Positions 1-64,000 of a stretch of DNA of 64,000 nt are shown one piece after another. Every line of letters starts with the position of its first letter. Within the stretch, counting starts at the first letter, position 1. The notes beneath the pieces were generated by a model that saw nothing but the letters and a program-made list of their open reading frames with translations, was not told the DNA's origin and did not search any database. The translations under genes and the position numbers were made by a program. The stretch lies in the sequence record OR513085.1; one strand, 5' to 3'.

Positions 1-8
1 AGATAATT

Positions 9-998
9 ATGGATTATATGAAAAATGTTTGGCACTTAGATAAAGAATTGCATAAACATTTAAAAGAACATCCAGAACTTAAAGCTTCTTTCAAAGACCC
101 GGATTGGCGAGCTGAAGTTAAGCAAATAGATGTTAATTTGGATTACGTACTTTATATGGACACTGACTCGATGTACGTTACGTTTGAGGAATTATTTGAA
201 ACTATTGGCTATGACCCGCAACATGACGGTTCATATGCCAGGTTTATTATGGAAATGAATTCGTTCAGACTACGTGGATTGTTTAAGGAAAAAATTGGTG
301 AACGTGTAGCCGAAAGACATGGTGAAAACTTTTTAGTTTTCGATTTGGAATCGGTATCTGAAACTACATGTTTCCTGGCAAAGAAAAAATATGTGATGTC
401 GTACAAAATGGAAGACGAAAAAATTTATGACGACCCACTTAAACATATAAAAGGTAAAGGTGTTGAGCTAGTTCAGCAAAAATTAGCAGTGCCAATCAAA
501 GACATGATTCGTTTCATGGTAGTTCAAATGTTCAAAGGTAAAATTACGAATGTTAACTACAAAACTTACATGAGGTATATGTTCCAGCAATTCTCGCAAC
601 TACCTTTCCAGCAAAGATGTACTTTAGGTTCAGCAAACACGTATGATAAATATGTGCTTAACGATACTACAAGATGTGAATTTGCTTCTGGCGCAGGTGC
701 AGATGTTAAAGGTATGGCATATTACAACTTTGATGTTAATGCAAAAGGACTTAAAACAAAATATGAAGTTCTTAAAGGCGGTAAGTTAGTTTGGTATTAT
801 GCAAAACCTACGCAAGAGCATCCTGATAGATTTTCATACGCATTCCATGTTGACGAATATCCTGAGGAACTTGCTCCTGAAATGGACATCGAAACTCAAT
901 TTATGAAACTTGTAGCAGGACCTGTTGGTAGAATTGTAGCATGTGCCGGAATTGATGTAGGAAATCCTCTGGCATCTCAAATGATGATGGAATTATAA
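9..998 (+). CDS. gp43: Family B DNA polymerase, C-terminal part (probably continues upstream of the window)
   Basis: Motif C YMDTDSMYV, KKKY and KGKGVELVQ thumb motifs; frame is open to the window edge. Confidence 0.92.
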   Translation: MDYMKNVWHLDKELHKHLKEHPELKASFKDPDWRAEVKQIDVNLDYVLYMDTDSMYVTFEELFETIGYDPQHDGSYARFIMEMNSFRLRGLFKEKIGERVAERHGENFLVFDLESVSETTCFLAKKKYVMSYKMEDEKIYDDPLKHIKGKGVELVQQKLAVPIKDMIRFMVVQMFKGKITNVNYKTYMRYMFQQFSQLPFQQRCTLGSANTYDKYVLNDTTRCEFASGAGADVKGMAYYNFDVNAKGLKTKYEVLKGGKLVWYYAKPTQEHPDRFSYAFHVDEYPEELAPEMDIETQFMKLVAGPVGRIVACAGIDVGNPLASQMMMEL

Positions 999-1053
999 AC
1001 CTAATTTGCTTTAATAAATAATTCAATACAAAATATAAACACATTGTTCGTAA

Positions 1054-1134
1054 AGTAGGTTATGTTGTCACAGCGCCTTGTATCGGCTTAAGTTTTCCCC
1101 AAAATGAATCTGTACAAGGCCTGTTTTTCCTACT
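1054..1134. ncRNA. Candidate structured RNA / long imperfect hairpin
   Basis: AGTAGG 1054-59 pairs CCTACT 1129-34; ACAG/CTGT; GCCTTGTA 1075-82 pairs TACAAGGC 1113-20; intergenic. Confidence 0.3.
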
Positions 1135-1152
1135 GAACTTTGATGCTTAAAT

Positions 1153-1160
1153 TATACATA
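1153..1160 (+). promoter_or_regulatory. T4-type late promoter (TATACATA)
   Basis: Variant of TATAAATA shortly upstream of ATG 1188; recurs before structural genes. Confidence 0.55.
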
Positions 1161-1187
1161 AACCAACAACATAATTTATATTTTACA

Positions 1188-2573
1188 ATGAGTAAGGACC
1201 TATTAAACCCAGCAGAATATGTTGCTGGTCTTCAGGGAATTAAAGCACAAACCTTAACTGGTACAAATTTTGTTAACGAGGCTATTTCGCAAATAACTAT
1301 GAATCCGTTTAGCCACAATATGGCAGCAAACATAGTTAACACTGCAGGTCAAATTCAAGATCAAAATGTACAGAAATGGGCGAACGATGTTTATTCCAGA
1401 ATTGATGAAAACATTATGACTTTTAGCATTGGTTTGCTATGTGAGTCGACACAGTATTCTACGGCTGTTTTTGCTGGATTTAAATCAGTAGCCGGAGATA
1501 TTCTACAAATGGCTGAGGCTGATATTGTAAGACAAATTGCGGTTAACGGAGCATTCGATAAGTATGCATTAATTCCGGAAGTTAAGCAATTAATCCTTAA
1601 AGCTAAGAACATTACGTTAGCTAAATCTGGCGTAACTAATCAAGTACTTACTGCAGATGACAAGTATGCTTTGAAACCTATGCTTGCAATTATTTCTCAA
1701 ATCGCTGCAACTACTTTTGTTGTAGGATTTGACGGAAACGTAAACATTTTGCATAATTCGGCTAACAAAAGAGTAGCTCTAGCGTCTTCTGCTGACATTA
1801 TGGCTAGCGTTGATAGCGAAAACTTTATGTTTGACGGAGGCGAATTTGCTGGTAGAGTAGGAGCTCTTAAAACTTTTGAAAACTATTATGATAGCGACAT
1901 GCAATCTTTTGTTTTCAACATTCTTGGTAATAAAATTCTTTGGAGACTTTCTGACGGATATTTATTCCTTAACGGAGAGGATTCGACATTTGAGGCTATC
2001 GTAAGAGTTCTACAAGCTAAAGCTACTGCGTTATCGCTTAAACAATCAGCTTACACAAACCCTTCGCATTCAGCAACAGACGACCAATTGCTTGAAGCTT
2101 TCCATATCCTTTGGAATGGCAGAGACAACCTAATCATTTTTGATGCTATGATTGCAGTACCTAACAAAGATGGCGGAATAGTTTATACTCTTTGTGCTAA
2201 GAACACTGACGTAACTACGGTTAGACCTAACGTGTATACTTGCATTACTAAATTCCCAGGTTCTACACAACCGTTCACTACAGTTTATGACAGATTCTAT
2301 GACTATGCTAAACAATTCAACAACCAATTTGTTATAGCAACGTTACAAAAAATCTTCTGTGATGAAATTGCGGCTGAGGATGCTATGGCAGCTTTGATTA
2401 CTGTAGGAAATCAAACAGTTAACGACAACATTGCTAGATTAGTTCAAACAAGAACTGACTTAGAAAATGCAAAAGTTAACTTACCTGCAGCTTCACTAGC
2501 CGGAGTTAATGCGCAGATTATATCAATTGATGATATGATTGCTCAGCAACAAAGTAAAATTCAACAATTTTAA
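1188..2573 (+). CDS. Hypothetical late/virion protein with N-terminal FVNE|A site and C-terminal coiled coil
   Basis: Long ORF; ATG 1188 chosen over TTG 1140; late promoter and terminator flank it. Confidence 0.6.
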   Translation: MSKDLLNPAEYVAGLQGIKAQTLTGTNFVNEAISQITMNPFSHNMAANIVNTAGQIQDQNVQKWANDVYSRIDENIMTFSIGLLCESTQYSTAVFAGFKSVAGDILQMAEADIVRQIAVNGAFDKYALIPEVKQLILKAKNITLAKSGVTNQVLTADDKYALKPMLAIISQIAATTFVVGFDGNVNILHNSANKRVALASSADIMASVDSENFMFDGGEFAGRVGALKTFENYYDSDMQSFVFNILGNKILWRLSDGYLFLNGEDSTFEAIVRVLQAKATALSLKQSAYTNPSHSATDDQLLEAFHILWNGRDNLIIFDAMIAVPNKDGGIVYTLCAKNTDVTTVRPNVYTCITKFPGSTQPFTTVYDRFYDYAKQFNNQFVIATLQKIFCDEIAAEDAMAALITVGNQTVNDNIARLVQTRTDLENAKVNLPAASLAGVNAQIISIDDMIAQQQSKIQQF

Positions 2574-2580
2574 ATAAAAT

Positions 2581-2604
2581 AAAGCCAGGCAATGCCTGGC
2601 TTTT
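2581..2604 (+). terminator. Intrinsic terminator
   Basis: AAAGCCAGGC-aat-GCCTGGCTTTT. Confidence 0.8.
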
Positions 2605-2675
2605 GCAGTTTGTGTGTATAATATAAACATAAATAACAACAACCGATCTTTAACATACTTGAACAATTTACTATC

Positions 2676-3083
2676 ATGGCTGATGAAACAAAGAAGCAGG
2701 ATGCTGTAACTACAGCGCCAAAGAAAAAACCAGGCAGAAAGCCTTACTTAACAAAAGAGGAATTAAAGGCAGAGTTGGCAGTGTCACATGAACGTGGACA
2801 GCTAACAAACAAAAATGCTAAAATGTTCCAGCTTATGGTTAGCAAAATTCAGTCAAGAGTTTTTTATAAAGACCCTGCAGCAAAAGAAGACTGTGCAGCG
2901 CATGCGATGTATATCGTAGCTAAAAATTGGCATAAGTTCGACATGACTCAGGACAATCCATTTGGATTCTTTACAACTACAATTATCAATGCATTATCTG
3001 CAGGATGGAATGCTAATGAACGTAGGCCAATTCACATACCATTGGATGCATTCATTAACAACGACGCAGATAAAGCTGAGTAG
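2676..3083 (+). CDS. gp55: T4 gp55-like late sigma factor
   Basis: YLTKEELKAEL...EDCAAHAMYIVAKNWHKFDMTQDNPFGFFTTTIINAL matches the gp55 pattern (FD...NPxxYxT...NAF). Confidence 0.75.
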   Translation: MADETKKQDAVTTAPKKKPGRKPYLTKEELKAELAVSHERGQLTNKNAKMFQLMVSKIQSRVFYKDPAAKEDCAAHAMYIVAKNWHKFDMTQDNPFGFFTTTIINALSAGWNANERRPIHIPLDAFINNDADKAE

Positions 3084-3133
3084 AACAATACTTGCCGGGT
3101 TACCGGATTTTTCATGATTTTTTTATTTTTTTG

Positions 3134-3167
3134 CACCCTGACTATCGCTTTTAGTCAGGGTGTTTTT
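3134..3167 (+). terminator. Intrinsic terminator
   Basis: CACCCTGACTA / TAGTCAGGGTG + T run. Confidence 0.8.
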
Positions 3168-3200
3168 GTTTGAAAGTTTTTGAAAAAAGTTGCCTAAAAA

Positions 3201-3232
3201 TTTTCATATGTCGTTTATTTTTCTTAAATTTA
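3201..3232 (+). promoter_or_regulatory. Early host-type promoter
   Basis: TTTTCATATGTCG with TTTTC 19 nt before TAAATTTA. Confidence 0.65.
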
Positions 3233-3271
3233 TACTATAATTAAAAACAATTAAAAAAAATCATTTAAGTT

Positions 3272-3466
3272 ATGAAAAATTCAGCAAAATACAAGAAAAA
3301 GCCAATTACTTTACTAGAATGGATTCATGATGACAATCATCCGCAAATTATGGTAACGTTAGCTAATGGTAACGACCAGATTTTAGAAGTTTCCGATTTT
3401 CTAGCAAACGGCGGAAAGTTTAAAGACTTGCAAAATGTAATTAACGAATACGAAGCAAACAAATAA
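3272..3466 (+). CDS. Hypothetical protein
   Basis: 64-aa ORF after early promoter. Confidence 0.6.
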   Translation: MKNSAKYKKKPITLLEWIHDDNHPQIMVTLANGNDQILEVSDFLANGGKFKDLQNVINEYEANK

Positions 3467-3475
3467 ATTAAAAAC

Positions 3476-3910
3476 ATGGCAACAATAAAAATTTTAGAAC
3501 AAAACGGTTACGATGTTTTATACAACCAGGAGACTGAAAAGTTTGAATCAAGCATTATTAAGCACAGACTGCTAGACGTAGTTAAGTCAGGAATTAAGCA
3601 TTATACATTACAAAAGAATTACTTGGATCAGCTTGACCGTGCTACGCTACTACTAAAGGAAAGCATAGCTATGCCGATACTTGGCGTGCATGATAATGAC
3701 TATATTTTTCTTTGGAATGTAGATCATATAACAGTAGTTCCTGCAGGCATGGCATCTAGGTTACGTAGAGTTATCGACCTCAATTCATATATAGAAGCAA
3801 AAGGCAGACTATGTAGACTGCTACAAGAACGTAAAGAACTTGACTTACGCATAGCAGAACTAGAATATGAATTGCCTTTAGCATTCCCGCAATTTAGCAA
3901 AGCAAAATAA
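3476..3910 (+). CDS. Hypothetical protein
   Basis: 144-aa ORF followed by terminator. Confidence 0.65.
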   Translation: MATIKILEQNGYDVLYNQETEKFESSIIKHRLLDVVKSGIKHYTLQKNYLDQLDRATLLLKESIAMPILGVHDNDYIFLWNVDHITVVPAGMASRLRRVIDLNSYIEAKGRLCRLLQERKELDLRIAELEYELPLAFPQFSKAK

Positions 3911-3939
3911 AATAAACCTTACTACCTGACATATTTTTT

Positions 3940-3974
3940 AAAAGCCTGGCGTTATGTAAACGCCAGGCTTTTTG
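3940..3974 (+). terminator. Intrinsic terminator
   Basis: AAAAGCCTGGCG / CGCCAGGCTTTTT. Confidence 0.8.
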
Positions 3975-4032
3975 TTGTTTAGCACAGCAATATGCTTTGC
4001 ATAAGAATACATACCTTATATAAGCTATAATT

Positions 4033-4701
4033 ATGTTTAACAATCCAAATAAAACGTCCTGGAAAGTGTTTTTGCCGCCTAACTTGCTGCCAAACACACT
4101 TAACGAGGACCTTTCGCAATACTTTTTTAATGAGGCTACGTTGCCATATCGTAACGTTCTTGAAGGTTGTTTTGAAGCTCAGATTACTGGCTATGAAATT
4201 CCGGAGCTAGGTATCGAAGCAGTTTCGCAAATGACGTATCCAGGAGGCCAAGTTACTCAGTTGCCTGCGTTATTTACACACGAGGCATATGGAGATAACC
4301 GAGTAGCTTTGACATTCAAATGCATGGATGGCTATTTCAATTACTTCCTGGCCAGGTATGCATTCCTAATTTACACCAATCCAAAGACTAACTCTGACAA
4401 AAACAAAACTGGTCAGATTGGCGACCTCATTATAACATTCAACACTCAAGGCTCACTTTTTCAGTACACTGTAGTTTATCGCCAAGTAGTTTGGGTATCT
4501 GTAGATGGCAAAAACTTTTCGTATGATGCTACACAAATGGACTTTGACACATTTGGAATGACTTTCCGCCACAATGGATTCGACATTATTCCAGGAATCA
4601 ACACAAGAATTGCAGAATCTAAAGGACTAAAAATTGAGGTTGGCGATGTAGATTATAGCAAGAAGGGCTTAGAGGAACTTAAACTACGAGAAAAGAAATA
4701 A
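4033..4701 (+). CDS. Putative tail tube/baseplate tube-initiator-like protein (gp19/gp54/gp48 fold)
   Basis: ITGYEIPELGIEAVSQ..., VALTFK, FDTFGMTF pattern; position before gp53-like gene; late box AATACATA 4006-13. Confidence 0.45.
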   Translation: MFNNPNKTSWKVFLPPNLLPNTLNEDLSQYFFNEATLPYRNVLEGCFEAQITGYEIPELGIEAVSQMTYPGGQVTQLPALFTHEAYGDNRVALTFKCMDGYFNYFLARYAFLIYTNPKTNSDKNKTGQIGDLIITFNTQGSLFQYTVVYRQVVWVSVDGKNFSYDATQMDFDTFGMTFRHNGFDIIPGINTRIAESKGLKIEVGDVDYSKKGLEELKLREKK

Positions 4702-4707
4702 GCGAAC

Positions 4708-5130
4708 ATGGCACTAACAGAACTACAATCATGTGAAAACTTGACTACTGATGGCAATGGTAACATTGTTTTCAACTCAAGTTTCCGAATGAATATTGAC
4801 GATATTAAAGTAGTCAATACATTTACAGTTGACGATATGACTGAACATAGAGCCCAGCTAATTTCGCAATCAATGTTTCAGACACAAAACTATGCAGACT
4901 TAATTTGCATATTCAACCAAATAAACAATCCTTTTTATATACCAAAGGGCACAATTCTAAAAGTTCCTGATTTAGCTCACATTCAAAGCAAAATGCTATT
5001 GTTTAGCCAACAAAACGTAGCGTTCGCAACAGAGAACGTTATACAAGAGAACGTACTAACTAAAAAAGCTAACAAAAGCTCTAACGTTCAACGTTCAGAA
5101 GGTAGACTAATTTTCAGGAAACAAAATTGA
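4708..5130 (+). CDS. gp53: Baseplate wedge gp53-like (LysM-like) protein
   Basis: RAQLISQSMFQTQNYADLICIFNQINNPFYIPKGTILKVP. Confidence 0.65.
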   Translation: MALTELQSCENLTTDGNGNIVFNSSFRMNIDDIKVVNTFTVDDMTEHRAQLISQSMFQTQNYADLICIFNQINNPFYIPKGTILKVPDLAHIQSKMLLFSQQNVAFATENVIQENVLTKKANKSSNVQRSEGRLIFRKQN

Positions 5131-5145
5131 CAATAAGCATAACAC

Positions 5146-7614
5146 ATGGCAACAATCAAAGAAATTTTAAAGCCTAACAACACGGCTAACGACATAGTCT
5201 TGCATGTTGGTGCTAACAAAACTACTACGCCAGAGAACGCATATTCAGACTTGCAATTTCAAGCAGGATTTTATTGGCCTATAGTAAAAGTTAGATCAAC
5301 TACATTCACTAAGCCAGCAATCAAAACGTTTGAGCTTAACTTCGGTTACCAACTATTACCAACGTTAGAGTTTATGGTTGTTGATGACTCTAGGTCGTTC
5401 CAACAATCAGACTATCCTGTTAAAAATGATGTAGTTACAGTATTCCTTGGCAACAACTACGATACCTCATCAAAGCCAATACAACTTGACTTTCTAATTG
5501 ATGACGTAACTACACTAAATAGCATGGATGGTTCCGGCTCGGCTAAGCATAGCTTTACCTGTACGTTAGCAATCGAGCATGCTTTTGAAAACATAAATTT
5601 TGCAGGAGAACAAACATCACTTAATGTTTTGTACGAACTTTGTAAAGCTATGAACTTGGGGTTAGTTACAAATTTGGATAGTACTAACGATCGCTACAAA
5701 TATCGTCAATATAGCAAAACAAATATTGAATATTTGAAAGATGTTTGTTCCAAAGTTTATGTCGATGATGCTACAATTATTCATTACTACATTGACCAGT
5801 ACTTTAGACTTAACGTTATTGACATTAATGCAATACTTAGCGCACCAGCACCTAGATTGCCAGTACGTCGTGACGTTACGTTCTTCAAAACGTTAGCAAA
5901 TCCTGAGGAGCTAGTACTAAACAATGCTCAGTACAACCTAACTAATGTACAATTTAAGTTTGGTAGCTACACTACGTCTAGTAATGCATTTGAAACATAC
6001 AAGGAAGTTAAGCCTGTCGAATCTACTGTAATTAACAAAGATTATTCGCAAGCTATTGTTAAAAGTACAGTAAAAGATACGCGAGTTAAGGCTAACGCTA
6101 CAACCGGAGGAGCTACAAAAAGTGAGAACGTTACAGAAAATAACGTAACAAATAGCAAACGTATACAAACAATTGCTATTGATGGCGAACACAACAGTAA
6201 CGTACAGCAATTAGGTAGCAATGCAAACAAAAGTAGGTTTAGATACTTAACAAACAACTCTATAACGCTAAGGCTTAACAATCCTAGCAACTTACTAAAC
6301 ATTAACCAAATGGTACCTGTTGAGTTGTACAAGCCAGATCAGTTTTCACAAACACCGCTAAAAAATTCAGATACTAACCTAGATAGCACACAACGGCCAA
6401 TAACGCCAGATGGTACAGAAGCCATTAATCCAACGTTATCAGGTGACTATGCAATAACAGGAATGACTTTTGCATATCGTCAAAATCAAAACCTTTGGCA
6501 GGAATTGAAGTTGATTCGTAGAGAATGGAAGCCTCAGCATTATGACGTTGACAAATCTCGTAAAATTGACTTATCAGAAGCTACATTCGGTGCGCCTAAG
6601 CCTTATACTTACCCACCACCGCCACCGCCACCTGCAGTAGACAACTCAGGCTATGGCGGGCAATATGGAGGATCATTAGGCAACTGGATGCAAATTGCTA
6701 GAGGTGAGCTAGGAACTGCGGAAGTTGCAGGTGCCGGTTCAAACCCAAGAATTGACGAATATCACCGAGTTGGAGGAGGACTTTCAGGAGGGCAGGCTAA
6801 CGATGCTACTGCATGGTGCGGTTCGTTTGTAGGCTGGTGTATGGTCAAGGCAGGCTACCCTAAACCTAACGGCTCGGCTGCAGCAATATCATGGGCTAAC
6901 TATGGAATACCTTGTGCTCCAGGTACAGTCGGCGCAATAATTGTGTTGAAGCTTAAGCCTAGTAGCATGACTTATTCAGGTAACCACGTAGGATTTTGTG
7001 CAGGCTTGAATGGTGATAAAGTTTCAATTTTAGGAGGTAACCAAGGCAACAGCGTTAGTCAGCTTAACATGGCTTCTGCAAAAGTTATTGCATGGAGGCT
7101 GCCACCCGGCTCACCTAGCCAAGGCATAGCTAACGCAGGCAATAGCGTAGCACCTACAGGACCTTTAAGAATTTCTAACCAAGGTGTTGAATTTATCAAA
7201 TCTAAGGAAGGTTGTAAGCTTACAGCATATTGGGATAGCTATGGTAAAGTATGGACCGTAGGTTACGGAAATACTAAACAAGCTAAGCCTGGCATGACAA
7301 TTACGTACCAACAGGCTGAGCAACTTTTACGTCAAGACATAGTTTACTTTGAAAACTACATAAATCAAAATGTAAAAGTTAAGCTAACGCAGGCTATGTT
7401 TGATGCTTTAGTATGTTTAACGTTCAACACTGGGCCAGGTAAAGTTTCACCTAGCTCAGCCATTGGAATAGCTTTGAAAAATCGGCAATACCAAACTGCA
7501 GCAGATACATTCCTACGTTACAACACATCAAAAGGTAAGTACTTGCAAGGCTTAGCTACTAGAAGGCAACAAGAACGCCAAATGTTTATGAGTCAAGGCG
7601 TAAATCCAATTTAA
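5146..7614 (+). CDS. Baseplate hub (gp27-like) fused to CHAP-like (TIGR02594-type) and GH24 lysozyme domains
   Basis: N-terminal hub-like region; poly-Pro linker; WMQIARGELG..AWCGSFV..GNHVGF; EGCKLTAYWDSYGKVWTVGYG (E-D-T triad). Confidence 0.75.
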   Translation: MATIKEILKPNNTANDIVLHVGANKTTTPENAYSDLQFQAGFYWPIVKVRSTTFTKPAIKTFELNFGYQLLPTLEFMVVDDSRSFQQSDYPVKNDVVTVFLGNNYDTSSKPIQLDFLIDDVTTLNSMDGSGSAKHSFTCTLAIEHAFENINFAGEQTSLNVLYELCKAMNLGLVTNLDSTNDRYKYRQYSKTNIEYLKDVCSKVYVDDATIIHYYIDQYFRLNVIDINAILSAPAPRLPVRRDVTFFKTLANPEELVLNNAQYNLTNVQFKFGSYTTSSNAFETYKEVKPVESTVINKDYSQAIVKSTVKDTRVKANATTGGATKSENVTENNVTNSKRIQTIAIDGEHNSNVQQLGSNANKSRFRYLTNNSITLRLNNPSNLLNINQMVPVELYKPDQFSQTPLKNSDTNLDSTQRPITPDGTEAINPTLSGDYAITGMTFAYRQNQNLWQELKLIRREWKPQHYDVDKSRKIDLSEATFGAPKPYTYPPPPPPPAVDNSGYGGQYGGSLGNWMQIARGELGTAEVAGAGSNPRIDEYHRVGGGLSGGQANDATAWCGSFVGWCMVKAGYPKPNGSAAAISWANYGIPCAPGTVGAIIVLKLKPSSMTYSGNHVGFCAGLNGDKVSILGGNQGNSVSQLNMASAKVIAWRLPPGSPSQGIANAGNSVAPTGPLRISNQGVEFIKSKEGCKLTAYWDSYGKVWTVGYGNTKQAKPGMTITYQQAEQLLRQDIVYFENYINQNVKVKLTQAMFDALVCLTFNTGPGKVSPSSAIGIALKNRQYQTAADTFLRYNTSKGKYLQGLATRRQQERQMFMSQGVNPI

Positions 7615-8123
7615 TGAAAATAAATATGTCAGAACAAGATAAAAATATAGCTAAAGGCCACAACATCAAAAACTTAAAGCCTCGAAAAGGTGGCCACTTC
7701 AAACAAGGTTATTTCGATGCTTCAGACAAATATGTCGGCGCCAGACCAGTAATTTACAGGTCTGGCCTCGAACTTAAAGTATTCAACCTCTTTGAAAGAT
7801 CGCCAGGAATTAAGCATTGGTCGTCTGAACCAGACTTCATAGTTATCAAGTACATGTACGGAGGTAAGCTTCGCCAATATAATGTTGATGTTTATGCAGA
7901 ATATCACAATGGCGTAAAGGAAATTATTGAGATTAAGCCATATGCGCAAACACAGGCTCCTGAAGCTCATCGCTATTTTGGCAAAGAAGCACGTTACGCT
8001 AAGGACGTAGAAACGTACCAACGTAATATAGCCAAATGGAAGGCTGCATGGGAATATGCTAATGAAAACAATATGAGGTTTAAGATCATAACAGATCATG
8101 CGTTAAAACAATTTAACATTTAG
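7614..8123 (+). CDS. gp4: Head completion nuclease (T4 gp4, TnsA-like)
   Basis: YRSGLELK, WSSEP, YNVDVY, IEIKP, NIAKWKAA, FKIITD. Confidence 0.88.
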   Translation: MKINMSEQDKNIAKGHNIKNLKPRKGGHFKQGYFDASDKYVGARPVIYRSGLELKVFNLFERSPGIKHWSSEPDFIVIKYMYGGKLRQYNVDVYAEYHNGVKEIIEIKPYAQTQAPEAHRYFGKEARYAKDVETYQRNIAKWKAAWEYANENNMRFKIITDHALKQFNI

Positions 8124-8198
8124 TAGCCAAAATATTTTCAAATGTCAAAAAATGTTATATAGTTATTGTAACTTTTAACAAAAGTTTAACAATTAGAA

Positions 8199-8230
8199 TT
8201 TTTTACTTTGTAAAATAATTCTTATATTTG
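8199..8230 (+). promoter_or_regulatory. Early host-type promoter; late box GATAAATA follows at 8245-8252
   Basis: T run 19 nt before TATATTTG. Confidence 0.6.
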
Positions 8231-8357
8231 CATTATACAAATTTGATAAATATAAAACAATCAAAACGCTTCAATACTAGGCCGGAGGACTAAAGTAAGT
8301 GTTCATTTTAACAACAAACCTATTTTTAATCGCCGAAAGGCACAACAGCAAAACAAA

Positions 8358-9164
8358 ATGAAAAACTTTTTCAGCTTTATCAACGAAGCAAATTCATTCA
8401 ATACAGACAACGGAAATCCTTTTAATGCAGGTGACATAGTTTATACAAAATCTGGTCGAATTAAAGGGGTAATTGCATCAGATTACGTAAGCAAATCATC
8501 TAACGGACTTTCAGTTTACGTCGACTACCTAGAACCTGGGTCATACAAAGGCGGCAAGAGTATGAAATTGCATTTAATTTCTGAACTTGTAGCATCTAGC
8601 GAAAAGAACATAGAAGGCAAAGAATTGGTGAAAAACTTCAAGCCTGGTGACTTAATAAAAATTAAAGCAACAGGAAATGTTGGCGAAATTATCGAACATG
8701 ACTTAGGCAAAAACAGAATTCAGTACAAAATTGTACAGGGCGAAAATATTACAAGACTAGATAATTTCGTTTCCGCATTTGGAATTGAACTTGTAGATGC
8801 TAAGAAAATGGCAGATGCTAAATTAGCCGAGCTTAAGGCTAACAAAGACCTTAACAAATTCTTTAAAATTTCAATGAACTGGGAATGCGAATTTACTTTG
8901 GAAAAGGCTGACGACAAAAAGCCAGGTAGGTTCTGGGTTAGAATTCAAACATTCGGAAAACGACTTTCTGAATATGAAGCTTACAAAACTGCAACTAACT
9001 TTGCGCCTCAGTCTAACAAAGAATATTCTGTTTCAGATTCGTATTACTTTGACACTAACGCATCTAAACCAACATCTTGGAAAGAACTTAAAGAAAAGTT
9101 TAGTGAAAGCGAATCAAATTCAGAAGTTTCTGGTAGAATTTACCGTTACTTAGACCTCAAATAA
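8358..9164 (+). CDS. Putative internal head protein with capsid-targeting leader and two KOW/SH3-like barrels
   Basis: MKNFFSFINE|A; FNAGDIVYTK..KGVI and FKPGDLIKIK..GEII repeats. Confidence 0.55.
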   Translation: MKNFFSFINEANSFNTDNGNPFNAGDIVYTKSGRIKGVIASDYVSKSSNGLSVYVDYLEPGSYKGGKSMKLHLISELVASSEKNIEGKELVKNFKPGDLIKIKATGNVGEIIEHDLGKNRIQYKIVQGENITRLDNFVSAFGIELVDAKKMADAKLAELKANKDLNKFFKISMNWECEFTLEKADDKKPGRFWVRIQTFGKRLSEYEAYKTATNFAPQSNKEYSVSDSYYFDTNASKPTSWKELKEKFSESESNSEVSGRIYRYLDLK

Positions 9165-9185
9165 CACATAAACAACAAAAGCTAC

Positions 9186-9220
9186 AAAAAGCCTGAACGT
9201 TCGTAACGTTCAGGCTTTTT
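9186..9220 (+). terminator. Intrinsic terminator
   Basis: AAAAAGCCTGAACG / CGTTCAGGCTTTTT. Confidence 0.8.
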
Positions 9221-9296
9221 GCGTTGTATGCAATATGCGTAGCATGCACAATTTAATTTAAATTGTGTACATATACTACACATTACAACTACAATT

Positions 9297-10055
9297 ATGC
9301 CTAGATTTAACACAAAATCAATATTTGCTTCGGCAACTAAATTTGCAAGAGGCATCCTTAGCTCAACACAAAAAATGTTTAATTCATCGGTTAAGGATGG
9401 CAATTATGACCTCAAAAAACGAATTGAGGAATCAGAATTTGTTAGAGATGATTCGTCCGCTAAGTCAGCTGCGCAAGATTGGCTACGTAAATACATGCAG
9501 AACAAAGACGTTCAGTTCAAGAAAAGACAAATGGAGGCAGGAAAGCTTTACTTTTTTCGCTATATGAAGCCTAAACACATGGACACTTTGGAATACTGGG
9601 ACCGAGGACCTCTAGTACTTTGCTTAGGCGGATATTGGTCGGCGGAAAATCAATACATTGAAGTTGGCTTAAACCTACACTTACTACCACCAAAAATTAG
9701 GCAGCAAGTACTAATTAAAGTATTTGACATGTTCAGACAACGTTATCGTGGCGAAATGTACGCGCCTACGCAACGTCCGCTAGAACTTAATTGGCAGGCT
9801 ATTGCTAGGCCTTTGCTACAATATGGAGCAGCTTTTGCATTTCGTAGCTACATACCACATCTACGTAGCCAAGCCATAGAGTTCAAATATGAAGACTGGG
9901 ATAAAGCAATATTTGTTCCTAACGAATATTTAAACAAAACTACGGCACTGGAATTGAGAAATATGTGGGCTGATTTTACTAGAAATCGTGCACTAAATCA
10001 ATTATCATCTAGCAACTTAGAAAACTTATTGTCTGGTAATGGTCAAAGAAGGTAG
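9297..10055 (+). CDS. gp2: DNA end protector protein (T4 gp2)
   Basis: GKLYFFRY..KH..TLEYWDRGPLV..GLNLHLLPPKIRQQ..RSY. Confidence 0.88.
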   Translation: MPRFNTKSIFASATKFARGILSSTQKMFNSSVKDGNYDLKKRIEESEFVRDDSSAKSAAQDWLRKYMQNKDVQFKKRQMEAGKLYFFRYMKPKHMDTLEYWDRGPLVLCLGGYWSAENQYIEVGLNLHLLPPKIRQQVLIKVFDMFRQRYRGEMYAPTQRPLELNWQAIARPLLQYGAAFAFRSYIPHLRSQAIEFKYEDWDKAIFVPNEYLNKTTALELRNMWADFTRNRALNQLSSSNLENLLSGNGQRR

Positions 10056-10194
10056 AACGTTATTACGTAACAAACGTTCTGCTACAATAACGTAATTGCT
10101 ACATTTTGCAAAAGCCTTAGCTAACGTTATTACGTAACAAACGTTCTGCTACAATAACGTAATTGCTACATTTTGCAAAAGCCTTAGCTAACGT
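10056..10194. repeat. Two perfect tandem 67-bp copies plus partial third, ACGT-rich
   Basis: 10056-10122 identical to 10123-10189. Confidence 0.9.
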
Positions 10195-10368
10195 AACGTA
10201 CGTAAAGCATAACGTTCAACAACAAATTACGTTATGCTTTAATATGCAAGCATGCACAACTTACTAAAAAGTTATGCAAGTAAAACTTTTCCATAGGAAT
10301 ATATAAACTACCTAACTATACACAATAAAGTTCAAATATAGGCATTAGCCTTTAAAGCAATACACCAC

Positions 10369-12078
10369 ATGGCAGTAGAAAATTTTAACAACAACATAAA
10401 CGTTACTAAGCAGAACGACTTGATGCGTAAACGTATCTTCAAGGAGATGCAGAACAACACAACAAAGTCTGTTATTAACAAAATTTACAACTCTATTCAA
10501 GGTAACCAAACCACCATGGACAACATCGTCAATGAAGACGCCGTATCTCCTGGCAACTTGGCAGGCAAAGCTACACAAACAGTTTTCAATACTAAAGTAG
10601 CTTCTGTAGCCGATTGTATTGGTGCTGCCTCTGAAATGGAAATTGCAGATATCCTAGATCGTTTTGTCGATGAAATGATTGTTTACGGAACTGGCAACAA
10701 CAGATTCTGTGAACCTGACTATTCGTCAATTGAGCAATTGGATATTACTGACAATGCTAAGCAGGAACTAAAAGACGAAATTGACAAAGCGTTTTCAAGA
10801 GTTTATAGATTGCTTAAGTACTCACGTCATAACATTCGTAGCGTTGAGGACGTTTCTGCATTAGCAAAACGTTGGCTAACTATTGGTAAGCTAGCATACT
10901 TTATTGTCTATGACAACTTAGAAAAGCCTACAAAAATTCTAGACATTATCCCAATTGACTTACGTAGATACACGCTAATTAAGCATGATATCCCAGTTAA
11001 AGTTAATAATGGGAAATATACATCGACTAAGACAGTTACTTATTGGACACTTCACGAAAACACTGGTAACGACCAGTACGGAAGAACAATGTATAACTCG
11101 GCAATGACTAACTTTACTTACTCGTTAGATAACGCACAGTTCCAAAAAGACATTTTTACTGACATGGAAATTACTATGGCAGACTGGTCTAGAGTAGAAT
11201 TTGAACTATCTAACGTACAGTCATATACTGCCATGCTACTTAGACCTTTCAACATTCTACGTATCATGGAACGTACAAAAATAATCTGGGCTGTAATGAA
11301 CTCACGTTACAGAACAATGTATAAAATTCCTGTTGCTAACTTAGGTAAGCAAAGAGGTAAGCAGGTTATTTCAATGGTAATGAACGACTACAAGGAAAAT
11401 GTAGAATTCAATTCGACTACCGGACAAATTTCAGTCAACGGACAGCCGGACTTACCTTTTAACAAGGACATTTGGATGGGCCGAGGTAATGCAGGTGAAC
11501 CTGAAATTATACCACTTGGCGGTAATGGTCCTGATATGTCAGACACTTCTACATTAACTCCGTTCTACCAAAAGTTACAAAAAGCGTCTAAAATGCCAAT
11601 GTCTAGATTCGAGGAAAACAATGCAGTTTACTGGGATATTAACCCAATGGCAATTTCTCTTGAAGAACGTAGATTTGGTAAATACAACGAAAAAGTTCAG
11701 CAACAATTTATCGAACCTCTACGTAAATGTACGTACTACCAGCTACTTATAGCTAATCCAAAATATATTGGCGACACTAACATTTATGATGCTCTTAACA
11801 TTCGTTGCAACAGATACAATGAACTTGAGCAAATGATGGAACTTGAAACTTTGAACAAGAAAATCGAACTTATCGGAGATGTTAAAGACAAAATGAAAAT
11901 TTACGATAAGGATGGCAACGAAGTTCCACTTATATCTACTAGATTGCTACTTGACAAATACTTACCGCTTACTAAGGCAGAAAAAGAACTTAACGAGAAG
12001 TACATCAAGGAAGAGCAGGAGAATATTAAGAAGGCTATACAAAATCAAACATATTCTGGTGAAAACCAAGGTTATTAG
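10369..12078 (+). CDS. gp20: Portal protein (T4 gp20)
   Basis: ILDRFVDEMIV, LRIMERTKIIW..RTMYKIPVANL, FNSTTGQI, DIWMGR, LQKASKMPMSRF, ISLEERRFGK. Confidence 0.92.
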   Translation: MAVENFNNNINVTKQNDLMRKRIFKEMQNNTTKSVINKIYNSIQGNQTTMDNIVNEDAVSPGNLAGKATQTVFNTKVASVADCIGAASEMEIADILDRFVDEMIVYGTGNNRFCEPDYSSIEQLDITDNAKQELKDEIDKAFSRVYRLLKYSRHNIRSVEDVSALAKRWLTIGKLAYFIVYDNLEKPTKILDIIPIDLRRYTLIKHDIPVKVNNGKYTSTKTVTYWTLHENTGNDQYGRTMYNSAMTNFTYSLDNAQFQKDIFTDMEITMADWSRVEFELSNVQSYTAMLLRPFNILRIMERTKIIWAVMNSRYRTMYKIPVANLGKQRGKQVISMVMNDYKENVEFNSTTGQISVNGQPDLPFNKDIWMGRGNAGEPEIIPLGGNGPDMSDTSTLTPFYQKLQKASKMPMSRFEENNAVYWDINPMAISLEERRFGKYNEKVQQQFIEPLRKCTYYQLLIANPKYIGDTNIYDALNIRCNRYNELEQMMELETLNKKIELIGDVKDKMKIYDKDGNEVPLISTRLLLDKYLPLTKAEKELNEKYIKEEQENIKKAIQNQTYSGENQGY

Positions 12079-12092
12079 CTACAACAAACAAC

Positions 12093-12119
12093 AAAAGCCT
12101 AGCATAACGTTAGGCTTTT
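12093..12119 (+). terminator. Intrinsic terminator
   Basis: AAAAGCCTA / TAGGCTTTT. Confidence 0.65.
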
Positions 12120-12147
12120 GTTTAATTTTTAAAAAATGCAATAATAT

Positions 12148-12396
12148 ATGAAAACATTTACATACTTTATTAATGAAGCTAAACGAAACGAAAATTTACG
12201 TAATGACATTTATGCTAAATTGACTGCAGGCTCATCTAAAGTACCGCTGACAGTTATACAAAGATTAACTGCAATGATACAAAATAAAAAAGTATCGTTG
12301 ACTGCAATTTTATCATTTGCTGAAAGTTTCATAAAAGACAAAGACTTACTTAATGAAATTGTTAGCATGCTAAATTCAAATTTCGTTAATGAATAA
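12148..12396 (+). CDS. Small prohead core/internal protein (position of T4 gp67/68)
   Basis: MKTFTYFINE|A leader; lies between portal and protease. Confidence 0.55.
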   Translation: MKTFTYFINEAKRNENLRNDIYAKLTAGSSKVPLTVIQRLTAMIQNKKVSLTAILSFAESFIKDKDLLNEIVSMLNSNFVNE

Positions 12397-12409
12397 CACT
12401 ATTGTGTAG

Positions 12410-12417
12410 TATACATA
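12410..12417 (+). promoter_or_regulatory. Late promoter TATACATA
   Basis: Shortly upstream of the protease ATG. Confidence 0.6.
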
Positions 12418-12439
12418 CTAAAACCTACAATATTATTTT

Positions 12440-15400
12440 ATGAACAACACACAGAACTTAGGTTTTCTTGTAGAAAATCATGTTTCGCACAACGTCTTCC
12501 AAAGAATTGACGAATCTGTTGCGTTACCAGATGGAGTTCTGATGCTTATGCGAGGTACGTTTATTCCTATGGACGTTCCTGGCGAGAATGGCAGATGGTA
12601 CACTTACGCTGACTATGCACCGCAGGTAGAAATGTTACTACCTAAAATTGCTAGGAAAGAATGTTTTGGAGAAATTGAACATCCTCAAAGAGTTCACGTT
12701 CCTTACGACTTAGCGTCTCACAGAGTTGAGGAAGTTTACTACGACAAAGCATCAAATTCTTGGATTGGTACTATCGCAATTTTAGATACTGACAAAGGTA
12801 GAGCAGTTTACGATATCGCAAAAACTGGAGCTCCTATATACGTTTCGCATAGAGCGTTAGGTTCAGTTGACCAAAAGACTGGCAAAGGAATTCTACTTAA
12901 ATTGCTTACTTGGGACGTAACTTCCAATCCATCGTTTAAGGCTGCAGAATTTAGCAGAGCCGAACTTATCAATGAATCCGCTTACGTTTACTTGCCGCTA
13001 GAAGACGAAATGCTTAACGAATGCTATGCTGAGCTTGGCTTAACGTCAGAAGACTTCATCAACGAATCTACTGTTACTCTAACTCAAAGCGAATTGTTAG
13101 CTATGCTTAATGAAGCGTCTAACAATGCTAACGCTATAGCTACCGAACGTTACGCAAAGCTTTTAGCTAACGCAATTAATGTAAATGCCAATTTTGTTAA
13201 TGAACATATTGCAATTCAGCCATCACAAGTTATCGACGTCGTTAAGAAAATTAAAGAACGTCCTTGGATGACTGCCCAGGAAATGCTTGACCCGGAATTC
13301 AAATTTAACGACGAATATATGCATCCGCTAGATTTAGTTGCTGCAATGCAAGCTCTGGCTTCAGAAGGCATGCTATACGACGAAGATGCTCCTGGTTTTG
13401 ATGAAAACGAACCTCAAATAGCATCAGTTATTGCAGTACCTCAATTAGAAGAAGTAATTGCTAATTGGCAAATGGAGCAAGATGCTTTAGCTGCGGATGT
13501 TATTGCTGCCGAAGAAGCCAAAGCTGCTAAGTTTTCAAATGAATCTGTAGACTTCGTAAATAATTTTGCATCTGAATATGCTTTTGTAGGTCCTTATGAA
13601 GCTACAAAACAAGCAGTAGCTGCATTAACTGGCAAAGCTATTGGTGATCTTTCTGAATCTGTTGAAGCTAGAATTTCCGACATAATGGTTAACGCTAAAC
13701 CTGGTAATGCTGAGGAAATTATAAATGCTTTAGTTGACGCTGAACTATATGTTAGTGAAGCTTTAGAAGCAGCTAGCAATCCTAATAAGAACAAAGAAAT
13801 GCTACAAATTTTAGTTAACTTTACAAAATATGTTGAACTAAAATTACATGTATTCCACCACAATACTAAAAGCTACGCACAACATAAAGCATTCGATACA
13901 GCATACAAAAGCTTCCAAAAGCTAACTGATAGCATAATTGAACAAGCTATGGGATATAGCGGCGAACGCTATGATACTATAGACCTTTCAGTTTCTATGC
14001 CAATTGTATATGCTGACGATTCTGGAGCTGATGTTATAGAATCACTTTATTCGTTGTCAAAAGTTATTAAGCTAATTTCTGAGGATTTGATTGCCGGAGG
14101 ACTTTCTACGTTATCTGACGATGTTTCAGGAATTGGTGCGCAACTTTCGTACTTAATGACATTAAACGAATCTCAGCTAGATGAATTTGCTAATGAAGGT
14201 GTTTCTAGCTGGCTTAAAGATAAGTGGTCTAGGCTTAAACGTTGGGCCAACTCAAACATAGATGCTACTGTAACTATTGATGGAGTAGACTATATTATTG
14301 ATGACATTCAGGAAGACGACAAAGTAATTTGCAGAGATTCCGATGGCAAAGCCAAAGAATTTACCTTTGACGAGGTTTATAAATACTTAAACGAAAACAA
14401 CATATTACAACCACAAACAATGGCAAATACACACATTAACGAGGGCGTTGACGGAGCAAAAGCAAACGTTCTAGCTATTCTTTCCGGAGCAAAATTTGTA
14501 AGCTCGGTAGATAATGCAACAGATTATGACTATTCAATTGACGACGACGGACTTACTGCAGCTTCTGATGAAGTGGCATTAGATATCCTAGCCGTTCTTA
14601 AAAATAACGCAGTTACTGCTTCTGTAGATGGAGCTAAAGTAGCTATAACTTTCGGAATTGTTCCTGCAGTAGTTACTGACCAAATTAACGAATCTTTAGA
14701 AGACTTCTGTAACAAAATGCTTAGCTATGCTAACGAATCAGGTAATGCAGGAAACATTATTAACGCAGCAATGGCTATTCAAAATGCTAATGGCGTTATA
14801 AACATTAACGAATCTTACGTTACGTATTGCGAACAAATTGTAGAATATGCTAACGAATCAGGAGTAGCTTCTGACATTGCTAACGCTGGATCGCTATTAC
14901 AAAATGCTTTAGAAGCAAAATTTGCTAATGAGGCCGAAGAAACTGCAGCAATCGTATCTGATGCTACAATTGCCGGAGATGTTGCTGTAGATGGAGGTAA
15001 TGAAAGATATGCAGTAGGATGCGTATTCTCAGTAGATTCTCAAAACTTCACAGTTGCTGAATTTGACGGAACTAACGTAGTAACTACTACTGGTGAAACT
15101 TTCACTGTAGCTGAACTAAAGAAAGACGATGACGCACCAATTCCTGGAACTGATGATGCATTAGAACCTGGTGCTCCTGTAGAAGGCGACAATACTGTTG
15201 ATATGACTGTAACTCCTGTAGGAACTATCGGTTCAATCAACGAATCTTATAGCAAAACTAACAAGCCAAAAATTGGTGATAAAGTTACTTTCATCATGGA
15301 TAACCCAGACGGTCCTGGATTTGGTAAAGTTAAAAATGGTGAAAAAGTTACTGCTACTGTAGCTGATTTTGGTGACTGGGAAGGTGACGGTTATTCTCTT

Positions 15401-16063
15401 GACGTAGTACTTACTGGAGTTTCTGAGGAATACAACGTTTACACTACTGAACTTATCAATGAAGCTGCTGAGGACTTAACTGACTTACCTTCTGGAACTG
15501 CAGAGAACATTGACCATAAAGTTATCGAGGATGGCAATGCTACTGACATTCCTAGCAACCTCGACAAACCACTAGAAAACAAATTAGCTGAGGACTTCCT
15601 TGCTAGAGCTGATAAAGGCGTAACATTTGAACAATGGATTGTTGACCAAGCTTCTGCTAACGAATTAGTTACTCCTCAGTTAGTAATGACGGTTAAAACA
15701 ATTATTTCTGACATGGAAGTTAAGCAAATGATTAACGAATCTGCAGTACTAACCGCAGCATTTATTAACGAATCTGCAGAAGCTACTGAACAATCAGCTC
15801 ACTTAAAGCTTATTGGTGACCACATCGGACAATCTCACAAATACATGTTTGAACACTTGAACGAATCTGCAAAAGGAGTTCTAGTTGCTCAAGCTGAATT
15901 GTATAACTTGTCCAGCCAAAATATCCACGACTTCCTTGATACAAGAAACTGGGCACAAATCGCTAATACTACAATTAACGAATCAGTAGCTCAAATTTCT
16001 GCAAATATTCAACAAAATGACTGGAAATCTGCACTTAAAGCATCTTTCAGAGCAGGTAGATAG
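12440..16063 (+). CDS. gp21: Prohead protease (gp21 family) fused to a roughly 1030-aa acidic scaffold/cargo polyprotein
   Basis: GENGRWY, CFGEIEHP (His), VSHRALGS (Ser), WDVTSNPSF in the first 175 aa; about 20 xNE|S/A/G sites downstream. Confidence 0.88.
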   Translation: MNNTQNLGFLVENHVSHNVFQRIDESVALPDGVLMLMRGTFIPMDVPGENGRWYTYADYAPQVEMLLPKIARKECFGEIEHPQRVHVPYDLASHRVEEVYYDKASNSWIGTIAILDTDKGRAVYDIAKTGAPIYVSHRALGSVDQKTGKGILLKLLTWDVTSNPSFKAAEFSRAELINESAYVYLPLEDEMLNECYAELGLTSEDFINESTVTLTQSELLAMLNEASNNANAIATERYAKLLANAINVNANFVNEHIAIQPSQVIDVVKKIKERPWMTAQEMLDPEFKFNDEYMHPLDLVAAMQALASEGMLYDEDAPGFDENEPQIASVIAVPQLEEVIANWQMEQDALAADVIAAEEAKAAKFSNESVDFVNNFASEYAFVGPYEATKQAVAALTGKAIGDLSESVEARISDIMVNAKPGNAEEIINALVDAELYVSEALEAASNPNKNKEMLQILVNFTKYVELKLHVFHHNTKSYAQHKAFDTAYKSFQKLTDSIIEQAMGYSGERYDTIDLSVSMPIVYADDSGADVIESLYSLSKVIKLISEDLIAGGLSTLSDDVSGIGAQLSYLMTLNESQLDEFANEGVSSWLKDKWSRLKRWANSNIDATVTIDGVDYIIDDIQEDDKVICRDSDGKAKEFTFDEVYKYLNENNILQPQTMANTHINEGVDGAKANVLAILSGAKFVSSVDNATDYDYSIDDDGLTAASDEVALDILAVLKNNAVTASVDGAKVAITFGIVPAVVTDQINESLEDFCNKMLSYANESGNAGNIINAAMAIQNANGVININESYVTYCEQIVEYANESGVASDIANAGSLLQNALEAKFANEAEETAAIVSDATIAGDVAVDGGNERYAVGCVFSVDSQNFTVAEFDGTNVVTTTGETFTVAELKKDDDAPIPGTDDALEPGAPVEGDNTVDMTVTPVGTIGSINESYSKTNKPKIGDKVTFIMDNPDGPGFGKVKNGEKVTATVADFGDWEGDGYSLDVVLTGVSEEYNVYTTELINEAAEDLTDLPSGTAENIDHKVIEDGNATDIPSNLDKPLENKLAEDFLARADKGVTFEQWIVDQASANELVTPQLVMTVKTIISDMEVKQMINESAVLTAAFINESAEATEQSAHLKLIGDHIGQSHKYMFEHLNESAKGVLVAQAELYNLSSQNIHDFLDTRNWAQIANTTINESVAQISANIQQNDWKSALKASFRAGR

Positions 16064-16113
16064 CACTTAAATTTTTAAAGTTAGGTTTTAAACAACGTGT
16101 GTTACACGTATAT

Positions 16114-16159
16114 TTGAACGAACCTGGATTCTTTTTAGAGTCCGGGTTTTTGCGTTCAA
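16114..16159 (+). terminator. Intrinsic terminator (extended hairpin)
   Basis: TTGAACG-AACCTGGATTCT / AGAGTCCGGGTT-tttg-CGTTCAA. Confidence 0.7.
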
Positions 16160-16238
16160 AACTAGTGAAAATATTTTCAAAAACTTTTCAAAAAAGTGCC
16201 CAAAATGGCCCATTTTCAAAATAACTTTGCAGGTAGGT

Positions 16239-16246
16239 TATAAATA
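16239..16246 (+). promoter_or_regulatory. Late promoter TATAAATA
   Basis: Exact T4 late consensus upstream of the capsid gene. Confidence 0.75.
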
Positions 16247-16278
16247 ATTTAACAATAACAAAAATAAAACATTTTCAC

Positions 16279-18000
16279 ATGCAAACATTATTTCCAAACG
16301 CCAACCAAGTTGGCAACATGGTAGACAGATGGTCTGAATTTATTAACGAAGCAGCTCCTAAAGGTGGTAGTACTCTATCTGATGGTAAGAGAGCAATGAT
16401 CGCTCAGGTTGCAGAATTCCACGCTCATGGCAAGGATATCGCAACTGGAGGATTCTTGAACGAATCTATCATCGGTACAAATATTATGTCAAACGGTGCT
16501 AACATGAACGGAATGGGTTCTATTACTCTTCCTACTAACGTTAAAGCTGGATTTACCCAATTCAACCAACAAACTCCTGGTTCTGGTGATGTTCCTGTGA
16601 CTGTGCTTTCAATGGCAATGTCAGTAGCTGCGACTACTATCGGTTTTGATTTGTTACCAACTATTCCAATTTATCAGCCTGCAGTAATGCTACAGTACGT
16701 AGATTACCTTTACGGTGGTGGTAAACTTGATTCGGCAGATAACCCTCCTTTGATCGTTATGGCTAGAATTGAGGAACTTAGAGGACACCTTGATCTTAGA
16801 CAAGGTTCTAAAGTTGCTATCCACTCTGTTGCAGGTGATGCTACTTCTGGATGGACATTTGAGTTCGTTGGATTTACAAGATTAGAAGGATATGCAACTT
16901 TAAAGGTTGACACTTTCGCTAACAAAGTAACTCCTGCATTAGGTTCTCTTGCTTTAGTTGAATTTACTATTGACGGTGGTGCTCCTGTAACAGTTGCTCC
17001 TGCTGGAAATCCTAAATTGGAATTAGCTAGAGCGGTTGAAAACCACTTCTCAATGTTCACAGCTTACGGAAACCTTGATGGTGAAGGAGTTGATAGAGCT
17101 GAAGCTGAAAAAGGTACAAGATCAGTTATCGAAATGAGAACTTACTCTAAAGTAGTAAGAACTAAAGAACATGCTGTAGAAGGTATCGTTTCAAGACAAC
17201 AAGCTAGAGATATCAAAGCTATGGGTCTTGATGCATTCCCTCAATTGAAAGTTGCAATGCAGAATGACATCTCTCAGTCATTAAACAAGGAAATCCTTAT
17301 GAGAATGAGACAGATGGGTGTTTCTACACACTTAATGTTACAGAAATCTCAAGGAGTTAACTTGAACACTTACATTGACTTACCAGCTAACACTTCTAAG
17401 CCAATTGTACAGTTCAAAACTCAGCCTCTTATCGACAAGAACGGAGTTAACCAAACTGCTAACTTCTTACCAGCTCCTAACTCTGAAACTAACTCAGCTG
17501 CTGAAAACCTTTGGACTAGACAAAGAAGAGTAACTTCTACCATCATCACTGGTGCTGCTCTAGTAGGACAAGCTTCTTTCCACGGTTCTGCTGACGCTGT
17601 AGTTGTTAACTCTCAGTTAATGGCAGCTATTAAGGAATCTGTTGGTTACCAGCCAGCTACTATTGAGAACAAAATCTCTCAGTCTACAAAGGCTCTTTAT
17701 TATGCAGGTACTATTTCTGACGTTGCAGTTTACTGTGACCCTAACATGAAATGGAACGATACTACTGCTATCTTGGCTAGAACAGGTAAAACTGATGACG
17801 GTCTTGATATTAACCAATTAGCAGAAGGGTTAGTTTTTCTTCCGTATGTCTTGAGTTCGGAAGTTGAAATTATCACTGAAGGAACTATGGGTCCTAAAGC
17901 GTTAATCGAAACTGTTTATGCTATCGGAGAAATTGGTATCAGACCAGAACTTGCTTACTTAACTATCGTATTCGATAACGGATTTGGTAGATGGGCATAA
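16279..18000 (+). CDS. gp23: Major capsid protein (T4 gp23 family)
   Basis: PGSGD..VLSMAMSVAATTIGFDLLPTIP, VVVNSQL, YAGTI, EGLVFLPY, EGTMGPK; follows the protease; FLNE|S at residue 62. Confidence 0.92.
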   Translation: MQTLFPNANQVGNMVDRWSEFINEAAPKGGSTLSDGKRAMIAQVAEFHAHGKDIATGGFLNESIIGTNIMSNGANMNGMGSITLPTNVKAGFTQFNQQTPGSGDVPVTVLSMAMSVAATTIGFDLLPTIPIYQPAVMLQYVDYLYGGGKLDSADNPPLIVMARIEELRGHLDLRQGSKVAIHSVAGDATSGWTFEFVGFTRLEGYATLKVDTFANKVTPALGSLALVEFTIDGGAPVTVAPAGNPKLELARAVENHFSMFTAYGNLDGEGVDRAEAEKGTRSVIEMRTYSKVVRTKEHAVEGIVSRQQARDIKAMGLDAFPQLKVAMQNDISQSLNKEILMRMRQMGVSTHLMLQKSQGVNLNTYIDLPANTSKPIVQFKTQPLIDKNGVNQTANFLPAPNSETNSAAENLWTRQRRVTSTIITGAALVGQASFHGSADAVVVNSQLMAAIKESVGYQPATIENKISQSTKALYYAGTISDVAVYCDPNMKWNDTTAILARTGKTDDGLDINQLAEGLVFLPYVLSSEVEIITEGTMGPKALIETVYAIGEIGIRPELAYLTIVFDNGFGRWA

Positions 18001-18036
18001 TCAATAAAGCTTCGGCTAAATTGATTTAACAATATG

Positions 18037-18069
18037 AACCTCGGTTACTTTTTGTAGCCGAGGTTTTTT
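18037..18069 (+). terminator. Intrinsic terminator
   Basis: AACCTCGGTTAC / GTAGCCGAGGTT + T run. Confidence 0.8.
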
Positions 18070-18092
18070 GTGTTAAAATAGTTGCAAAAATA

Positions 18093-18124
18093 TTTTCATA
18101 TGTTAAATAAAATGATTAAATTTA
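18093..18124 (+). promoter_or_regulatory. Early host-type promoter
   Basis: TTTTC-19nt-TAAATTTA. Confidence 0.65.
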
Positions 18125-18128
18125 TATA

Positions 18129-19559
18129 ATGATTAAACGTAAAAGACAAACATATAATGACGTTATAGCCGATTGCAAAAAAGCTCATGGTAATTATTAT
18201 GACTATGTAGATACGTCTGCTACTTGGTATAAGAAAACTGACAAACTTAGAATTATATGTCCTGTTCATGGCGAATTTGAACAATCTGGCAAAAACCATA
18301 GTAAAGGCCAAGGCTGCACAAAATGCAAAAAGAACATACAATCGTATGACCAAATTATAACTAAAGTCCTGGAAATTCATGCGTCCAGAGGCTATATTTA
18401 CGAAGACACTTCGGCAGAATTTACAGTTTCAACATCGTCATTCCTTAAAGCTAATTGTCCTAAGCATGGCGAATTTGAAGTCAGGGCGCATGCACATAGT
18501 GTAGGTGTTTTAGGATGTCAAGGATGCTATACGGATGATTTAGTTGATCGTCAAAGATATAGTAAAGATGAAATGCATAGCATTTGTAAAGTTATTTTAG
18601 CTAAACGTAAATGTACAATTTTAGACATAACTTTTTATGTCGATAAAGCAAATTCAAATTTTATAATAAATTGCCCTAAGCATGGCAATTTTGAAAAGAA
18701 TGCTTATCAAATTTTATTAAAACAAGGTTGCCCTAATTGCGTAGGCTATAATTCCTCAAAGGCTGAAACATTTTTGAGAGATCATTTAGTTGGCCAAGGT
18801 ATTGCAGATGCTGTAGGTCGTAAGCGTTTTAGACATCATGAAACTAATAAACTTTACGAAATAGACGTGCAATCGCCAAGCTTAAAAATTGGAATAGAAT
18901 TTAACGGAATACATTGGCATAGAGGCGAAGTATTCAAGCATAAACATATGCTAAAAACTACAAGCCTAGACTATATGAACTGGCAGTTAATTCATATTTT
19001 TGAGGATGAATATCATGCAAAATTTAATGCAGTAATGTCAATGATTAATCATAAGCACGGAGTTACTAAACAAAAAATTCATGCCAGGAAAACTAAGACT
19101 GCTTTAATTGACGAAGACACTTACGTACAATTCTGCAACGAAAACTGCATACAAATTTTTGACAAGCTGGCATTTAATTACGTAGGGCTATATTTAGCAG
19201 AAACATTAGTTGGCGTAATTGCGTATAACGTAGATACTAAAGCTAACGTAGACATCATAAATATTGCGATGTTAAACAATCATAATATAATTGGCGGAGT
19301 CGGCAAATTAGTAGCTTATGTAGAACGTTCGGAACGTCCTGCATCAATAACCGCTACGCTAAACAGGCAATTCTCAACTAAGCATAACGTTTTTGCAAAA
19401 CTAGGCTTTGATTTTGTTGAATATACAGAACAGAATTTTATGTACAGTATACATAGCAGTCCTAGGATTTTGCCAGAACATACGTCTATTGAACATCAAA
19501 TAGATTCTAATAAAGTCTGGGATGTCGGTAACATTATTATGAAAAAAGTGTTCAAATAA
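18129..19559 (+). mobile_element. Free-standing Hef-like homing endonuclease with three CPxHG zinc-ribbon repeats
   Basis: CPVHGEF..GQGCTKC x3; EIDV..KIGIEFNGIHWH (PD-(D/E)XK, Vsr-like); KIHARK..; VWDVG. Confidence 0.7.
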
Positions 19560-19591
19560 TTTTCATATGTCGTAAAAAATGATTAAATTTA
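19560..19591 (+). promoter_or_regulatory. Early host-type promoter
   Basis: TTTTCATATGTCG, 19 nt, TAAATTTA. Confidence 0.65.
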
Positions 19592-19618
19592 CATATAATT
19601 AAAAATAACGATAACAGC

Positions 19619-19801
19619 ATGAAAAAGACATTCCTACTTAGAGACTGGCAAAATTTATACTATTGCTTTGAGCATTATCAATTTTGGCACGTAGATAAAG
19701 GTCAAGCTAAAATGTTTTATTCAATGGAAGACGTTGAAGCTACAGTAATTGAAAATAACCTACAGGACGTAGAAATCGTAACTTTACTAAGCAAAGCATA
19801 A
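19619..19801 (+). CDS. Hypothetical protein
   Basis: 60-aa ORF after promoter. Confidence 0.6.
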   Translation: MKKTFLLRDWQNLYYCFEHYQFWHVDKGQAKMFYSMEDVEATVIENNLQDVEIVTLLSKA

Positions 19802-19804
19802 AAT

Positions 19805-20245
19805 ATGGCTATGAACAAACAAAACATACAGCGTGCAATAAACCATATTAGAACATTACGGCCTGAAAATTTTGATATGCAAGATTACCGTGCAGCCCAA
19901 TTTACTGACAAAGCTCCTGAATGCAAAACTATAGGATGCATAGTAGGCCATTGCACTATACTTGATGCCAAAAACATCAATGAAAAATTTATAGATATGC
20001 GTAACGATTCCATTATGTTCAACGAATGGTCAGTCGAATTCTTTGGCATTGGTATTTTGCAAAGAAGCTGGGACTATATGTTTTCATGTAATTGGGCTAA
20101 GTCACAAAAAACTAACACTATAGAACATGCAATTTATCGCATGGAACGTATAATTGACGATTATAAGCCAGGCAATATTGACGATGAATATTCATACGAA
20201 ACTGGCGCTACTAGGCTTGAACCTGGATATACTGACAACGACTAA
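19805..20245 (+). CDS. Hypothetical protein (Cys/His motif CKTIGCIVGHC)
   Basis: 146-aa ORF, tightly packed. Confidence 0.65.
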   Translation: MAMNKQNIQRAINHIRTLRPENFDMQDYRAAQFTDKAPECKTIGCIVGHCTILDAKNINEKFIDMRNDSIMFNEWSVEFFGIGILQRSWDYMFSCNWAKSQKTNTIEHAIYRMERIIDDYKPGNIDDEYSYETGATRLEPGYTDND

Positions 20246-20301
20246 CTTTTATGCACTACAGTGCAATCTATAAACATAATAACAAATAAATTTTTAAAAC
20301 A

Positions 20302-21219
20302 ATGACAAACATCAACGCGACCGAAAGACTCATTGCTATCTGGCAAAATGATTATGCTAGGCACACTAAAAACCACAAAACAGTCAACGAAGACGGCATT
20401 CTTAAAAAGTATTGGAAAAATCCAATTACACATTATTATGCTAATATTGGCACTGATGTACTTAGACAAATGCTAGAAGATTCAGAAGCTTATGACTATC
20501 CTGGCTTAGAATTTGCAGAACCTCAGCAAAATCCTAACAAAACTGCAATGCCTGAATACATAGGCAGTTATGCACTTTCAGAGGACCAGGTCATTCAATT
20601 TTATCATGACAAAGACCTCAAAAATGACATGCAGATGTACTATGCAGAAGAGGAATATGATTATCATCGACTACTTTTCGGAAGTCGTAGCAATCCTACA
20701 TTAGGCAAAGTATTCTCAAAAGTTTATTGTAACATCATTACAGATACGCCAATTTCAGACTTCCTTAGACTTCATATTTACCGAGTACTAAACAACCTGG
20801 ATAATGAAGGCACTAAATTCTACTTGCTACTTTCTGCAGCTGCAGCAAAACAACTAAAGCATGAGTCAGACTTTACTGAACAAATTTCAATGACTACAAT
20901 TAGCCAAATTAAACACAACACATCAAAATTTGGCACGTTCCGACCAAAATGGAAAAAGACTTCTAATTATGGCAGAGCATTCAGGAACATTTTAGAAAAT
21001 CATGCATGCATAGAATTGTACGAATGCCATGATTCAGGAGCTTCTATTAACCAGGAGCATAATTATCCTATGGCTGCTATACTTACTAGCTACAAAATGC
21101 ATGAACGTTTCGATAATTGTAGCATACATTCACCAATGCATCCTAACGATCATACGCCAACATCATTAAAGTCAGAACTAATTGAAAATATTTTGGACAA
21201 AGCTTTAAAAACTTGCTAA
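20302..21219 (+). CDS. Hypothetical protein
   Basis: 305-aa ORF. Confidence 0.7.
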   Translation: MTNINATERLIAIWQNDYARHTKNHKTVNEDGILKKYWKNPITHYYANIGTDVLRQMLEDSEAYDYPGLEFAEPQQNPNKTAMPEYIGSYALSEDQVIQFYHDKDLKNDMQMYYAEEEYDYHRLLFGSRSNPTLGKVFSKVYCNIITDTPISDFLRLHIYRVLNNLDNEGTKFYLLLSAAAAKQLKHESDFTEQISMTTISQIKHNTSKFGTFRPKWKKTSNYGRAFRNILENHACIELYECHDSGASINQEHNYPMAAILTSYKMHERFDNCSIHSPMHPNDHTPTSLKSELIENILDKALKTC

Positions 21220-21223
21220 AATG

Positions 21224-21255
21224 TTTTCACGTTTCAAATAATTTTCTTATATTTG
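21224..21255 (+). promoter_or_regulatory. Early host-type promoter
   Basis: TGTTTTCACG core, 19 nt, TATATTTG. Confidence 0.7.
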
Positions 21256-21284
21256 TATTATTAAAATAACACACATACAAAACA

Positions 21285-22019
21285 ATGCAAAACAAACCAA
21301 TCTTAACAAGAGATCAAAAGCTAGCAATCCTAGGAGATAACCCACATAATTGGGACGTTGACAACTTGGAAATTGTACAGGACATTGCAATAACAAACGA
21401 ATTTGTAATGCAGGCTAACGAGGCAAACTACAAAACGTTGCTAGGCTTAGGCTGGACCAACCACTACACAATTCATTTGTTGGATAAAATCAACCTCAAC
21501 TATTACATAGACACTCCAGAAGTTTCAGGAAAACCTTCAAGCGACTTCAAAATTTCAATGAGGAATCACTTTGACCAGGATGTTGCCGAAGACTTAGGAA
21601 CTGTACCGAACTCAGAAGTAGGAACTGCATTTACAAACTTATGGACTAGGCAAAATGCTTTAGTTACACATTTGTTCAAAGCATCAAGCATTATGAATAC
21701 TATGTACGGCAATTTTGGTAAAACTATAATCGTAAATTCACAACTTGCTGCGGCTATTAAAAGTACAGAATTGTTCAAGCCTACACCTGTAGAGGAATTG
21801 GCTGAAACGTCATCAACTTCAATGCCATATGTTGCAGGTACGATTACTACCGAAGATGGCAAAATGTCACTAAAAGTCGTAGTTAATCCTCAGCAGCCAT
21901 GGGCAGATACTACTGCAGTATTGTATGACGGTGACTTTGACTTCCAAACAATTGAACTTGAGGAAGGCTTAACTTCAATTTCATTCGCATTCAATAACGG
22001 ATTAGGCCCATGGGCGTAG
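21285..22019 (+). CDS. Truncated paralog of the major capsid protein
   Basis: Shares NLWTRQ, VNSQLxAAIK, AGTI, WxDTTA and FxNGxGxWA* with 16279..18000. Confidence 0.75.
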   Translation: MQNKPILTRDQKLAILGDNPHNWDVDNLEIVQDIAITNEFVMQANEANYKTLLGLGWTNHYTIHLLDKINLNYYIDTPEVSGKPSSDFKISMRNHFDQDVAEDLGTVPNSEVGTAFTNLWTRQNALVTHLFKASSIMNTMYGNFGKTIIVNSQLAAAIKSTELFKPTPVEELAETSSTSMPYVAGTITTEDGKMSLKVVVNPQQPWADTTAVLYDGDFDFQTIELEEGLTSISFAFNNGLGPWA

Positions 22020-22243
22020 AATTAACCTCAGAAGAAAAGAAGGCGTATATCCAGTCGAAAGGCTGGACTACCCTTTGGCATGACAACTATTGGGTACATT
22101 CAGGAATCATGGCCGGTGCCAACCTAGATTATTGTGGAATTGATTTAAACTCTGCATACAAATGCCAATTAAAGCATGAAGCGCCAAAAGAAGTACAGAA
22201 TAATAAACTTCCAGGCTTCAAAGACCACAACAATTTAACATAG
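22010..22243 (+). CDS. Hypothetical protein
   Basis: 77-aa ORF overlapping the previous stop. Confidence 0.55.
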   Translation: MGVELTSEEKKAYIQSKGWTTLWHDNYWVHSGIMAGANLDYCGIDLNSAYKCQLKHEAPKEVQNNKLPGFKDHNNLT

Positions 22244-22287
22244 CGGCTAAGCTGCAATACTTTTATAACAACAAACAATACAACAAC

Positions 22288-22701
22288 ATGAAACAAAGAC
22301 TAACAAAACTATTTACATTCTCATTCGTACTAATTGCACTACTTTCACTACAATCATGCTGGGAATTTTCAAGACAGCAAGCTATCAATGACGCTGAGGC
22401 TAAAGGTATTGCAACCTTAAAAGAATCCGAGTCTTCCAAGAAAGCTATGGTTGAACAAGCTAAAGCTGAAAACCAGGCATCTACACTTAAGGCTGAAGCT
22501 ATGGTTAAAATTGCAACTGCCCAGGCTAACGCTGAAATTGAACGAGCTAAAGGTGTTGCCAGAGCTAATGAAATTATCGGCCAATCGCTTAAAGGTAACA
22601 ACGAATACTTAAAGTACTTGCAAATTGACGCAATTAAGGAATCCAAAGGTGCCAAAGTTTACATTCCTACTGAGGCAGGACTTCCAATTATTGAAAGATA
22701 G
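22288..22701 (+). CDS. Membrane/lipoprotein resembling the SPFH (stomatin/prohibitin) C-terminal coiled coil
   Basis: Hydrophobic N-terminus LLSLQSC; AEIERAKGVARANEIIGQSL..YLKYLQI..VYIPTEAGLPI. Confidence 0.6.
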   Translation: MKQRLTKLFTFSFVLIALLSLQSCWEFSRQQAINDAEAKGIATLKESESSKKAMVEQAKAENQASTLKAEAMVKIATAQANAEIERAKGVARANEIIGQSLKGNNEYLKYLQIDAIKESKGAKVYIPTEAGLPIIER

Positions 22702-22722
22702 ACTAATTCGTATAAATATAGC

Positions 22723-22754
22723 AATCCCAAGTGCCTGGTGTACTTGGGATTTTT
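22723..22754 (+). terminator. Intrinsic terminator (TATAAATA directly upstream at 22711-18)
   Basis: AATCCCAAGT / ACTTGGGATTTTT. Confidence 0.7.
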
Positions 22755-22814
22755 GTGCTTTGTATGGACCTTGCTAGGCACTAATATATACTTTATCAAA
22801 CAAATTATTAAACT

Positions 22815-23045
22815 ATGACAACTCAACACGACATAACGATTCAAAACGTTACGGGTTCTGACAGCGGAGTTTGCGTTGTCACCCTCAAAAACTCAATTGA
22901 TGAACAGACTAAACTAAGTATTGTAGCTAAACCAAGCTTTGTTTCAGTAGTTCCGGTAATGGGTTCAAACAAAACTTTAAAACTAATATGGCATGCGGAA
23001 ACAATTGCCGAACAATACAACGTCAAGCTCAAAATTGAGCGCTAA
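22815..23045 (+). CDS. Hypothetical protein
   Basis: 76-aa ORF between two terminators. Confidence 0.55.
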   Translation: MTTQHDITIQNVTGSDSGVCVVTLKNSIDEQTKLSIVAKPSFVSVVPVMGSNKTLKLIWHAETIAEQYNVKLKIER

Positions 23046-23083
23046 TTGACGTTCTGCTTCTTGCAACTTTGTCATGTGTATTT

Positions 23084-23119
23084 AGAAAAGCCCTAGTCAA
23101 ATTTGACTAGGGCTTTTCT
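23084..23119. terminator. Bidirectional-type terminator
   Basis: Perfect 17-bp IR AGAAAAGCCCTAGTCAA / TTGACTAGGGCTTTTCT. Confidence 0.8.
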
Positions 23120-23155
23120 TGTGTGTAAAAATTGTTGAAAATACTTGCCAAAACA

Positions 23156-23187
23156 TTTTCATATGTCGAATAATTGTTATATATTTG
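23156..23187 (+). promoter_or_regulatory. Early host-type promoter
   Basis: TTTTCATATGTCG, 19 nt, TATATTTG. Confidence 0.7.
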
Positions 23188-23197
23188 TAATAACAAA

Positions 23198-23476
23198 ATG
23201 AAACATATTAATATTATGACAACTACAAATTATACTGAAATTGAATTGGCTATTTTAAACTCAGAAAATTATAAGCATAACTCACAAAGTATAGATTATC
23301 TTGGTGATTTTTACAAAACTAACAATGACCAAAGCGTATTTTCAGTTATATCAAAAACTGAAAGTGAAATTAAAATGCATATGTTTGATGTTGAAGATGA
23401 TGGAAGTCATTCAAATGCATACACAAAAATTGAATCTTTAAAAACTTTAAATTTTAACGATTTTTTAACACTTTAA
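23198..23476 (+). CDS. Hypothetical protein
   Basis: Start moved downstream of the promoter (23198 or 23216). Confidence 0.55.
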   Translation: MKHINIMTTTNYTEIELAILNSENYKHNSQSIDYLGDFYKTNNDQSVFSVISKTESEIKMHMFDVEDDGSHSNAYTKIESLKTLNFNDFLTL

Positions 23477-23477
23477 A

Positions 23478-23509
23478 TTTTTTACTTTCAATTATTTTTC
23501 TTAAATTTA
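23478..23509 (+). promoter_or_regulatory. Early host-type promoter
   Basis: Shares TTTTTCTTAAATTTATACTATAATTAAAAACAA with the 3201 promoter. Confidence 0.65.
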
Positions 23510-23547
23510 TACTATAATTAAAAACAAACATTTAAAAAATCAAACTT

Positions 23548-23850
23548 ATGAAAAAGCAAATTAGAATTACTGCTACAATGAGAGAAACTCTTACAACAAA
23601 ACAAATTTTAAGCTTAGAAGCTAAACAAGCAAAAATTGCTAAAGCCAACAAGGAGGCTAAAGCAAAACAAAAAATCAAAGAAGCTAAAGCTGCAGAGAAA
23701 GCTGCTAAGGCTGAAGCTAAACGTTCAAAATTTGAACACGTAAAAATGCTTAACTATCCAGGAATGGAGTATATGCCAAATCTTGATAACTTGCTAAAAG
23801 CTACTGATACTGTCGAGTTCTTTGCAAAGAAAAAATCCGACTTCATTTGA
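23548..23850 (+). CDS. Lys/Ala-rich basic protein
   Basis: AKQAKIAKANKEAKAKQKIKEAKAAEKAAKAEAKR. Confidence 0.65.
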   Translation: MKKQIRITATMRETLTTKQILSLEAKQAKIAKANKEAKAKQKIKEAKAAEKAAKAEAKRSKFEHVKMLNYPGMEYMPNLDNLLKATDTVEFFAKKKSDFI

Positions 23851-24136
23851 AATTTTCAGAATCTGCAATAACAAGAAAACTCATGCTTTAGTTATTACGC
23901 CATCCAGGTTAGAACGTAACCACGTACTTTGCCAAAACTTAAATGGCAATTCAAGACAACAAGTAGTTTTAGAATTTGGCGCACAGGATGAAATCCTTGC
24001 ACTACTTGCAGGACTGCCAATCTACAATGACTACGATATGGACTATAACCACACTCAAAAGGACAAATATTACGTAGCAGGTCAATGTATTCAGAACGAC
24101 ATGACTATCTACAGAGCAATATTTGCTTCCATCTAA
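23822..24136 (+). CDS. Hypothetical protein (start uncertain)
   Basis: ORF fills the gap before a terminator. Confidence 0.45.
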   Translation: MQRKNPTSFEIFRICNNKKTHALVITPSRLERNHVLCQNLNGNSRQQVVLEFGAQDEILALLAGLPIYNDYDMDYNHTQKDKYYVAGQCIQNDMTIYRAIFASI

Positions 24137-24159
24137 TACCAACGTTCTAACCTTCCTAC

Positions 24160-24184
24160 AAAGCCTAGTTTCGGCTAGGCTTTT
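24160..24184 (+). terminator. Intrinsic terminator
   Basis: AAAGCCTAG-tttcgg-CTAGGCTTTT. Confidence 0.75.
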
Positions 24185-24211
24185 CTAAAAATCAAACAAA
24201 ATCAAAATATC

Positions 24212-24580
24212 ATGTTCACAATAAAATTACTTCAAGAAGCTTCAAAACTACAAAATGCTAACGATCCTAACGAAAGATTAGTAGCAGTAGTATCACAACT
24301 AACCCCGCAACAATATGTTGAGTTGCTTAGCGAAATTGATTTTGACGGCAATTATTCATTTGATGATGCTGGGCAGCTTTGGTTCTATGATAAAATTGGT
24401 TATTATGACGAACCTAAGGTTAAAGTCGAAGACGCTAAGATTCCTACAAGCATGGTAATGTTTGTAGAACTTACGGATGAGTTACTTACTACATTCGTAG
24501 AAATTTTGTATAGTTTAATACAAACTTACAATTCAGGCTTCAATCACCCTTCAAGAAGACATTTAAAAATCGCAATTTAA
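24212..24580 (+). CDS. Hypothetical protein
   Basis: 122-aa ORF. Confidence 0.65.
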   Translation: MFTIKLLQEASKLQNANDPNERLVAVVSQLTPQQYVELLSEIDFDGNYSFDDAGQLWFYDKIGYYDEPKVKVEDAKIPTSMVMFVELTDELLTTFVEILYSLIQTYNSGFNHPSRRHLKIAI

Positions 24581-24587
24581 AAATAGC

Positions 24588-24869
24588 ATGGCAGAACTTA
24601 CATTTTCAGAAAAATACAAAGCTTTACTGGCAGAAGCGCAAAACAAACTAAACGTTTGGTGTAATGATAATATAAAGTCTAAAGGCTTAAAGTCTATAAA
24701 GCTTAAGCATGAGTTTATCGACAATGGTGATGTGGATTGGTATAATTATGACGAACTTACGTCAGATGGCGAATTACTATCAACTGAAGAAAGCTACACG
24801 TTATCAGTTGCTTCAGCAACTAACGTATTTGGATTCCTTGAACTTATTGACGAACTTACACAAAACTAA
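24588..24869 (+). CDS. Hypothetical protein
   Basis: 93-aa ORF. Confidence 0.65.
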   Translation: MAELTFSEKYKALLAEAQNKLNVWCNDNIKSKGLKSIKLKHEFIDNGDVDWYNYDELTSDGELLSTEESYTLSVASATNVFGFLELIDELTQN

Positions 24870-24877
24870 AACATATC

Positions 24878-25789
24878 ATGGCAAAAACATTTGAACTTAT
24901 AAAAGACGGTAGTATAAAACATGCAGGCCGTACACTTTACAAAATAAAAGCTTTAGTAGACATTCCAAATCATGGCGTAAATGCCGGAGATATTGGTGGA
25001 TGGGTAGAATCTGAAAATAACCTACAAAGCGATGAAGCATGGATTGGCGATGCAGCCATGGTTTATGGTGACGCTGTAGTTTCAGAAAAGGCTTTAGTTA
25101 CTGAATTTGCACAAGTTTCAGGATTTGCTGAAATTAAAGGCTTTGCAAAAGTACAAGGTAATGCCAAAATTTCAGACAAAGCCAGAATTTGGGGAAGCTG
25201 TACTGTTGAAGACAACGTTACGATAGGAGGCTTTACATTCATTGCAGACTTTGCAATAGTACGAGGATTTGCTAAAATTGCAGGAGAAATTCAAATTATT
25301 GAAAACGCTAGAATTTGGGGTCATGTAAAAATTTATGCTAACGCTATAATTAGAGGTCATGCACAAATTTATGGTGATGCTGCCATTTATGGAGGCACTA
25401 TTTCAGGTAATACGGTAGTTTGTGACTATGCAAAAATAGGTTCTCATGTTATGCTAAGCTATGGAATTTTTAAAGGTAGGGCTGTAGTTACTACACCTAG
25501 TGACTACGCAGCAATTGCTAACATAGGCTCAAGGAATGGAACTACTATAGCATATAAAACTAACGTACTTGCTCAAAGACCATCACAAATTGAAATTATT
25601 TGCGGATGTTTCACAGGTGACTTACAACAATTCTACAATATTGTACGTAGACAATATGGCGGGCATAACGTAGGTATTGCGGGTAGACGTTACTACAAAG
25701 AATACATGGCAGCTATACAACTTATTGAAGCCAAATTCTCTGTGAAAGTAAAGCGTAAAGGTAGATTTTTGGCATGGTTAAGATCATGA
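24878..25789 (+). CDS. Left-handed beta-helix (hexapeptide repeat) phage protein
   Basis: GRTLYKIKAL..GDIGGWVESENNL followed by many AxVxGxA hexapeptide repeats. Confidence 0.8.
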   Translation: MAKTFELIKDGSIKHAGRTLYKIKALVDIPNHGVNAGDIGGWVESENNLQSDEAWIGDAAMVYGDAVVSEKALVTEFAQVSGFAEIKGFAKVQGNAKISDKARIWGSCTVEDNVTIGGFTFIADFAIVRGFAKIAGEIQIIENARIWGHVKIYANAIIRGHAQIYGDAAIYGGTISGNTVVCDYAKIGSHVMLSYGIFKGRAVVTTPSDYAAIANIGSRNGTTIAYKTNVLAQRPSQIEIICGCFTGDLQQFYNIVRRQYGGHNVGIAGRRYYKEYMAAIQLIEAKFSVKVKRKGRFLAWLRS

Positions 25790-25887
25790 ACCTACTAATT
25801 GGAATTTTTGGTTTTAGAATTGAAATAACCAACTGCGAATACGAGAATTTTTCTAACGAACAAAGACAAATCGACAATGAATTATAA
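25786..25887 (+). CDS. Small 33-aa protein not in the ORF track
   Basis: MNLLIGIFGFRIEITNCEYENFSNEQRQIDNEL; ATGA overlap upstream, 11-nt overlap downstream. Confidence 0.45.
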   Translation: MNLLIGIFGFRIEITNCEYENFSNEQRQIDNEL

Positions 25888-26587
25888 CGACATATCAATA
25901 CCAGTAGCTAATTTAAAGGCCGGTTGCTATGAAAATCACATAGGCAACAATATTTCGCCGAACGCTACGATAGCTGTGCTACTTTACGTTCTTTACGATA
26001 ACGAAGTTATAAACAAGCAATCATTACTTGACAGAACAAAAGTGTTACGTAACACACCTAAAGGGCTAGGCGAAATTAAAAACGATTCCGAATTGTACCA
26101 TTACTACGAAACACATAAATGCCCAATTACTGGCGAGTGGTATAGTGACACTAGGAATCATCACATTCTGAATGATGCTATTGACGAAAAAGTTGAATGG
26201 AATGTACTAAATAGCCTTAGGATTCCTTACGCAAAAATGGTTGAATTCCTTATGTTAATCTACGGAGTTTCAAAAAGTAAGGCTAAGGATTTGTTCAATA
26301 AACTATACATTCTGGATGCTTTGGTTGATTTTAGATCACTAGGAAGCCATACAGTTGAATGGTACAAAAGTCTTGGCTTTATTGACATCGAACCTAAAGA
26401 TTTTGAAATGCCTGACTACAAGCATAATTTCAAGTTTGCTTTTACTGGACCAGTTGATACTGATGATTTTGAAGCTAAATTTAACGATGAGAAACGTAAA
26501 GCCTACGCTAAGCTAGAACAACAAAAACGTTCGACATTAGGATTGCTAATGCAAACTCATGCAATTAACTTAAAAGCTACTTACTAA
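25877..26587 (+). CDS. Hypothetical protein
   Basis: 236-aa ORF. Confidence 0.7.
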   Translation: MNYNDISIPVANLKAGCYENHIGNNISPNATIAVLLYVLYDNEVINKQSLLDRTKVLRNTPKGLGEIKNDSELYHYYETHKCPITGEWYSDTRNHHILNDAIDEKVEWNVLNSLRIPYAKMVEFLMLIYGVSKSKAKDLFNKLYILDALVDFRSLGSHTVEWYKSLGFIDIEPKDFEMPDYKHNFKFAFTGPVDTDDFEAKFNDEKRKAYAKLEQQKRSTLGLLMQTHAINLKATY

Positions 26588-26589
26588 AC

Positions 26590-26883
26590 ATGGAACTAGA
26601 CATTTTACTTAGCAACATACTAGCCAACGCCAGCAAAACAGAACGTAACGCTTACGAAATGCTTAACGAAACTAACCAAACATTTAGCAACATAGGAACT
26701 TTCAAGCTGAAGAAATTTGACAAGCCATTCACAATAAAAGTTACTAAAGAACGTTGGTCAGGTAAGTTATGCTTTAGGAAGCAGGACAAAAACAAGTACA
26801 AAGGATTCACAGTTTCTACTGTACTTACAGACGATGAGCTATCAGAAATCTACGGAAAATACTCAGACAACGATATAGCATAA
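26590..26883 (+). CDS. Hypothetical protein
   Basis: 97-aa ORF. Confidence 0.65.
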   Translation: MELDILLSNILANASKTERNAYEMLNETNQTFSNIGTFKLKKFDKPFTIKVTKERWSGKLCFRKQDKNKYKGFTVSTVLTDDELSEIYGKYSDNDIA

Positions 26884-26916
26884 AAAATGCCAAGCATACT
26901 GTATGCTTGGCATTTT
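26884..26916. terminator. Bidirectional terminator between convergent genes
   Basis: Perfect 16-bp IR AAAATGCCAAGCATAC / GTATGCTTGGCATTTT. Confidence 0.8.
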
Positions 26917-26927
26917 GTTTTCTCTTT

Positions 26928-27155
26928 TTATTTCTTTGCAGATTCAAGTTTTTCAAGCTGGTCAGCTTTTATTTTCTTGTCTCCTTTTAACTTCTCCATT
27001 ATAGCTTTGTAAGTGATTGTTCCACCTACTGCAACAGTCGTCATTAGTGCAGTTGCTAAGTATTCAATTTGTTCTGGGCTTAATCCTGAAATTATGTCTG
27101 AAATTGATTCGTTAGCAAAAGATTGCTTAGGTCCTTGTTTTCTAAATGTACTCAT
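26928..27155 (-). CDS. Small late protein with FANE|S site and hydrophobic helix
   Basis: Occupies a + strand gap; late box TGTAAATA on the - strand at 27180-87; shares the bidirectional terminator. Confidence 0.65.
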   Translation of the reverse strand: MSTFRKQGPKQSFANESISDIISGLSPEQIEYLATALMTTVAVGGTITYKAIMEKLKGDKKIKADQLEKLESAKK

Positions 27156-27245
27156 TGTTGTAAGATGTTTATGTTGAATTATTTACACAACTTGCTAAAA
27201 GTTGTGAATGCTTCGCATATTAATGTAAAAGTTTTTGCAAAAATG

Positions 27246-27277
27246 TTTTACGATGTCAAATAAAAGTTATATATTTG
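27246..27277 (+). promoter_or_regulatory. Early host-type promoter
   Basis: TTTTA, 19 nt, TATATTTG. Confidence 0.6.
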
Positions 27278-27298
27278 TATTATACAAAAACAAACAAT

Positions 27299-27571
27299 AT
27301 GAACCAAATAAGCAAAACTGCTTTGGCTATAACTTTCGCAGTACTACTTTTCTTTGGGCCGTTAGGTTACAAGATTTACAAAGGCAATTTTCAGCCTAAA
27401 GAAAACTTTACAATTGAGTTAACTTATATTGATGGCTACGTTGAAACTAAAACGTACAACCTAAACAAAGACTCTGAGTTCTACGTACAAACATCCAAAG
27501 GTAGCTATAGCCTGCAAACGCAATACGTTGTAGTAGCTCCTGGTGTTATACGTTACAAACTAATTAAGTAG
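27299..27571 (+). CDS. Hypothetical membrane-anchored protein
   Basis: N-terminal TM TALAITFAVLLFFGPLGY. Confidence 0.6.
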   Translation: MNQISKTALAITFAVLLFFGPLGYKIYKGNFQPKENFTIELTYIDGYVETKTYNLNKDSEFYVQTSKGSYSLQTQYVVVAPGVIRYKLIK

Positions 27572-27601
27572 GAAAAGTTTTTGAAAATAGTTGCAAAAAC
27601 A

Positions 27602-27633
27602 TTTTCATAAGTCAAAAACTTTTCTTATATTTG
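27602..27633 (+). promoter_or_regulatory. Early host-type promoter
   Basis: TTTTCATAAGTC, 19 nt, TATATTTG. Confidence 0.7.
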
Positions 27634-27686
27634 TATTATACAAAATCAATAATTAACATTTATTAATCAAACAAATTCAAAACAAA

Positions 27687-28970
27687 ATGACAACAAACGT
27701 ACAAAACTTAGGAACTATTTTCGCAGATAAATTCAATGAAGTAATGGCTAACGAAGCTAATGTAACAAAAGCTTACCAAGTCATAGCTAAATTTTGTATA
27801 AGCCAAGCTAACCAGGCAGATGAAGATGACTCAGAAACTATAGCTTTCTGGAATGAAAAAGAAACTTATTGTATGGACAAAGCTAAATCAGGAGTTGCTA
27901 AAGTTGCAACGACAATCGAACGCTTCCAAAAGAACACTTCAAACTTCAAAACTGAATTTAAGTTTTCAAGTAAGGAGGAAAGAACAATTTACCAAAGATT
28001 CGTAGAAAACAAGGAAAACACTACAAACAAGTTAATGTACTACACAGTAACTGATGAAAACTTCAATTACAGAACTGAGTCTGGCATTTACTTCCACAAC
28101 ATGGTTAATGCAATTGTTGAGAGATTTAACGAAATTTCAAACTACGAATTTGCTATAGTTGACAAGGAGTTCTTAGTTAACAACGAATTTGCTATTGATA
28201 CTGAACTTGGTAGAAGATATGCATTCTATGTAGATACTGATGACTTCCATGCATCTACAAAAGAACAAGTAGCATCAGTTTATTCAAAAGTACATCCAGG
28301 ATGCAGAGTATTCGTTTCTTACGAAGCATTAGCCGAACATATCTCAACTTACATCAGATACAAAGCTATCTACATTCTAAGCGACCAGGCATTCAATGCT
28401 TTACGTTACTTAGTAGATTCAATTGAGGTAGTTAAATGCCCAAACCTTGATCTTTCAGAATTTGGTGATGATAACTTGGTAAGCCATGACTTTCAGGCAT
28501 ACGCAGAATTCCTAAGCTTCAGAAAATTCAATACTGTACATTACACAAATTCAGAAGTTGTAGAAGTAGAAGTTGAACAAAAACAAGAGTTCTTCTCTGA
28601 CTTTATCAGATTCAAATCTACAGGAAAGGCAGAGAAAAAGTCAGTAACAAAGGACATTACTTACGACCTAGTAACAATTTCTAAACCGGCATCAAAGGTA
28701 CCAGTTTACCGATTTGCTAAAAGAATGAAGCAAAATCCAGGTACTAGACAAATCCTGATTCAAAACATCCTATTGACATTGAACGAAAACTTACAATTGG
28801 AAAACATTGAAGTTATGCCAGAAGATTTTACGTTAAGCAACAACAAAGATTACGTTATGCATAGCCAACTTAACTCCATCATTACAATTGCTAACAGAGA
28901 TGCAGACAAATTCCATGCAGGAACGTTAGAAGCATTAACAAACATTTTGCAAATACAAATTAGAAAGTAG
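27687..28970 (+). CDS. Hypothetical early protein
   Basis: 427-aa ORF with its own promoter and terminator. Confidence 0.75.
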   Translation: MTTNVQNLGTIFADKFNEVMANEANVTKAYQVIAKFCISQANQADEDDSETIAFWNEKETYCMDKAKSGVAKVATTIERFQKNTSNFKTEFKFSSKEERTIYQRFVENKENTTNKLMYYTVTDENFNYRTESGIYFHNMVNAIVERFNEISNYEFAIVDKEFLVNNEFAIDTELGRRYAFYVDTDDFHASTKEQVASVYSKVHPGCRVFVSYEALAEHISTYIRYKAIYILSDQAFNALRYLVDSIEVVKCPNLDLSEFGDDNLVSHDFQAYAEFLSFRKFNTVHYTNSEVVEVEVEQKQEFFSDFIRFKSTGKAEKKSVTKDITYDLVTISKPASKVPVYRFAKRMKQNPGTRQILIQNILLTLNENLQLENIEVMPEDFTLSNNKDYVMHSQLNSIITIANRDADKFHAGTLEALTNILQIQIRK

Positions 28971-28999
28971 GATAATTTTTCATAGACATATAATTTTTG

Positions 29000-29032
29000 C
29001 CTGGGTAGTCTTTAAGATTGCCCAGGATTTTT
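29000..29032 (+). terminator. Intrinsic terminator
   Basis: CCTGGGTAGTC / GATTGCCCAGG + T run. Confidence 0.65.
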
Positions 29033-29051
29033 AAAACAAACTTAACAAACA

Positions 29052-29522
29052 ATGGAAACTATAACAGTCATAACAAGCCCAGTTCACAGAAGTATTTATG
29101 AAGTCAACATAGGCGTAAATAGCTACGACATTACTTATGTACAACAAAGCGGAACGTCAATACATAGAAACAAAGCTACAAATGATTTGTTGGAACTAAA
29201 TACTAACGATGAAGCTAAGCTAGAATTAGTTTGTGCGTACTTTAATGCCCTACGTAACTGGCAATTAGCATACATTAACGAAGACTATCTTACGTTTAAC
29301 ATTGGCAACTTATTAATTCCTGATACACTTAAGGAAAAGTTTATTGGCGAAGTACGTAAGCATACGCTAACTTCAATGTTTGGTACATTACAACTTATGG
29401 ATTCTATGAACATCAAAATTGAAGTTCCTCAATCAGAAGTTGTAGGCAGACCTTTGCTAAAATATGCTAAAGCTATCAACCACTACCACAACTACTGCAA
29501 ACAACAACTTAACAATGGATAA
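29052..29522 (+). CDS. Hypothetical protein
   Basis: 156-aa ORF. Confidence 0.65.
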   Translation: METITVITSPVHRSIYEVNIGVNSYDITYVQQSGTSIHRNKATNDLLELNTNDEAKLELVCAYFNALRNWQLAYINEDYLTFNIGNLLIPDTLKEKFIGEVRKHTLTSMFGTLQLMDSMNIKIEVPQSEVVGRPLLKYAKAINHYHNYCKQQLNNG

Positions 29523-30120
29523 ACAAAAACATACACCAAAGCTAATAGCTATTTTTGCTATAACTACTAACAACGTTATTGGTGACGTTAAGGATGGTCA
29601 GCATATCATGCCATGGCCTAGAATTAGCCAGGACATGAAAAGATTCAAGGCGCTAACTGATGGTCATGTTGTAGTAATGGGACGTAACACTTGGGATAGC
29701 CTAGGCTCCTATGCGCCATTACCAAATCGAACAAACATAATTGTTTCGCGTACGTTACGTTACACTGACGTTATGCATCACCCAAATACTTACGTTTTTG
29801 ATAGTATTGATGATGCTATAGCTTATGCTAAGGAAATTTGTGAGACTAATTTGCCTGAACTTGGTAGAAATGTTTACATCATGGGCGGCGGCCAAATATA
29901 CAGGCAGACTAAGGGCATTGTAGATCAGATTGAAGTTACTAATATTATAGCATGTCCTAATGTAGGTCCTGACACTGTAAAATTCAATTCATTCGAGGCA
30001 TACAAAGGATTTAAGCGTACAGAAACATCACCAGTATACAATATGACTGACAAAAGTACTGGTAAAAAGTTGGATTTTTATTTCTATACGGAGGTACGCG
30101 ATACCCAAAAATTGCCTTAA
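29515..30120 (+). CDS. folA: Dihydrofolate reductase
   Basis: AITTNNVIG, MPWPRISQDMKRFKALT, VVMGRNTWDSL, PLPNRTNIIVSR, IMGGGQIY. Confidence 0.95.
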   Translation: MDKQKHTPKLIAIFAITTNNVIGDVKDGQHIMPWPRISQDMKRFKALTDGHVVVMGRNTWDSLGSYAPLPNRTNIIVSRTLRYTDVMHHPNTYVFDSIDDAIAYAKEICETNLPELGRNVYIMGGGQIYRQTKGIVDQIEVTNIIACPNVGPDTVKFNSFEAYKGFKRTETSPVYNMTDKSTGKKLDFYFYTEVRDTQKLP

Positions 30121-30178
30121 ATTTTTGTACTTTAATATAACTTAACAAAATAATTTAAATACACAGATAAACACTACA

Positions 30179-30841
30179 ATGGCAAAAATCTTAAAAGAAA
30201 CTACAACAATTGACTTAGGCATAAAATATGCTGGCAAAGTATCAAAATCAATCACAGATACTTTCGCTGACCGACTTAACAACATTACAATCAATGCAAT
30301 CGTAACACAGTTTGCACATTCGCCAGAAGGTGCAAAAATTATGTTCATGGGTGTTGGCAAAAATTCATACCTTTCGCATAAACTTGCAGCTACTTGTCAG
30401 TCATTGAATATCAATGCAAACTACTTTGATTCTGTACATGCTATGCATGGTGACTTAGGCGCTTTACGTTCAGGTGATATTGTAATTGCGTTTTCAAAAT
30501 CTGGCAAAACTGCCGAGTTGCTTCACACTTTAGCTTACCTTAAAAAGCACAAAAAACATTTTGGTGTAACTACTGTAGGTGTTTTTGCATCAGATGATGA
30601 TTATAATTCTGAGGCGGTTACTTCAATGGAAATAACAAAAAACACAGACTACCAAATTTTGCTTAAATCATGCCAAGAATTGGACGACAACAAAACGGTA
30701 CCGACAACTTCAGCATTGGTTATGCAGGCAGTAGGCGACGTTATAGCATTACAAATTGCATCTAATAACGGCCTTACTACAGAACAATTTGGATTAACAC
30801 ACCCAGGCGGCTTAATTGGTGCAACACATAACAAAGACTAA
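30179..30841 (+). CDS. kdsD: Arabinose-5-phosphate isomerase (KdsD/GutQ SIS domain, no CBS)
   Basis: MGVGKN..KLAAT, AMHGDLG, SKSGKTAEL, VPTTS, GDVIA, FGLTHPGGLIG. Confidence 0.85.
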   Translation: MAKILKETTTIDLGIKYAGKVSKSITDTFADRLNNITINAIVTQFAHSPEGAKIMFMGVGKNSYLSHKLAATCQSLNINANYFDSVHAMHGDLGALRSGDIVIAFSKSGKTAELLHTLAYLKKHKKHFGVTTVGVFASDDDYNSEAVTSMEITKNTDYQILLKSCQELDDNKTVPTTSALVMQAVGDVIALQIASNNGLTTEQFGLTHPGGLIGATHNKD

Positions 30842-31087
30842 TGTGGCCTATAAAAGAAAACCTTAATTGCAAAAGTTAGGCATCATTTTGCACAAACCGA
30901 TCATTATGATGCCGAACTTGCTAAGTTATGCCTAGCACATATTAAACCACTTTGGGATAAAGAGCTTTGGCAAGAATGTAAAGATGAAGTCTACAAATTT
31001 TATGAAGGCTTAGACATCTCGATAGAAAAGGACATGATCCTTGCAAACCTAAATAAACGAATAAGATTAAAAACTACACATGACTAA
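30841..31087 (+). pseudogene. Frameshifted ORF of about 81 aa (MWPIKEN / LIAKVRHHF...)
   Basis: ATG overlaps the kdsD stop; one extra base near 30861-65; the shifted frame ends with an ATGACTAA overlap on the next gene. Confidence 0.5.
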
Positions 31088-31328
31088 ACAATACACCGTA
31101 GCGTATATGTCATTCTTTGACAATGACTTAAGACTTGCAGTAGTCGAAGCTACATCAGAACTTGAAGCTGCAAAGAAATTTTTGTATGACATAACTGATG
31201 ACAAATACAAACAAGGAGAACTTGATGAACAGGCTAGCGAAAACTATCCAAAAGACATGGAAGCTTTGAAAGAATATCATTTTAATGCTGACGCAGTTAT
31301 TAACGTTATCGAAATTCCGACTAAATAG
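31080..31328 (+). CDS. Hypothetical protein
   Basis: 82-aa ORF. Confidence 0.65.
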   Translation: MTKQYTVAYMSFFDNDLRLAVVEATSELEAAKKFLYDITDDKYKQGELDEQASENYPKDMEALKEYHFNADAVINVIEIPTK

Positions 31329-31393
31329 TCTAACAAATGCCGGTATTACTGCCGGCATTTGTGTATTTTAGCATTAAATTTAAAAATCTACAC

Positions 31394-33154
31394 ATGACAA
31401 ATCAAAAATTTGAAAATCTTATAATTGTAGCATCTGGTGCAGGTACTAGAATGGCTGAATATACAATGAACAACACAATTCCAAAGCTTCTTGTTAGTCT
31501 TGGAAACGAAACAATCTGGTCGTCTATGCTTAAAAACATTGACCGAGTTGCCGAATATGTTTTTGTTATTGCCAATAGTAAGCATATTCCAATGTTGCAA
31601 GAGGTTGCAAAACTTACATATCCTGAACAGGCTGAAAACATAATTTATGTTGATTACGATGAACAAGATGGTACAGCAAACACGATTGCTAAAACAGTTT
31701 CTGATAGAATGATTGATGGTACTACTTTGATAGTTTGGTCTGACATTCTTGAAGCTTCTACAGAATCTTTGTTACCGTTAACCAGTTCGTTATCTAAGCT
31801 TAAGGAATATGATGGCGATAATTTACAAGTATGTGTTATAGCAGACAGACAGCCAAGACACCGATTTAAAATTGATGGTTCTGTTATAGAAGAAGTTGCT
31901 GATGCTTCAGGTAACATTGTAGGCGCTTATGCTACTAACGAAATTGCAAAATTTGGAGCATGGTCAGGTTCTCATGGAAGAGGTTTAAGAGATTTTAAAT
32001 TTACTGGTGAAGTTCTAAGGCATAACCAGGACTTTATTTCGTTAGTCAAAGTTATGCATGAACGCGATGATTTACGTTCAATCAAAACTTTCTATGGTGA
32101 CTTTATTGATCTTGGTGATTCTGCAAAATACCAGGCATACATGGCTTCCAAGGAAATAAAAACTCGCTATTTCAACAAGCTAGAAATTGGTACTGACAGA
32201 GTTACTAAAACTGCCACTAATGCTAAAGGCAGAGCAGTTATGGCTAATGAGGCAAGTTTTTATATGTTCATGGAAAAGTCCGGATTTGACCAAATGTTTG
32301 CAGGAGTTATTGGAATGATTGGCGATAGTATTGAAGATGATATGTCTACTTTAGTACTTGAAAAGCTTGACAAAACAGTACACCAGCATATTACAGAACA
32401 TGTAGCTAATGTAAAGAATGTAGATAAACATGCATATACTGCAAGATCGTATGCTGCAAGGATAGCTTACAAAAACTTCAAGGAGTTTATGAAGCCTTTG
32501 CATACAGCAAATCCTGATCATTTTTTACCACAGTCGGATTTTTCAGATGATGTATTAACTAATGCTGCATGGAAGGAATACATTGAAGTAACTAGGTCAA
32601 GGTACGAATCAATCAAAGGATTGCTTTCAGCATCTGACATTATCAGGTTTAATGGCGAAGTTGTGCCAAGCTTTGACTATGTAATGGCTAAGCTAGAAGA
32701 CTACTTACGAAATTCAAACGTACTAAATTTAGGGCTTATCCATGGTGATACTAACACCGCAAATGTTATGATGGATTCCAAAGGCGCTATGAAGCTTATT
32801 GACCCTAGAGGAGTTTTTGGAGATATGCAATATGCAGGTGATACTAATTATGACCTAGCAAAATTCCTTTACGGCTTAACTGGCTACACTGACTTTAATG
32901 ATTCTACAGACTTCAAAGTTAAAAAGGATGGCACTTCGTTATATTGCGAATTATTCAACAAATTGCCATCACCTTGGTATGTTTGCCAGGATAACGAAGG
33001 TAACGACGACATTAATGCGGTTATCTTAGTAGGTCTTATTTGGCTTAAGCTTCCTGCTTACATTATCAACAATCCACTAAAATCGTTAGTAGCTTACTAC
33101 AAAGGCTTGACGTTGCTAAACAAAGCATTGAACGAATACGAATTTACAAGATAA
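31394..33154 (+). CDS. Sugar-nucleotidyltransferase fused to APH/choline-kinase-like phosphotransferase
   Basis: IIVASGAGTRM..PKLLVSLG; EQDGTA; C-terminal IHGDTNTANV, KLIDPRGVFG, YDLAK. Confidence 0.85.
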   Translation: MTNQKFENLIIVASGAGTRMAEYTMNNTIPKLLVSLGNETIWSSMLKNIDRVAEYVFVIANSKHIPMLQEVAKLTYPEQAENIIYVDYDEQDGTANTIAKTVSDRMIDGTTLIVWSDILEASTESLLPLTSSLSKLKEYDGDNLQVCVIADRQPRHRFKIDGSVIEEVADASGNIVGAYATNEIAKFGAWSGSHGRGLRDFKFTGEVLRHNQDFISLVKVMHERDDLRSIKTFYGDFIDLGDSAKYQAYMASKEIKTRYFNKLEIGTDRVTKTATNAKGRAVMANEASFYMFMEKSGFDQMFAGVIGMIGDSIEDDMSTLVLEKLDKTVHQHITEHVANVKNVDKHAYTARSYAARIAYKNFKEFMKPLHTANPDHFLPQSDFSDDVLTNAAWKEYIEVTRSRYESIKGLLSASDIIRFNGEVVPSFDYVMAKLEDYLRNSNVLNLGLIHGDTNTANVMMDSKGAMKLIDPRGVFGDMQYAGDTNYDLAKFLYGLTGYTDFNDSTDFKVKKDGTSLYCELFNKLPSPWYVCQDNEGNDDINAVILVGLIWLKLPAYIINNPLKSLVAYYKGLTLLNKALNEYEFTR

Positions 33155-33161
33155 AGCTTTG

Positions 33162-33194
33162 AAGCCAGAACATTCGGAACGTTCTGGCTTTTTT
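33162..33194 (+). terminator. Intrinsic terminator; late box TATACATA at 33196-33203
   Basis: AAGCCAGAAC / GTTCTGGCTTTTTT. Confidence 0.75.
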
Positions 33195-33230
33195 GTATAC
33201 ATAACAATATAACTAAACAAACATTACGTA

Positions 33231-36200
33231 ATGGCAAAATTTACAAAACTTGCTGGAGAAGTTGCTAAGCTTTACGACGGTAAAGTTACTGGCAGCATTA
33301 TCAAATTTGACAGTGAGGACGACTTATTTAAAGCAGCTGATGAAATTGCAGATCAGTTCGCATTTACAATGGACCAGGATAAACTGACCATCGAGTTCCT
33401 TAACGAAAACATTGACATAAAATTCCTTAAGCAATTTGCTTCTGCAATGGGAGTTTCTCAATTCACTAACGAATCAGTTGACAAACTTACGAAGCAAATA
33501 GGAATTAGCCTTAACGAGGCTGAAGTTGATACCGTTACTACGTTACTAAACAAAGTAGAAAGTCCTGAATATCCTGACGTTGCTAAAGTTGCGGCTGACC
33601 CTATGCAACAAATTGCTGATACTATTACAAACTCTGCAGCTACAGGTGCTACGTTAGATATTGTAGACGGTGAAAATTCTGCTAAACAAATTGTTATCAG
33701 AACTGATGATAAACTTATTGCAGCTACACCAACTGACATCGTAGCAATCAACGAATCAGCTTACGTACACTATGGAATGCATCAGCTTAACGAAAATGAA
33801 TACAATGCACTTAAAGCTTTGGAAGATGTTAATGCTAGACGTAGATTCCTTACAAGCATGGGTATCATGGACTTAGATGCCGATTCAATTTCAAAGAACT
33901 TGGAGTTGCTTAAACCTCTTCATCCTGACATGGATGCTAATGGGTTGCTTCCGCTAAATGAAGCTAACGTAACAATTATTAACGTAAGCAATGCTTTTGC
34001 TAACGAAGCCAGTAACGCTCTAGCTAATGTAGCTAATCTTTATGCTAAGTTTGTTAATGAAAACAATTCATGGACAGTTAAGTCTTACGATGCTGCTGAT
34101 GTTAAAGCTACTTTAGTTTCTGCAGGAATTCCTGCAAACGAAATTTTTATGAATGAGTCTAAAGACATGGACATCTACAACTTACAATCTAAAGTTGCAT
34201 TATTCTGTAAAAAGTCAGGACTTTCAGGAGCCGATGTACAAAAAGCTTTACTACTTGTTAACCTAGAAGCTAAAGAAGCTAAACCTAATTTTAGCAAATA
34301 CGTAAACATAAAGGACTCAATGCTAAACGAATCTGCCGATGCACAGGATGCTGAGGAAATGTTTGAACGTAAAAACAAAGCATATGCTAAAATGATTAGC
34401 AAAGACGGCCTAGCTGCTGAGCTTACTGAATTCCTAGCTTCTTTTGGAGAAAATGCTAAAGTTCCTGAGGATGGTTTAGTTGGTGAGTATGGTGAACTTT
34501 CTGCAGACTTGCAAGAAGGAATCAACAAATTCATGGAAGAGCGTGGTTACTTTGCTAATGAAAGTACTAATTGGACGCTTGATAAAAAATCAAAAGGTGA
34601 ATATAACGAATGGCATATTACTGGCGATGCACTAAACAAAGTAAAATCACGTGATGAAATTTTTGATGTATTACCTGAACTTAAAGGAATCTATAAAACA
34701 CTAATTGATTCTAAAAATGGACTAAAGTACAGCGACCGTGTTAAAGTTGGCAGCATTACAGTTACTGGTGATGATATGGGCGATATTTTAAATTTTCTTA
34801 AAGGTAACGGTTCACTAAATGAATCTGTTGATGCTAACGAGGAAATTGAAAGTGTATACAAATTTGAATCTATAAAAGACATTGAGGTTGCTGCTGCAGC
34901 TAAAGGTTATGTTTGCAAAGGACATTCAGGACAATCCGAATCTTCTGACAAGTATAAATTTGATATTCTAGCTAAAGGTGGCAAAAAATGTGCAATGGGT
35001 ATTTATGACAAAACTAAAAAAATTGCAATACTGGATGTTAACGATGAACATAAAGGTACCGCTTTACTAGAAGCTAAAATGATTAATGAAAGTTTCACTA
35101 ATGAATCTGCAGGCATTGAAAACTTATTCGCATCTATGGGAGCTACATTCAACAAAGAGTTACGTACAGATGGCACTTACAAATACCAAGTTACTGGCTT
35201 AGTAGGTTATGCTAACGAGGCTACTGAAGTACCAAACACTGCCGACCTCATCGCATTTGAAATTCTTAAATTGTACGGAAACTTCAAAGAAGCTACAAGG
35301 CTATCACGTTCAGTAGTTAAACAAGCGTTACGTAATGTTATTGATACATTGAAAGTTGATGACTCTTGGTTAACTGACGAATCTAAATTTATTTCGCTTT
35401 TTGAAGCTATTGATACTATGAGAGTAGACTTTGGCCCAATTGACGAATCTTCAAATTTGCCAACTAAAACAAGCGAATTAAAAATTAACGCATATGTAGC
35501 ATTTAAAAATAATGGTGCAAGAATATTTGGTAAAATTTCAGGCATAAAAGGTGACGAAGTTTCAGTAAAACTAACAAACGGCAAACAAATGCTAGTTGAT
35601 GCTAAAGATGTAATTTTAGGTCTTGAAAATTACGTTAATGAATCAATACCTCAGCAAGAAGCTAAGATTGCCGGAACTAAAGCTAAGATTGCTGAAATTA
35701 AATCAGAGGCTAAGGCTGCTTCGGCTAACGCATCTTCCAAAATTTCCACTGAAAAGGCTAAGTTAGTAAATGCCAGAGCTACTTTGAAAAACCTTAAAAA
35801 GTCAAAGTCGTTAAATGAGTCTAAAGCGCCTCAAGGAGTTGGAGGAAATGTTTATGTAGTACCAAACTCGTCTTTCCAAAATCCTTGGCTAACACATAAG
35901 CTTGAAACTTCACTAGGTATGCGAGGATATCAATTTGCTAACCAATTCAAGTCTGACATCGTAAACGCCGACATTATGGTTGACTATTATGTTGCAAAAG
36001 ACGACAAAGTTAGTGAAGTTTGTATGGACATGGAAGGTACTTCAAAACCTCAAAAGACTGAAATTATAGCTACACCAGTTTCAATTTACATTAACGAAAA
36101 CAATGTACTTTGTTTCAATGAAAATCCAATTCCTACAGAAATTGCAGAAAACGGGCAGATTGGTTCAGTAGCACAATTCAAGGAATATGCTAAATACATT

Positions 36201-36365
36201 CTGAGTGGTGGCATTCCTGGTGCAGATTCTGCATGCGAAGAGGGCCCAGTTACTCAGGAAGATATTGCAAAAATTGACAGTATTTGTGATGCTTGCGGTG
36301 AAAACTATGGTGCTATGATGGGTAAATTTGATGATTATCTTAGCCAGAAAGCTACTGTTAACTAA
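33231..36365 (+). CDS. 1044-aa late protein with about 18 xNE|S/A/N sites; probable internal head polyprotein
   Basis: Late promoter; motif density matches the protease scaffold. Confidence 0.7.
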   Translation: MAKFTKLAGEVAKLYDGKVTGSIIKFDSEDDLFKAADEIADQFAFTMDQDKLTIEFLNENIDIKFLKQFASAMGVSQFTNESVDKLTKQIGISLNEAEVDTVTTLLNKVESPEYPDVAKVAADPMQQIADTITNSAATGATLDIVDGENSAKQIVIRTDDKLIAATPTDIVAINESAYVHYGMHQLNENEYNALKALEDVNARRRFLTSMGIMDLDADSISKNLELLKPLHPDMDANGLLPLNEANVTIINVSNAFANEASNALANVANLYAKFVNENNSWTVKSYDAADVKATLVSAGIPANEIFMNESKDMDIYNLQSKVALFCKKSGLSGADVQKALLLVNLEAKEAKPNFSKYVNIKDSMLNESADAQDAEEMFERKNKAYAKMISKDGLAAELTEFLASFGENAKVPEDGLVGEYGELSADLQEGINKFMEERGYFANESTNWTLDKKSKGEYNEWHITGDALNKVKSRDEIFDVLPELKGIYKTLIDSKNGLKYSDRVKVGSITVTGDDMGDILNFLKGNGSLNESVDANEEIESVYKFESIKDIEVAAAAKGYVCKGHSGQSESSDKYKFDILAKGGKKCAMGIYDKTKKIAILDVNDEHKGTALLEAKMINESFTNESAGIENLFASMGATFNKELRTDGTYKYQVTGLVGYANEATEVPNTADLIAFEILKLYGNFKEATRLSRSVVKQALRNVIDTLKVDDSWLTDESKFISLFEAIDTMRVDFGPIDESSNLPTKTSELKINAYVAFKNNGARIFGKISGIKGDEVSVKLTNGKQMLVDAKDVILGLENYVNESIPQQEAKIAGTKAKIAEIKSEAKAASANASSKISTEKAKLVNARATLKNLKKSKSLNESKAPQGVGGNVYVVPNSSFQNPWLTHKLETSLGMRGYQFANQFKSDIVNADIMVDYYVAKDDKVSEVCMDMEGTSKPQKTEIIATPVSIYINENNVLCFNENPIPTEIAENGQIGSVAQFKEYAKYILSGGIPGADSACEEGPVTQEDIAKIDSICDACGENYGAMMGKFDDYLSQKATVN

Positions 36366-36575
36366 CATAACGTTCTGCTAACATAACGTAACAATTACAA
36401 AAGCCTGAACTAACATAACGTTCAGGCTTTTAAAACGTTCTACAATATTTTGCAAAAGCATTACTTACGTTAAACTATCGTTACGTTAAGCTTACGTTAC
36501 GTTAAACAACAAATTACGTTCGACTACATTTTGCAAAAGCTTACGTTACGTTCTACAACATTTAGCAAAATAATA
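36366..36575. repeat. ACGT-rich intergenic repeat element related to 10056-10240, containing a terminator (36399-36431)
   Basis: TAACATAACGT x3; shared CTACATTTTGCAAAAGC and CAACAAATTACGTT. Confidence 0.75.
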
Positions 36576-36598
36576 CATACTAAAACATAACAAATACA

Positions 36599-37900
36599 AT
36601 GTCAAATTACATAAATGAAGCAATGTCACTTAATGGCAAAGTGGCATATAACGAAGGCCAAGTAGCTTTCAAGACTAACACTGCATTCTCCATCATACAA
36701 CATTTAGCTTGGCAATACAACGACACTTACGTTGGTAGCGTTAAGACAGTTAAGCTACCTTACGAAATAAAAGCCAAAGCAGTTAAGCAACTTTCGTTAA
36801 ATGGAACGCCTTGCATTTTCAGAGAACTTGGCGAGCTTGAAACATTCAAATCTGTAGGTGAATTTGACTTCCTACAAATGGTTTATATGTTCACTGATAA
36901 ACCTGAATTACTACAATACATCGATCAATCTTACGTAGAATTTGGTGTTTTCTTACAAAATGGAAATTGGTGGTTTGTCGAAAAGCAAAACAATGCTAAG
37001 CTTTTTGAAGAGATTGACGAACTTAACGTAGGCTATTACAACCTAGACTTACCAACTGCTAAGCTACCAAAAACAATTTCAATGATTGATTCTGTTAGCC
37101 AAGGCAAAACCGCATTACGTACGTACGCAAAGGATAACGCTCTAACTGATTTTGTTATGTCAACGTTTACTACTCCAATGGCAGTGCAACTTAATGCGTA
37201 TCCTTCAATAGCTAAATTTGCATCGTTTGTACCAGATGCTAACGAATTTACTAATCAACTAATTGCGGTAGTTTTAAAAGAAGAAACTGAAGTTCCTTTC
37301 TTGCTAGACAAAACTTCTGAGCATATGATATTGTTAGTTTGTGTAGAGGGCGTAAACAAATGGTTCAAAATTTCGGCATCCGACGTTCTTGCAGCAATTA
37401 GTAAAAACCAGCAAAACTTTTTTGTAGATAGCGTTAAGAACTCACTAGAATCTAGTAGACTTAATGCAGGACTAAAATCAGAGGACTTATATGCTGCAAT
37501 TAAACGTTTACGTGCAGTAGCATTATTCAACAATTTGCTACAAGATACAGGCTTCTCAGGCTACTATTACGTTAAGAACAACTCACATACAATAAAGGCT
37601 GATGCATTTAACAAATTCAGTGTTAATTCTCAAGGCTATGTTAATCAGATTTTTAACGACAAGGATTTAGTACTTTACAAAGACACTATAATTTCATATA
37701 GCGCCGATCTTAAAGCTGGCATAGTAGTTATTGCATATCCTGGATTAAACCATACTTGCTACATAACTTCAATTGACCAACTACCAGAATTGCAAAATGA
37801 ATTCCTGGATGGCAATGCTAAATTGGACACCGTAGTTTCAATTTCCGACATTTACTTCAAGGACAACGGTTCCAAGAAGGGCGACAGTGGTAAAAAATAA
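36599..37900 (+). CDS. Late protein with MSNYINE|A leader
   Basis: 433-aa ORF; late box AATACATA 36572-79. Confidence 0.65.
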   Translation: MSNYINEAMSLNGKVAYNEGQVAFKTNTAFSIIQHLAWQYNDTYVGSVKTVKLPYEIKAKAVKQLSLNGTPCIFRELGELETFKSVGEFDFLQMVYMFTDKPELLQYIDQSYVEFGVFLQNGNWWFVEKQNNAKLFEEIDELNVGYYNLDLPTAKLPKTISMIDSVSQGKTALRTYAKDNALTDFVMSTFTTPMAVQLNAYPSIAKFASFVPDANEFTNQLIAVVLKEETEVPFLLDKTSEHMILLVCVEGVNKWFKISASDVLAAISKNQQNFFVDSVKNSLESSRLNAGLKSEDLYAAIKRLRAVALFNNLLQDTGFSGYYYVKNNSHTIKADAFNKFSVNSQGYVNQIFNDKDLVLYKDTIISYSADLKAGIVVIAYPGLNHTCYITSIDQLPELQNEFLDGNAKLDTVVSISDIYFKDNGSKKGDSGKK

Positions 37901-37963
37901 ACATAAATTTAATATGCCGAATATGCTTAGACTTAGCACAAATCATTCGGTTTTCTCAAATCC

Positions 37964-37986
37964 AAGCAGGCTTCGGCCTGCTTTTT
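37964..37986 (+). terminator. Intrinsic terminator
   Basis: AAGCAGGC-ttcg-GCCTGCTTTTT. Confidence 0.8.
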
Positions 37987-37998
37987 AAAGCTAAAATC

Positions 37999-38217
37999 AT
38001 GACACATGTACATATCACGGATTCCTGGATAATCCAAAACGTTAACAATCCAGAATTAGTATTAGAACGTTTTGAATTGCCTGAAGTAGCTTATGCAGTT
38101 ACTAAACTTACGCAAAGCATTGATGACGTTATTGCTAACAAAACGCTAAGCCAAGCAGAACGTATACATACAATATCCAACATAATCAAACAATACCACA
38201 GAGAACTGTACTCATAA
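37999..38217 (+). CDS. Hypothetical protein
   Basis: 72-aa ORF. Confidence 0.55.
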   Translation: MTHVHITDSWIIQNVNNPELVLERFELPEVAYAVTKLTQSIDDVIANKTLSQAERIHTISNIIKQYHRELYS

Positions 38218-38220
38218 ACT

Positions 38221-39066
38221 ATGCTAAAAACATTTACAAATATGACGTCCGCGGATAACAACGCATTTATAAATGAATGTGTTATCGCAGCTAAGAAATT
38301 CGATGGCCACTTTATTATTGCAAAAAATCGTGACCGTCCGTATGACCCATCATTAACGCTAATCCACGAAATTATTGATGGCATTGAAACTGTGTGGATG
38401 GTTGACGAAGACACTGACTGGTCCGAAGGCATGAATGAATTTGGCATTAGCATAGTTAACTCGGCACTTATGGTTGCTAGAGACGAGGCTGAAAAGAAAA
38501 CTGCCAAAAAAGAAGGCAAAAAGTTTTTGAAAGACGGTACTATTATTCGTGAGGCTTTAAAACATTCTGATGTCGAAAAGATCATCGACATTATAATAAG
38601 CAAAGACGGCGGGCTTAAAGGTCATACTTTTGTTTGTACTAAGGATGAACTTTATGCAGTCGAATTAACGTCCAAGCATAATCCTGAAGTTCAAAATATT
38701 TCTGACTCAGACAATGAAGTTCGTACAAATCACGGAATTAAGCATACTTCTGCAGGCTACCAAAAAGGTTTATCATTCAAGTCATCTGCAATTCGTAAAA
38801 ATTCTGCAATTGCTCAGATTAGCAAAGCTAACACACCTGAGGAGGTTCTACAAAGAATGCGTAAACGTCTTTATAAAAAGGACTCTATGCTTAACATGAA
38901 GCGTGATACTAAAAAGCTTTGGACATCTTCGCAACTTATGATGGACCCAACTAACTTAACTATTAAGCTAGTAGCGTTTTCTGACAAAACTCAGGATTTG
39001 AAAATAGACAACAGATTGCCAGAAGGTTATGTTCCTAAAATAAAACTTGAATTGCAAGTCATTTAA
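38221..39066 (+). CDS. Ntn-hydrolase (C45/C59-like Cys nucleophile) with 19-aa propeptide ending FINE
   Basis: C20-VIAA..IIAKNRDR; WSEGMNEFGISIVNSAL; VRTNH; late box TATACATA 38163-70. Confidence 0.75.
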   Translation: MLKTFTNMTSADNNAFINECVIAAKKFDGHFIIAKNRDRPYDPSLTLIHEIIDGIETVWMVDEDTDWSEGMNEFGISIVNSALMVARDEAEKKTAKKEGKKFLKDGTIIREALKHSDVEKIIDIIISKDGGLKGHTFVCTKDELYAVELTSKHNPEVQNISDSDNEVRTNHGIKHTSAGYQKGLSFKSSAIRKNSAIAQISKANTPEEVLQRMRKRLYKKDSMLNMKRDTKKLWTSSQLMMDPTNLTIKLVAFSDKTQDLKIDNRLPEGYVPKIKLELQVI

Positions 39067-39106
39067 TTTCCTAAATATTTGTATTTTAAATAAACAACTA
39101 AACAAT

Positions 39107-39811
39107 ATGAACTTTAACAAAAACGAAGCCTACGGAATTGGAGGCGAGAATCTAACGTACAAAGGCAGCACGTCAACAGCCAATAAAATATATCATGCAT
39201 TCGTTAACGAATCTGGAGGTAATATTTTCTTAACTGCTGAGCAGATTAACGAAGCTACTAACGGTTCAGCCGACGAAGAAGTTTATAATCAATGGGCTGA
39301 GCTATTACTTCAGCATATCGGAGTAGACAGAGCTAAAAAATACTTGAATGCTAACGATATTAACAAAGAACTTAAGGCTATGCTTGATGCTAACCATGAC
39401 ATGGAGTCTGACATTCTTTACGATAAAGCAATGAATGCTAAACTTATTGCTGCAGTTAGCAGACGTAGAAAGGCTGCAGGATATGTAAACGAATCTACAG
39501 AAAGCTTTGATTCCAAAGATACTGTAGCATTCATCAGCAAAACGTTTCCTGGAATTTCAACAAAATTCTTACCTGCTAACTTCATGACTAAAATGAAGTA
39601 CGAAAACAGTAATGTTATTGCTGACAAAGAAATGGGAATTTTCTCAGCAGTTTTAGCAGACTGTGCATCTAAACTTACTGTTAGAACTTTCGGAGTTAAT
39701 GAAGTAGAGGTATTCTTTGACTTAAACTACGAACTTAAAAATCGTAGAAGCAATGGAATGTCAGTTTCTTATACATCATCCGACGGTGGTAAGAACTTCA
39801 AAATTCAATAA
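39107..39811 (+). CDS. Probable internal head protein (FVNES, QINEA, YVNES)
   Basis: ATG 39107; three motif sites. Confidence 0.6.
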   Translation: MNFNKNEAYGIGGENLTYKGSTSTANKIYHAFVNESGGNIFLTAEQINEATNGSADEEVYNQWAELLLQHIGVDRAKKYLNANDINKELKAMLDANHDMESDILYDKAMNAKLIAAVSRRRKAAGYVNESTESFDSKDTVAFISKTFPGISTKFLPANFMTKMKYENSNVIADKEMGIFSAVLADCASKLTVRTFGVNEVEVFFDLNYELKNRRSNGMSVSYTSSDGGKNFKIQ

Positions 39812-39833
39812 GCATACTTTATTTAAAAATAGC

Positions 39834-39865
39834 AATGCCTAGCACTCGAAAGTGCTAGGCATTTT
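39834..39865 (+). terminator. Intrinsic terminator; late box AATAAATA at 39885-92
   Basis: AATGCCTAGCACT / AGTGCTAGGCATTTT. Confidence 0.8.
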
Positions 39866-39916
39866 CGGCTTTATATGACTGCATAATAAATATACAAACT
39901 AAACAAATTTTTTATA

Positions 39917-40315
39917 ATGGCATTTGACTTTAAAGATATTTTGTACGACAGAGTCAGATTTGAAACGCCAGGAATTCCAGGTAATGTAGTTATTGAGGAC
40001 GGTTTGGTACGTCAAACACAAATGCCTGATGGTGACATCGACAATCTTTTTAAGTACATTTACATTTATGCAGGCGATGGTACGCCACGAAAACTTTTAG
40101 CAACATCAATTGCTAGTGTTTACTATACAGATGGCAAACTATCATCAAACAGAATTATTGACACTAACGGATTTACTTTTGCAATATCCGGGCTAACTAA
40201 ACAAACAACCAATCTAAGCAACTATACTGTCATGCTACAAGATGCTAACTCAAACACGCATGTAGCAGATGCTGATAATTTCATTAACAACGTCTATACC
40301 GAAACTGATTGGTAA
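39917..40315 (+). CDS. Hypothetical structural protein
   Basis: Late promoter; upstream of fibre genes. Confidence 0.6.
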   Translation: MAFDFKDILYDRVRFETPGIPGNVVIEDGLVRQTQMPDGDIDNLFKYIYIYAGDGTPRKLLATSIASVYYTDGKLSSNRIIDTNGFTFAISGLTKQTTNLSNYTVMLQDANSNTHVADADNFINNVYTETDW

Positions 40316-40371
40316 ACTTTAACTTGATCGAAAAGACTACATAAAAATCTACAACAACAAAACAAACACTA

Positions 40372-41295
40372 ATGGCAAACAAGGCTGTAGGGATGTTATG
40401 GAAGACCGCACTACCGGCTGTAGCGGACTTACTCCCTAATTCAATTTATTTTATCAAACCGGCTACTGGCGTAAAACCAGGAGTATTCGTAACAAACAAT
40501 GATGCTACGCAGGTTATGCAAATTAACCCGGACACTATTGTAGGAGACTTTGTTGCCAAAATTAACAACATAGCGCCTACAAATGGCAATGTTGATTTGG
40601 ACATAAGCTTTAACAACACTACCGGAGTACTTACGTTTACTGGCGGGGCTAATCAAATTAACCTTGACGCTAGGTACGTTAAGAAAGCTGATTTTGCGCC
40701 ATGGCAAGCTACTACAGATAACAGACTAACTGCATTAGAAGCATTAGCTGCTACAGGTCTAAAAACACCAGTAGCATTCGACGCATCGGCTAATGCAACA
40801 TTCCCTACACAAGCACAAGGTTTTACTTACAAAGTAACTGTAGCAGGTACGACTTCAGGAGTGCTACTTGAAGTTGGTGATACTATTATTTACGACAAAC
40901 CAGGAACATCTAATACACCTTACGTAGTTCAGGCTAATATTGATGCAGCAACTACAACTGTAAAAGGTATCATCAGAATTGCTACGCAAACTGAAGTTAA
41001 CAACAAAGTAGTAGGTTCGTTAGTTGGTGATGCTTCTGTAACTCCACTTACACTTTACTACAAACTTAATGCTTGGCTAGCAGATATTACTGCATCTCAA
41101 ACTGATGTAAATACAGGTACTCGTAATGACGTTTTCGTTACTCCGGCAACTTTAAAAGTTAGGCTTGACACTATTGTAGCTAGTTTGCATACTCACACCA
41201 ACAAAACACAGTTGGATAAAATTGCAGAAGACCCAGGAGGTAATATGACTTACGGAGGTAAGCCAGTTTATACTCTGCAAATTTCAGAGTGGTAA
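40372..41295 (+). CDS. Tail fibre-associated protein
   Basis: gp34/gp12-like repeats ATTTVKGIIRIATQTEV..VTPLTL and ASQTDVNTGTRNDVFVTPATL. Confidence 0.65.
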   Translation: MANKAVGMLWKTALPAVADLLPNSIYFIKPATGVKPGVFVTNNDATQVMQINPDTIVGDFVAKINNIAPTNGNVDLDISFNNTTGVLTFTGGANQINLDARYVKKADFAPWQATTDNRLTALEALAATGLKTPVAFDASANATFPTQAQGFTYKVTVAGTTSGVLLEVGDTIIYDKPGTSNTPYVVQANIDAATTTVKGIIRIATQTEVNNKVVGSLVGDASVTPLTLYYKLNAWLADITASQTDVNTGTRNDVFVTPATLKVRLDTIVASLHTHTNKTQLDKIAEDPGGNMTYGGKPVYTLQISEW

Positions 41296-41342
41296 GCTAA
41301 AGCTAACTTTGCAATAGACTAATTTTACGACAACAAAACATA

Positions 41343-41371
41343 GCCTGGCACTTATAAAGTGCCAGGCATTT
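41343..41371 (+). terminator. Intrinsic terminator; late box TATACATA at 41383-90
   Basis: GCCTGGCACTT / AAGTGCCAGGC-ATTT. Confidence 0.7.
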
Positions 41372-41417
41372 GTCGTTGGCTATATACATACTTAAAATAT
41401 AACATAACTTTCCGACG

Positions 41418-44400
41418 ATGCTATACAAATACACAACACTCCCGGCAGATACTTCAGCGTTACCAGTAGGCGCTTTGATTCTTACAAAGAGTGGTGACGG
41501 TTACATTCTTGACAACAATAAAGTTGCAGTACCATTCAAAGGTAACGTACTTACTCCTGCATTAATTAACAGCTGGAATGACGCTGCTACTAAAGCTCAC
41601 GTACATTCTAACAAAGATACACTGGACCTTATTAGCTTGCTTTCAATTCAAAAATGGGATGAAGCTTATTCACTAAGACATACGCATTCTAACCTTGCAA
41701 CGTTAGAAACTATAACGCCTGCAAAAATTGCTGAGTGGAATAGTGCAATGAAATTTATAAAAACATTGTCTACTGAGGACTTAGATACTGTAACAGTTAA
41801 TGGAATCTACACACAGCCATCTAATGCTAATGCAACAACCGCAAATCACTATCCTATTGGTTATGCAGGAACTATAACAGTGCTAGGTAATGGTGGCAAT
41901 CACATTGTTCAGGAATATGTTAGACTTGCATCAGGTGCTACAGGTAACACTAAATATCGCAGATACTATTATGTTAGTTCAGGATGGTCTAATTGGCAAA
42001 AATCTTTAGATGATCGTGACATTACTCAGGCAATGATTGATTCTTGGAATCTTGCAGTGTCTTGGGGTAACCATGCTAATGCAGGTTATATGACTCAAAC
42101 GACTTCGGATGCTAGGTATTTAAGACTAATTGGTGGAACGTTAACTGGTGATGTTGCTGTAACTGGAGGCAAAACATTTACATTCACTGCTGCCGATGGC
42201 AAAACTTATGAAGTTAATGGCTCAGGAACTAAACATACTTCAGGTGCTAATGTGTTTTCATCAAATTTTGTAGATTCTAACACTTGGGGAATTACTCACG
42301 GAACTCAGCAAATTTTGACTAAAGACATAGCCAACAATGTTGTAAAAATTGGTAATGACACTTCACCTGCACAATTAAGAATAAAGTCTGCAGTATCTCC
42401 AAATCCAACTTCTACTGTACTTACAAACCCATCCGGTGACGTTTCAATAGTTCCAGCTTTACCGCTATTTACTAACTACCTTGAGCCTAGCTTATTAGCA
42501 AATGCTGATAGCGTAACAACAAAAGGAATTGAAGTTAACTACATTGACGCATCTACACTAAACAAACCGACAACATTAGCTAATGGAACGTTAATGACAC
42601 TAAACATTAACAACTCAGGAGGCTCGCAATTAGCAATATCAACTTCAACAGACCCAGCAGTTTATTTTAGAACTAGAACAAATTCAAATTTTGGAGGATG
42701 GACTAGGTTAGCTACAACTAACGATCTTACTGCATTAGGCCAGGACTACATTAGCAAAACTACTAACGACTTACCTGCTAACTCGGCTTGGTACGTTAAG
42801 AAAGGAACATCTGGAATTGGTGTAGTTGATACTAACTTTATAGGATTATTTGACGCTACTACAAAGGCTTATGTTACTGCAGGCGTACTAAAAATTGTTA
42901 ACGGTGGTATACAAACTGATGCAGCTTCAGTTATTGGAGGAACTACTACATTCAATGCTAACGCTACGTTCAACTCAGCTAACGTTACGTTTGCTAATGG
43001 CGCTAACAGCTCAACGTTAGCTATGGCTGGCACTAGATTAGCTATAGCATCAGGTAATGCCGGCAAAACTGGAAACATAATTGTTGATGGTGATTCGCCA
43101 ATTATTGCAAGACCTGAAACTGTAGTTAATTCTGACACTGTATTAGCAGGATTACCTGTAGGTACTCATGGTGCAGGTACATCCATTGGCGGTGTTAACG
43201 CATCCTTTATAACTTTTGGTAGCCCAGTTACTGGAACTAAAACAAACTTGATAGGTTCTACTACAGGCTTCCTTAAATTTAGATCATCATCAGGCGCTAC
43301 ATTTTCAGATTGGAAATCGTTAGTTGCTTTTGAAGACTTAACGTTAGCTACTACAGATACTTCTGTTAGCTTAACATTCAATGGCATTACAAAGACTGCA
43401 CCATTAACTACCGGAACGTTAACAAACGTAACGTACACCAACAATTGGACATTGCCATTCGGTACAACTAAAGGTTATATTGACATTGAAATGCCTACAT
43501 CTACATCAGGTGACATTATACTTACGTTAGTAGGTTATTGGGGCAATGAAAGACAATCAGGTTCAGTTAAATATCAAATTGGATTTGGTTCAAACACTAC
43601 ACAAATATACGATCAATATGCTAACATAGTTTCCGTTACTGCAGGCCAAGTTTTACTAGATAGTTATGCAGTTAACTTATCCGCAGCAATCGTGTTAGTT
43701 AATGCTAAACCTTGTTTACGTATTTGGTGCATGCGTGACGGAATTTCGCAAACTAACACAGTTAGAGCATTCATGCAAATTAAAACTAGACAAGGTACTG
43801 CATTTACTTCGTTGAACGATGTTAAGCCTCTAGCTTTCGTAGCCGAGCCTAACATTCCAACATTTATGGACCTCGATCAAGCACCTAAGTCAGTTTCATT
43901 TAACCAAATTGCAGTTAGATCATCTGCGCAAAACGATGATAATGCTGCAATTAAGCTTAAAACTGCTAGAATTTCAACATCACCAGCAAATGCAAATGGC
44001 ATTCGTGTAGTAGGTACATCAAATACTGCAGCAGGTTATCTTTATTTAGGTTCAGGTAACAACAGACTGGGTGTTGACGACGGTACTGCAAATTCACCTT
44101 TGCTTTATAATGCATCACCAGTAGTTACAAGAGACTATGCTATAGCAAATGGTTTTATATTTTCAGAAGGCAATGCTATAGGTACTATAAATGGAGTTTC
44201 TGGAGAAATTGGTCTACCTGCTAACTCATTTAAGCCAACAAAATCAGGATTCTACCGAGCTAATGGTGAAAATAACTGGGGTGCATTGTCAATGGCGATA
44301 GCACATCCTGCTAGAAGTGATGGAGGCTTTATGGCTGGTATAGCTTTTGATTATTCAGGAGCCAATGCATACTTAACAGGTAATGATTCTACAGGAGCCA

Positions 44401-47400
44401 AACTTCCTAACAAGAAAATATTAACTTCTGCGGATATCGACATATCTAAGTATTGGGAGAAATGGACAGATGGTACTAACGTAGGATTTAACAATGCTAC
44501 AGCATATTACTTCCTAGGTGCAGATGCTAATACTGCTCAGAAAGTTTATACAGGAGGTCTACTTACATCAGGCTCATTTGGTGATGGTAGTAAAATTCCA
44601 ACATTTGGAATTTACTCTAAAGGCGATATTGCTTTTGATGGAGTATTAAACAAGCTTACAGGAGAACTTAATTTACAAAAAGCTGGAGTTAACCGAATTA
44701 GAACTAGCGGGCCATCTACAGTAATATCAGCAGAAGCGGTCAATACAACTTCAGGCGTTACGGTTAGGCCTCTTGGTGATGCTAATACTGCTAACCAAAC
44801 AATGTTTGCTAAGGATATTGTACGTTACACTACAAAAGCTAGACAATTCAGTGACGTTGTAAACATTGCAAAATATGAAAACGTTGCAGCAGCTTCATTA
44901 ACACATAATGGTCCTGCAACAATAAAAATTATGTTCCCTCATAGTTTGAACACTGTAATGTGGAGCATTAAGCTTACTGTAGTTTCATATACTGGCGCTA
45001 ACAACACCAACATCAACCAGTTGCCAATGGAACTTACAATTTCTGGTTATGGTACGATGCCTGCAACGCCATCAACTAACACAAGTGCTTCAGTAGTTAA
45101 TGAATTTCCATCGTTTACTGGAGTTAAAATTGGATTAGATGATGCTACTGGCTTTAAAACGTTAATGCTTAACTTTAGTGGTACTTTAGCATATCCTAAA
45201 GTTATAATCGACCAGATAATTTATCATCACTCCGGATTAGCTAACAATACTGATATTGATGGTGCATATTCAATCACTCAGGTAGCCGATGAAACTGGAT
45301 TTACTAGCCAAACTGAAATTTTGCTAGCGCAGTTCAAAAATTATCTTGACGTGTCAAAGGCAAAAACTGCATTCCCTACTAACATGGCAAACGCAATTGA
45401 TTCGGTTGGTACTTCTCCGGATTTAGGCGCATTAGCTAACGGAAATTATTCAGGAGCAATTAGCTTAGCATCTACGAACAAACCATTTGCATCTACTGGA
45501 GGTTTGCTTTCATTTGGAGGAGGCGCACAAACTACTAGAATACTAGGTGCTCGTGATGGTTCGGATAACTTATGGTTCCAATCAGGTCCTGGTTCTGTTG
45601 CATGGAGACAAATAGCCTCAAGAGATTACATAACTACGCAATTAACAAACTACATTCCAACGTCCCAAAAAGGCGTGGCTAATGGCGTGGCTACATTAGA
45701 TGCTAATGGTTTTGTACCATCGGCACAGTTACCTAGTTATGTGGATGATGTTTTAGAATTTGCATCGTTATCAGCATTCCCGCCTACTGGAGAATCTGGT
45801 AAAATTTATATTGCTATTGACACTAACCAACAATATAGATGGTCAGGAACTACTTACGTTTTGATTAGTTCTGGTGCAGTTCAGTCAGTAAATGGTAAAA
45901 CTGGAGTCGTTGTCATTAATAAAACCGATGTAGGCTTAGACAACGTAGATAATACTGCAGATAATGCAAAGAATGTACTTAGTGCAACTAAATGGTCTAC
46001 ACCAAGAACATTTACATTAAATGGTGATATTGCGGCTACTGGTTCAGTCGATGGTTCAAGTAACGTAACGTTCACGACTACTTTGCCTAACATTGTAACT
46101 GCAGGAACTTATAAAATTACTACGGTTAACGCTAAAGGCCAAGTTACTGGAGGTTCAAACCCAACTACTTTGGCAGGTTTTGGAATTACTGATGCTATGT
46201 CAACGTCGCATCCGGCTAACGTAATTACTTCAACTGACATTGCTAACTGGAATGCTCAAGTTGCAGTAGGTAATTTTAGATCTTATGGTTTAGGAACATA
46301 CAATGCACTGACTATATCTGATTTTAACACGTTACAGACGCAACTTGAAAATGTAACTAGATTTTATGGTTCAGTTAATGCTGCAGTTACTAATGGTCCT
46401 ACTGGAATTGATTATCCTGCAGGTGTTTTTAATAGCATAAGTAATGCAGTACAATCTGTATTAGTTTTTGGAGGCCACGGTACTAACAATGGTTTAGCAT
46501 TCAGAAATAAAACTGGTACTAATACATGGGGTAACTGGGTATATGCTTGGACAGACAAACATTTTAGTCAGACAAACATAAACAATTGGAATACTGCATA
46601 TTCTTGGGGTAACCACGCATCTGCCGGTTATCTAAAAGCGGCAGATATTGCAGGACTTGTTAAAAAGACAGGTGACACTATGTCAGGCATGCTTACAATA
46701 AGCTCATCGTCACAGCCATTGGCATTACGAGGAACTTCTGCAAGTACTAACTACACTACTTATGTTAAACATGATGGTAGTGGTAACATTGGATTTATTG
46801 GTTCAAATGGAGGTGGTGCTATTGGTGACGGCGGTAATGGCGACAGATTTGTTGTTCGTGGAACTGCCGGACTTGATCTTTATTCAGATGTAGGAAATGT
46901 TACTGCAAATGGCGGTGGTATTTGGACAACTAACCATTTTGAAGCTACTGACTTAACTAATTTCTTTGAAGCATATAACAATAGCATATCAGGCGGAACT
47001 ATGACGCCTACGCAATTGCAGCTTACAAGAACAGGGTCTGCACCAATAAACATTGCAATACCTACGTTCAACCAAAATACTACTGGTAATGCAGGTACTG
47101 CAACTAAATTACAAACTGCAAGGACTATTAAAATTGGTGAACAGTCCGGACCTTTTGATGGAACTTTAAACTTAACATTTGGCCACAATGAAATGAAAGT
47201 TACGATGTGCGGTGTTAAGACTTACGGCGAATCTTGGAACTCGGTAGTAGTGCTAGATACTAGAAATGCCAGTCCATTACCATCAACAGATTTACAATCA
47301 GCAGTTACATTTGACTTTAAGCAGTCATCTGCAATTGGATTAAATGGCATTCCTGGAGTTTCTACATATGCAAGTGCTATTACTATGGCACCGTTCGTTA

Positions 47401-48521
47401 ACGACTCTGGTAATAATAATTCTGCATTTACGCTAGCTCAATCTAATGGTGTTTTAGCATTTAAAAATTATGCTAACGGTGCATGGGGTTCATGGATTAA
47501 ATTGTTAACATCTGCAGATATTTCTACAGCGTCAATTAACAACTGGAACCAGGCATATTCTTGGGGTAACCACGCATCTGCTGGATATATGTCGAAATCT
47601 ACTATAATGGGTACTGCCAACTTTAATTCATTGGCAGGCACTGGAGCTAACGGAATTTATCGTTCAGACCAAGACCCTACTGTAGCTAATGGTGTTAAGT
47701 ACAAATATTCGCCAATGTTGCATATGGGCGCTTCTGATACAATGACCCAAATGTCTATAGCTTATGCTACTGGCGAAATGTCATTCAGGGGAGGCTATAA
47801 CAACACTTGGCAAGATTGGCGTACTGCTTGGGATAACGTTAACTTACCTCAGCCAGTAACAAGAAACACTGCACAAACTATTACTGCAGATAAAACTCAT
47901 ACCGAGAATATCTTGCTTAATGGTAACAACATGATTAAGTTTTTTGGTACTGCATCAACCAGAGTAATGATACTATCTGCTGATAGAATTACTGGTTGGA
48001 CAGGTATCTCCGATGACCAAGATCGTAAAGTTGCAGGGATAGACTATGGTTCAGGTAACTATACTCTAGGTGAAATGATCTATGTTAGGAAGACTAACAA
48101 TAGCACCGGTAATGTAGGTATCAGATCAACTCCGCATGCAACGTATCCAGTTTACTTAAATGGTGATACTGCATGTACAGGTAACTTCATTGGTGTAGGA
48201 TTCTATGAGTCTTCACGTAGAGAATTGAAAACTAACATCAAAGCTTTTGAAAAATCAGGGCTTGACTTAGTTAACGAACTTGACATTGTAACGTTTGACC
48301 GTAAGGACAACGAGGAAATTAAAGATAAAATCGGAGTTATCATTGATGACACTCCATCCGAATTTGCTTCAGTTTCAGGTGATGAGGTTGACTTATACAA
48401 AACAACCTTCATTCAAGCCAAGGCTATTCAGGAACTTTCTGCTACTGTCGAAAAACAATCTGCTGAAATTGAAGAGCTAAAGAAAATGGTAAATATATTA
48501 CTAAAAGGTACGAATGGATAA
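41418..48521 (+). CDS. 2367-aa long tail fibre with pyocin-knob-like modules and C-terminal intramolecular chaperone (S74-like)
   Basis: G/T/N-rich; KGVANGVATLD..SVNGKTG motif; WSNW/WQDW knob ends; ESSRRELKTNI..AIQEL + coiled coil. Confidence 0.88.
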   Translation: MLYKYTTLPADTSALPVGALILTKSGDGYILDNNKVAVPFKGNVLTPALINSWNDAATKAHVHSNKDTLDLISLLSIQKWDEAYSLRHTHSNLATLETITPAKIAEWNSAMKFIKTLSTEDLDTVTVNGIYTQPSNANATTANHYPIGYAGTITVLGNGGNHIVQEYVRLASGATGNTKYRRYYYVSSGWSNWQKSLDDRDITQAMIDSWNLAVSWGNHANAGYMTQTTSDARYLRLIGGTLTGDVAVTGGKTFTFTAADGKTYEVNGSGTKHTSGANVFSSNFVDSNTWGITHGTQQILTKDIANNVVKIGNDTSPAQLRIKSAVSPNPTSTVLTNPSGDVSIVPALPLFTNYLEPSLLANADSVTTKGIEVNYIDASTLNKPTTLANGTLMTLNINNSGGSQLAISTSTDPAVYFRTRTNSNFGGWTRLATTNDLTALGQDYISKTTNDLPANSAWYVKKGTSGIGVVDTNFIGLFDATTKAYVTAGVLKIVNGGIQTDAASVIGGTTTFNANATFNSANVTFANGANSSTLAMAGTRLAIASGNAGKTGNIIVDGDSPIIARPETVVNSDTVLAGLPVGTHGAGTSIGGVNASFITFGSPVTGTKTNLIGSTTGFLKFRSSSGATFSDWKSLVAFEDLTLATTDTSVSLTFNGITKTAPLTTGTLTNVTYTNNWTLPFGTTKGYIDIEMPTSTSGDIILTLVGYWGNERQSGSVKYQIGFGSNTTQIYDQYANIVSVTAGQVLLDSYAVNLSAAIVLVNAKPCLRIWCMRDGISQTNTVRAFMQIKTRQGTAFTSLNDVKPLAFVAEPNIPTFMDLDQAPKSVSFNQIAVRSSAQNDDNAAIKLKTARISTSPANANGIRVVGTSNTAAGYLYLGSGNNRLGVDDGTANSPLLYNASPVVTRDYAIANGFIFSEGNAIGTINGVSGEIGLPANSFKPTKSGFYRANGENNWGALSMAIAHPARSDGGFMAGIAFDYSGANAYLTGNDSTGAKLPNKKILTSADIDISKYWEKWTDGTNVGFNNATAYYFLGADANTAQKVYTGGLLTSGSFGDGSKIPTFGIYSKGDIAFDGVLNKLTGELNLQKAGVNRIRTSGPSTVISAEAVNTTSGVTVRPLGDANTANQTMFAKDIVRYTTKARQFSDVVNIAKYENVAAASLTHNGPATIKIMFPHSLNTVMWSIKLTVVSYTGANNTNINQLPMELTISGYGTMPATPSTNTSASVVNEFPSFTGVKIGLDDATGFKTLMLNFSGTLAYPKVIIDQIIYHHSGLANNTDIDGAYSITQVADETGFTSQTEILLAQFKNYLDVSKAKTAFPTNMANAIDSVGTSPDLGALANGNYSGAISLASTNKPFASTGGLLSFGGGAQTTRILGARDGSDNLWFQSGPGSVAWRQIASRDYITTQLTNYIPTSQKGVANGVATLDANGFVPSAQLPSYVDDVLEFASLSAFPPTGESGKIYIAIDTNQQYRWSGTTYVLISSGAVQSVNGKTGVVVINKTDVGLDNVDNTADNAKNVLSATKWSTPRTFTLNGDIAATGSVDGSSNVTFTTTLPNIVTAGTYKITTVNAKGQVTGGSNPTTLAGFGITDAMSTSHPANVITSTDIANWNAQVAVGNFRSYGLGTYNALTISDFNTLQTQLENVTRFYGSVNAAVTNGPTGIDYPAGVFNSISNAVQSVLVFGGHGTNNGLAFRNKTGTNTWGNWVYAWTDKHFSQTNINNWNTAYSWGNHASAGYLKAADIAGLVKKTGDTMSGMLTISSSSQPLALRGTSASTNYTTYVKHDGSGNIGFIGSNGGGAIGDGGNGDRFVVRGTAGLDLYSDVGNVTANGGGIWTTNHFEATDLTNFFEAYNNSISGGTMTPTQLQLTRTGSAPINIAIPTFNQNTTGNAGTATKLQTARTIKIGEQSGPFDGTLNLTFGHNEMKVTMCGVKTYGESWNSVVVLDTRNASPLPSTDLQSAVTFDFKQSSAIGLNGIPGVSTYASAITMAPFVNDSGNNNSAFTLAQSNGVLAFKNYANGAWGSWIKLLTSADISTASINNWNQAYSWGNHASAGYMSKSTIMGTANFNSLAGTGANGIYRSDQDPTVANGVKYKYSPMLHMGASDTMTQMSIAYATGEMSFRGGYNNTWQDWRTAWDNVNLPQPVTRNTAQTITADKTHTENILLNGNNMIKFFGTASTRVMILSADRITGWTGISDDQDRKVAGIDYGSGNYTLGEMIYVRKTNNSTGNVGIRSTPHATYPVYLNGDTACTGNFIGVGFYESSRRELKTNIKAFEKSGLDLVNELDIVTFDRKDNEEIKDKIGVIIDDTPSEFASVSGDEVDLYKTTFIQAKAIQELSATVEKQSAEIEELKKMVNILLKGTNG

Positions 48522-49416
48522 AATTATAACTTTTGAATATGCTGCCACTAACTTGGCAGCATTTCAATTGCAACCAATACCAAATACCAAGAAAGGTATG
48601 ACTAAGGACGAGGTCAACGCTTACATTAGCGTTGACCAAGTTCCGTTAGCTTCATATGCAAGTAACCGTTTAGTACCTATTAGCAAAGTTATTGGAGTTA
48701 CAAAAGCGCCTACAGATTTAACTTATTACGTAATGGGCGCAATGTATAATGAACAAGGCAATTACAACGAGACTTATGTATGGAACAACGGATTCTCCGA
48801 ATATCGAAGATTTTCAACGTTAGCCAATGACGACATGGTAGTAAACGTAGTAGATTATTTTCAAAAGGTTTACAGACGATCAAATTCCGATCCTTCGTTT
48901 AATGCAGAAATTGCACTTAATTACAGAGAGCCGCTAAACGCTATACTTGAAGATGCATTTAATATTGCAGCATTTCCGCTTAATGCAAATAACGTAGAAA
49001 TGTCTAGGTCTATGCTAAGCATGATAGGATGGCCTGCATCAGATTACGGCGACCAAATTTACAAGGAAACTGGTTCAGACATTACAAAGTCTACTACATA
49101 CCAAAAAATGTTTACGTCATCGCCACCTGTAGTTAATCCTAGTTCAAATTTAGGAATTATGACTTATGGCGAATCTGACTTGCCTAATACTAACGCACAC
49201 AATAAAGTTAGAGATCGTGAATTACTTAAAATTAGTGTAGGTCCTCCAGGACAGAATGAAATTTTGTCTCAAATGACCAGGGATACGCTTAACACTAACA
49301 CTAATGGTTATTGGGACGTTCAATTTAGTCTTAATCCATTTGAATGTTCTTATGTAATTAAGCGATTGACTGGGGGTGACGCTAAGTTTGCAGTTAAATA
49401 TTTTGCACCTTTATAA
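48514..49416 (+). CDS. Putative tail-associated protein
   Basis: 300-aa ORF overlapping the fibre stop. Confidence 0.6.
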   Translation: MDKIITFEYAATNLAAFQLQPIPNTKKGMTKDEVNAYISVDQVPLASYASNRLVPISKVIGVTKAPTDLTYYVMGAMYNEQGNYNETYVWNNGFSEYRRFSTLANDDMVVNVVDYFQKVYRRSNSDPSFNAEIALNYREPLNAILEDAFNIAAFPLNANNVEMSRSMLSMIGWPASDYGDQIYKETGSDITKSTTYQKMFTSSPPVVNPSSNLGIMTYGESDLPNTNAHNKVRDRELLKISVGPPGQNEILSQMTRDTLNTNTNGYWDVQFSLNPFECSYVIKRLTGGDAKFAVKYFAPL

Positions 49417-49427
49417 ACCAATAGCGC

Positions 49428-49793
49428 ATGAAAAATATTGAATTAACAAAGGAAAATGCGTTAGTATCGAAAGTGGTCGAGATAGCTGAATACAACAATT
49501 TCAGTGCTTTTCTTGTTGGTTCACAGCTTGACGACAGTAAACAATCAAAGGATATAAATATCATAGGTGTTATGGAAAACCAAGACTTTATTGACAAGTT
49601 CGGCTTTCCTTACGCTGAGATATTCAGGCGTTTAATGCAATCAGAATATTCTGACTTGCGTACAATACGTTACATAAGCATAAGCAACAGAATTAAAATT
49701 GAATTGCGATTTACTACTGCAATGAATGTTACTTTTATTCTAATGGATGTCGAAAGCTTTGACTACGACTTACCTTACAAACAAATACACTAA
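49428..49793 (+). CDS. Hypothetical protein (weak Pol-beta NTase-like motif)
   Basis: AFLVGSQLDDSKQSKDINII. Confidence 0.55.
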   Translation: MKNIELTKENALVSKVVEIAEYNNFSAFLVGSQLDDSKQSKDINIIGVMENQDFIDKFGFPYAEIFRRLMQSEYSDLRTIRYISISNRIKIELRFTTAMNVTFILMDVESFDYDLPYKQIH

Positions 49794-49804
49794 ACAAAAC
49801 AAAA

Positions 49805-50914
49805 ATGAGCATAAAATACGGCTTAAATCAATTTAAAAATACTGCAGATAACAGTACAGAGGTAGTAATTGACAATGGGCTACTTTATGAAATTGGCATA
49901 CCAATTGGCGAAGTTAACGAAGCTACAAACAACATTTACGTAACTGATGCTTCTGGCAAAAAGATACGAGTGCCTATACATGATGCAATAATTCAGTCAA
50001 TTCAGTTAATGTCAGATGATGTTAAAAGCCAATTTAGGTCTAGCGTTTTTGGTGAAATAGATTTATTGCCAGCATCAATTTCTGGAGCTATGCCATTCAT
50101 GCTAACTTCTGCCGATTTTGGTAAGTCTGTAGATGTCATAATTTATGGCAAAAACATGAATATGCACGATACTGCAAATACTAAAGTTGCATTAGTCGAT
50201 AAAAATTCAGGTGCTGAGATTATAGCCACTACCTGGAATACGCTTAATATCAACCAAATGCAGGCTACTTTTAAAATTCCTGCAAAATGTAAAGCTACGG
50301 CATTCTTAATTTCGATAAAATATGGCGATATGCTGGCAGAATCTACTGCCGAAATTATAGTAAATTCTGCAGTAACTTTAGAACCTGTAGAACTTAACTT
50401 TAACAAATTCGGCGAGGAATATTGTATAGCTACTACACCAAAGTCCATAAAATTTGCACCGCTTTTCAACAACAATATTGGCGCAGATTCAGTGTCTGTA
50501 ACATCTGAAGCTATAGACTGTACAAAGAATTTCATATTGTCAGCAGACTTAGCAATCAACACTAAGGCAGGATCATCACTTAATGCAATTGACTTAACTA
50601 GATCAGGCTTTGGTTTAGGATATGCTGGTCAACCAGGAGAAGTTAGATTTGACGGAATTAACATGGACTTACGTGATTTTAAGCCAAGGTTCAACACTTT
50701 CCTAACAAAAGACAATATCAAACATGTCAAATTCATAAAGCAAGGCAATTCGATTTACAAACTGCTGTATTCAGATAGCAACGTTTATACATTCAAAACT
50801 ATATTGCTTAGCGACTCTGAACCTATTGCAATCTGTGCATCTATGCAAAGACTTGATGATAGCGGAAGCATCATAAACGTATCTTACAACAACATAACTT
50901 TAAAAACATTCTAA
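49805..50914 (+). CDS. Putative structural protein (beta-rich)
   Basis: 369-aa ORF in the late operon. Confidence 0.6.
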   Translation: MSIKYGLNQFKNTADNSTEVVIDNGLLYEIGIPIGEVNEATNNIYVTDASGKKIRVPIHDAIIQSIQLMSDDVKSQFRSSVFGEIDLLPASISGAMPFMLTSADFGKSVDVIIYGKNMNMHDTANTKVALVDKNSGAEIIATTWNTLNINQMQATFKIPAKCKATAFLISIKYGDMLAESTAEIIVNSAVTLEPVELNFNKFGEEYCIATTPKSIKFAPLFNNNIGADSVSVTSEAIDCTKNFILSADLAINTKAGSSLNAIDLTRSGFGLGYAGQPGEVRFDGINMDLRDFKPRFNTFLTKDNIKHVKFIKQGNSIYKLLYSDSNVYTFKTILLSDSEPIAICASMQRLDDSGSIINVSYNNITLKTF

Positions 50915-50918
50915 CAAA

Positions 50919-51341
50919 ATGGCAAATTTTTTAATTGCATACAAAAAGACTGGAGGCTTTGAAGGTGGCTGGAACCACGTAAAAGGCGATACTGGCGGAG
51001 AAACATATTGCGGAATTGCAAGAAACTATTGGCCTAAATGGGCTGGCTGGGCAATCATAGATTCCAAAAAGCCAATAAAAACAGGCACAATTTTTAAAGA
51101 CAATGTTAAACTTGAAGAACTAGTACATGCATTTTATAAAGCCAATTTCTGGGATGTAGTTGGCGGTGATAGCATAGAGGATCAGACTACTGCAAACACT
51201 CTTTATGATTTTGGTGTTAACGCAGGAACTTCAAGATCAGTTAAGCAAATTCAAGGAGCTTTAGGCTTAACACAAACAGGCAAAGTAGACAAAGCTTTAG
51301 TTGAAGCTATCAACAATCCAACTAAACATTTATTAAAATAA
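50919..51341 (+). CDS. Endolysin, glycoside hydrolase family 108 (no C-terminal PG-binding domain)
   Basis: EGGWNHVKGDTGGETYCGI, FYKANFW, LYDFGVNAG..VKQIQ. Confidence 0.88.
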   Translation: MANFLIAYKKTGGFEGGWNHVKGDTGGETYCGIARNYWPKWAGWAIIDSKKPIKTGTIFKDNVKLEELVHAFYKANFWDVVGGDSIEDQTTANTLYDFGVNAGTSRSVKQIQGALGLTQTGKVDKALVEAINNPTKHLLK

Positions 51342-51348
51342 AAAGACA

Positions 51349-52017
51349 ATGAAGAACATATTTTTTAGCATGATGTTAGGACTTTTTGCCCTAACATCGT
51401 GTAACAATAAAAACGCTAGCAACGTTAAGCATGAGGCAGATTCATTAACACTAATAGACACTGCATTTATTGTAGTAGATTCTGTAACAAAGGATTCGGT
51501 TCCAATCTACATTGAGCAGGAGGCTTACGATAATAAAGCACAAATTGCTAAGGAAGAGTTTAACAGACTTAAAAAATCTGCAGATTCACTTTACAACATT
51601 ACGCTGTCGCTTAAACACTTAGAAGGCCAGTATGCTACAATTATTGCAACAGGTAAAGCTGACTACAAAAGCCTAGATACTAAAAAAATCACGTTAGCAC
51701 AATATAAAGCAAAACTTAAGGCTAACTTAGAACGCAAAATTGTCAAAAAGTCATTTGATGATGAGGTCATAGCTTCGCCAATATTTACTGAAGCAGACTC
51801 TGCAAAAGACAAATTTATAGTTTATCTTGGTGTTATAGAAAAAATTGAAACTGAGATCATACCTACGTTAAAAGAGCAGGAACTTGAAATTTCAAGATCG
51901 ACTTTACATAAAAAGTTAGTAGTCGCAAATGCACAATATTACTTAAACATTACATTACGTAACCCTAGCCAGGACAAATTCCTTAAAGGCTGGACACGAA
52001 GAGCCTGGTCACAATAA
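51349..52017 (+). CDS. Lipoprotein in the lysis cassette (spanin-like)
   Basis: Lipobox LTSC; coiled coil. Confidence 0.55.
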   Translation: MKNIFFSMMLGLFALTSCNNKNASNVKHEADSLTLIDTAFIVVDSVTKDSVPIYIEQEAYDNKAQIAKEEFNRLKKSADSLYNITLSLKHLEGQYATIIATGKADYKSLDTKKITLAQYKAKLKANLERKIVKKSFDDEVIASPIFTEADSAKDKFIVYLGVIEKIETEIIPTLKEQELEISRSTLHKKLVVANAQYYLNITLRNPSQDKFLKGWTRRAWSQ

Positions 52018-52051
52018 AAGCAGGTACATCTTTTCACTTTTGAGTGAAGCT

Positions 52052-52059
52052 AATAAATA
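52052..52059 (+). promoter_or_regulatory. Late promoter AATAAATA
   Basis: Upstream of the PAS gene. Confidence 0.5.
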
Positions 52060-52104
52060 CTAAAACTTTTAAATAAACAAAATCCAGAATAAAACCAAAT
52101 AACT

Positions 52105-52713
52105 ATGTCTATACTACAAGACTACAGCGTGGTTATAGGAAGCATTCTAGTTATTGTCGCTACATTTTTGAAAAAGGGTAATGTTCAACAACTCAATCAG
52201 TATATTAACACAATTAATATGCTTAGAGTTGACTTACTTGCACTCAAAAAAGACAACGCAGATATTGCATCCGACATACGTAAGTTACAGGCCGAATTAC
52301 ACGACAAGGATCGTTTGGTTGCATTATTGGAGGCAACTTCTTGGGACTTACCGTTTCCTTATTGGCTTAAGGACATGCAACATAACATGGTGTACATTAA
52401 TGCCAAGTATGAAAAAACATTTAACGTTAGGTCGATTGATTATGTTGGCAAAAAAGACCTAGACGTCTGGCCAGCAGAAATTGCCGAAAAGTTCAAAGCT
52501 AATGACCAAAAGATGATGGACGGTGACGACGAGTTTATAATTTCGCAAACCGAAGTCGATGGTTTTGTAGTTATAAAATGGAAACGTTGGGCTGGCAGCA
52601 TCTTAATTGGAGTTGCAGGAATGTGCATACCTATCGGAGTATTCCATAATTTCACGCAAGATGTCTTGAACGTAGTTAATCAGAATAACAGCAATGAGCG
52701 AACAAGAAACTAA
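52105..52713 (+). CDS. TM-coiled coil-PAS domain protein (holin/lysis regulator candidate)
   Basis: TM VVIGSILVIVATFL; LPFPYWLKD..YINAKYEKTF..VGKKDLDVWPAEIAEKFKANDQ (PAS_4 pattern). Confidence 0.75.
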   Translation: MSILQDYSVVIGSILVIVATFLKKGNVQQLNQYINTINMLRVDLLALKKDNADIASDIRKLQAELHDKDRLVALLEATSWDLPFPYWLKDMQHNMVYINAKYEKTFNVRSIDYVGKKDLDVWPAEIAEKFKANDQKMMDGDDEFIISQTEVDGFVVIKWKRWAGSILIGVAGMCIPIGVFHNFTQDVLNVVNQNNSNERTRN

Positions 52714-53092
52714 CACAGAATACACAATGCCGCAAGAGGAAACTACAACCAGCGGCATTTTAAATAACATGGAGCTTGCTCAAAAAAATCCTAGCTTATG
52801 GCTTTGGATAGGAATTATCATAGCAATCGTAGCAATTTTTGGCTATTTTACAAGATCACAGGAACTTAGAATCGACGAGGTTAAAGCTGAACGTGATACT
52901 TGGAAAGGCAAATTTGAAGAAGTATCAAAAGCTTACAATGAATTATTGATGAGCCGATACTACGGAAATGTTACTACTATGCCAGGAGTTCCTCAAGTTC
53001 CTCATGATTCAGTTGGCAAATTCCAAAACCAGGATGCAGTAAGACCAAAAGAACTAGAAGACAAAACGAAAACAAATACTGACAATGATTAA
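52694..53092 (+). CDS. Single-TM coiled-coil protein (holin or i-spanin candidate)
   Basis: LWLWIGIIIAIVAIFGYF followed by coiled coil. Confidence 0.55.
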   Translation: MSEQETNTEYTMPQEETTTSGILNNMELAQKNPSLWLWIGIIIAIVAIFGYFTRSQELRIDEVKAERDTWKGKFEEVSKAYNELLMSRYYGNVTTMPGVPQVPHDSVGKFQNQDAVRPKELEDKTKTNTDND

Positions 53093-53717
53093 AACAATGA
53101 AAAGCGCGATAGTTATTACAACAATTGCGCTTTTTACGTTTGGATGCGGTGCACGCAAAGTCGATCTTTCAAAACATAAGGAAGTTGAAACTACTGAGTA
53201 CACTAAAGAAAACGTAAAGCAAACAGAAAGTAACGTACAAACTAACGTTACGCAGAGCGAAAAGAACGTAACTACTAAACAAACAGAAGCTACGAAGAGC
53301 GAAAAGGCTGATAATTCTGAATTAAACATAACAATTGAACCTACAGAAAAGGGTGAAGTTGCAGAGTATGAATTTGTATTTGGTGACAAAGTTTTCAAAG
53401 GTAAAACGTCAGGTAAGCTAATAGTTTCCAACAAAACAGGAACTAACGTTAAGGACGAAAAGAACGTAACTAACGAAAATGCTAACAACGAAAAGAATGC
53501 TAGCGACAATAACGTAAGTAACACAAAAGCTTCAGAAGCTAACAAAGATTCAGGCTCTAGCGAAAAGAAAGTTGAAGACAAATCTAAAAGTTCTGACAAA
53601 AAAGAACCTTTTATTTTCAATTTCATGTCAGGCTTAGCTATAGTAGCAGGCGTGGCTATACTAGGATTCTTGGCGTACTTAATACTACTTAGATTTGGAT
53701 TGATTAAAAGGAAGTAA
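53085..53717 (+). CDS. Unimolecular spanin-like protein
   Basis: N-terminal lipoprotein signal (FTFGC), polar linker, C-terminal TM GLAIVAGVAILGFLAYLIL + basic tail. Confidence 0.7.
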   Translation: MIKTMKSAIVITTIALFTFGCGARKVDLSKHKEVETTEYTKENVKQTESNVQTNVTQSEKNVTTKQTEATKSEKADNSELNITIEPTEKGEVAEYEFVFGDKVFKGKTSGKLIVSNKTGTNVKDEKNVTNENANNEKNASDNNVSNTKASEANKDSGSSEKKVEDKSKSSDKKEPFIFNFMSGLAIVAGVAILGFLAYLILLRFGLIKRK

Positions 53718-53736
53718 GCTTTAAAAGAAAGTCAAC

Positions 53737-53763
53737 AAAAACCGGCAAATTTTGCCGGTTTTT
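53737..53763. terminator. Terminator
   Basis: AAAAACCGGCAAA / TTTGCCGGTTTTT. Confidence 0.8.
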
Positions 53764-53828
53764 GTTGTGAAGTGCTCAAATTGACTGGCAAATTTGTATA
53801 ATAAACTTACAATATAAAACAATATATT

Positions 53829-54383
53829 ATGAGCAACTTAACAGACAAGCCGGATAACAAGCGGTTTGCAGACAACAAAATCATTCACTCGTTATTCCGT
53901 AACTATATAGGAATTTATCATTACGGAGGACCGTCACCAAAATCGCCAAATGCTAAGCAATATAAAAAATTTAGCGAGCATGGATATCAAATGGTTAGCA
54001 GAGAGGACGGCAAACCTTCACATTTTTATATTTTCGACCCTACAGATGATCCTAACAACTATTTTAGGTTACAGATTATTTGGAGTTTTAGTACAATTAA
54101 TCGTATACTTAAACATTATGATTTGTCAGTAACTTTTGAATTTATTGACGTAGACTATTGGCAATTCTTTTATTCGGAGTTTATAAACAATCCTGTAGAT
54201 GAATCTAAACGTTACAAATTTGAAGAAGGTTTAAGAGGCTGTGCATCACAAACATGGGGATTAGCATCATATGGCTATACAGTCAATGATGTTTTAGCTT
54301 TTGAAAAAGTTCAAGCATCTAAATACAGACTTAACAAAAATAAACTCGGCACGCTAAGCACTGAAGAAAATCAGGCGTCTTAG
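53829..54383 (+). CDS. Hypothetical protein
   Basis: 184-aa ORF between terminators. Confidence 0.65.
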   Translation: MSNLTDKPDNKRFADNKIIHSLFRNYIGIYHYGGPSPKSPNAKQYKKFSEHGYQMVSREDGKPSHFYIFDPTDDPNNYFRLQIIWSFSTINRILKHYDLSVTFEFIDVDYWQFFYSEFINNPVDESKRYKFEEGLRGCASQTWGLASYGYTVNDVLAFEKVQASKYRLNKNKLGTLSTEENQAS

Positions 54384-54425
54384 CCGGCATTGTTGCTATC
54401 ATGTCGACTGAGATGCAACCGGTTT

Positions 54426-54456
54426 AAGCCCAGCACTTTTAGTGCTGGGCTTTTTT
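54426..54456 (+). terminator. Intrinsic terminator
   Basis: AAGCCCAGCACT / AGTGCTGGGCTTTTTT. Confidence 0.85.
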
Positions 54457-54487
54457 GTGCAATTTTTTGAAAATAGTTGCCTAAAAA

Positions 54488-54519
54488 TTTTCACATGTCG
54501 AAAATTATGCTTATATTTA
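54488..54519 (+). promoter_or_regulatory. Early host-type promoter
   Basis: TTTTCACATGTCG, 19 nt, TATATTTA. Confidence 0.65.
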
Positions 54520-54547
54520 CATATAATTAATAAACAAAGATAATATC

Positions 54548-54853
54548 ATGACTACAATTACAAATCAATCAGTTAAAACAGTTTGGCATGCGGCACAAAG
54601 CATTAAAGATGCTAACCTTCAAGAACACCAAACTATCAATATACGTATTGGTGACCAAACGTTACTAGAAGTTTACAAAATGATTGGTGACATTCATATT
54701 GACTTAAAGAAACATAAGAAAATGTCTACTATGACTGCAGAAGAAATTACATTCATTGAAGCAGAATCTACATTCATTGAAGCTACTAAGCTTAACAAAA
54801 TGTCAGTAGACAAAATTGAACAAGTTGTCATTAACCTTTTATTAGCTTACTAA
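54548..54853 (+). CDS. Hypothetical protein
   Basis: 101-aa ORF. Confidence 0.65.
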   Translation: MTTITNQSVKTVWHAAQSIKDANLQEHQTINIRIGDQTLLEVYKMIGDIHIDLKKHKKMSTMTAEEITFIEAESTFIEATKLNKMSVDKIEQVVINLLLAY

Positions 54854-54856
54854 AAT

Positions 54857-55267
54857 ATGGAACATTTAGCAACACCTTGGGACGGTCAAACACAATATAT
54901 TAAGGCTTTACATAGAGAGTTAACTAATGTACTACAAGGCGAGCCTTTTAATCTACAAGATTATGGCTACGCTTTCATACCAGCTGGCATAACTAACCCA
55001 TTCAACAATGAATTTCTTGGATGCCAGATTGTCAATGAAACTATTGAAGGCTATTTGCCAGGAAAGTTGACAATCAAACTTTGGTATTTCGTATCTGCAG
55101 GACTTACAGCATATGAATTGCATACAAAGCAAGTCATTGAAAAAATCATTGCCAAAGGACCTAACAGTTTTTACGAAGATGGAGTTTACAATTTTGATGC
55201 AAAGACAACTTGGCAGGAACTGTACAACTACTTCAATGACGTACAAAACGTACTATTTAGCAAATAG
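54857..55267 (+). CDS. Hypothetical protein
   Basis: 136-aa ORF. Confidence 0.65.
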   Translation: MEHLATPWDGQTQYIKALHRELTNVLQGEPFNLQDYGYAFIPAGITNPFNNEFLGCQIVNETIEGYLPGKLTIKLWYFVSAGLTAYELHTKQVIEKIIAKGPNSFYEDGVYNFDAKTTWQELYNYFNDVQNVLFSK

Positions 55268-55316
55268 TAGTAAGCTACAATACACATATAAACTAATTTT
55301 TTAAAACATTCATAAA

Positions 55317-56183
55317 ATGAACACATTTACCGAAAGCCTAGATAAATTCAGGCTTAACAACGAAGACTTACAAAACTTAATCTGGGCATTAAACAAGCGC
55401 TATAATGCCGAACCTTCAGTAAACAATCCAAAACAAATGACTATTGCTGAAGTTGGAATGCTTTACGGAAATTCGCCATTCACTTCAAATTATCGTAGAA
55501 TGTCCGAACTATTGATTAAAGATGCTAAAATTGTAGGTGATTCGCCACACTTCTTTTATAAACTTGAAGATTCTAGGGAATTCTTTACTACGCATTTAAC
55601 ATCTAAACTTTCGCATCGTAGTTGCAAAACTAATGCTACTGTTGTAGACAATGACTACCTTGAAGATGTATACTTCATAGAGTTAAAACGACTTTACACT
55701 GCACTTTTCGTAAAATCATTTATACACGGGCATCTGGAAGTTGACTTGGACGGATTCAAAGAATTGTACATTGCGTTACATTTACATTTGGACGACTTCA
55801 AAAAATACGATGAGTCTCGCAATAATTCTAATTCAGCATACATGGCTAGATACATTATGAATGCATTCTACGGAGTTATTTGCGGTAAAGCTAATGCAAA
55901 AGTATTCCAAATTTCAGGACATACTCAGCCAATATTCTACGACTTCTACAAAAAGCTTAATGAAATTGTGCCTACTGAAAAACTTATTGTATTTTCCACC
56001 GATGACTTGATACTTCCGCAGACGGATGAGTCATTGGAAATTCTTAAAAAGCTATTACCTATTTGCGAAGACTACGGCGTAAGTATGAACGCTACAAAGC
56101 TCAGACACTACAAAGTTGAACGTAATATTTTACGCAGACAACTGGATATGAAAGTACACAGACCTAACAAAAACACTAGATAA
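55317..56183 (+). CDS. Degenerate family B polymerase palm/fingers-like protein
   Basis: EDVYFIELKRLYTAL (motif A-like), RYIMNAFYG (motif B-like), IVFSTDDLI (motif C-like) in correct order. Confidence 0.55.
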   Translation: MNTFTESLDKFRLNNEDLQNLIWALNKRYNAEPSVNNPKQMTIAEVGMLYGNSPFTSNYRRMSELLIKDAKIVGDSPHFFYKLEDSREFFTTHLTSKLSHRSCKTNATVVDNDYLEDVYFIELKRLYTALFVKSFIHGHLEVDLDGFKELYIALHLHLDDFKKYDESRNNSNSAYMARYIMNAFYGVICGKANAKVFQISGHTQPIFYDFYKKLNEIVPTEKLIVFSTDDLILPQTDESLEILKKLLPICEDYGVSMNATKLRHYKVERNILRRQLDMKVHRPNKNTR

Positions 56184-56187
56184 TATC

Positions 56188-57063
56188 ATGACAAAAAATA
56201 TCGAACTACTACAAAAAGAGGCTAAATCATGTCCAAGACTAATTAAGCCATTCACTTCAGTACATAATGCACTAAAACAAGCAATGTTTGCCGGCCATAA
56301 AAAATTCAAGTTATACAAGGTAGAGGCATTCGACATCTACAAAAATAACTTGGCTGATGATGACTATGACGTTATGATTGACAGCCTAGCTAACAATGCG
56401 CCAGTCAACTTTGACAACTGGGATAACGATGCATCTTACGTTACTAAACAATCAGTTATCCGAGCAATTTCAACAAGAGTTATCGCATTTACTAAAGCCG
56501 ATCCTTCCAGATTGCCTTACGTTACAGGAGTTCTTGGTGGCAAAAGCGTAACGTTAGCTAACGTAACCGCCTACGTACGTAAACATATTGAAGAGGTTAA
56601 CATGGCCAAAGTAATGCTTACAGTTGCTGAAGAAAACAAAGATACAGTTTACGAAAAATACAACAGTATTTTAGCATCCGGCGAATATGGCTTAATAGCT
56701 TTAGGTACTACAACTTTTGCAATAGCTAAACGTTTAGAAGGTGGAATGTTTGATGTAGCTTACAACGTAAATGTTATATTCAATCCGGTTGCTGAAATTT
56801 ACGCAGTAATGGTACAGACTCCTGAACAATTCAAGGAATCTAGCGACACTTACCTATTTGCATTTACATCCGACGAGCCTACTACTTTGCTAACTGTGCT
56901 TAACATTTATTACGTTAAGCCTAGCATCGAACTAAAAAGCAATTCATGTATTTGCGGATTTAAGCCTGAACGTTCAACTATCGAAACGTTCTACCGCATA
57001 ACGCAAGGACTATTAGAACATACACTTATTAACTTTGGAAGTTCAGAATATGGTGAACTATAA
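56188..57063 (+). CDS. Hypothetical protein
   Basis: 291-aa ORF. Confidence 0.7.
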   Translation: MTKNIELLQKEAKSCPRLIKPFTSVHNALKQAMFAGHKKFKLYKVEAFDIYKNNLADDDYDVMIDSLANNAPVNFDNWDNDASYVTKQSVIRAISTRVIAFTKADPSRLPYVTGVLGGKSVTLANVTAYVRKHIEEVNMAKVMLTVAEENKDTVYEKYNSILASGEYGLIALGTTTFAIAKRLEGGMFDVAYNVNVIFNPVAEIYAVMVQTPEQFKESSDTYLFAFTSDEPTTLLTVLNIYYVKPSIELKSNSCICGFKPERSTIETFYRITQGLLEHTLINFGSSEYGEL

Positions 57064-57781
57064 TAATTTGTCAAATGACAGCCTGGCTGAACGTTCTACT
57101 ACGTATCGCCAGGTTAAATATAAAGCTTTTACTACACTTAGTCAAACCGACTTAACGTTATGGGAGTTGTACAAACAGGATGTAGAAGCCTTTAGATTGT
57201 ATAGCTTTGAAATTGCTGGGCATAAATACTTTGTAACGCATGACGATTATAGCAACTTAGAGTTGTTACGTCAACAATGTATAGCTTACGGACTTATGTA
57301 CTTTCATGCGGCTTGGCTTCACTCAACGTTACGTAACGAAGGCTTTAAGCTAACAGAGCTAATGCCAGACAACTACAAACTAACAGGAACTAAATTGTTT
57401 GACACTACATTAGCTAAGTCTGAGGTAGCTGATATTGTAGTACAAAATTCAGCTTTACGACTAATTCGCGTTAGCTCTGCAAATGGCAGCTTTGCACATA
57501 GCATAAACATATACAACAAAAAGGTTATCATAACATCACGTTACCATACGTCAAACGTTTACGACTTTGAATGCTTTATGCATATGATGCTTTTTGTTGC
57601 TCGCTACGAAACGTTCTATGCGCTAAGCTTCATCAAAAATATGAAGGCTTTTGGTAAACGTTTTATTGCTGATCGTGATAATGTTACCGACTTCTTAACG
57701 TACGGTGATGTAGTTATAAACCACCTCAACAAGTCTAAAATTTCATACAAAATACTACAAAACAATGTCGGAACAATATAA
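57050..57781 (+). CDS. Hypothetical protein
   Basis: ATG 57050 overlapping the previous stop. Confidence 0.65.
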   Translation: MVNYNNLSNDSLAERSTTYRQVKYKAFTTLSQTDLTLWELYKQDVEAFRLYSFEIAGHKYFVTHDDYSNLELLRQQCIAYGLMYFHAAWLHSTLRNEGFKLTELMPDNYKLTGTKLFDTTLAKSEVADIVVQNSALRLIRVSSANGSFAHSINIYNKKVIITSRYHTSNVYDFECFMHMMLFVARYETFYALSFIKNMKAFGKRFIADRDNVTDFLTYGDVVINHLNKSKISYKILQNNVGTI

Positions 57782-58259
57782 AGTAATTTGCGGTACTGGC
57801 CATAGACCTGACAAACTAGGAGGCTATGACAACCAAGCAGCGCACAACAACCTAGTACATTTGCTAATTGATGCTTTACGTGAGTTAAGACCAGAATTAG
57901 TAATTGTCGGTATGGCTCAAGGTTTTGACCAAGCTTTAGCCGAAGCTGCTTATGAACTTGACATACCTTTTATTGCAGCATTACCTTGCAAAGGGCAGGA
58001 GTTACGTTGGCCTACAAAAGCTCAGCAACATTACAACTATCTGCTAAGTTTAGCAAAAGCAGTAACTATTGTTAACGAAGGCGACTACAAACCTTGGTTT
58101 ATGCAAACACGTAACAAATTTATGGTCGACAATAGTCAGGCTACTTTAACTGTTTGGGATGGCACGCCTGGCGGAACTTACAATACAATCGAGTATACTA
58201 AACAAAATGAAAAACCAATAATCAACTTATACGATAAATGGAAAACCAAATACAACTAA
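57765..58259 (+). CDS. YspA/DUF1273-type SLOG nucleotide-binding protein
   Basis: GTGHRPDKLGGY, GMAQGFDQ, MQTRNKFMVD, WDGTPGGTYNT. Confidence 0.85.
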   Translation: MSEQYKVICGTGHRPDKLGGYDNQAAHNNLVHLLIDALRELRPELVIVGMAQGFDQALAEAAYELDIPFIAALPCKGQELRWPTKAQQHYNYLLSLAKAVTIVNEGDYKPWFMQTRNKFMVDNSQATLTVWDGTPGGTYNTIEYTKQNEKPIINLYDKWKTKYN

Positions 58260-58813
58260 AAAACCGGACACTAAATGCCTTTGTTAATAAATCTGCAAGG
58301 CGTCAAGATCATGAATACATTACATCTGATTGTCTTTATTTAGGCAACATGACATCATCTACAATTGATTTATGGTTAGGCTATGACTACAAAGACCCAT
58401 CAGGTTTAGTAGGATTTGCTACACTAAATTCAGATGATGAAACTTTTCAAGTACGTATAGATCATGACGATTCTGAGTATGGTACATTAGCCGACGAATA
58501 CGAATACATTGTACTTGAGGAAATTCGTAAACGTGCAGTAGCATTAAATTTAATTAGCGAAGAATACCTTAAGCTTAATGTTAAGATACATGCAACTAAA
58601 GCTGTATGGTTAAAACAAAATAGTTGGGTTAGAATTGGCGACTATTGGATATTGCAAAAACCTAACAAGGCAATTAGCCAACCGCCCCAATATGGAACTG
58701 ATCAGGCATACTACGTTGCCGTGCTATCAAGGATTAAGCTTGATGACGAAAGACGCTTAACTTTAAGAAAACAAATTGAAGAGCAGCAAGCACTAGCAAA
58801 CGAACAAAAATAA
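58238..58813 (+). CDS. Hypothetical protein
   Basis: 191-aa ORF. Confidence 0.65.
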   Translation: MENQIQLKNRTLNAFVNKSARRQDHEYITSDCLYLGNMTSSTIDLWLGYDYKDPSGLVGFATLNSDDETFQVRIDHDDSEYGTLADEYEYIVLEEIRKRAVALNLISEEYLKLNVKIHATKAVWLKQNSWVRIGDYWILQKPNKAISQPPQYGTDQAYYVAVLSRIKLDDERRLTLRKQIEEQQALANEQK

Positions 58814-58838
58814 ACAACACTACAATTATATAACAAGC

Positions 58839-59339
58839 ATGACAAAACAACAATTAGAAAAGCTAGAAGACAATGTTATCAAATGGGCTGACGCGCGTAA
58901 TATGTTTGACAAAGACAACGGCGGAACTATAACAACTCAATTATTCAAACTTGTTGAAGAACAAGGTGAAGCATTCTCAGCCAAACTTAAAAACAAAACA
59001 GACTTATTAAAGGATGGTACAGGTGACCAAAAAGTATGTCTAATAAACATGAAAAAATTGTTTGAGGAATTTGGCCTGGGCCAGGTTGACCGACTTGAAC
59101 TTTGGGAAAAGTTAAGACTACTTCAATTAGCTACAATAGGTAAGATTGCCGAAAGTATTTTGACTGACGATGTCATTGGCGTAAGTGAATGTATCGACTC
59201 ACTTGACGATATTCTTAAAGACTTGGCTGAGGCTGATGGCCTAGACTTCCTTGAATGTCTTGGTATAGCTTATGACGAGATTAAAGATCGTAAAGGTAAG
59301 ATGGTCAACCGAACTTTCGTCAAGGAATCCGACCTTTAA
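58839..59339 (+). CDS. mazG: MazG-like nucleotide pyrophosphohydrolase
   Basis: WADARN..QLFKLVEEQGE..KDGTGD..ECLGIAYDEIKDRKGKMVNRTFVKESDL. Confidence 0.85.
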   Translation: MTKQQLEKLEDNVIKWADARNMFDKDNGGTITTQLFKLVEEQGEAFSAKLKNKTDLLKDGTGDQKVCLINMKKLFEEFGLGQVDRLELWEKLRLLQLATIGKIAESILTDDVIGVSECIDSLDDILKDLAEADGLDFLECLGIAYDEIKDRKGKMVNRTFVKESDL

Positions 59340-59397
59340 CTGCCTTATTTAAAATGAATATAAATTGCAACTATTTTTGAAAATAGTTGCAATTTTG

Positions 59398-59429
59398 TTT
59401 TCAAATGTCGTTTATTTTGATTAATTTTA
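59398..59429 (+). promoter_or_regulatory. Early host-type promoter preceded by a perfect 16-bp inverted repeat (59362-59395)
   Basis: TTTTC-19nt-TAATTTTA. Confidence 0.6.
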
Positions 59430-59478
59430 TACTATCAAAATAAAACAATAATTTTTAACAACTTAAAACTTTAAAACA

Positions 59479-59889
59479 ATGGCAAAATTAAGATTTATCG
59501 CAACTGGAAGAGATCCTTTAACTAGACTAGGTGGATATCCTAACGTGGAAGCAGCCAAAAATCTTTGTAAATCGGCAAAGATCACTAATGAAGGTTCAGC
59601 AACTTACGGTCATAAAGAATTGGCAGATGGCAAAAAGTCATATTTTTATGACCATACTACTAATGTATACTTATTAACTAACGAAGGCGTAGCAATTGAG
59701 TTCTCAACGTTACAAACAACTTACGTTAATACTTCACAAAAATTACCTTTAGGGCCAAGAACTTCCCTTAAAGAGGCTACTTTAAAAATTGATGGAGTTC
59801 CAGTAGAGGCTTTACCTCATGAATTATTTTTGAACAACTGGGAAAGTATATCAAACTTAGTTGAGAACCTTGTAAACTTAACAAAATAA
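59479..59889 (+). CDS. Hypothetical protein
   Basis: 136-aa ORF. Confidence 0.65.
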   Translation: MAKLRFIATGRDPLTRLGGYPNVEAAKNLCKSAKITNEGSATYGHKELADGKKSYFYDHTTNVYLLTNEGVAIEFSTLQTTYVNTSQKLPLGPRTSLKEATLKIDGVPVEALPHELFLNNWESISNLVENLVNLTK

Positions 59890-59902
59890 CAAATACTAAA
59901 AC

Positions 59903-59933
59903 AAAGCCAGGACGTTATGACGTCCTGGCTTTT
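59903..59933 (+). terminator. Intrinsic terminator
   Basis: AAAGCCAGGACGT / ACGTCCTGGCTTTT. Confidence 0.75.
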
Positions 59934-59946
59934 AAATGCAAAATAT

Positions 59947-60402
59947 ATGGAAGCTACAAACAACATAACGTTCAACTATAATTACGTTAACACATTACTT
60001 ACGCCATACTACGATAAGCCTGGCAAACTAACAATGCCAGCATCCGATACTACAGGACTACAGCTTGGAGTAAACCAAGGAGGCCATACAAAATTCTTTG
60101 TACATGACGACAAAATTTCGTTCATTCATAACGGAACAAATTATACTGCAGTCCAGGATTTTGAGTATATGCTAAACAAAACTACACAAAATTTGTTGAA
60201 AATATCTTGTCTAGACTATAACAAACTGGACCCTGAACAATTCAAAGGTATACATAGCGGCTACGATGCTTTACGTAATGGATTACTTGAATATTTTAGC
60301 ATACAACTATGTGCCATTTACTTTGACGACATTAAGTCAATTGAGGTTAGTCAAGAAGGCTTCGTAGTCAATGGCGTAACTTTTAAACTTAGTGTAAAAT
60401 AG
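59947..60402 (+). CDS. Hypothetical protein
   Basis: Start moved past the terminator hairpin. Confidence 0.6.
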   Translation: MEATNNITFNYNYVNTLLTPYYDKPGKLTMPASDTTGLQLGVNQGGHTKFFVHDDKISFIHNGTNYTAVQDFEYMLNKTTQNLLKISCLDYNKLDPEQFKGIHSGYDALRNGLLEYFSIQLCAIYFDDIKSIEVSQEGFVVNGVTFKLSVK

Positions 60403-60413
60403 TTGCCAAAATA

Positions 60414-60445
60414 TTTTCATATGTCGTTTATTTTGATTAATTTTA
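60414..60445 (+). promoter_or_regulatory. Early host-type promoter
   Basis: TTTTCATATGTCG, 19 nt, TAATTTTA. Confidence 0.65.
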
Positions 60446-60466
60446 CTATAACAAAATAACAATAAA

Positions 60467-60715
60467 ATGATTAACGAAGAACTTACCACAGATCACTTTA
60501 AAGGACTTCCAAAATTTGGAACTTGTAAAGTAGGAATGCGAATTGAATGTTTAGATGCATTTGGCGACCCAATCAAGGAAATTTCAGGAGTTATTCTTGA
60601 ACTTTCAGAAGACAAAAAAGAAGCTTTGATTCAGTCAAGCTATGGCTTTGGAAAGCTACGCACATCAAAAATGCTATACAATAGAATCAAACAAATTAAC
60701 CAACAAGAATATTAG
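60467..60715 (+). CDS. Hypothetical protein (SH3/KOW-like)
   Basis: CKVGMRIEC..SGVILEL pattern. Confidence 0.55.
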   Translation: MINEELTTDHFKGLPKFGTCKVGMRIECLDAFGDPIKEISGVILELSEDKKEALIQSSYGFGKLRTSKMLYNRIKQINQQEY

Positions 60716-60719
60716 AATT

Positions 60720-61838
60720 ATGTTTATCTACCCATTACACGAAGACCCAAAGCAGTCAGTAAAATATTTAACTGACTTCCACATAAAGAAACACGTTAAG
60801 TCAGTAACTAAGCTTTTGCTAGCACACTTAGTAAACAACGAAGCTGAAATTTACGATGAGGTTCCTAAACATTTGAAGCTTTTCAAATTTGAAAATGATA
60901 TCAACAAAACTGAAGAGTGGCTAAACGAAAGCATGGCTAACGTACATTGGTTGCTAATCTACGGAACTACAATGTTCGACGAGTATAAATTAAGATTTGG
61001 TAAGGACTACAAGTACTTGAAAACATGGTCCGAATTAATGTCATTAGTTTACGGTGCTGCCATGAGACATTACAAAGACTTGATTTATGAAGATCATACG
61101 CCATTCCCATTAACAATTCCGGATATGTATGTTGTTTATGAAGAACCAGTAGATTGCTACAGATACTTCTATGTACATGCCAGACTTTCAGGTGACAGAA
61201 ATGTTAAGTGGACAAAAGGTACTCCGCCAGACTTCCTAGATCAAACAAAATACACACAGGAAATTGACTCTTTTGAAGGTGGCACTAAACTAGCCAAGAT
61301 GGTTGCGAAATACAAAGATTCTGCAGTAGCTGCCGAGGAAAAGGATATGATTCTAGGCTTTATTCAAAAAGAGGCTGACAAACTAAGAATGCCAGTAGAA
61401 CGACTTATCTACGACAAATTTGAAAAACGTAAATGGCATTTTTTCAGATGGCATACTCAATTAGATAGCCAGTTACTTACTAAAATTGTACTTCATTTGT
61501 TTGGCGATATTCCTCAGTATTATGGCTCACATTCCAAAAAAGTTAAGGAATGGAAGTTTAAACTTACAGACATTGAGGCTATAAAACTTCGTGAACATTA
61601 TGACTTCCATAGAGCTAAGCTTTGGCAAGAGTTCAAAAAGGTTGAGGATTCTATGGCTACTGCATATGCTGCTGCACAAGGCTTGGACATTAACGAAAAC
61701 GTAGACATTGACTATGCCAATGACGATGACGACTACAAATCAAAGGATATGTCATTCTACGATCATGCTACTGCAGCCGGATTAACTATGGGTATGGAAA
61801 AACATACGTACACAAAAACGCTAGGTAATAAGAAGTAA
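60720..61838 (+). CDS. Pyrimidine-dimer DNA glycosylase (DenV-related)-like domain fused to a helical C-terminal domain
   Basis: MFIYPLHEDP..TDFHIKK..LLLAH; EYKLRFGK; PFPLTIPD; VDCYRYFY; WTKGTPPDF. Confidence 0.6.
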   Translation: MFIYPLHEDPKQSVKYLTDFHIKKHVKSVTKLLLAHLVNNEAEIYDEVPKHLKLFKFENDINKTEEWLNESMANVHWLLIYGTTMFDEYKLRFGKDYKYLKTWSELMSLVYGAAMRHYKDLIYEDHTPFPLTIPDMYVVYEEPVDCYRYFYVHARLSGDRNVKWTKGTPPDFLDQTKYTQEIDSFEGGTKLAKMVAKYKDSAVAAEEKDMILGFIQKEADKLRMPVERLIYDKFEKRKWHFFRWHTQLDSQLLTKIVLHLFGDIPQYYGSHSKKVKEWKFKLTDIEAIKLREHYDFHRAKLWQEFKKVEDSMATAYAAAQGLDINENVDIDYANDDDDYKSKDMSFYDHATAAGLTMGMEKHTYTKTLGNKK

Positions 61839-61861
61839 TAAATAAACAAATTACAACAACA

Positions 61862-62161
61862 ATGAAAACATTTTTCACATTCGTTAATGAATCCGTAACA
61901 AACTATCCTAAGGTATCATCTACTGCAGATTTAGTTGCGGCTTTACCTGGATTAGTTGCAGAAAAATCAAAAGTTCAAGAAGGCAAACTATATAACACAC
62001 TATTAGCAAAAAACGATGGTAGCGTAGTCATAGAATTGCAAACTTCTAATGCTGCAATAAAGGATGCTACTACAGAAGTTCTTGAATTTTACAAAAAAGT
62101 AAAATCATTTAAGACTTATGAGTACGATAGTAACATGGGCATATTTTCTGTAAAATTCTAA
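61862..62161 (+). CDS. Small protein with capsid-targeting-like leader MKTFFTFVNE|S
   Basis: 99-aa ORF. Confidence 0.6.
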   Translation: MKTFFTFVNESVTNYPKVSSTADLVAALPGLVAEKSKVQEGKLYNTLLAKNDGSVVIELQTSNAAIKDATTEVLEFYKKVKSFKTYEYDSNMGIFSVKF

Positions 62162-62185
62162 ACAATATAAAAATCTAACAATAAA

Positions 62186-62563
62186 ATGACATTTACCGAA
62201 ATTTTCAGCGAAGAGATTATTGCGGAATTCAGAGCAGAATTGGCTAAAATTAAAAAATCACAAAGTGTTAATATGTTCACTGATTCTGTTATTGATGCAT
62301 ACGAGGACATCTTGGAATGTATTGAAAATGGTTCAATAAATGATATTGACGAATTGGAGGACTATATCGACATCCATTACGGAAGCACTGAGGAGGACGA
62401 CAATGAATACTTTATAATTTGCTCACTTACGCAATATGCTGACGGCGATTTTGGCGATGTTCACCAAATTTTCAGACAAGCTACATTATCCAAAAAGAAA
62501 ATTAACCTTGAGGAGTTGTTAGCCGAAGAAGGTGATGCATTTGCATATGACGACGAATTCTAG
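62186..62563 (+). CDS. Highly acidic small protein
   Basis: About 33 D/E versus 8 K/R in 125 aa (hand count). Confidence 0.65.
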   Translation: MTFTEIFSEEIIAEFRAELAKIKKSQSVNMFTDSVIDAYEDILECIENGSINDIDELEDYIDIHYGSTEEDDNEYFIICSLTQYADGDFGDVHQIFRQATLSKKKINLEELLAEEGDAFAYDDEF

Positions 62564-62587
62564 GTAGCACAAATAAAATACCGACAC

Positions 62588-62842
62588 ATGGCAGAGTTAA
62601 ACACAGACAACACAATAATACTTTATGACATTTATGATTATAACGTAGTACCAATCGAGGTTATCATGCAGATAAACGAAAATTATACTGCATGCATAAA
62701 CAGAGCCTCAGATACGCCTATCAAAATTTATAACAAACGTTTACTTGAGCTTTATACTAACAAACGTAGCGCATACGAGGCTTTGCGTGAGCTTTTGGTA
62801 GCAAAGCTACAAGAAACTTTAGGAAACATAAACGAACTTTAA
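62588..62842 (+). CDS. Hypothetical protein
   Basis: 84-aa ORF. Confidence 0.6.
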   Translation: MAELNTDNTIILYDIYDYNVVPIEVIMQINENYTACINRASDTPIKIYNKRLLELYTNKRSAYEALRELLVAKLQETLGNINEL

Positions 62843-62850
62843 AACAAACA

Positions 62851-63135
62851 ATGAAGATTTTAAAATTTTACGCTGACTGGTGCGGACCATGTAAAGCGTT
62901 AAGCAATGCACTAGCAGGAATTGAAGGAGACTTAGCCGAAAGAAACGTAAAGCTAGAAAACATAAACGCCGATGAAAAGGATGATCTTGCAGCAGACTTC
63001 GGCATACGAGGATTACCTACAACTTTAATTGTTGCCGAAGATGGTGAAACTGTACTTTTCAGAAAGCCTGGAATGTACAGCAAAGAGGACCTCTTGGCAA
63101 TTGTAGATGAACTGCAAAAAACTAAACAATCTTAA
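62851..63135 (+). CDS. trxA: Thioredoxin
   Basis: KFYADWCGPCK; FGIRGLPT. Confidence 0.93.
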   Translation: MKILKFYADWCGPCKALSNALAGIEGDLAERNVKLENINADEKDDLAADFGIRGLPTTLIVAEDGETVLFRKPGMYSKEDLLAIVDELQKTKQS

Positions 63136-63147
63136 ACAACATACATT

Positions 63148-63213
63148 ATGAAAAGACGAGACATTATTGTAATTGGCGACTATCACGGATTTGCTGAATA
63201 CGACGGCGTATAA
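63148..63213 (+). pseudogene. 21-aa remnant of a metallophosphoesterase N-terminus
   Basis: MKRRDIIVIGDYHGF (motif I, D-x-H-G) then an early stop. Confidence 0.45.
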
Positions 63214-63233
63214 AAACTTTTAATGAAAATAAG

Positions 63234-63275
63234 TTCCCAAACGTGAAAACATTTGGGAAATTTTGTTTAAATTTG
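63234..63275 (+). promoter_or_regulatory. Early-type promoter with its -33 core inverted between 8-bp inverted repeats
   Basis: TTCCCAAA-CGTGAAAACA-TTTGGGAA, 8 nt, TAAATTTG; late box CATAAATA 63289-96. Confidence 0.6.
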
Positions 63276-63310
63276 TATATAAACTAAACATAAATAAACC
63301 AAACAACAAC

Positions 63311-63910
63311 ATGAAAAACTTCTTTCAGTTTATAAATGAATCCATAAAATCGGATAATGTAGACTATTCAAAAAATGTAAAGCTTACTAATGCGGCGTTA
63401 CAAGATAAAAATGTACTTAAATTCGTTGCTAACGTAATATCTTTGTACAAACTTGATTGTAGCGTAGAGGAATTTATTAAGCAATCAGTATTCAGTATTT
63501 CAGATGCTAAACGACAATTCAAAGTAAAAGCTAAATCAAAAGCCGGCAAAGCTATTGAAGTTACTATGATTGATTCTACGCAATACGAATACACTTCTGC
63601 TAGTCCAAGCGTGCCATTTGGAGAATACGACACTGCTAAGCATACTAAAGGCAAACTAGTAAATGTTACTTCATCAAATTATGCTAATGAAGTTAATGAT
63701 GGCGACACTGTACTTTGCGGAACTACTATAGCACCACAAAGCCAAGTTACTTTAGCTACTAGACTTGAACCAGATTTACGTACAGTAGTTGACAAATATG
63801 CCGATAGTAAAGAAAAATCTGTACGTATAACTAAAAACAAATATCGTAATGAACCAGGCCGAGATGATGAGGTTATGGACATTAGCATTATTACTGCAGT
63901 AGTAAAATAA
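63311..63910 (+). CDS. Putative internal head protein with leader MKNFFQFINE|S
   Basis: ATG 63311; leader nearly identical to that of 8358. Confidence 0.6.
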   Translation: MKNFFQFINESIKSDNVDYSKNVKLTNAALQDKNVLKFVANVISLYKLDCSVEEFIKQSVFSISDAKRQFKVKAKSKAGKAIEVTMIDSTQYEYTSASPSVPFGEYDTAKHTKGKLVNVTSSNYANEVNDGDTVLCGTTIAPQSQVTLATRLEPDLRTVVDKYADSKEKSVRITKNKYRNEPGRDDEVMDISIITAVVK

Positions 63911-63930
63911 AACAATTTTTTAAAAATAGT

Positions 63931-63972
63931 TTCCCAAATGTTTTCACGTTTGGGAATTTTTGTTTATATTTG
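63931..63972 (+). promoter_or_regulatory. Early host-type promoter
   Basis: TTCCCAAA-TGTTTTCACG-TTTGGGAA, 8 nt, TATATTTG. Confidence 0.7.
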
Positions 63973-64000
63973 TATTATAAAATTAATCAAATTAATTGGT

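Follow-up and report, generated by a model that had tools for sequence, protein, structure and literature searches.

Why do two short promoter-like elements, standing on either side of a single phage gene, carry identical inverted-repeat arms around a 10-bp core that reads in opposite directions, and what would this flip do to the gene between them? The locus lies near the end of the window, that is, the whole stretch of 64 kb of DNA that was analysed, which corresponds with 100% identity to the last 64 kb of the Chryseobacterium phage MA9V-2 (OR513085.1, 218,539 bp); window positions are obtained by subtracting 154,539 from the positions of the record. MA9V-2 is a jumbo T4-like phage of Bacteroidota, its annotation comprising a T4-like gene set, and it encodes a gp55-like late sigma factor. 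In the phage collection, MA9V-1 alone was found as a close relative, with 88% identity across the window stretch and a mean identity of about 85% over the aligned DNA of the two phages. All other relatives in the phage records stayed below 40% identity, a search of IMG/VR with the topoisomerase protein returned no close relative, and MA9V-3 was ruled out as an unrelated phage of 103 kb. The words promoter and terminator are absent from the published MA9V-2 paper. Just before the start of the window, a TnpB-family gene (record 152,932-154,259) was observed that belongs to a MA9V-2-specific segment and separates the two annotated pieces of DNA polymerase B.

The records of MA9V-2 and MA9V-1 each close with a 127-bp copy of their own start; in MA9V-2 this terminal repeat occupies window positions 63874-64000 (record 218,413-218,539) and is the same as record positions 1-127. 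Such a repeat is typical of a circular, short-read-style assembly with k=127, and the published "linear" ends are arbitrary. Because the overlap is that of a circular assembly, the second of the two elements (copy 2) lies away from any physical genome end, and by the same overlap it appears twice in the MA9V-2 record.

Both elements have a core of 10 nt and perfect arms of 8 bp (Table 1). The preliminary description of this locus had reported a flipped 10-bp core between the same arms, and this was borne out: the two cores are exact reverse complements, and the arm-N10-arm pattern, searched with up to 2 mismatches, occurs exactly 2 times in the window, where shuffled sequences give an expectation of 0.03. 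Since the cores are reverse-complementary and the arms form a perfect dyad, the whole 26-mers are mutual reverse complements. The flanks of the two elements are collinear direct repeats and are not inverted, and the difference is therefore a true micro-inversion of 10-26 bp. A box of the TAnnTTTG type on the + strand, 8 nt after each element, was equally found where it had been described.

Table 1. Positions in the window of the two hairpin elements, the gene between them and related cassettes.
Feature	Position	Strand	Remark
Copy 1, hairpin cassette with flipped loop	63234..63259	+	arm TTCCCAAA 63234-63241; core CGTGAAAACA 63242-63251; arm TTTGGGAA 63252-63259
T-rich spacer and -7 box of copy 1	63260..63275	+	spacer ATTTTGTT; box TAAATTTG at 63268-63275
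Candidate T4-type late promoter box	63289..63296	+	CATAAATA; 14 nt before the start codon; inference
MA9V2_269, 199-aa strain-specific ORFan	63311..63910	+	N-terminus MKNFFQFINE|S; leader MKNFFQFINE, then S, at 63311-63340
Copy 2, hairpin cassette, forward	63931..63956	+	core TGTTTTCACG; arms identical to copy 1
-7 box of copy 2	63965..63972	+	TATATTTG; holds the recombination joint
Ordinary family member for comparison	59362..59429	+	15-bp-stem hairpin with the AAAATAGTTGC module as 3' arm, then T-run/TTTTCA motif; -7-type box at 59422
Other family boxes in the window	3225, 18117, 19584, 21248, 23180, 27270, 27626, 54512, 60438	+	

The significance of the core becomes apparent from the family to which the two elements belong. 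By using a position-weight matrix that was built from obvious look-alike cassettes and run on both phage genomes, 36 cassettes were identified in MA9V-2 and 41 in MA9V-1, on the + strand only. When the core columns were masked, so that the detection of a cassette could not hinge on the orientation of its core, 34 cassettes were recovered from each genome, and copy 1 was the only one of these 68 with a reversed core. The consensus is composed of a AAAATAGTTGC module, a strongly conserved TTTTCA block, an A/T-rich spacer of about 19 nt and a -7-type box (TAnnTTTG-type), and among the upstream blocks conservation is highest in TTTTCA, at about 1.5-1.7 bits per position. The core of copy 1 scores -7.7 bits as written and +14.3 bits when reverse-complemented, in agreement with the earlier claim that the flip costs the element its conserved TTTTC block. 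Since copy 1 alone scores reversed, core orientation appears to be under constraint, and copy 1 resembles a promoter that has been damaged. It had also been stated that there is no -7 box in the reverse direction, and the matrix indeed gave 0 family-type hits on the - strand. As a separate candidate, an antisense promoter made by the flip was ruled out, the - strand having neither a -7 box nor a matrix hit.

Two flavours of the box occur in the family, TATATTTG-TATTATA and TAAATTTA-CATATAAT. The cassettes at window positions 21248, 23180 and 27270, as compared with those at 3225, 18117 and 54512, are examples of two classes that differ by the downstream half; these may represent two temporal promoter classes that share one common upstream half. 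The TTTTCA motif differs from the canonical -33 TTTG of Bacteroidota. Promoters with the layout TTTTCATATGTC...TAAATTTG were also noticed in a few unrelated uncultivated viral contigs of IMG/VR (at 1543-1600, 1754-1810 and 686-740 of three separate contigs), and because of this recurrence the upstream motif may be a wider phage or host signal.

The cassettes are predicted to do more than start transcription. At least 10 members have a strong hairpin whose 3' arm is formed by the upstream module and whose T-run continues into TTTTCA, and in other members a GC-rich hairpin lies slightly further upstream; as hairpins are thus fused to the upstream promoter module, the family can be described as composite terminator/promoter cassettes. 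In the 26-bp variant the hairpin is shifted onto the TTTTCA block, which is found inside the loop. The stem is perfect over 8 bp, or 10-11 bp long if a G-U pair is counted, and a T-run comes after it. Stable RNA folds were predicted in both orientations, with -13.1 and -14.9 kcal/mol and z-scores of -2.9 and -4.5. The sequence presents the G+C-containing stem-loop and subsequent U-run by which intrinsic terminators are defined, and copy 2 is picked up on the + strand by a terminator consensus scan; in Rfam there was no family match, the sole hit being a chance miRNA far below threshold. By consensus and conservation, on which the promoter and terminator roles are assigned, both hairpin copies are terminator-like. 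Copy 2 is the predicted terminator of MA9V2_269, and its core the putative upstream promoter motif of the topoisomerase gene. With TTTTCA in the hairpin loop and a T-run after it, the same 40 nt could terminate one transcript and initiate the one that follows.

Each of the two phages has three copies of the 26-mer, located in the MA9V-2 record at 58 (= 218,470, copy 2), 125,777 and 217,773 (copy 1), and in MA9V-1 at 22,297, 85,250 and 177,578. All six distinct copies are 26/26 identical, five being forward and copy 1 of the window alone being flipped. The comparison with a related genome that had been proposed as a check has accordingly shown all three MA9V-1 copies to be forward, with the flip confined to copy 1 of MA9V-2. 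The forward MA9V-1 copy at 85,250 has its immediate flanks in common with copy 1, over 8 nt upstream and 15 nt downstream, and these two cassettes differ by little more than the flip. A large inversion, considered as another origin of the flip, was ruled out because copy 1 and the forward copies have collinear flanks. As a single relative is available for comparison, the direction of the flip rests on majority rule. The exact 26-mer is absent from IMG/VR, from metagenome contigs and from genome contigs. The perfect identity of the six 26-mers, at about 85% genome identity, could reflect selection for a protein-binding site. An orthologous gene of 69 aa is preceded by the hairpin cassette in MA9V-1, and by an ordinary cassette in MA9V-2.

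Comparison of the gene order in the two phages reveals what copies 1 and 2 have in common besides their arms: they mark a gene-replacement junction. In MA9V-1, a thioredoxin gene and a small ORF are followed by one forward cassette and a denV-like gene (Pyr_excise, phrog_624), after which come a different AT-palindrome promoter and the topoisomerase gene. In MA9V-2, the place of the denV-like gene is taken by MA9V2_269, which is specific to this phage, and copy 2 is positioned 64 nt upstream of MA9V2_001, the gene for the topoisomerase II B subunit. Up to TATATTTGTA, copy 2 matches the MA9V-1 cassette, and beyond it the MA9V-1 topoisomerase promoter; since the match switches partner at this point, the crossover is placed inside the shared -7 box. 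An unannotated ORF of 21 codons (MKRRDIIVIGDYHGFAEYDGV) was seen at window positions 63148-63213, after the thioredoxin gene and before copy 1, and a similar ORF of 24 codons is located at the equivalent place in MA9V-1 (sequence L003, about 5298-5372).

A second locus shows a comparable arrangement, in which two direct cassette copies of about 90 nt flank a MA9V-2-specific DEAD/DEAH helicase gene (record 32,866-35,217), the terminator hairpin being present once in MA9V-1, with a different promoter. Across the genome, 10 of 60 breakpoints of MA9V-2-specific segments fall within 80 nt of a cassette box, an enrichment with p = 4e-6 against random genome positions; against a gene-junction null, p was about 0.03 for left breakpoints, and the enrichment was not significant for all breakpoints. 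The flip also bears on how such exchanges might be reversed. At present no identical direct repeat longer than 9 bp flanks MA9V2_269, and with a forward copy 1 this length would be 26 bp; recombination from cassette to cassette should therefore be less likely to remove the gene. That the flip was selected because it reduces gene loss is a speculation.

The gene that is bracketed in this manner has neither a Pfam nor a PHROG family, and no homologue of it was found in a word search of 5.8 billion proteins. Its beginning is more informative. The start MKxFxxF(I/V)NE is shared by four MA9V-2 genes, namely MA9V2_269 and those at record positions 162,897, 166,687 and 216,401, and because the same type of leader opens four genes, it is probably a capsid-targeting sequence that is cut by the head protease, the MA9V2_269 product being by this reading of its N-terminus a probable capsid-packaged protein. 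TATAAATA and one-off variants of it occur upstream of many structural genes, including the major capsid gene, and a similar 5' leader (ATAAATAAAC...CAACAAC) precedes another leader-bearing gene, MA9V2_265. Late expression of MA9V2_269 from the CATAAATA box would be consistent with a head-packaged protein.

How the loop came to be inverted was approached by a survey of loop flips, in which about 800 informative hairpins per direction were compared between MA9V-1 and MA9V-2 with blastn-short, about 300 of them having an orthologue in the same orientation. One further flip was found, in a terminator with a 13-bp stem (MA9V-2 about 44,020-44,050; MA9V-1 about 3,130-3,160), where the 5-nt loop is CAAAA in MA9V-2 and TTTTG in MA9V-1 and one stem change is also present. 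A doubtful case concerns the cassette upstream module AAAATAGTTG at window positions 18065-18090 (record about 172,604), as compared with MA9V-1 at about 132,528; the inversion would lie between TTTTTG/CAAAAA arms in MA9V-1, and the match of the flipped form is partial. Six-frame searches of both phage records for serine and tyrosine recombinases (PF00239, PF00589) were negative. Template switching during replication is known to invert hairpin loops (Monttinen and Loytynoja, 2022; PMC8794818). Because loop inversion recurs, a template-switch type is known and such recombinases are absent from both phages, the flip is read as a sporadic mutation that was later fixed.

We therefore regard it as probable that copy 1 carries a fixed loop inversion of the template-switch type, by which an early-type promoter was disabled and the terminator was kept. 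The cassettes would act as portable recombination sites, comparable to the promoter-early stem-loop (PeSL) cassettes of other T4-type phages, that bracket a gene whose product is probably packaged into the capsid. The inversion of the loop in the upstream copy is most likely the result of template switching across the arms of the hairpin during replication. As the hairpin and the T-run are kept, the terminator would survive the flip. With its conserved upstream motif reversed, the early-type promoter of MA9V2_269 is probably weakened or dead, and expression of the gene would then be left to the bare -7 box, to read-through or to the candidate late box.

Other explanations must be weighed against this fixed inversion. 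In a programmed or high-frequency reversible micro-switch, the flipping of the 10-bp core would give mixed ON/OFF early expression of MA9V2_269. In its form the architecture would permit reversal, its arms being perfect and its length preserved, the flip strikes precisely the conserved motif, and the site after the thioredoxin gene and the small ORF is forward in MA9V-1 and flipped in MA9V-2. This last pair is, however, no simple same-site flip, because the MA9V-1 element there has the flanks of copy 2 and not those of copy 1. In addition, a segment of 10-26 bp is far smaller than the known recombinase-driven invertible promoters, neither phage encodes a serine or tyrosine recombinase, the core is forward in 5 of 6 copies and 67 of 68 cassettes, and the 1-2 flips among about 300 comparable hairpins per direction fit rare mutation, all of which makes such a switch very improbable. 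Hardly more credible is a recombinase-free variant, a flip-flop driven by replication, in which populations keep a minority in the opposite state and the inverted 26-bp repeats protect the gene; if true, phage populations would harbour a minority with the opposite early-expression state of an injected capsid protein. It is also unlikely that the arms TTCCCAAA/TTTGGGAA are the operator of a dimeric phage or host regulator, with the hairpin and the orientation of the loop being incidental. A perfect dyad does overlap the promoter, and the six copies have stayed identical at all 26 positions in genomes with a mean identity of about 85% over their aligned DNA. The downstream genes, however, are without a common theme (a topoisomerase subunit, a Janus/Ocnus-like gene, the 69-aa unknown, the denV-like gene and the ORFan), and the orthologous 69-aa gene lies behind the element in MA9V-1 but behind an ordinary cassette in MA9V-2. 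The centres of the half-sites are separated by 18 bp, not a whole number of helical turns, and no candidate binding protein was found.

As exact inverted repeats, the two 26-mers enclose 671 bp, and T4-like phages recombine actively, which would allow homologous recombination to invert the enclosed segment as an on/off device. Worked out from the sequence, such an inversion leaves the local promoter context of the gene unchanged and the topoisomerase promoter untouched, and 26 bp is short for efficient homologous recombination; the idea is accordingly given very little credence. An assembly or sequencing artefact at the palindrome is the most improbable of the explanations, even though the record is a short-read-style circular assembly with a 127-bp overlap and palindromes can yield strand-switch chimeras. 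Unique flanks on either side fix the locus, and an artefact would need to have prevailed in the consensus of a single copy while two others in MA9V-2 were assembled forward. Among the interpretations that the preliminary description had put side by side, the fixed inversion is hence the best supported, by the forward core in 67 of 68 cassettes and 5 of 6 hairpin copies and by the late-type box and leader downstream together with the gp55-like late sigma factor, while the ON/OFF switch gained no positive support and the operator gained none. The composite terminator/promoter nature of the cassettes, the third copy outside the window and the gene-replacement junction had not formed part of that description.

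A PeSL-like cassette and a template-switch loop inversion are both of kinds already known, and the value of this locus lies in where and how they are met. The idea that portable cassettes serve as recombination handles for accessory genes would be extended from Proteobacteria to a jumbo phage of Bacteroidota, with a promoter grammar that differs from that of the T4-like phages of Proteobacteria. The locus also offers a clean natural inversion of a hairpin loop, in which a conserved promoter motif is reversed and the terminator is spared, so the forward and flipped cassettes constitute a ready-made mutant pair for the function of TTTTCA. MA9V2_269, in turn, becomes a candidate for a packaged and injected protein. 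Because MA9V-2 is under development for biocontrol, knowledge of its plastic loci is of practical use.

The closest parallel to the cassettes is provided by the PeSLs of the T4-type phages RB49/phi1, PST and nt-1 (Arbiol et al., 2010, PMC2839356; Comeau et al., 2014, PMC4122927). These are short intergenic units in which an early promoter of the host type is combined with a terminator stem-loop. They are present in dozens of same-strand copies per genome, and the stem-loop can extend over the -35 box; ORFans are flanked by them, and insertions, deletions and replacements between close relatives are explained by recombination between PeSLs (PMC2839356, PMC4122927). The MA9V cassettes likewise combine a host-type early promoter consensus with a stem-loop in one intergenic motif, are dispersed in many same-strand copies (36 and 41) over T4-like genomes, and flank the strain-specific MA9V2_269 and helicase genes, with a recombination joint within the cassette. 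They differ in that the promoter is of the Bacteroidota type (-7 TAnnTTTG plus TTTTCA) where PeSLs have the sigma-70 -35/-10, and they have no sequence homology with the RB49/phi1 cassettes, which makes them an analogue and not a homologue. Promoter and terminator activity, which together with mini-circle formation characterizes PeSLs, is putative in the MA9V cassettes. A flipped loop in the stem-loop, as present here, was not found in the passages on PeSLs that were consulted.

The gene between the copies invites comparison with the internal-protein (IP) loci of T-even phages, where elements made of an early promoter and an AT-rich stem-loop border variable genes whose products are packaged in the capsid and injected (PMC2839356). 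MA9V2_269 resembles them by its IP-type leader, which ends in the protease-site-like NE|S. Unlike IP genes, it adjoins the thioredoxin and topoisomerase genes, and its packaging and cleavage are predicted.

In the known invertible-promoter switches, about 100 bp or more are inverted and a site-specific recombinase is needed. The present locus shares with the invertons of Bacteroidota and with fimS/hin-type switches a promoter element between inverted repeats, whose orientation determines which way the motif faces; it is set apart from invertons by a segment of 10-26 bp, arms of 8 bp and the lack of a phage recombinase gene.

The flip itself agrees with the template-switch inversions (PMC8794818) in its perfect arms, in a loop that is the exact reverse complement, in the preserved length and in the untouched flanks. 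It also resembles them in its sporadic recurrence, another hairpin of the phage lineage being affected. A further parallel is found in the small hairpin-associated inversions of chloroplast DNA. The loop of 10 nt is longer than most reported template-switch loops, and, unlike the usual cases, it holds a conserved promoter motif, so that its inversion is predicted to come at a regulatory cost.
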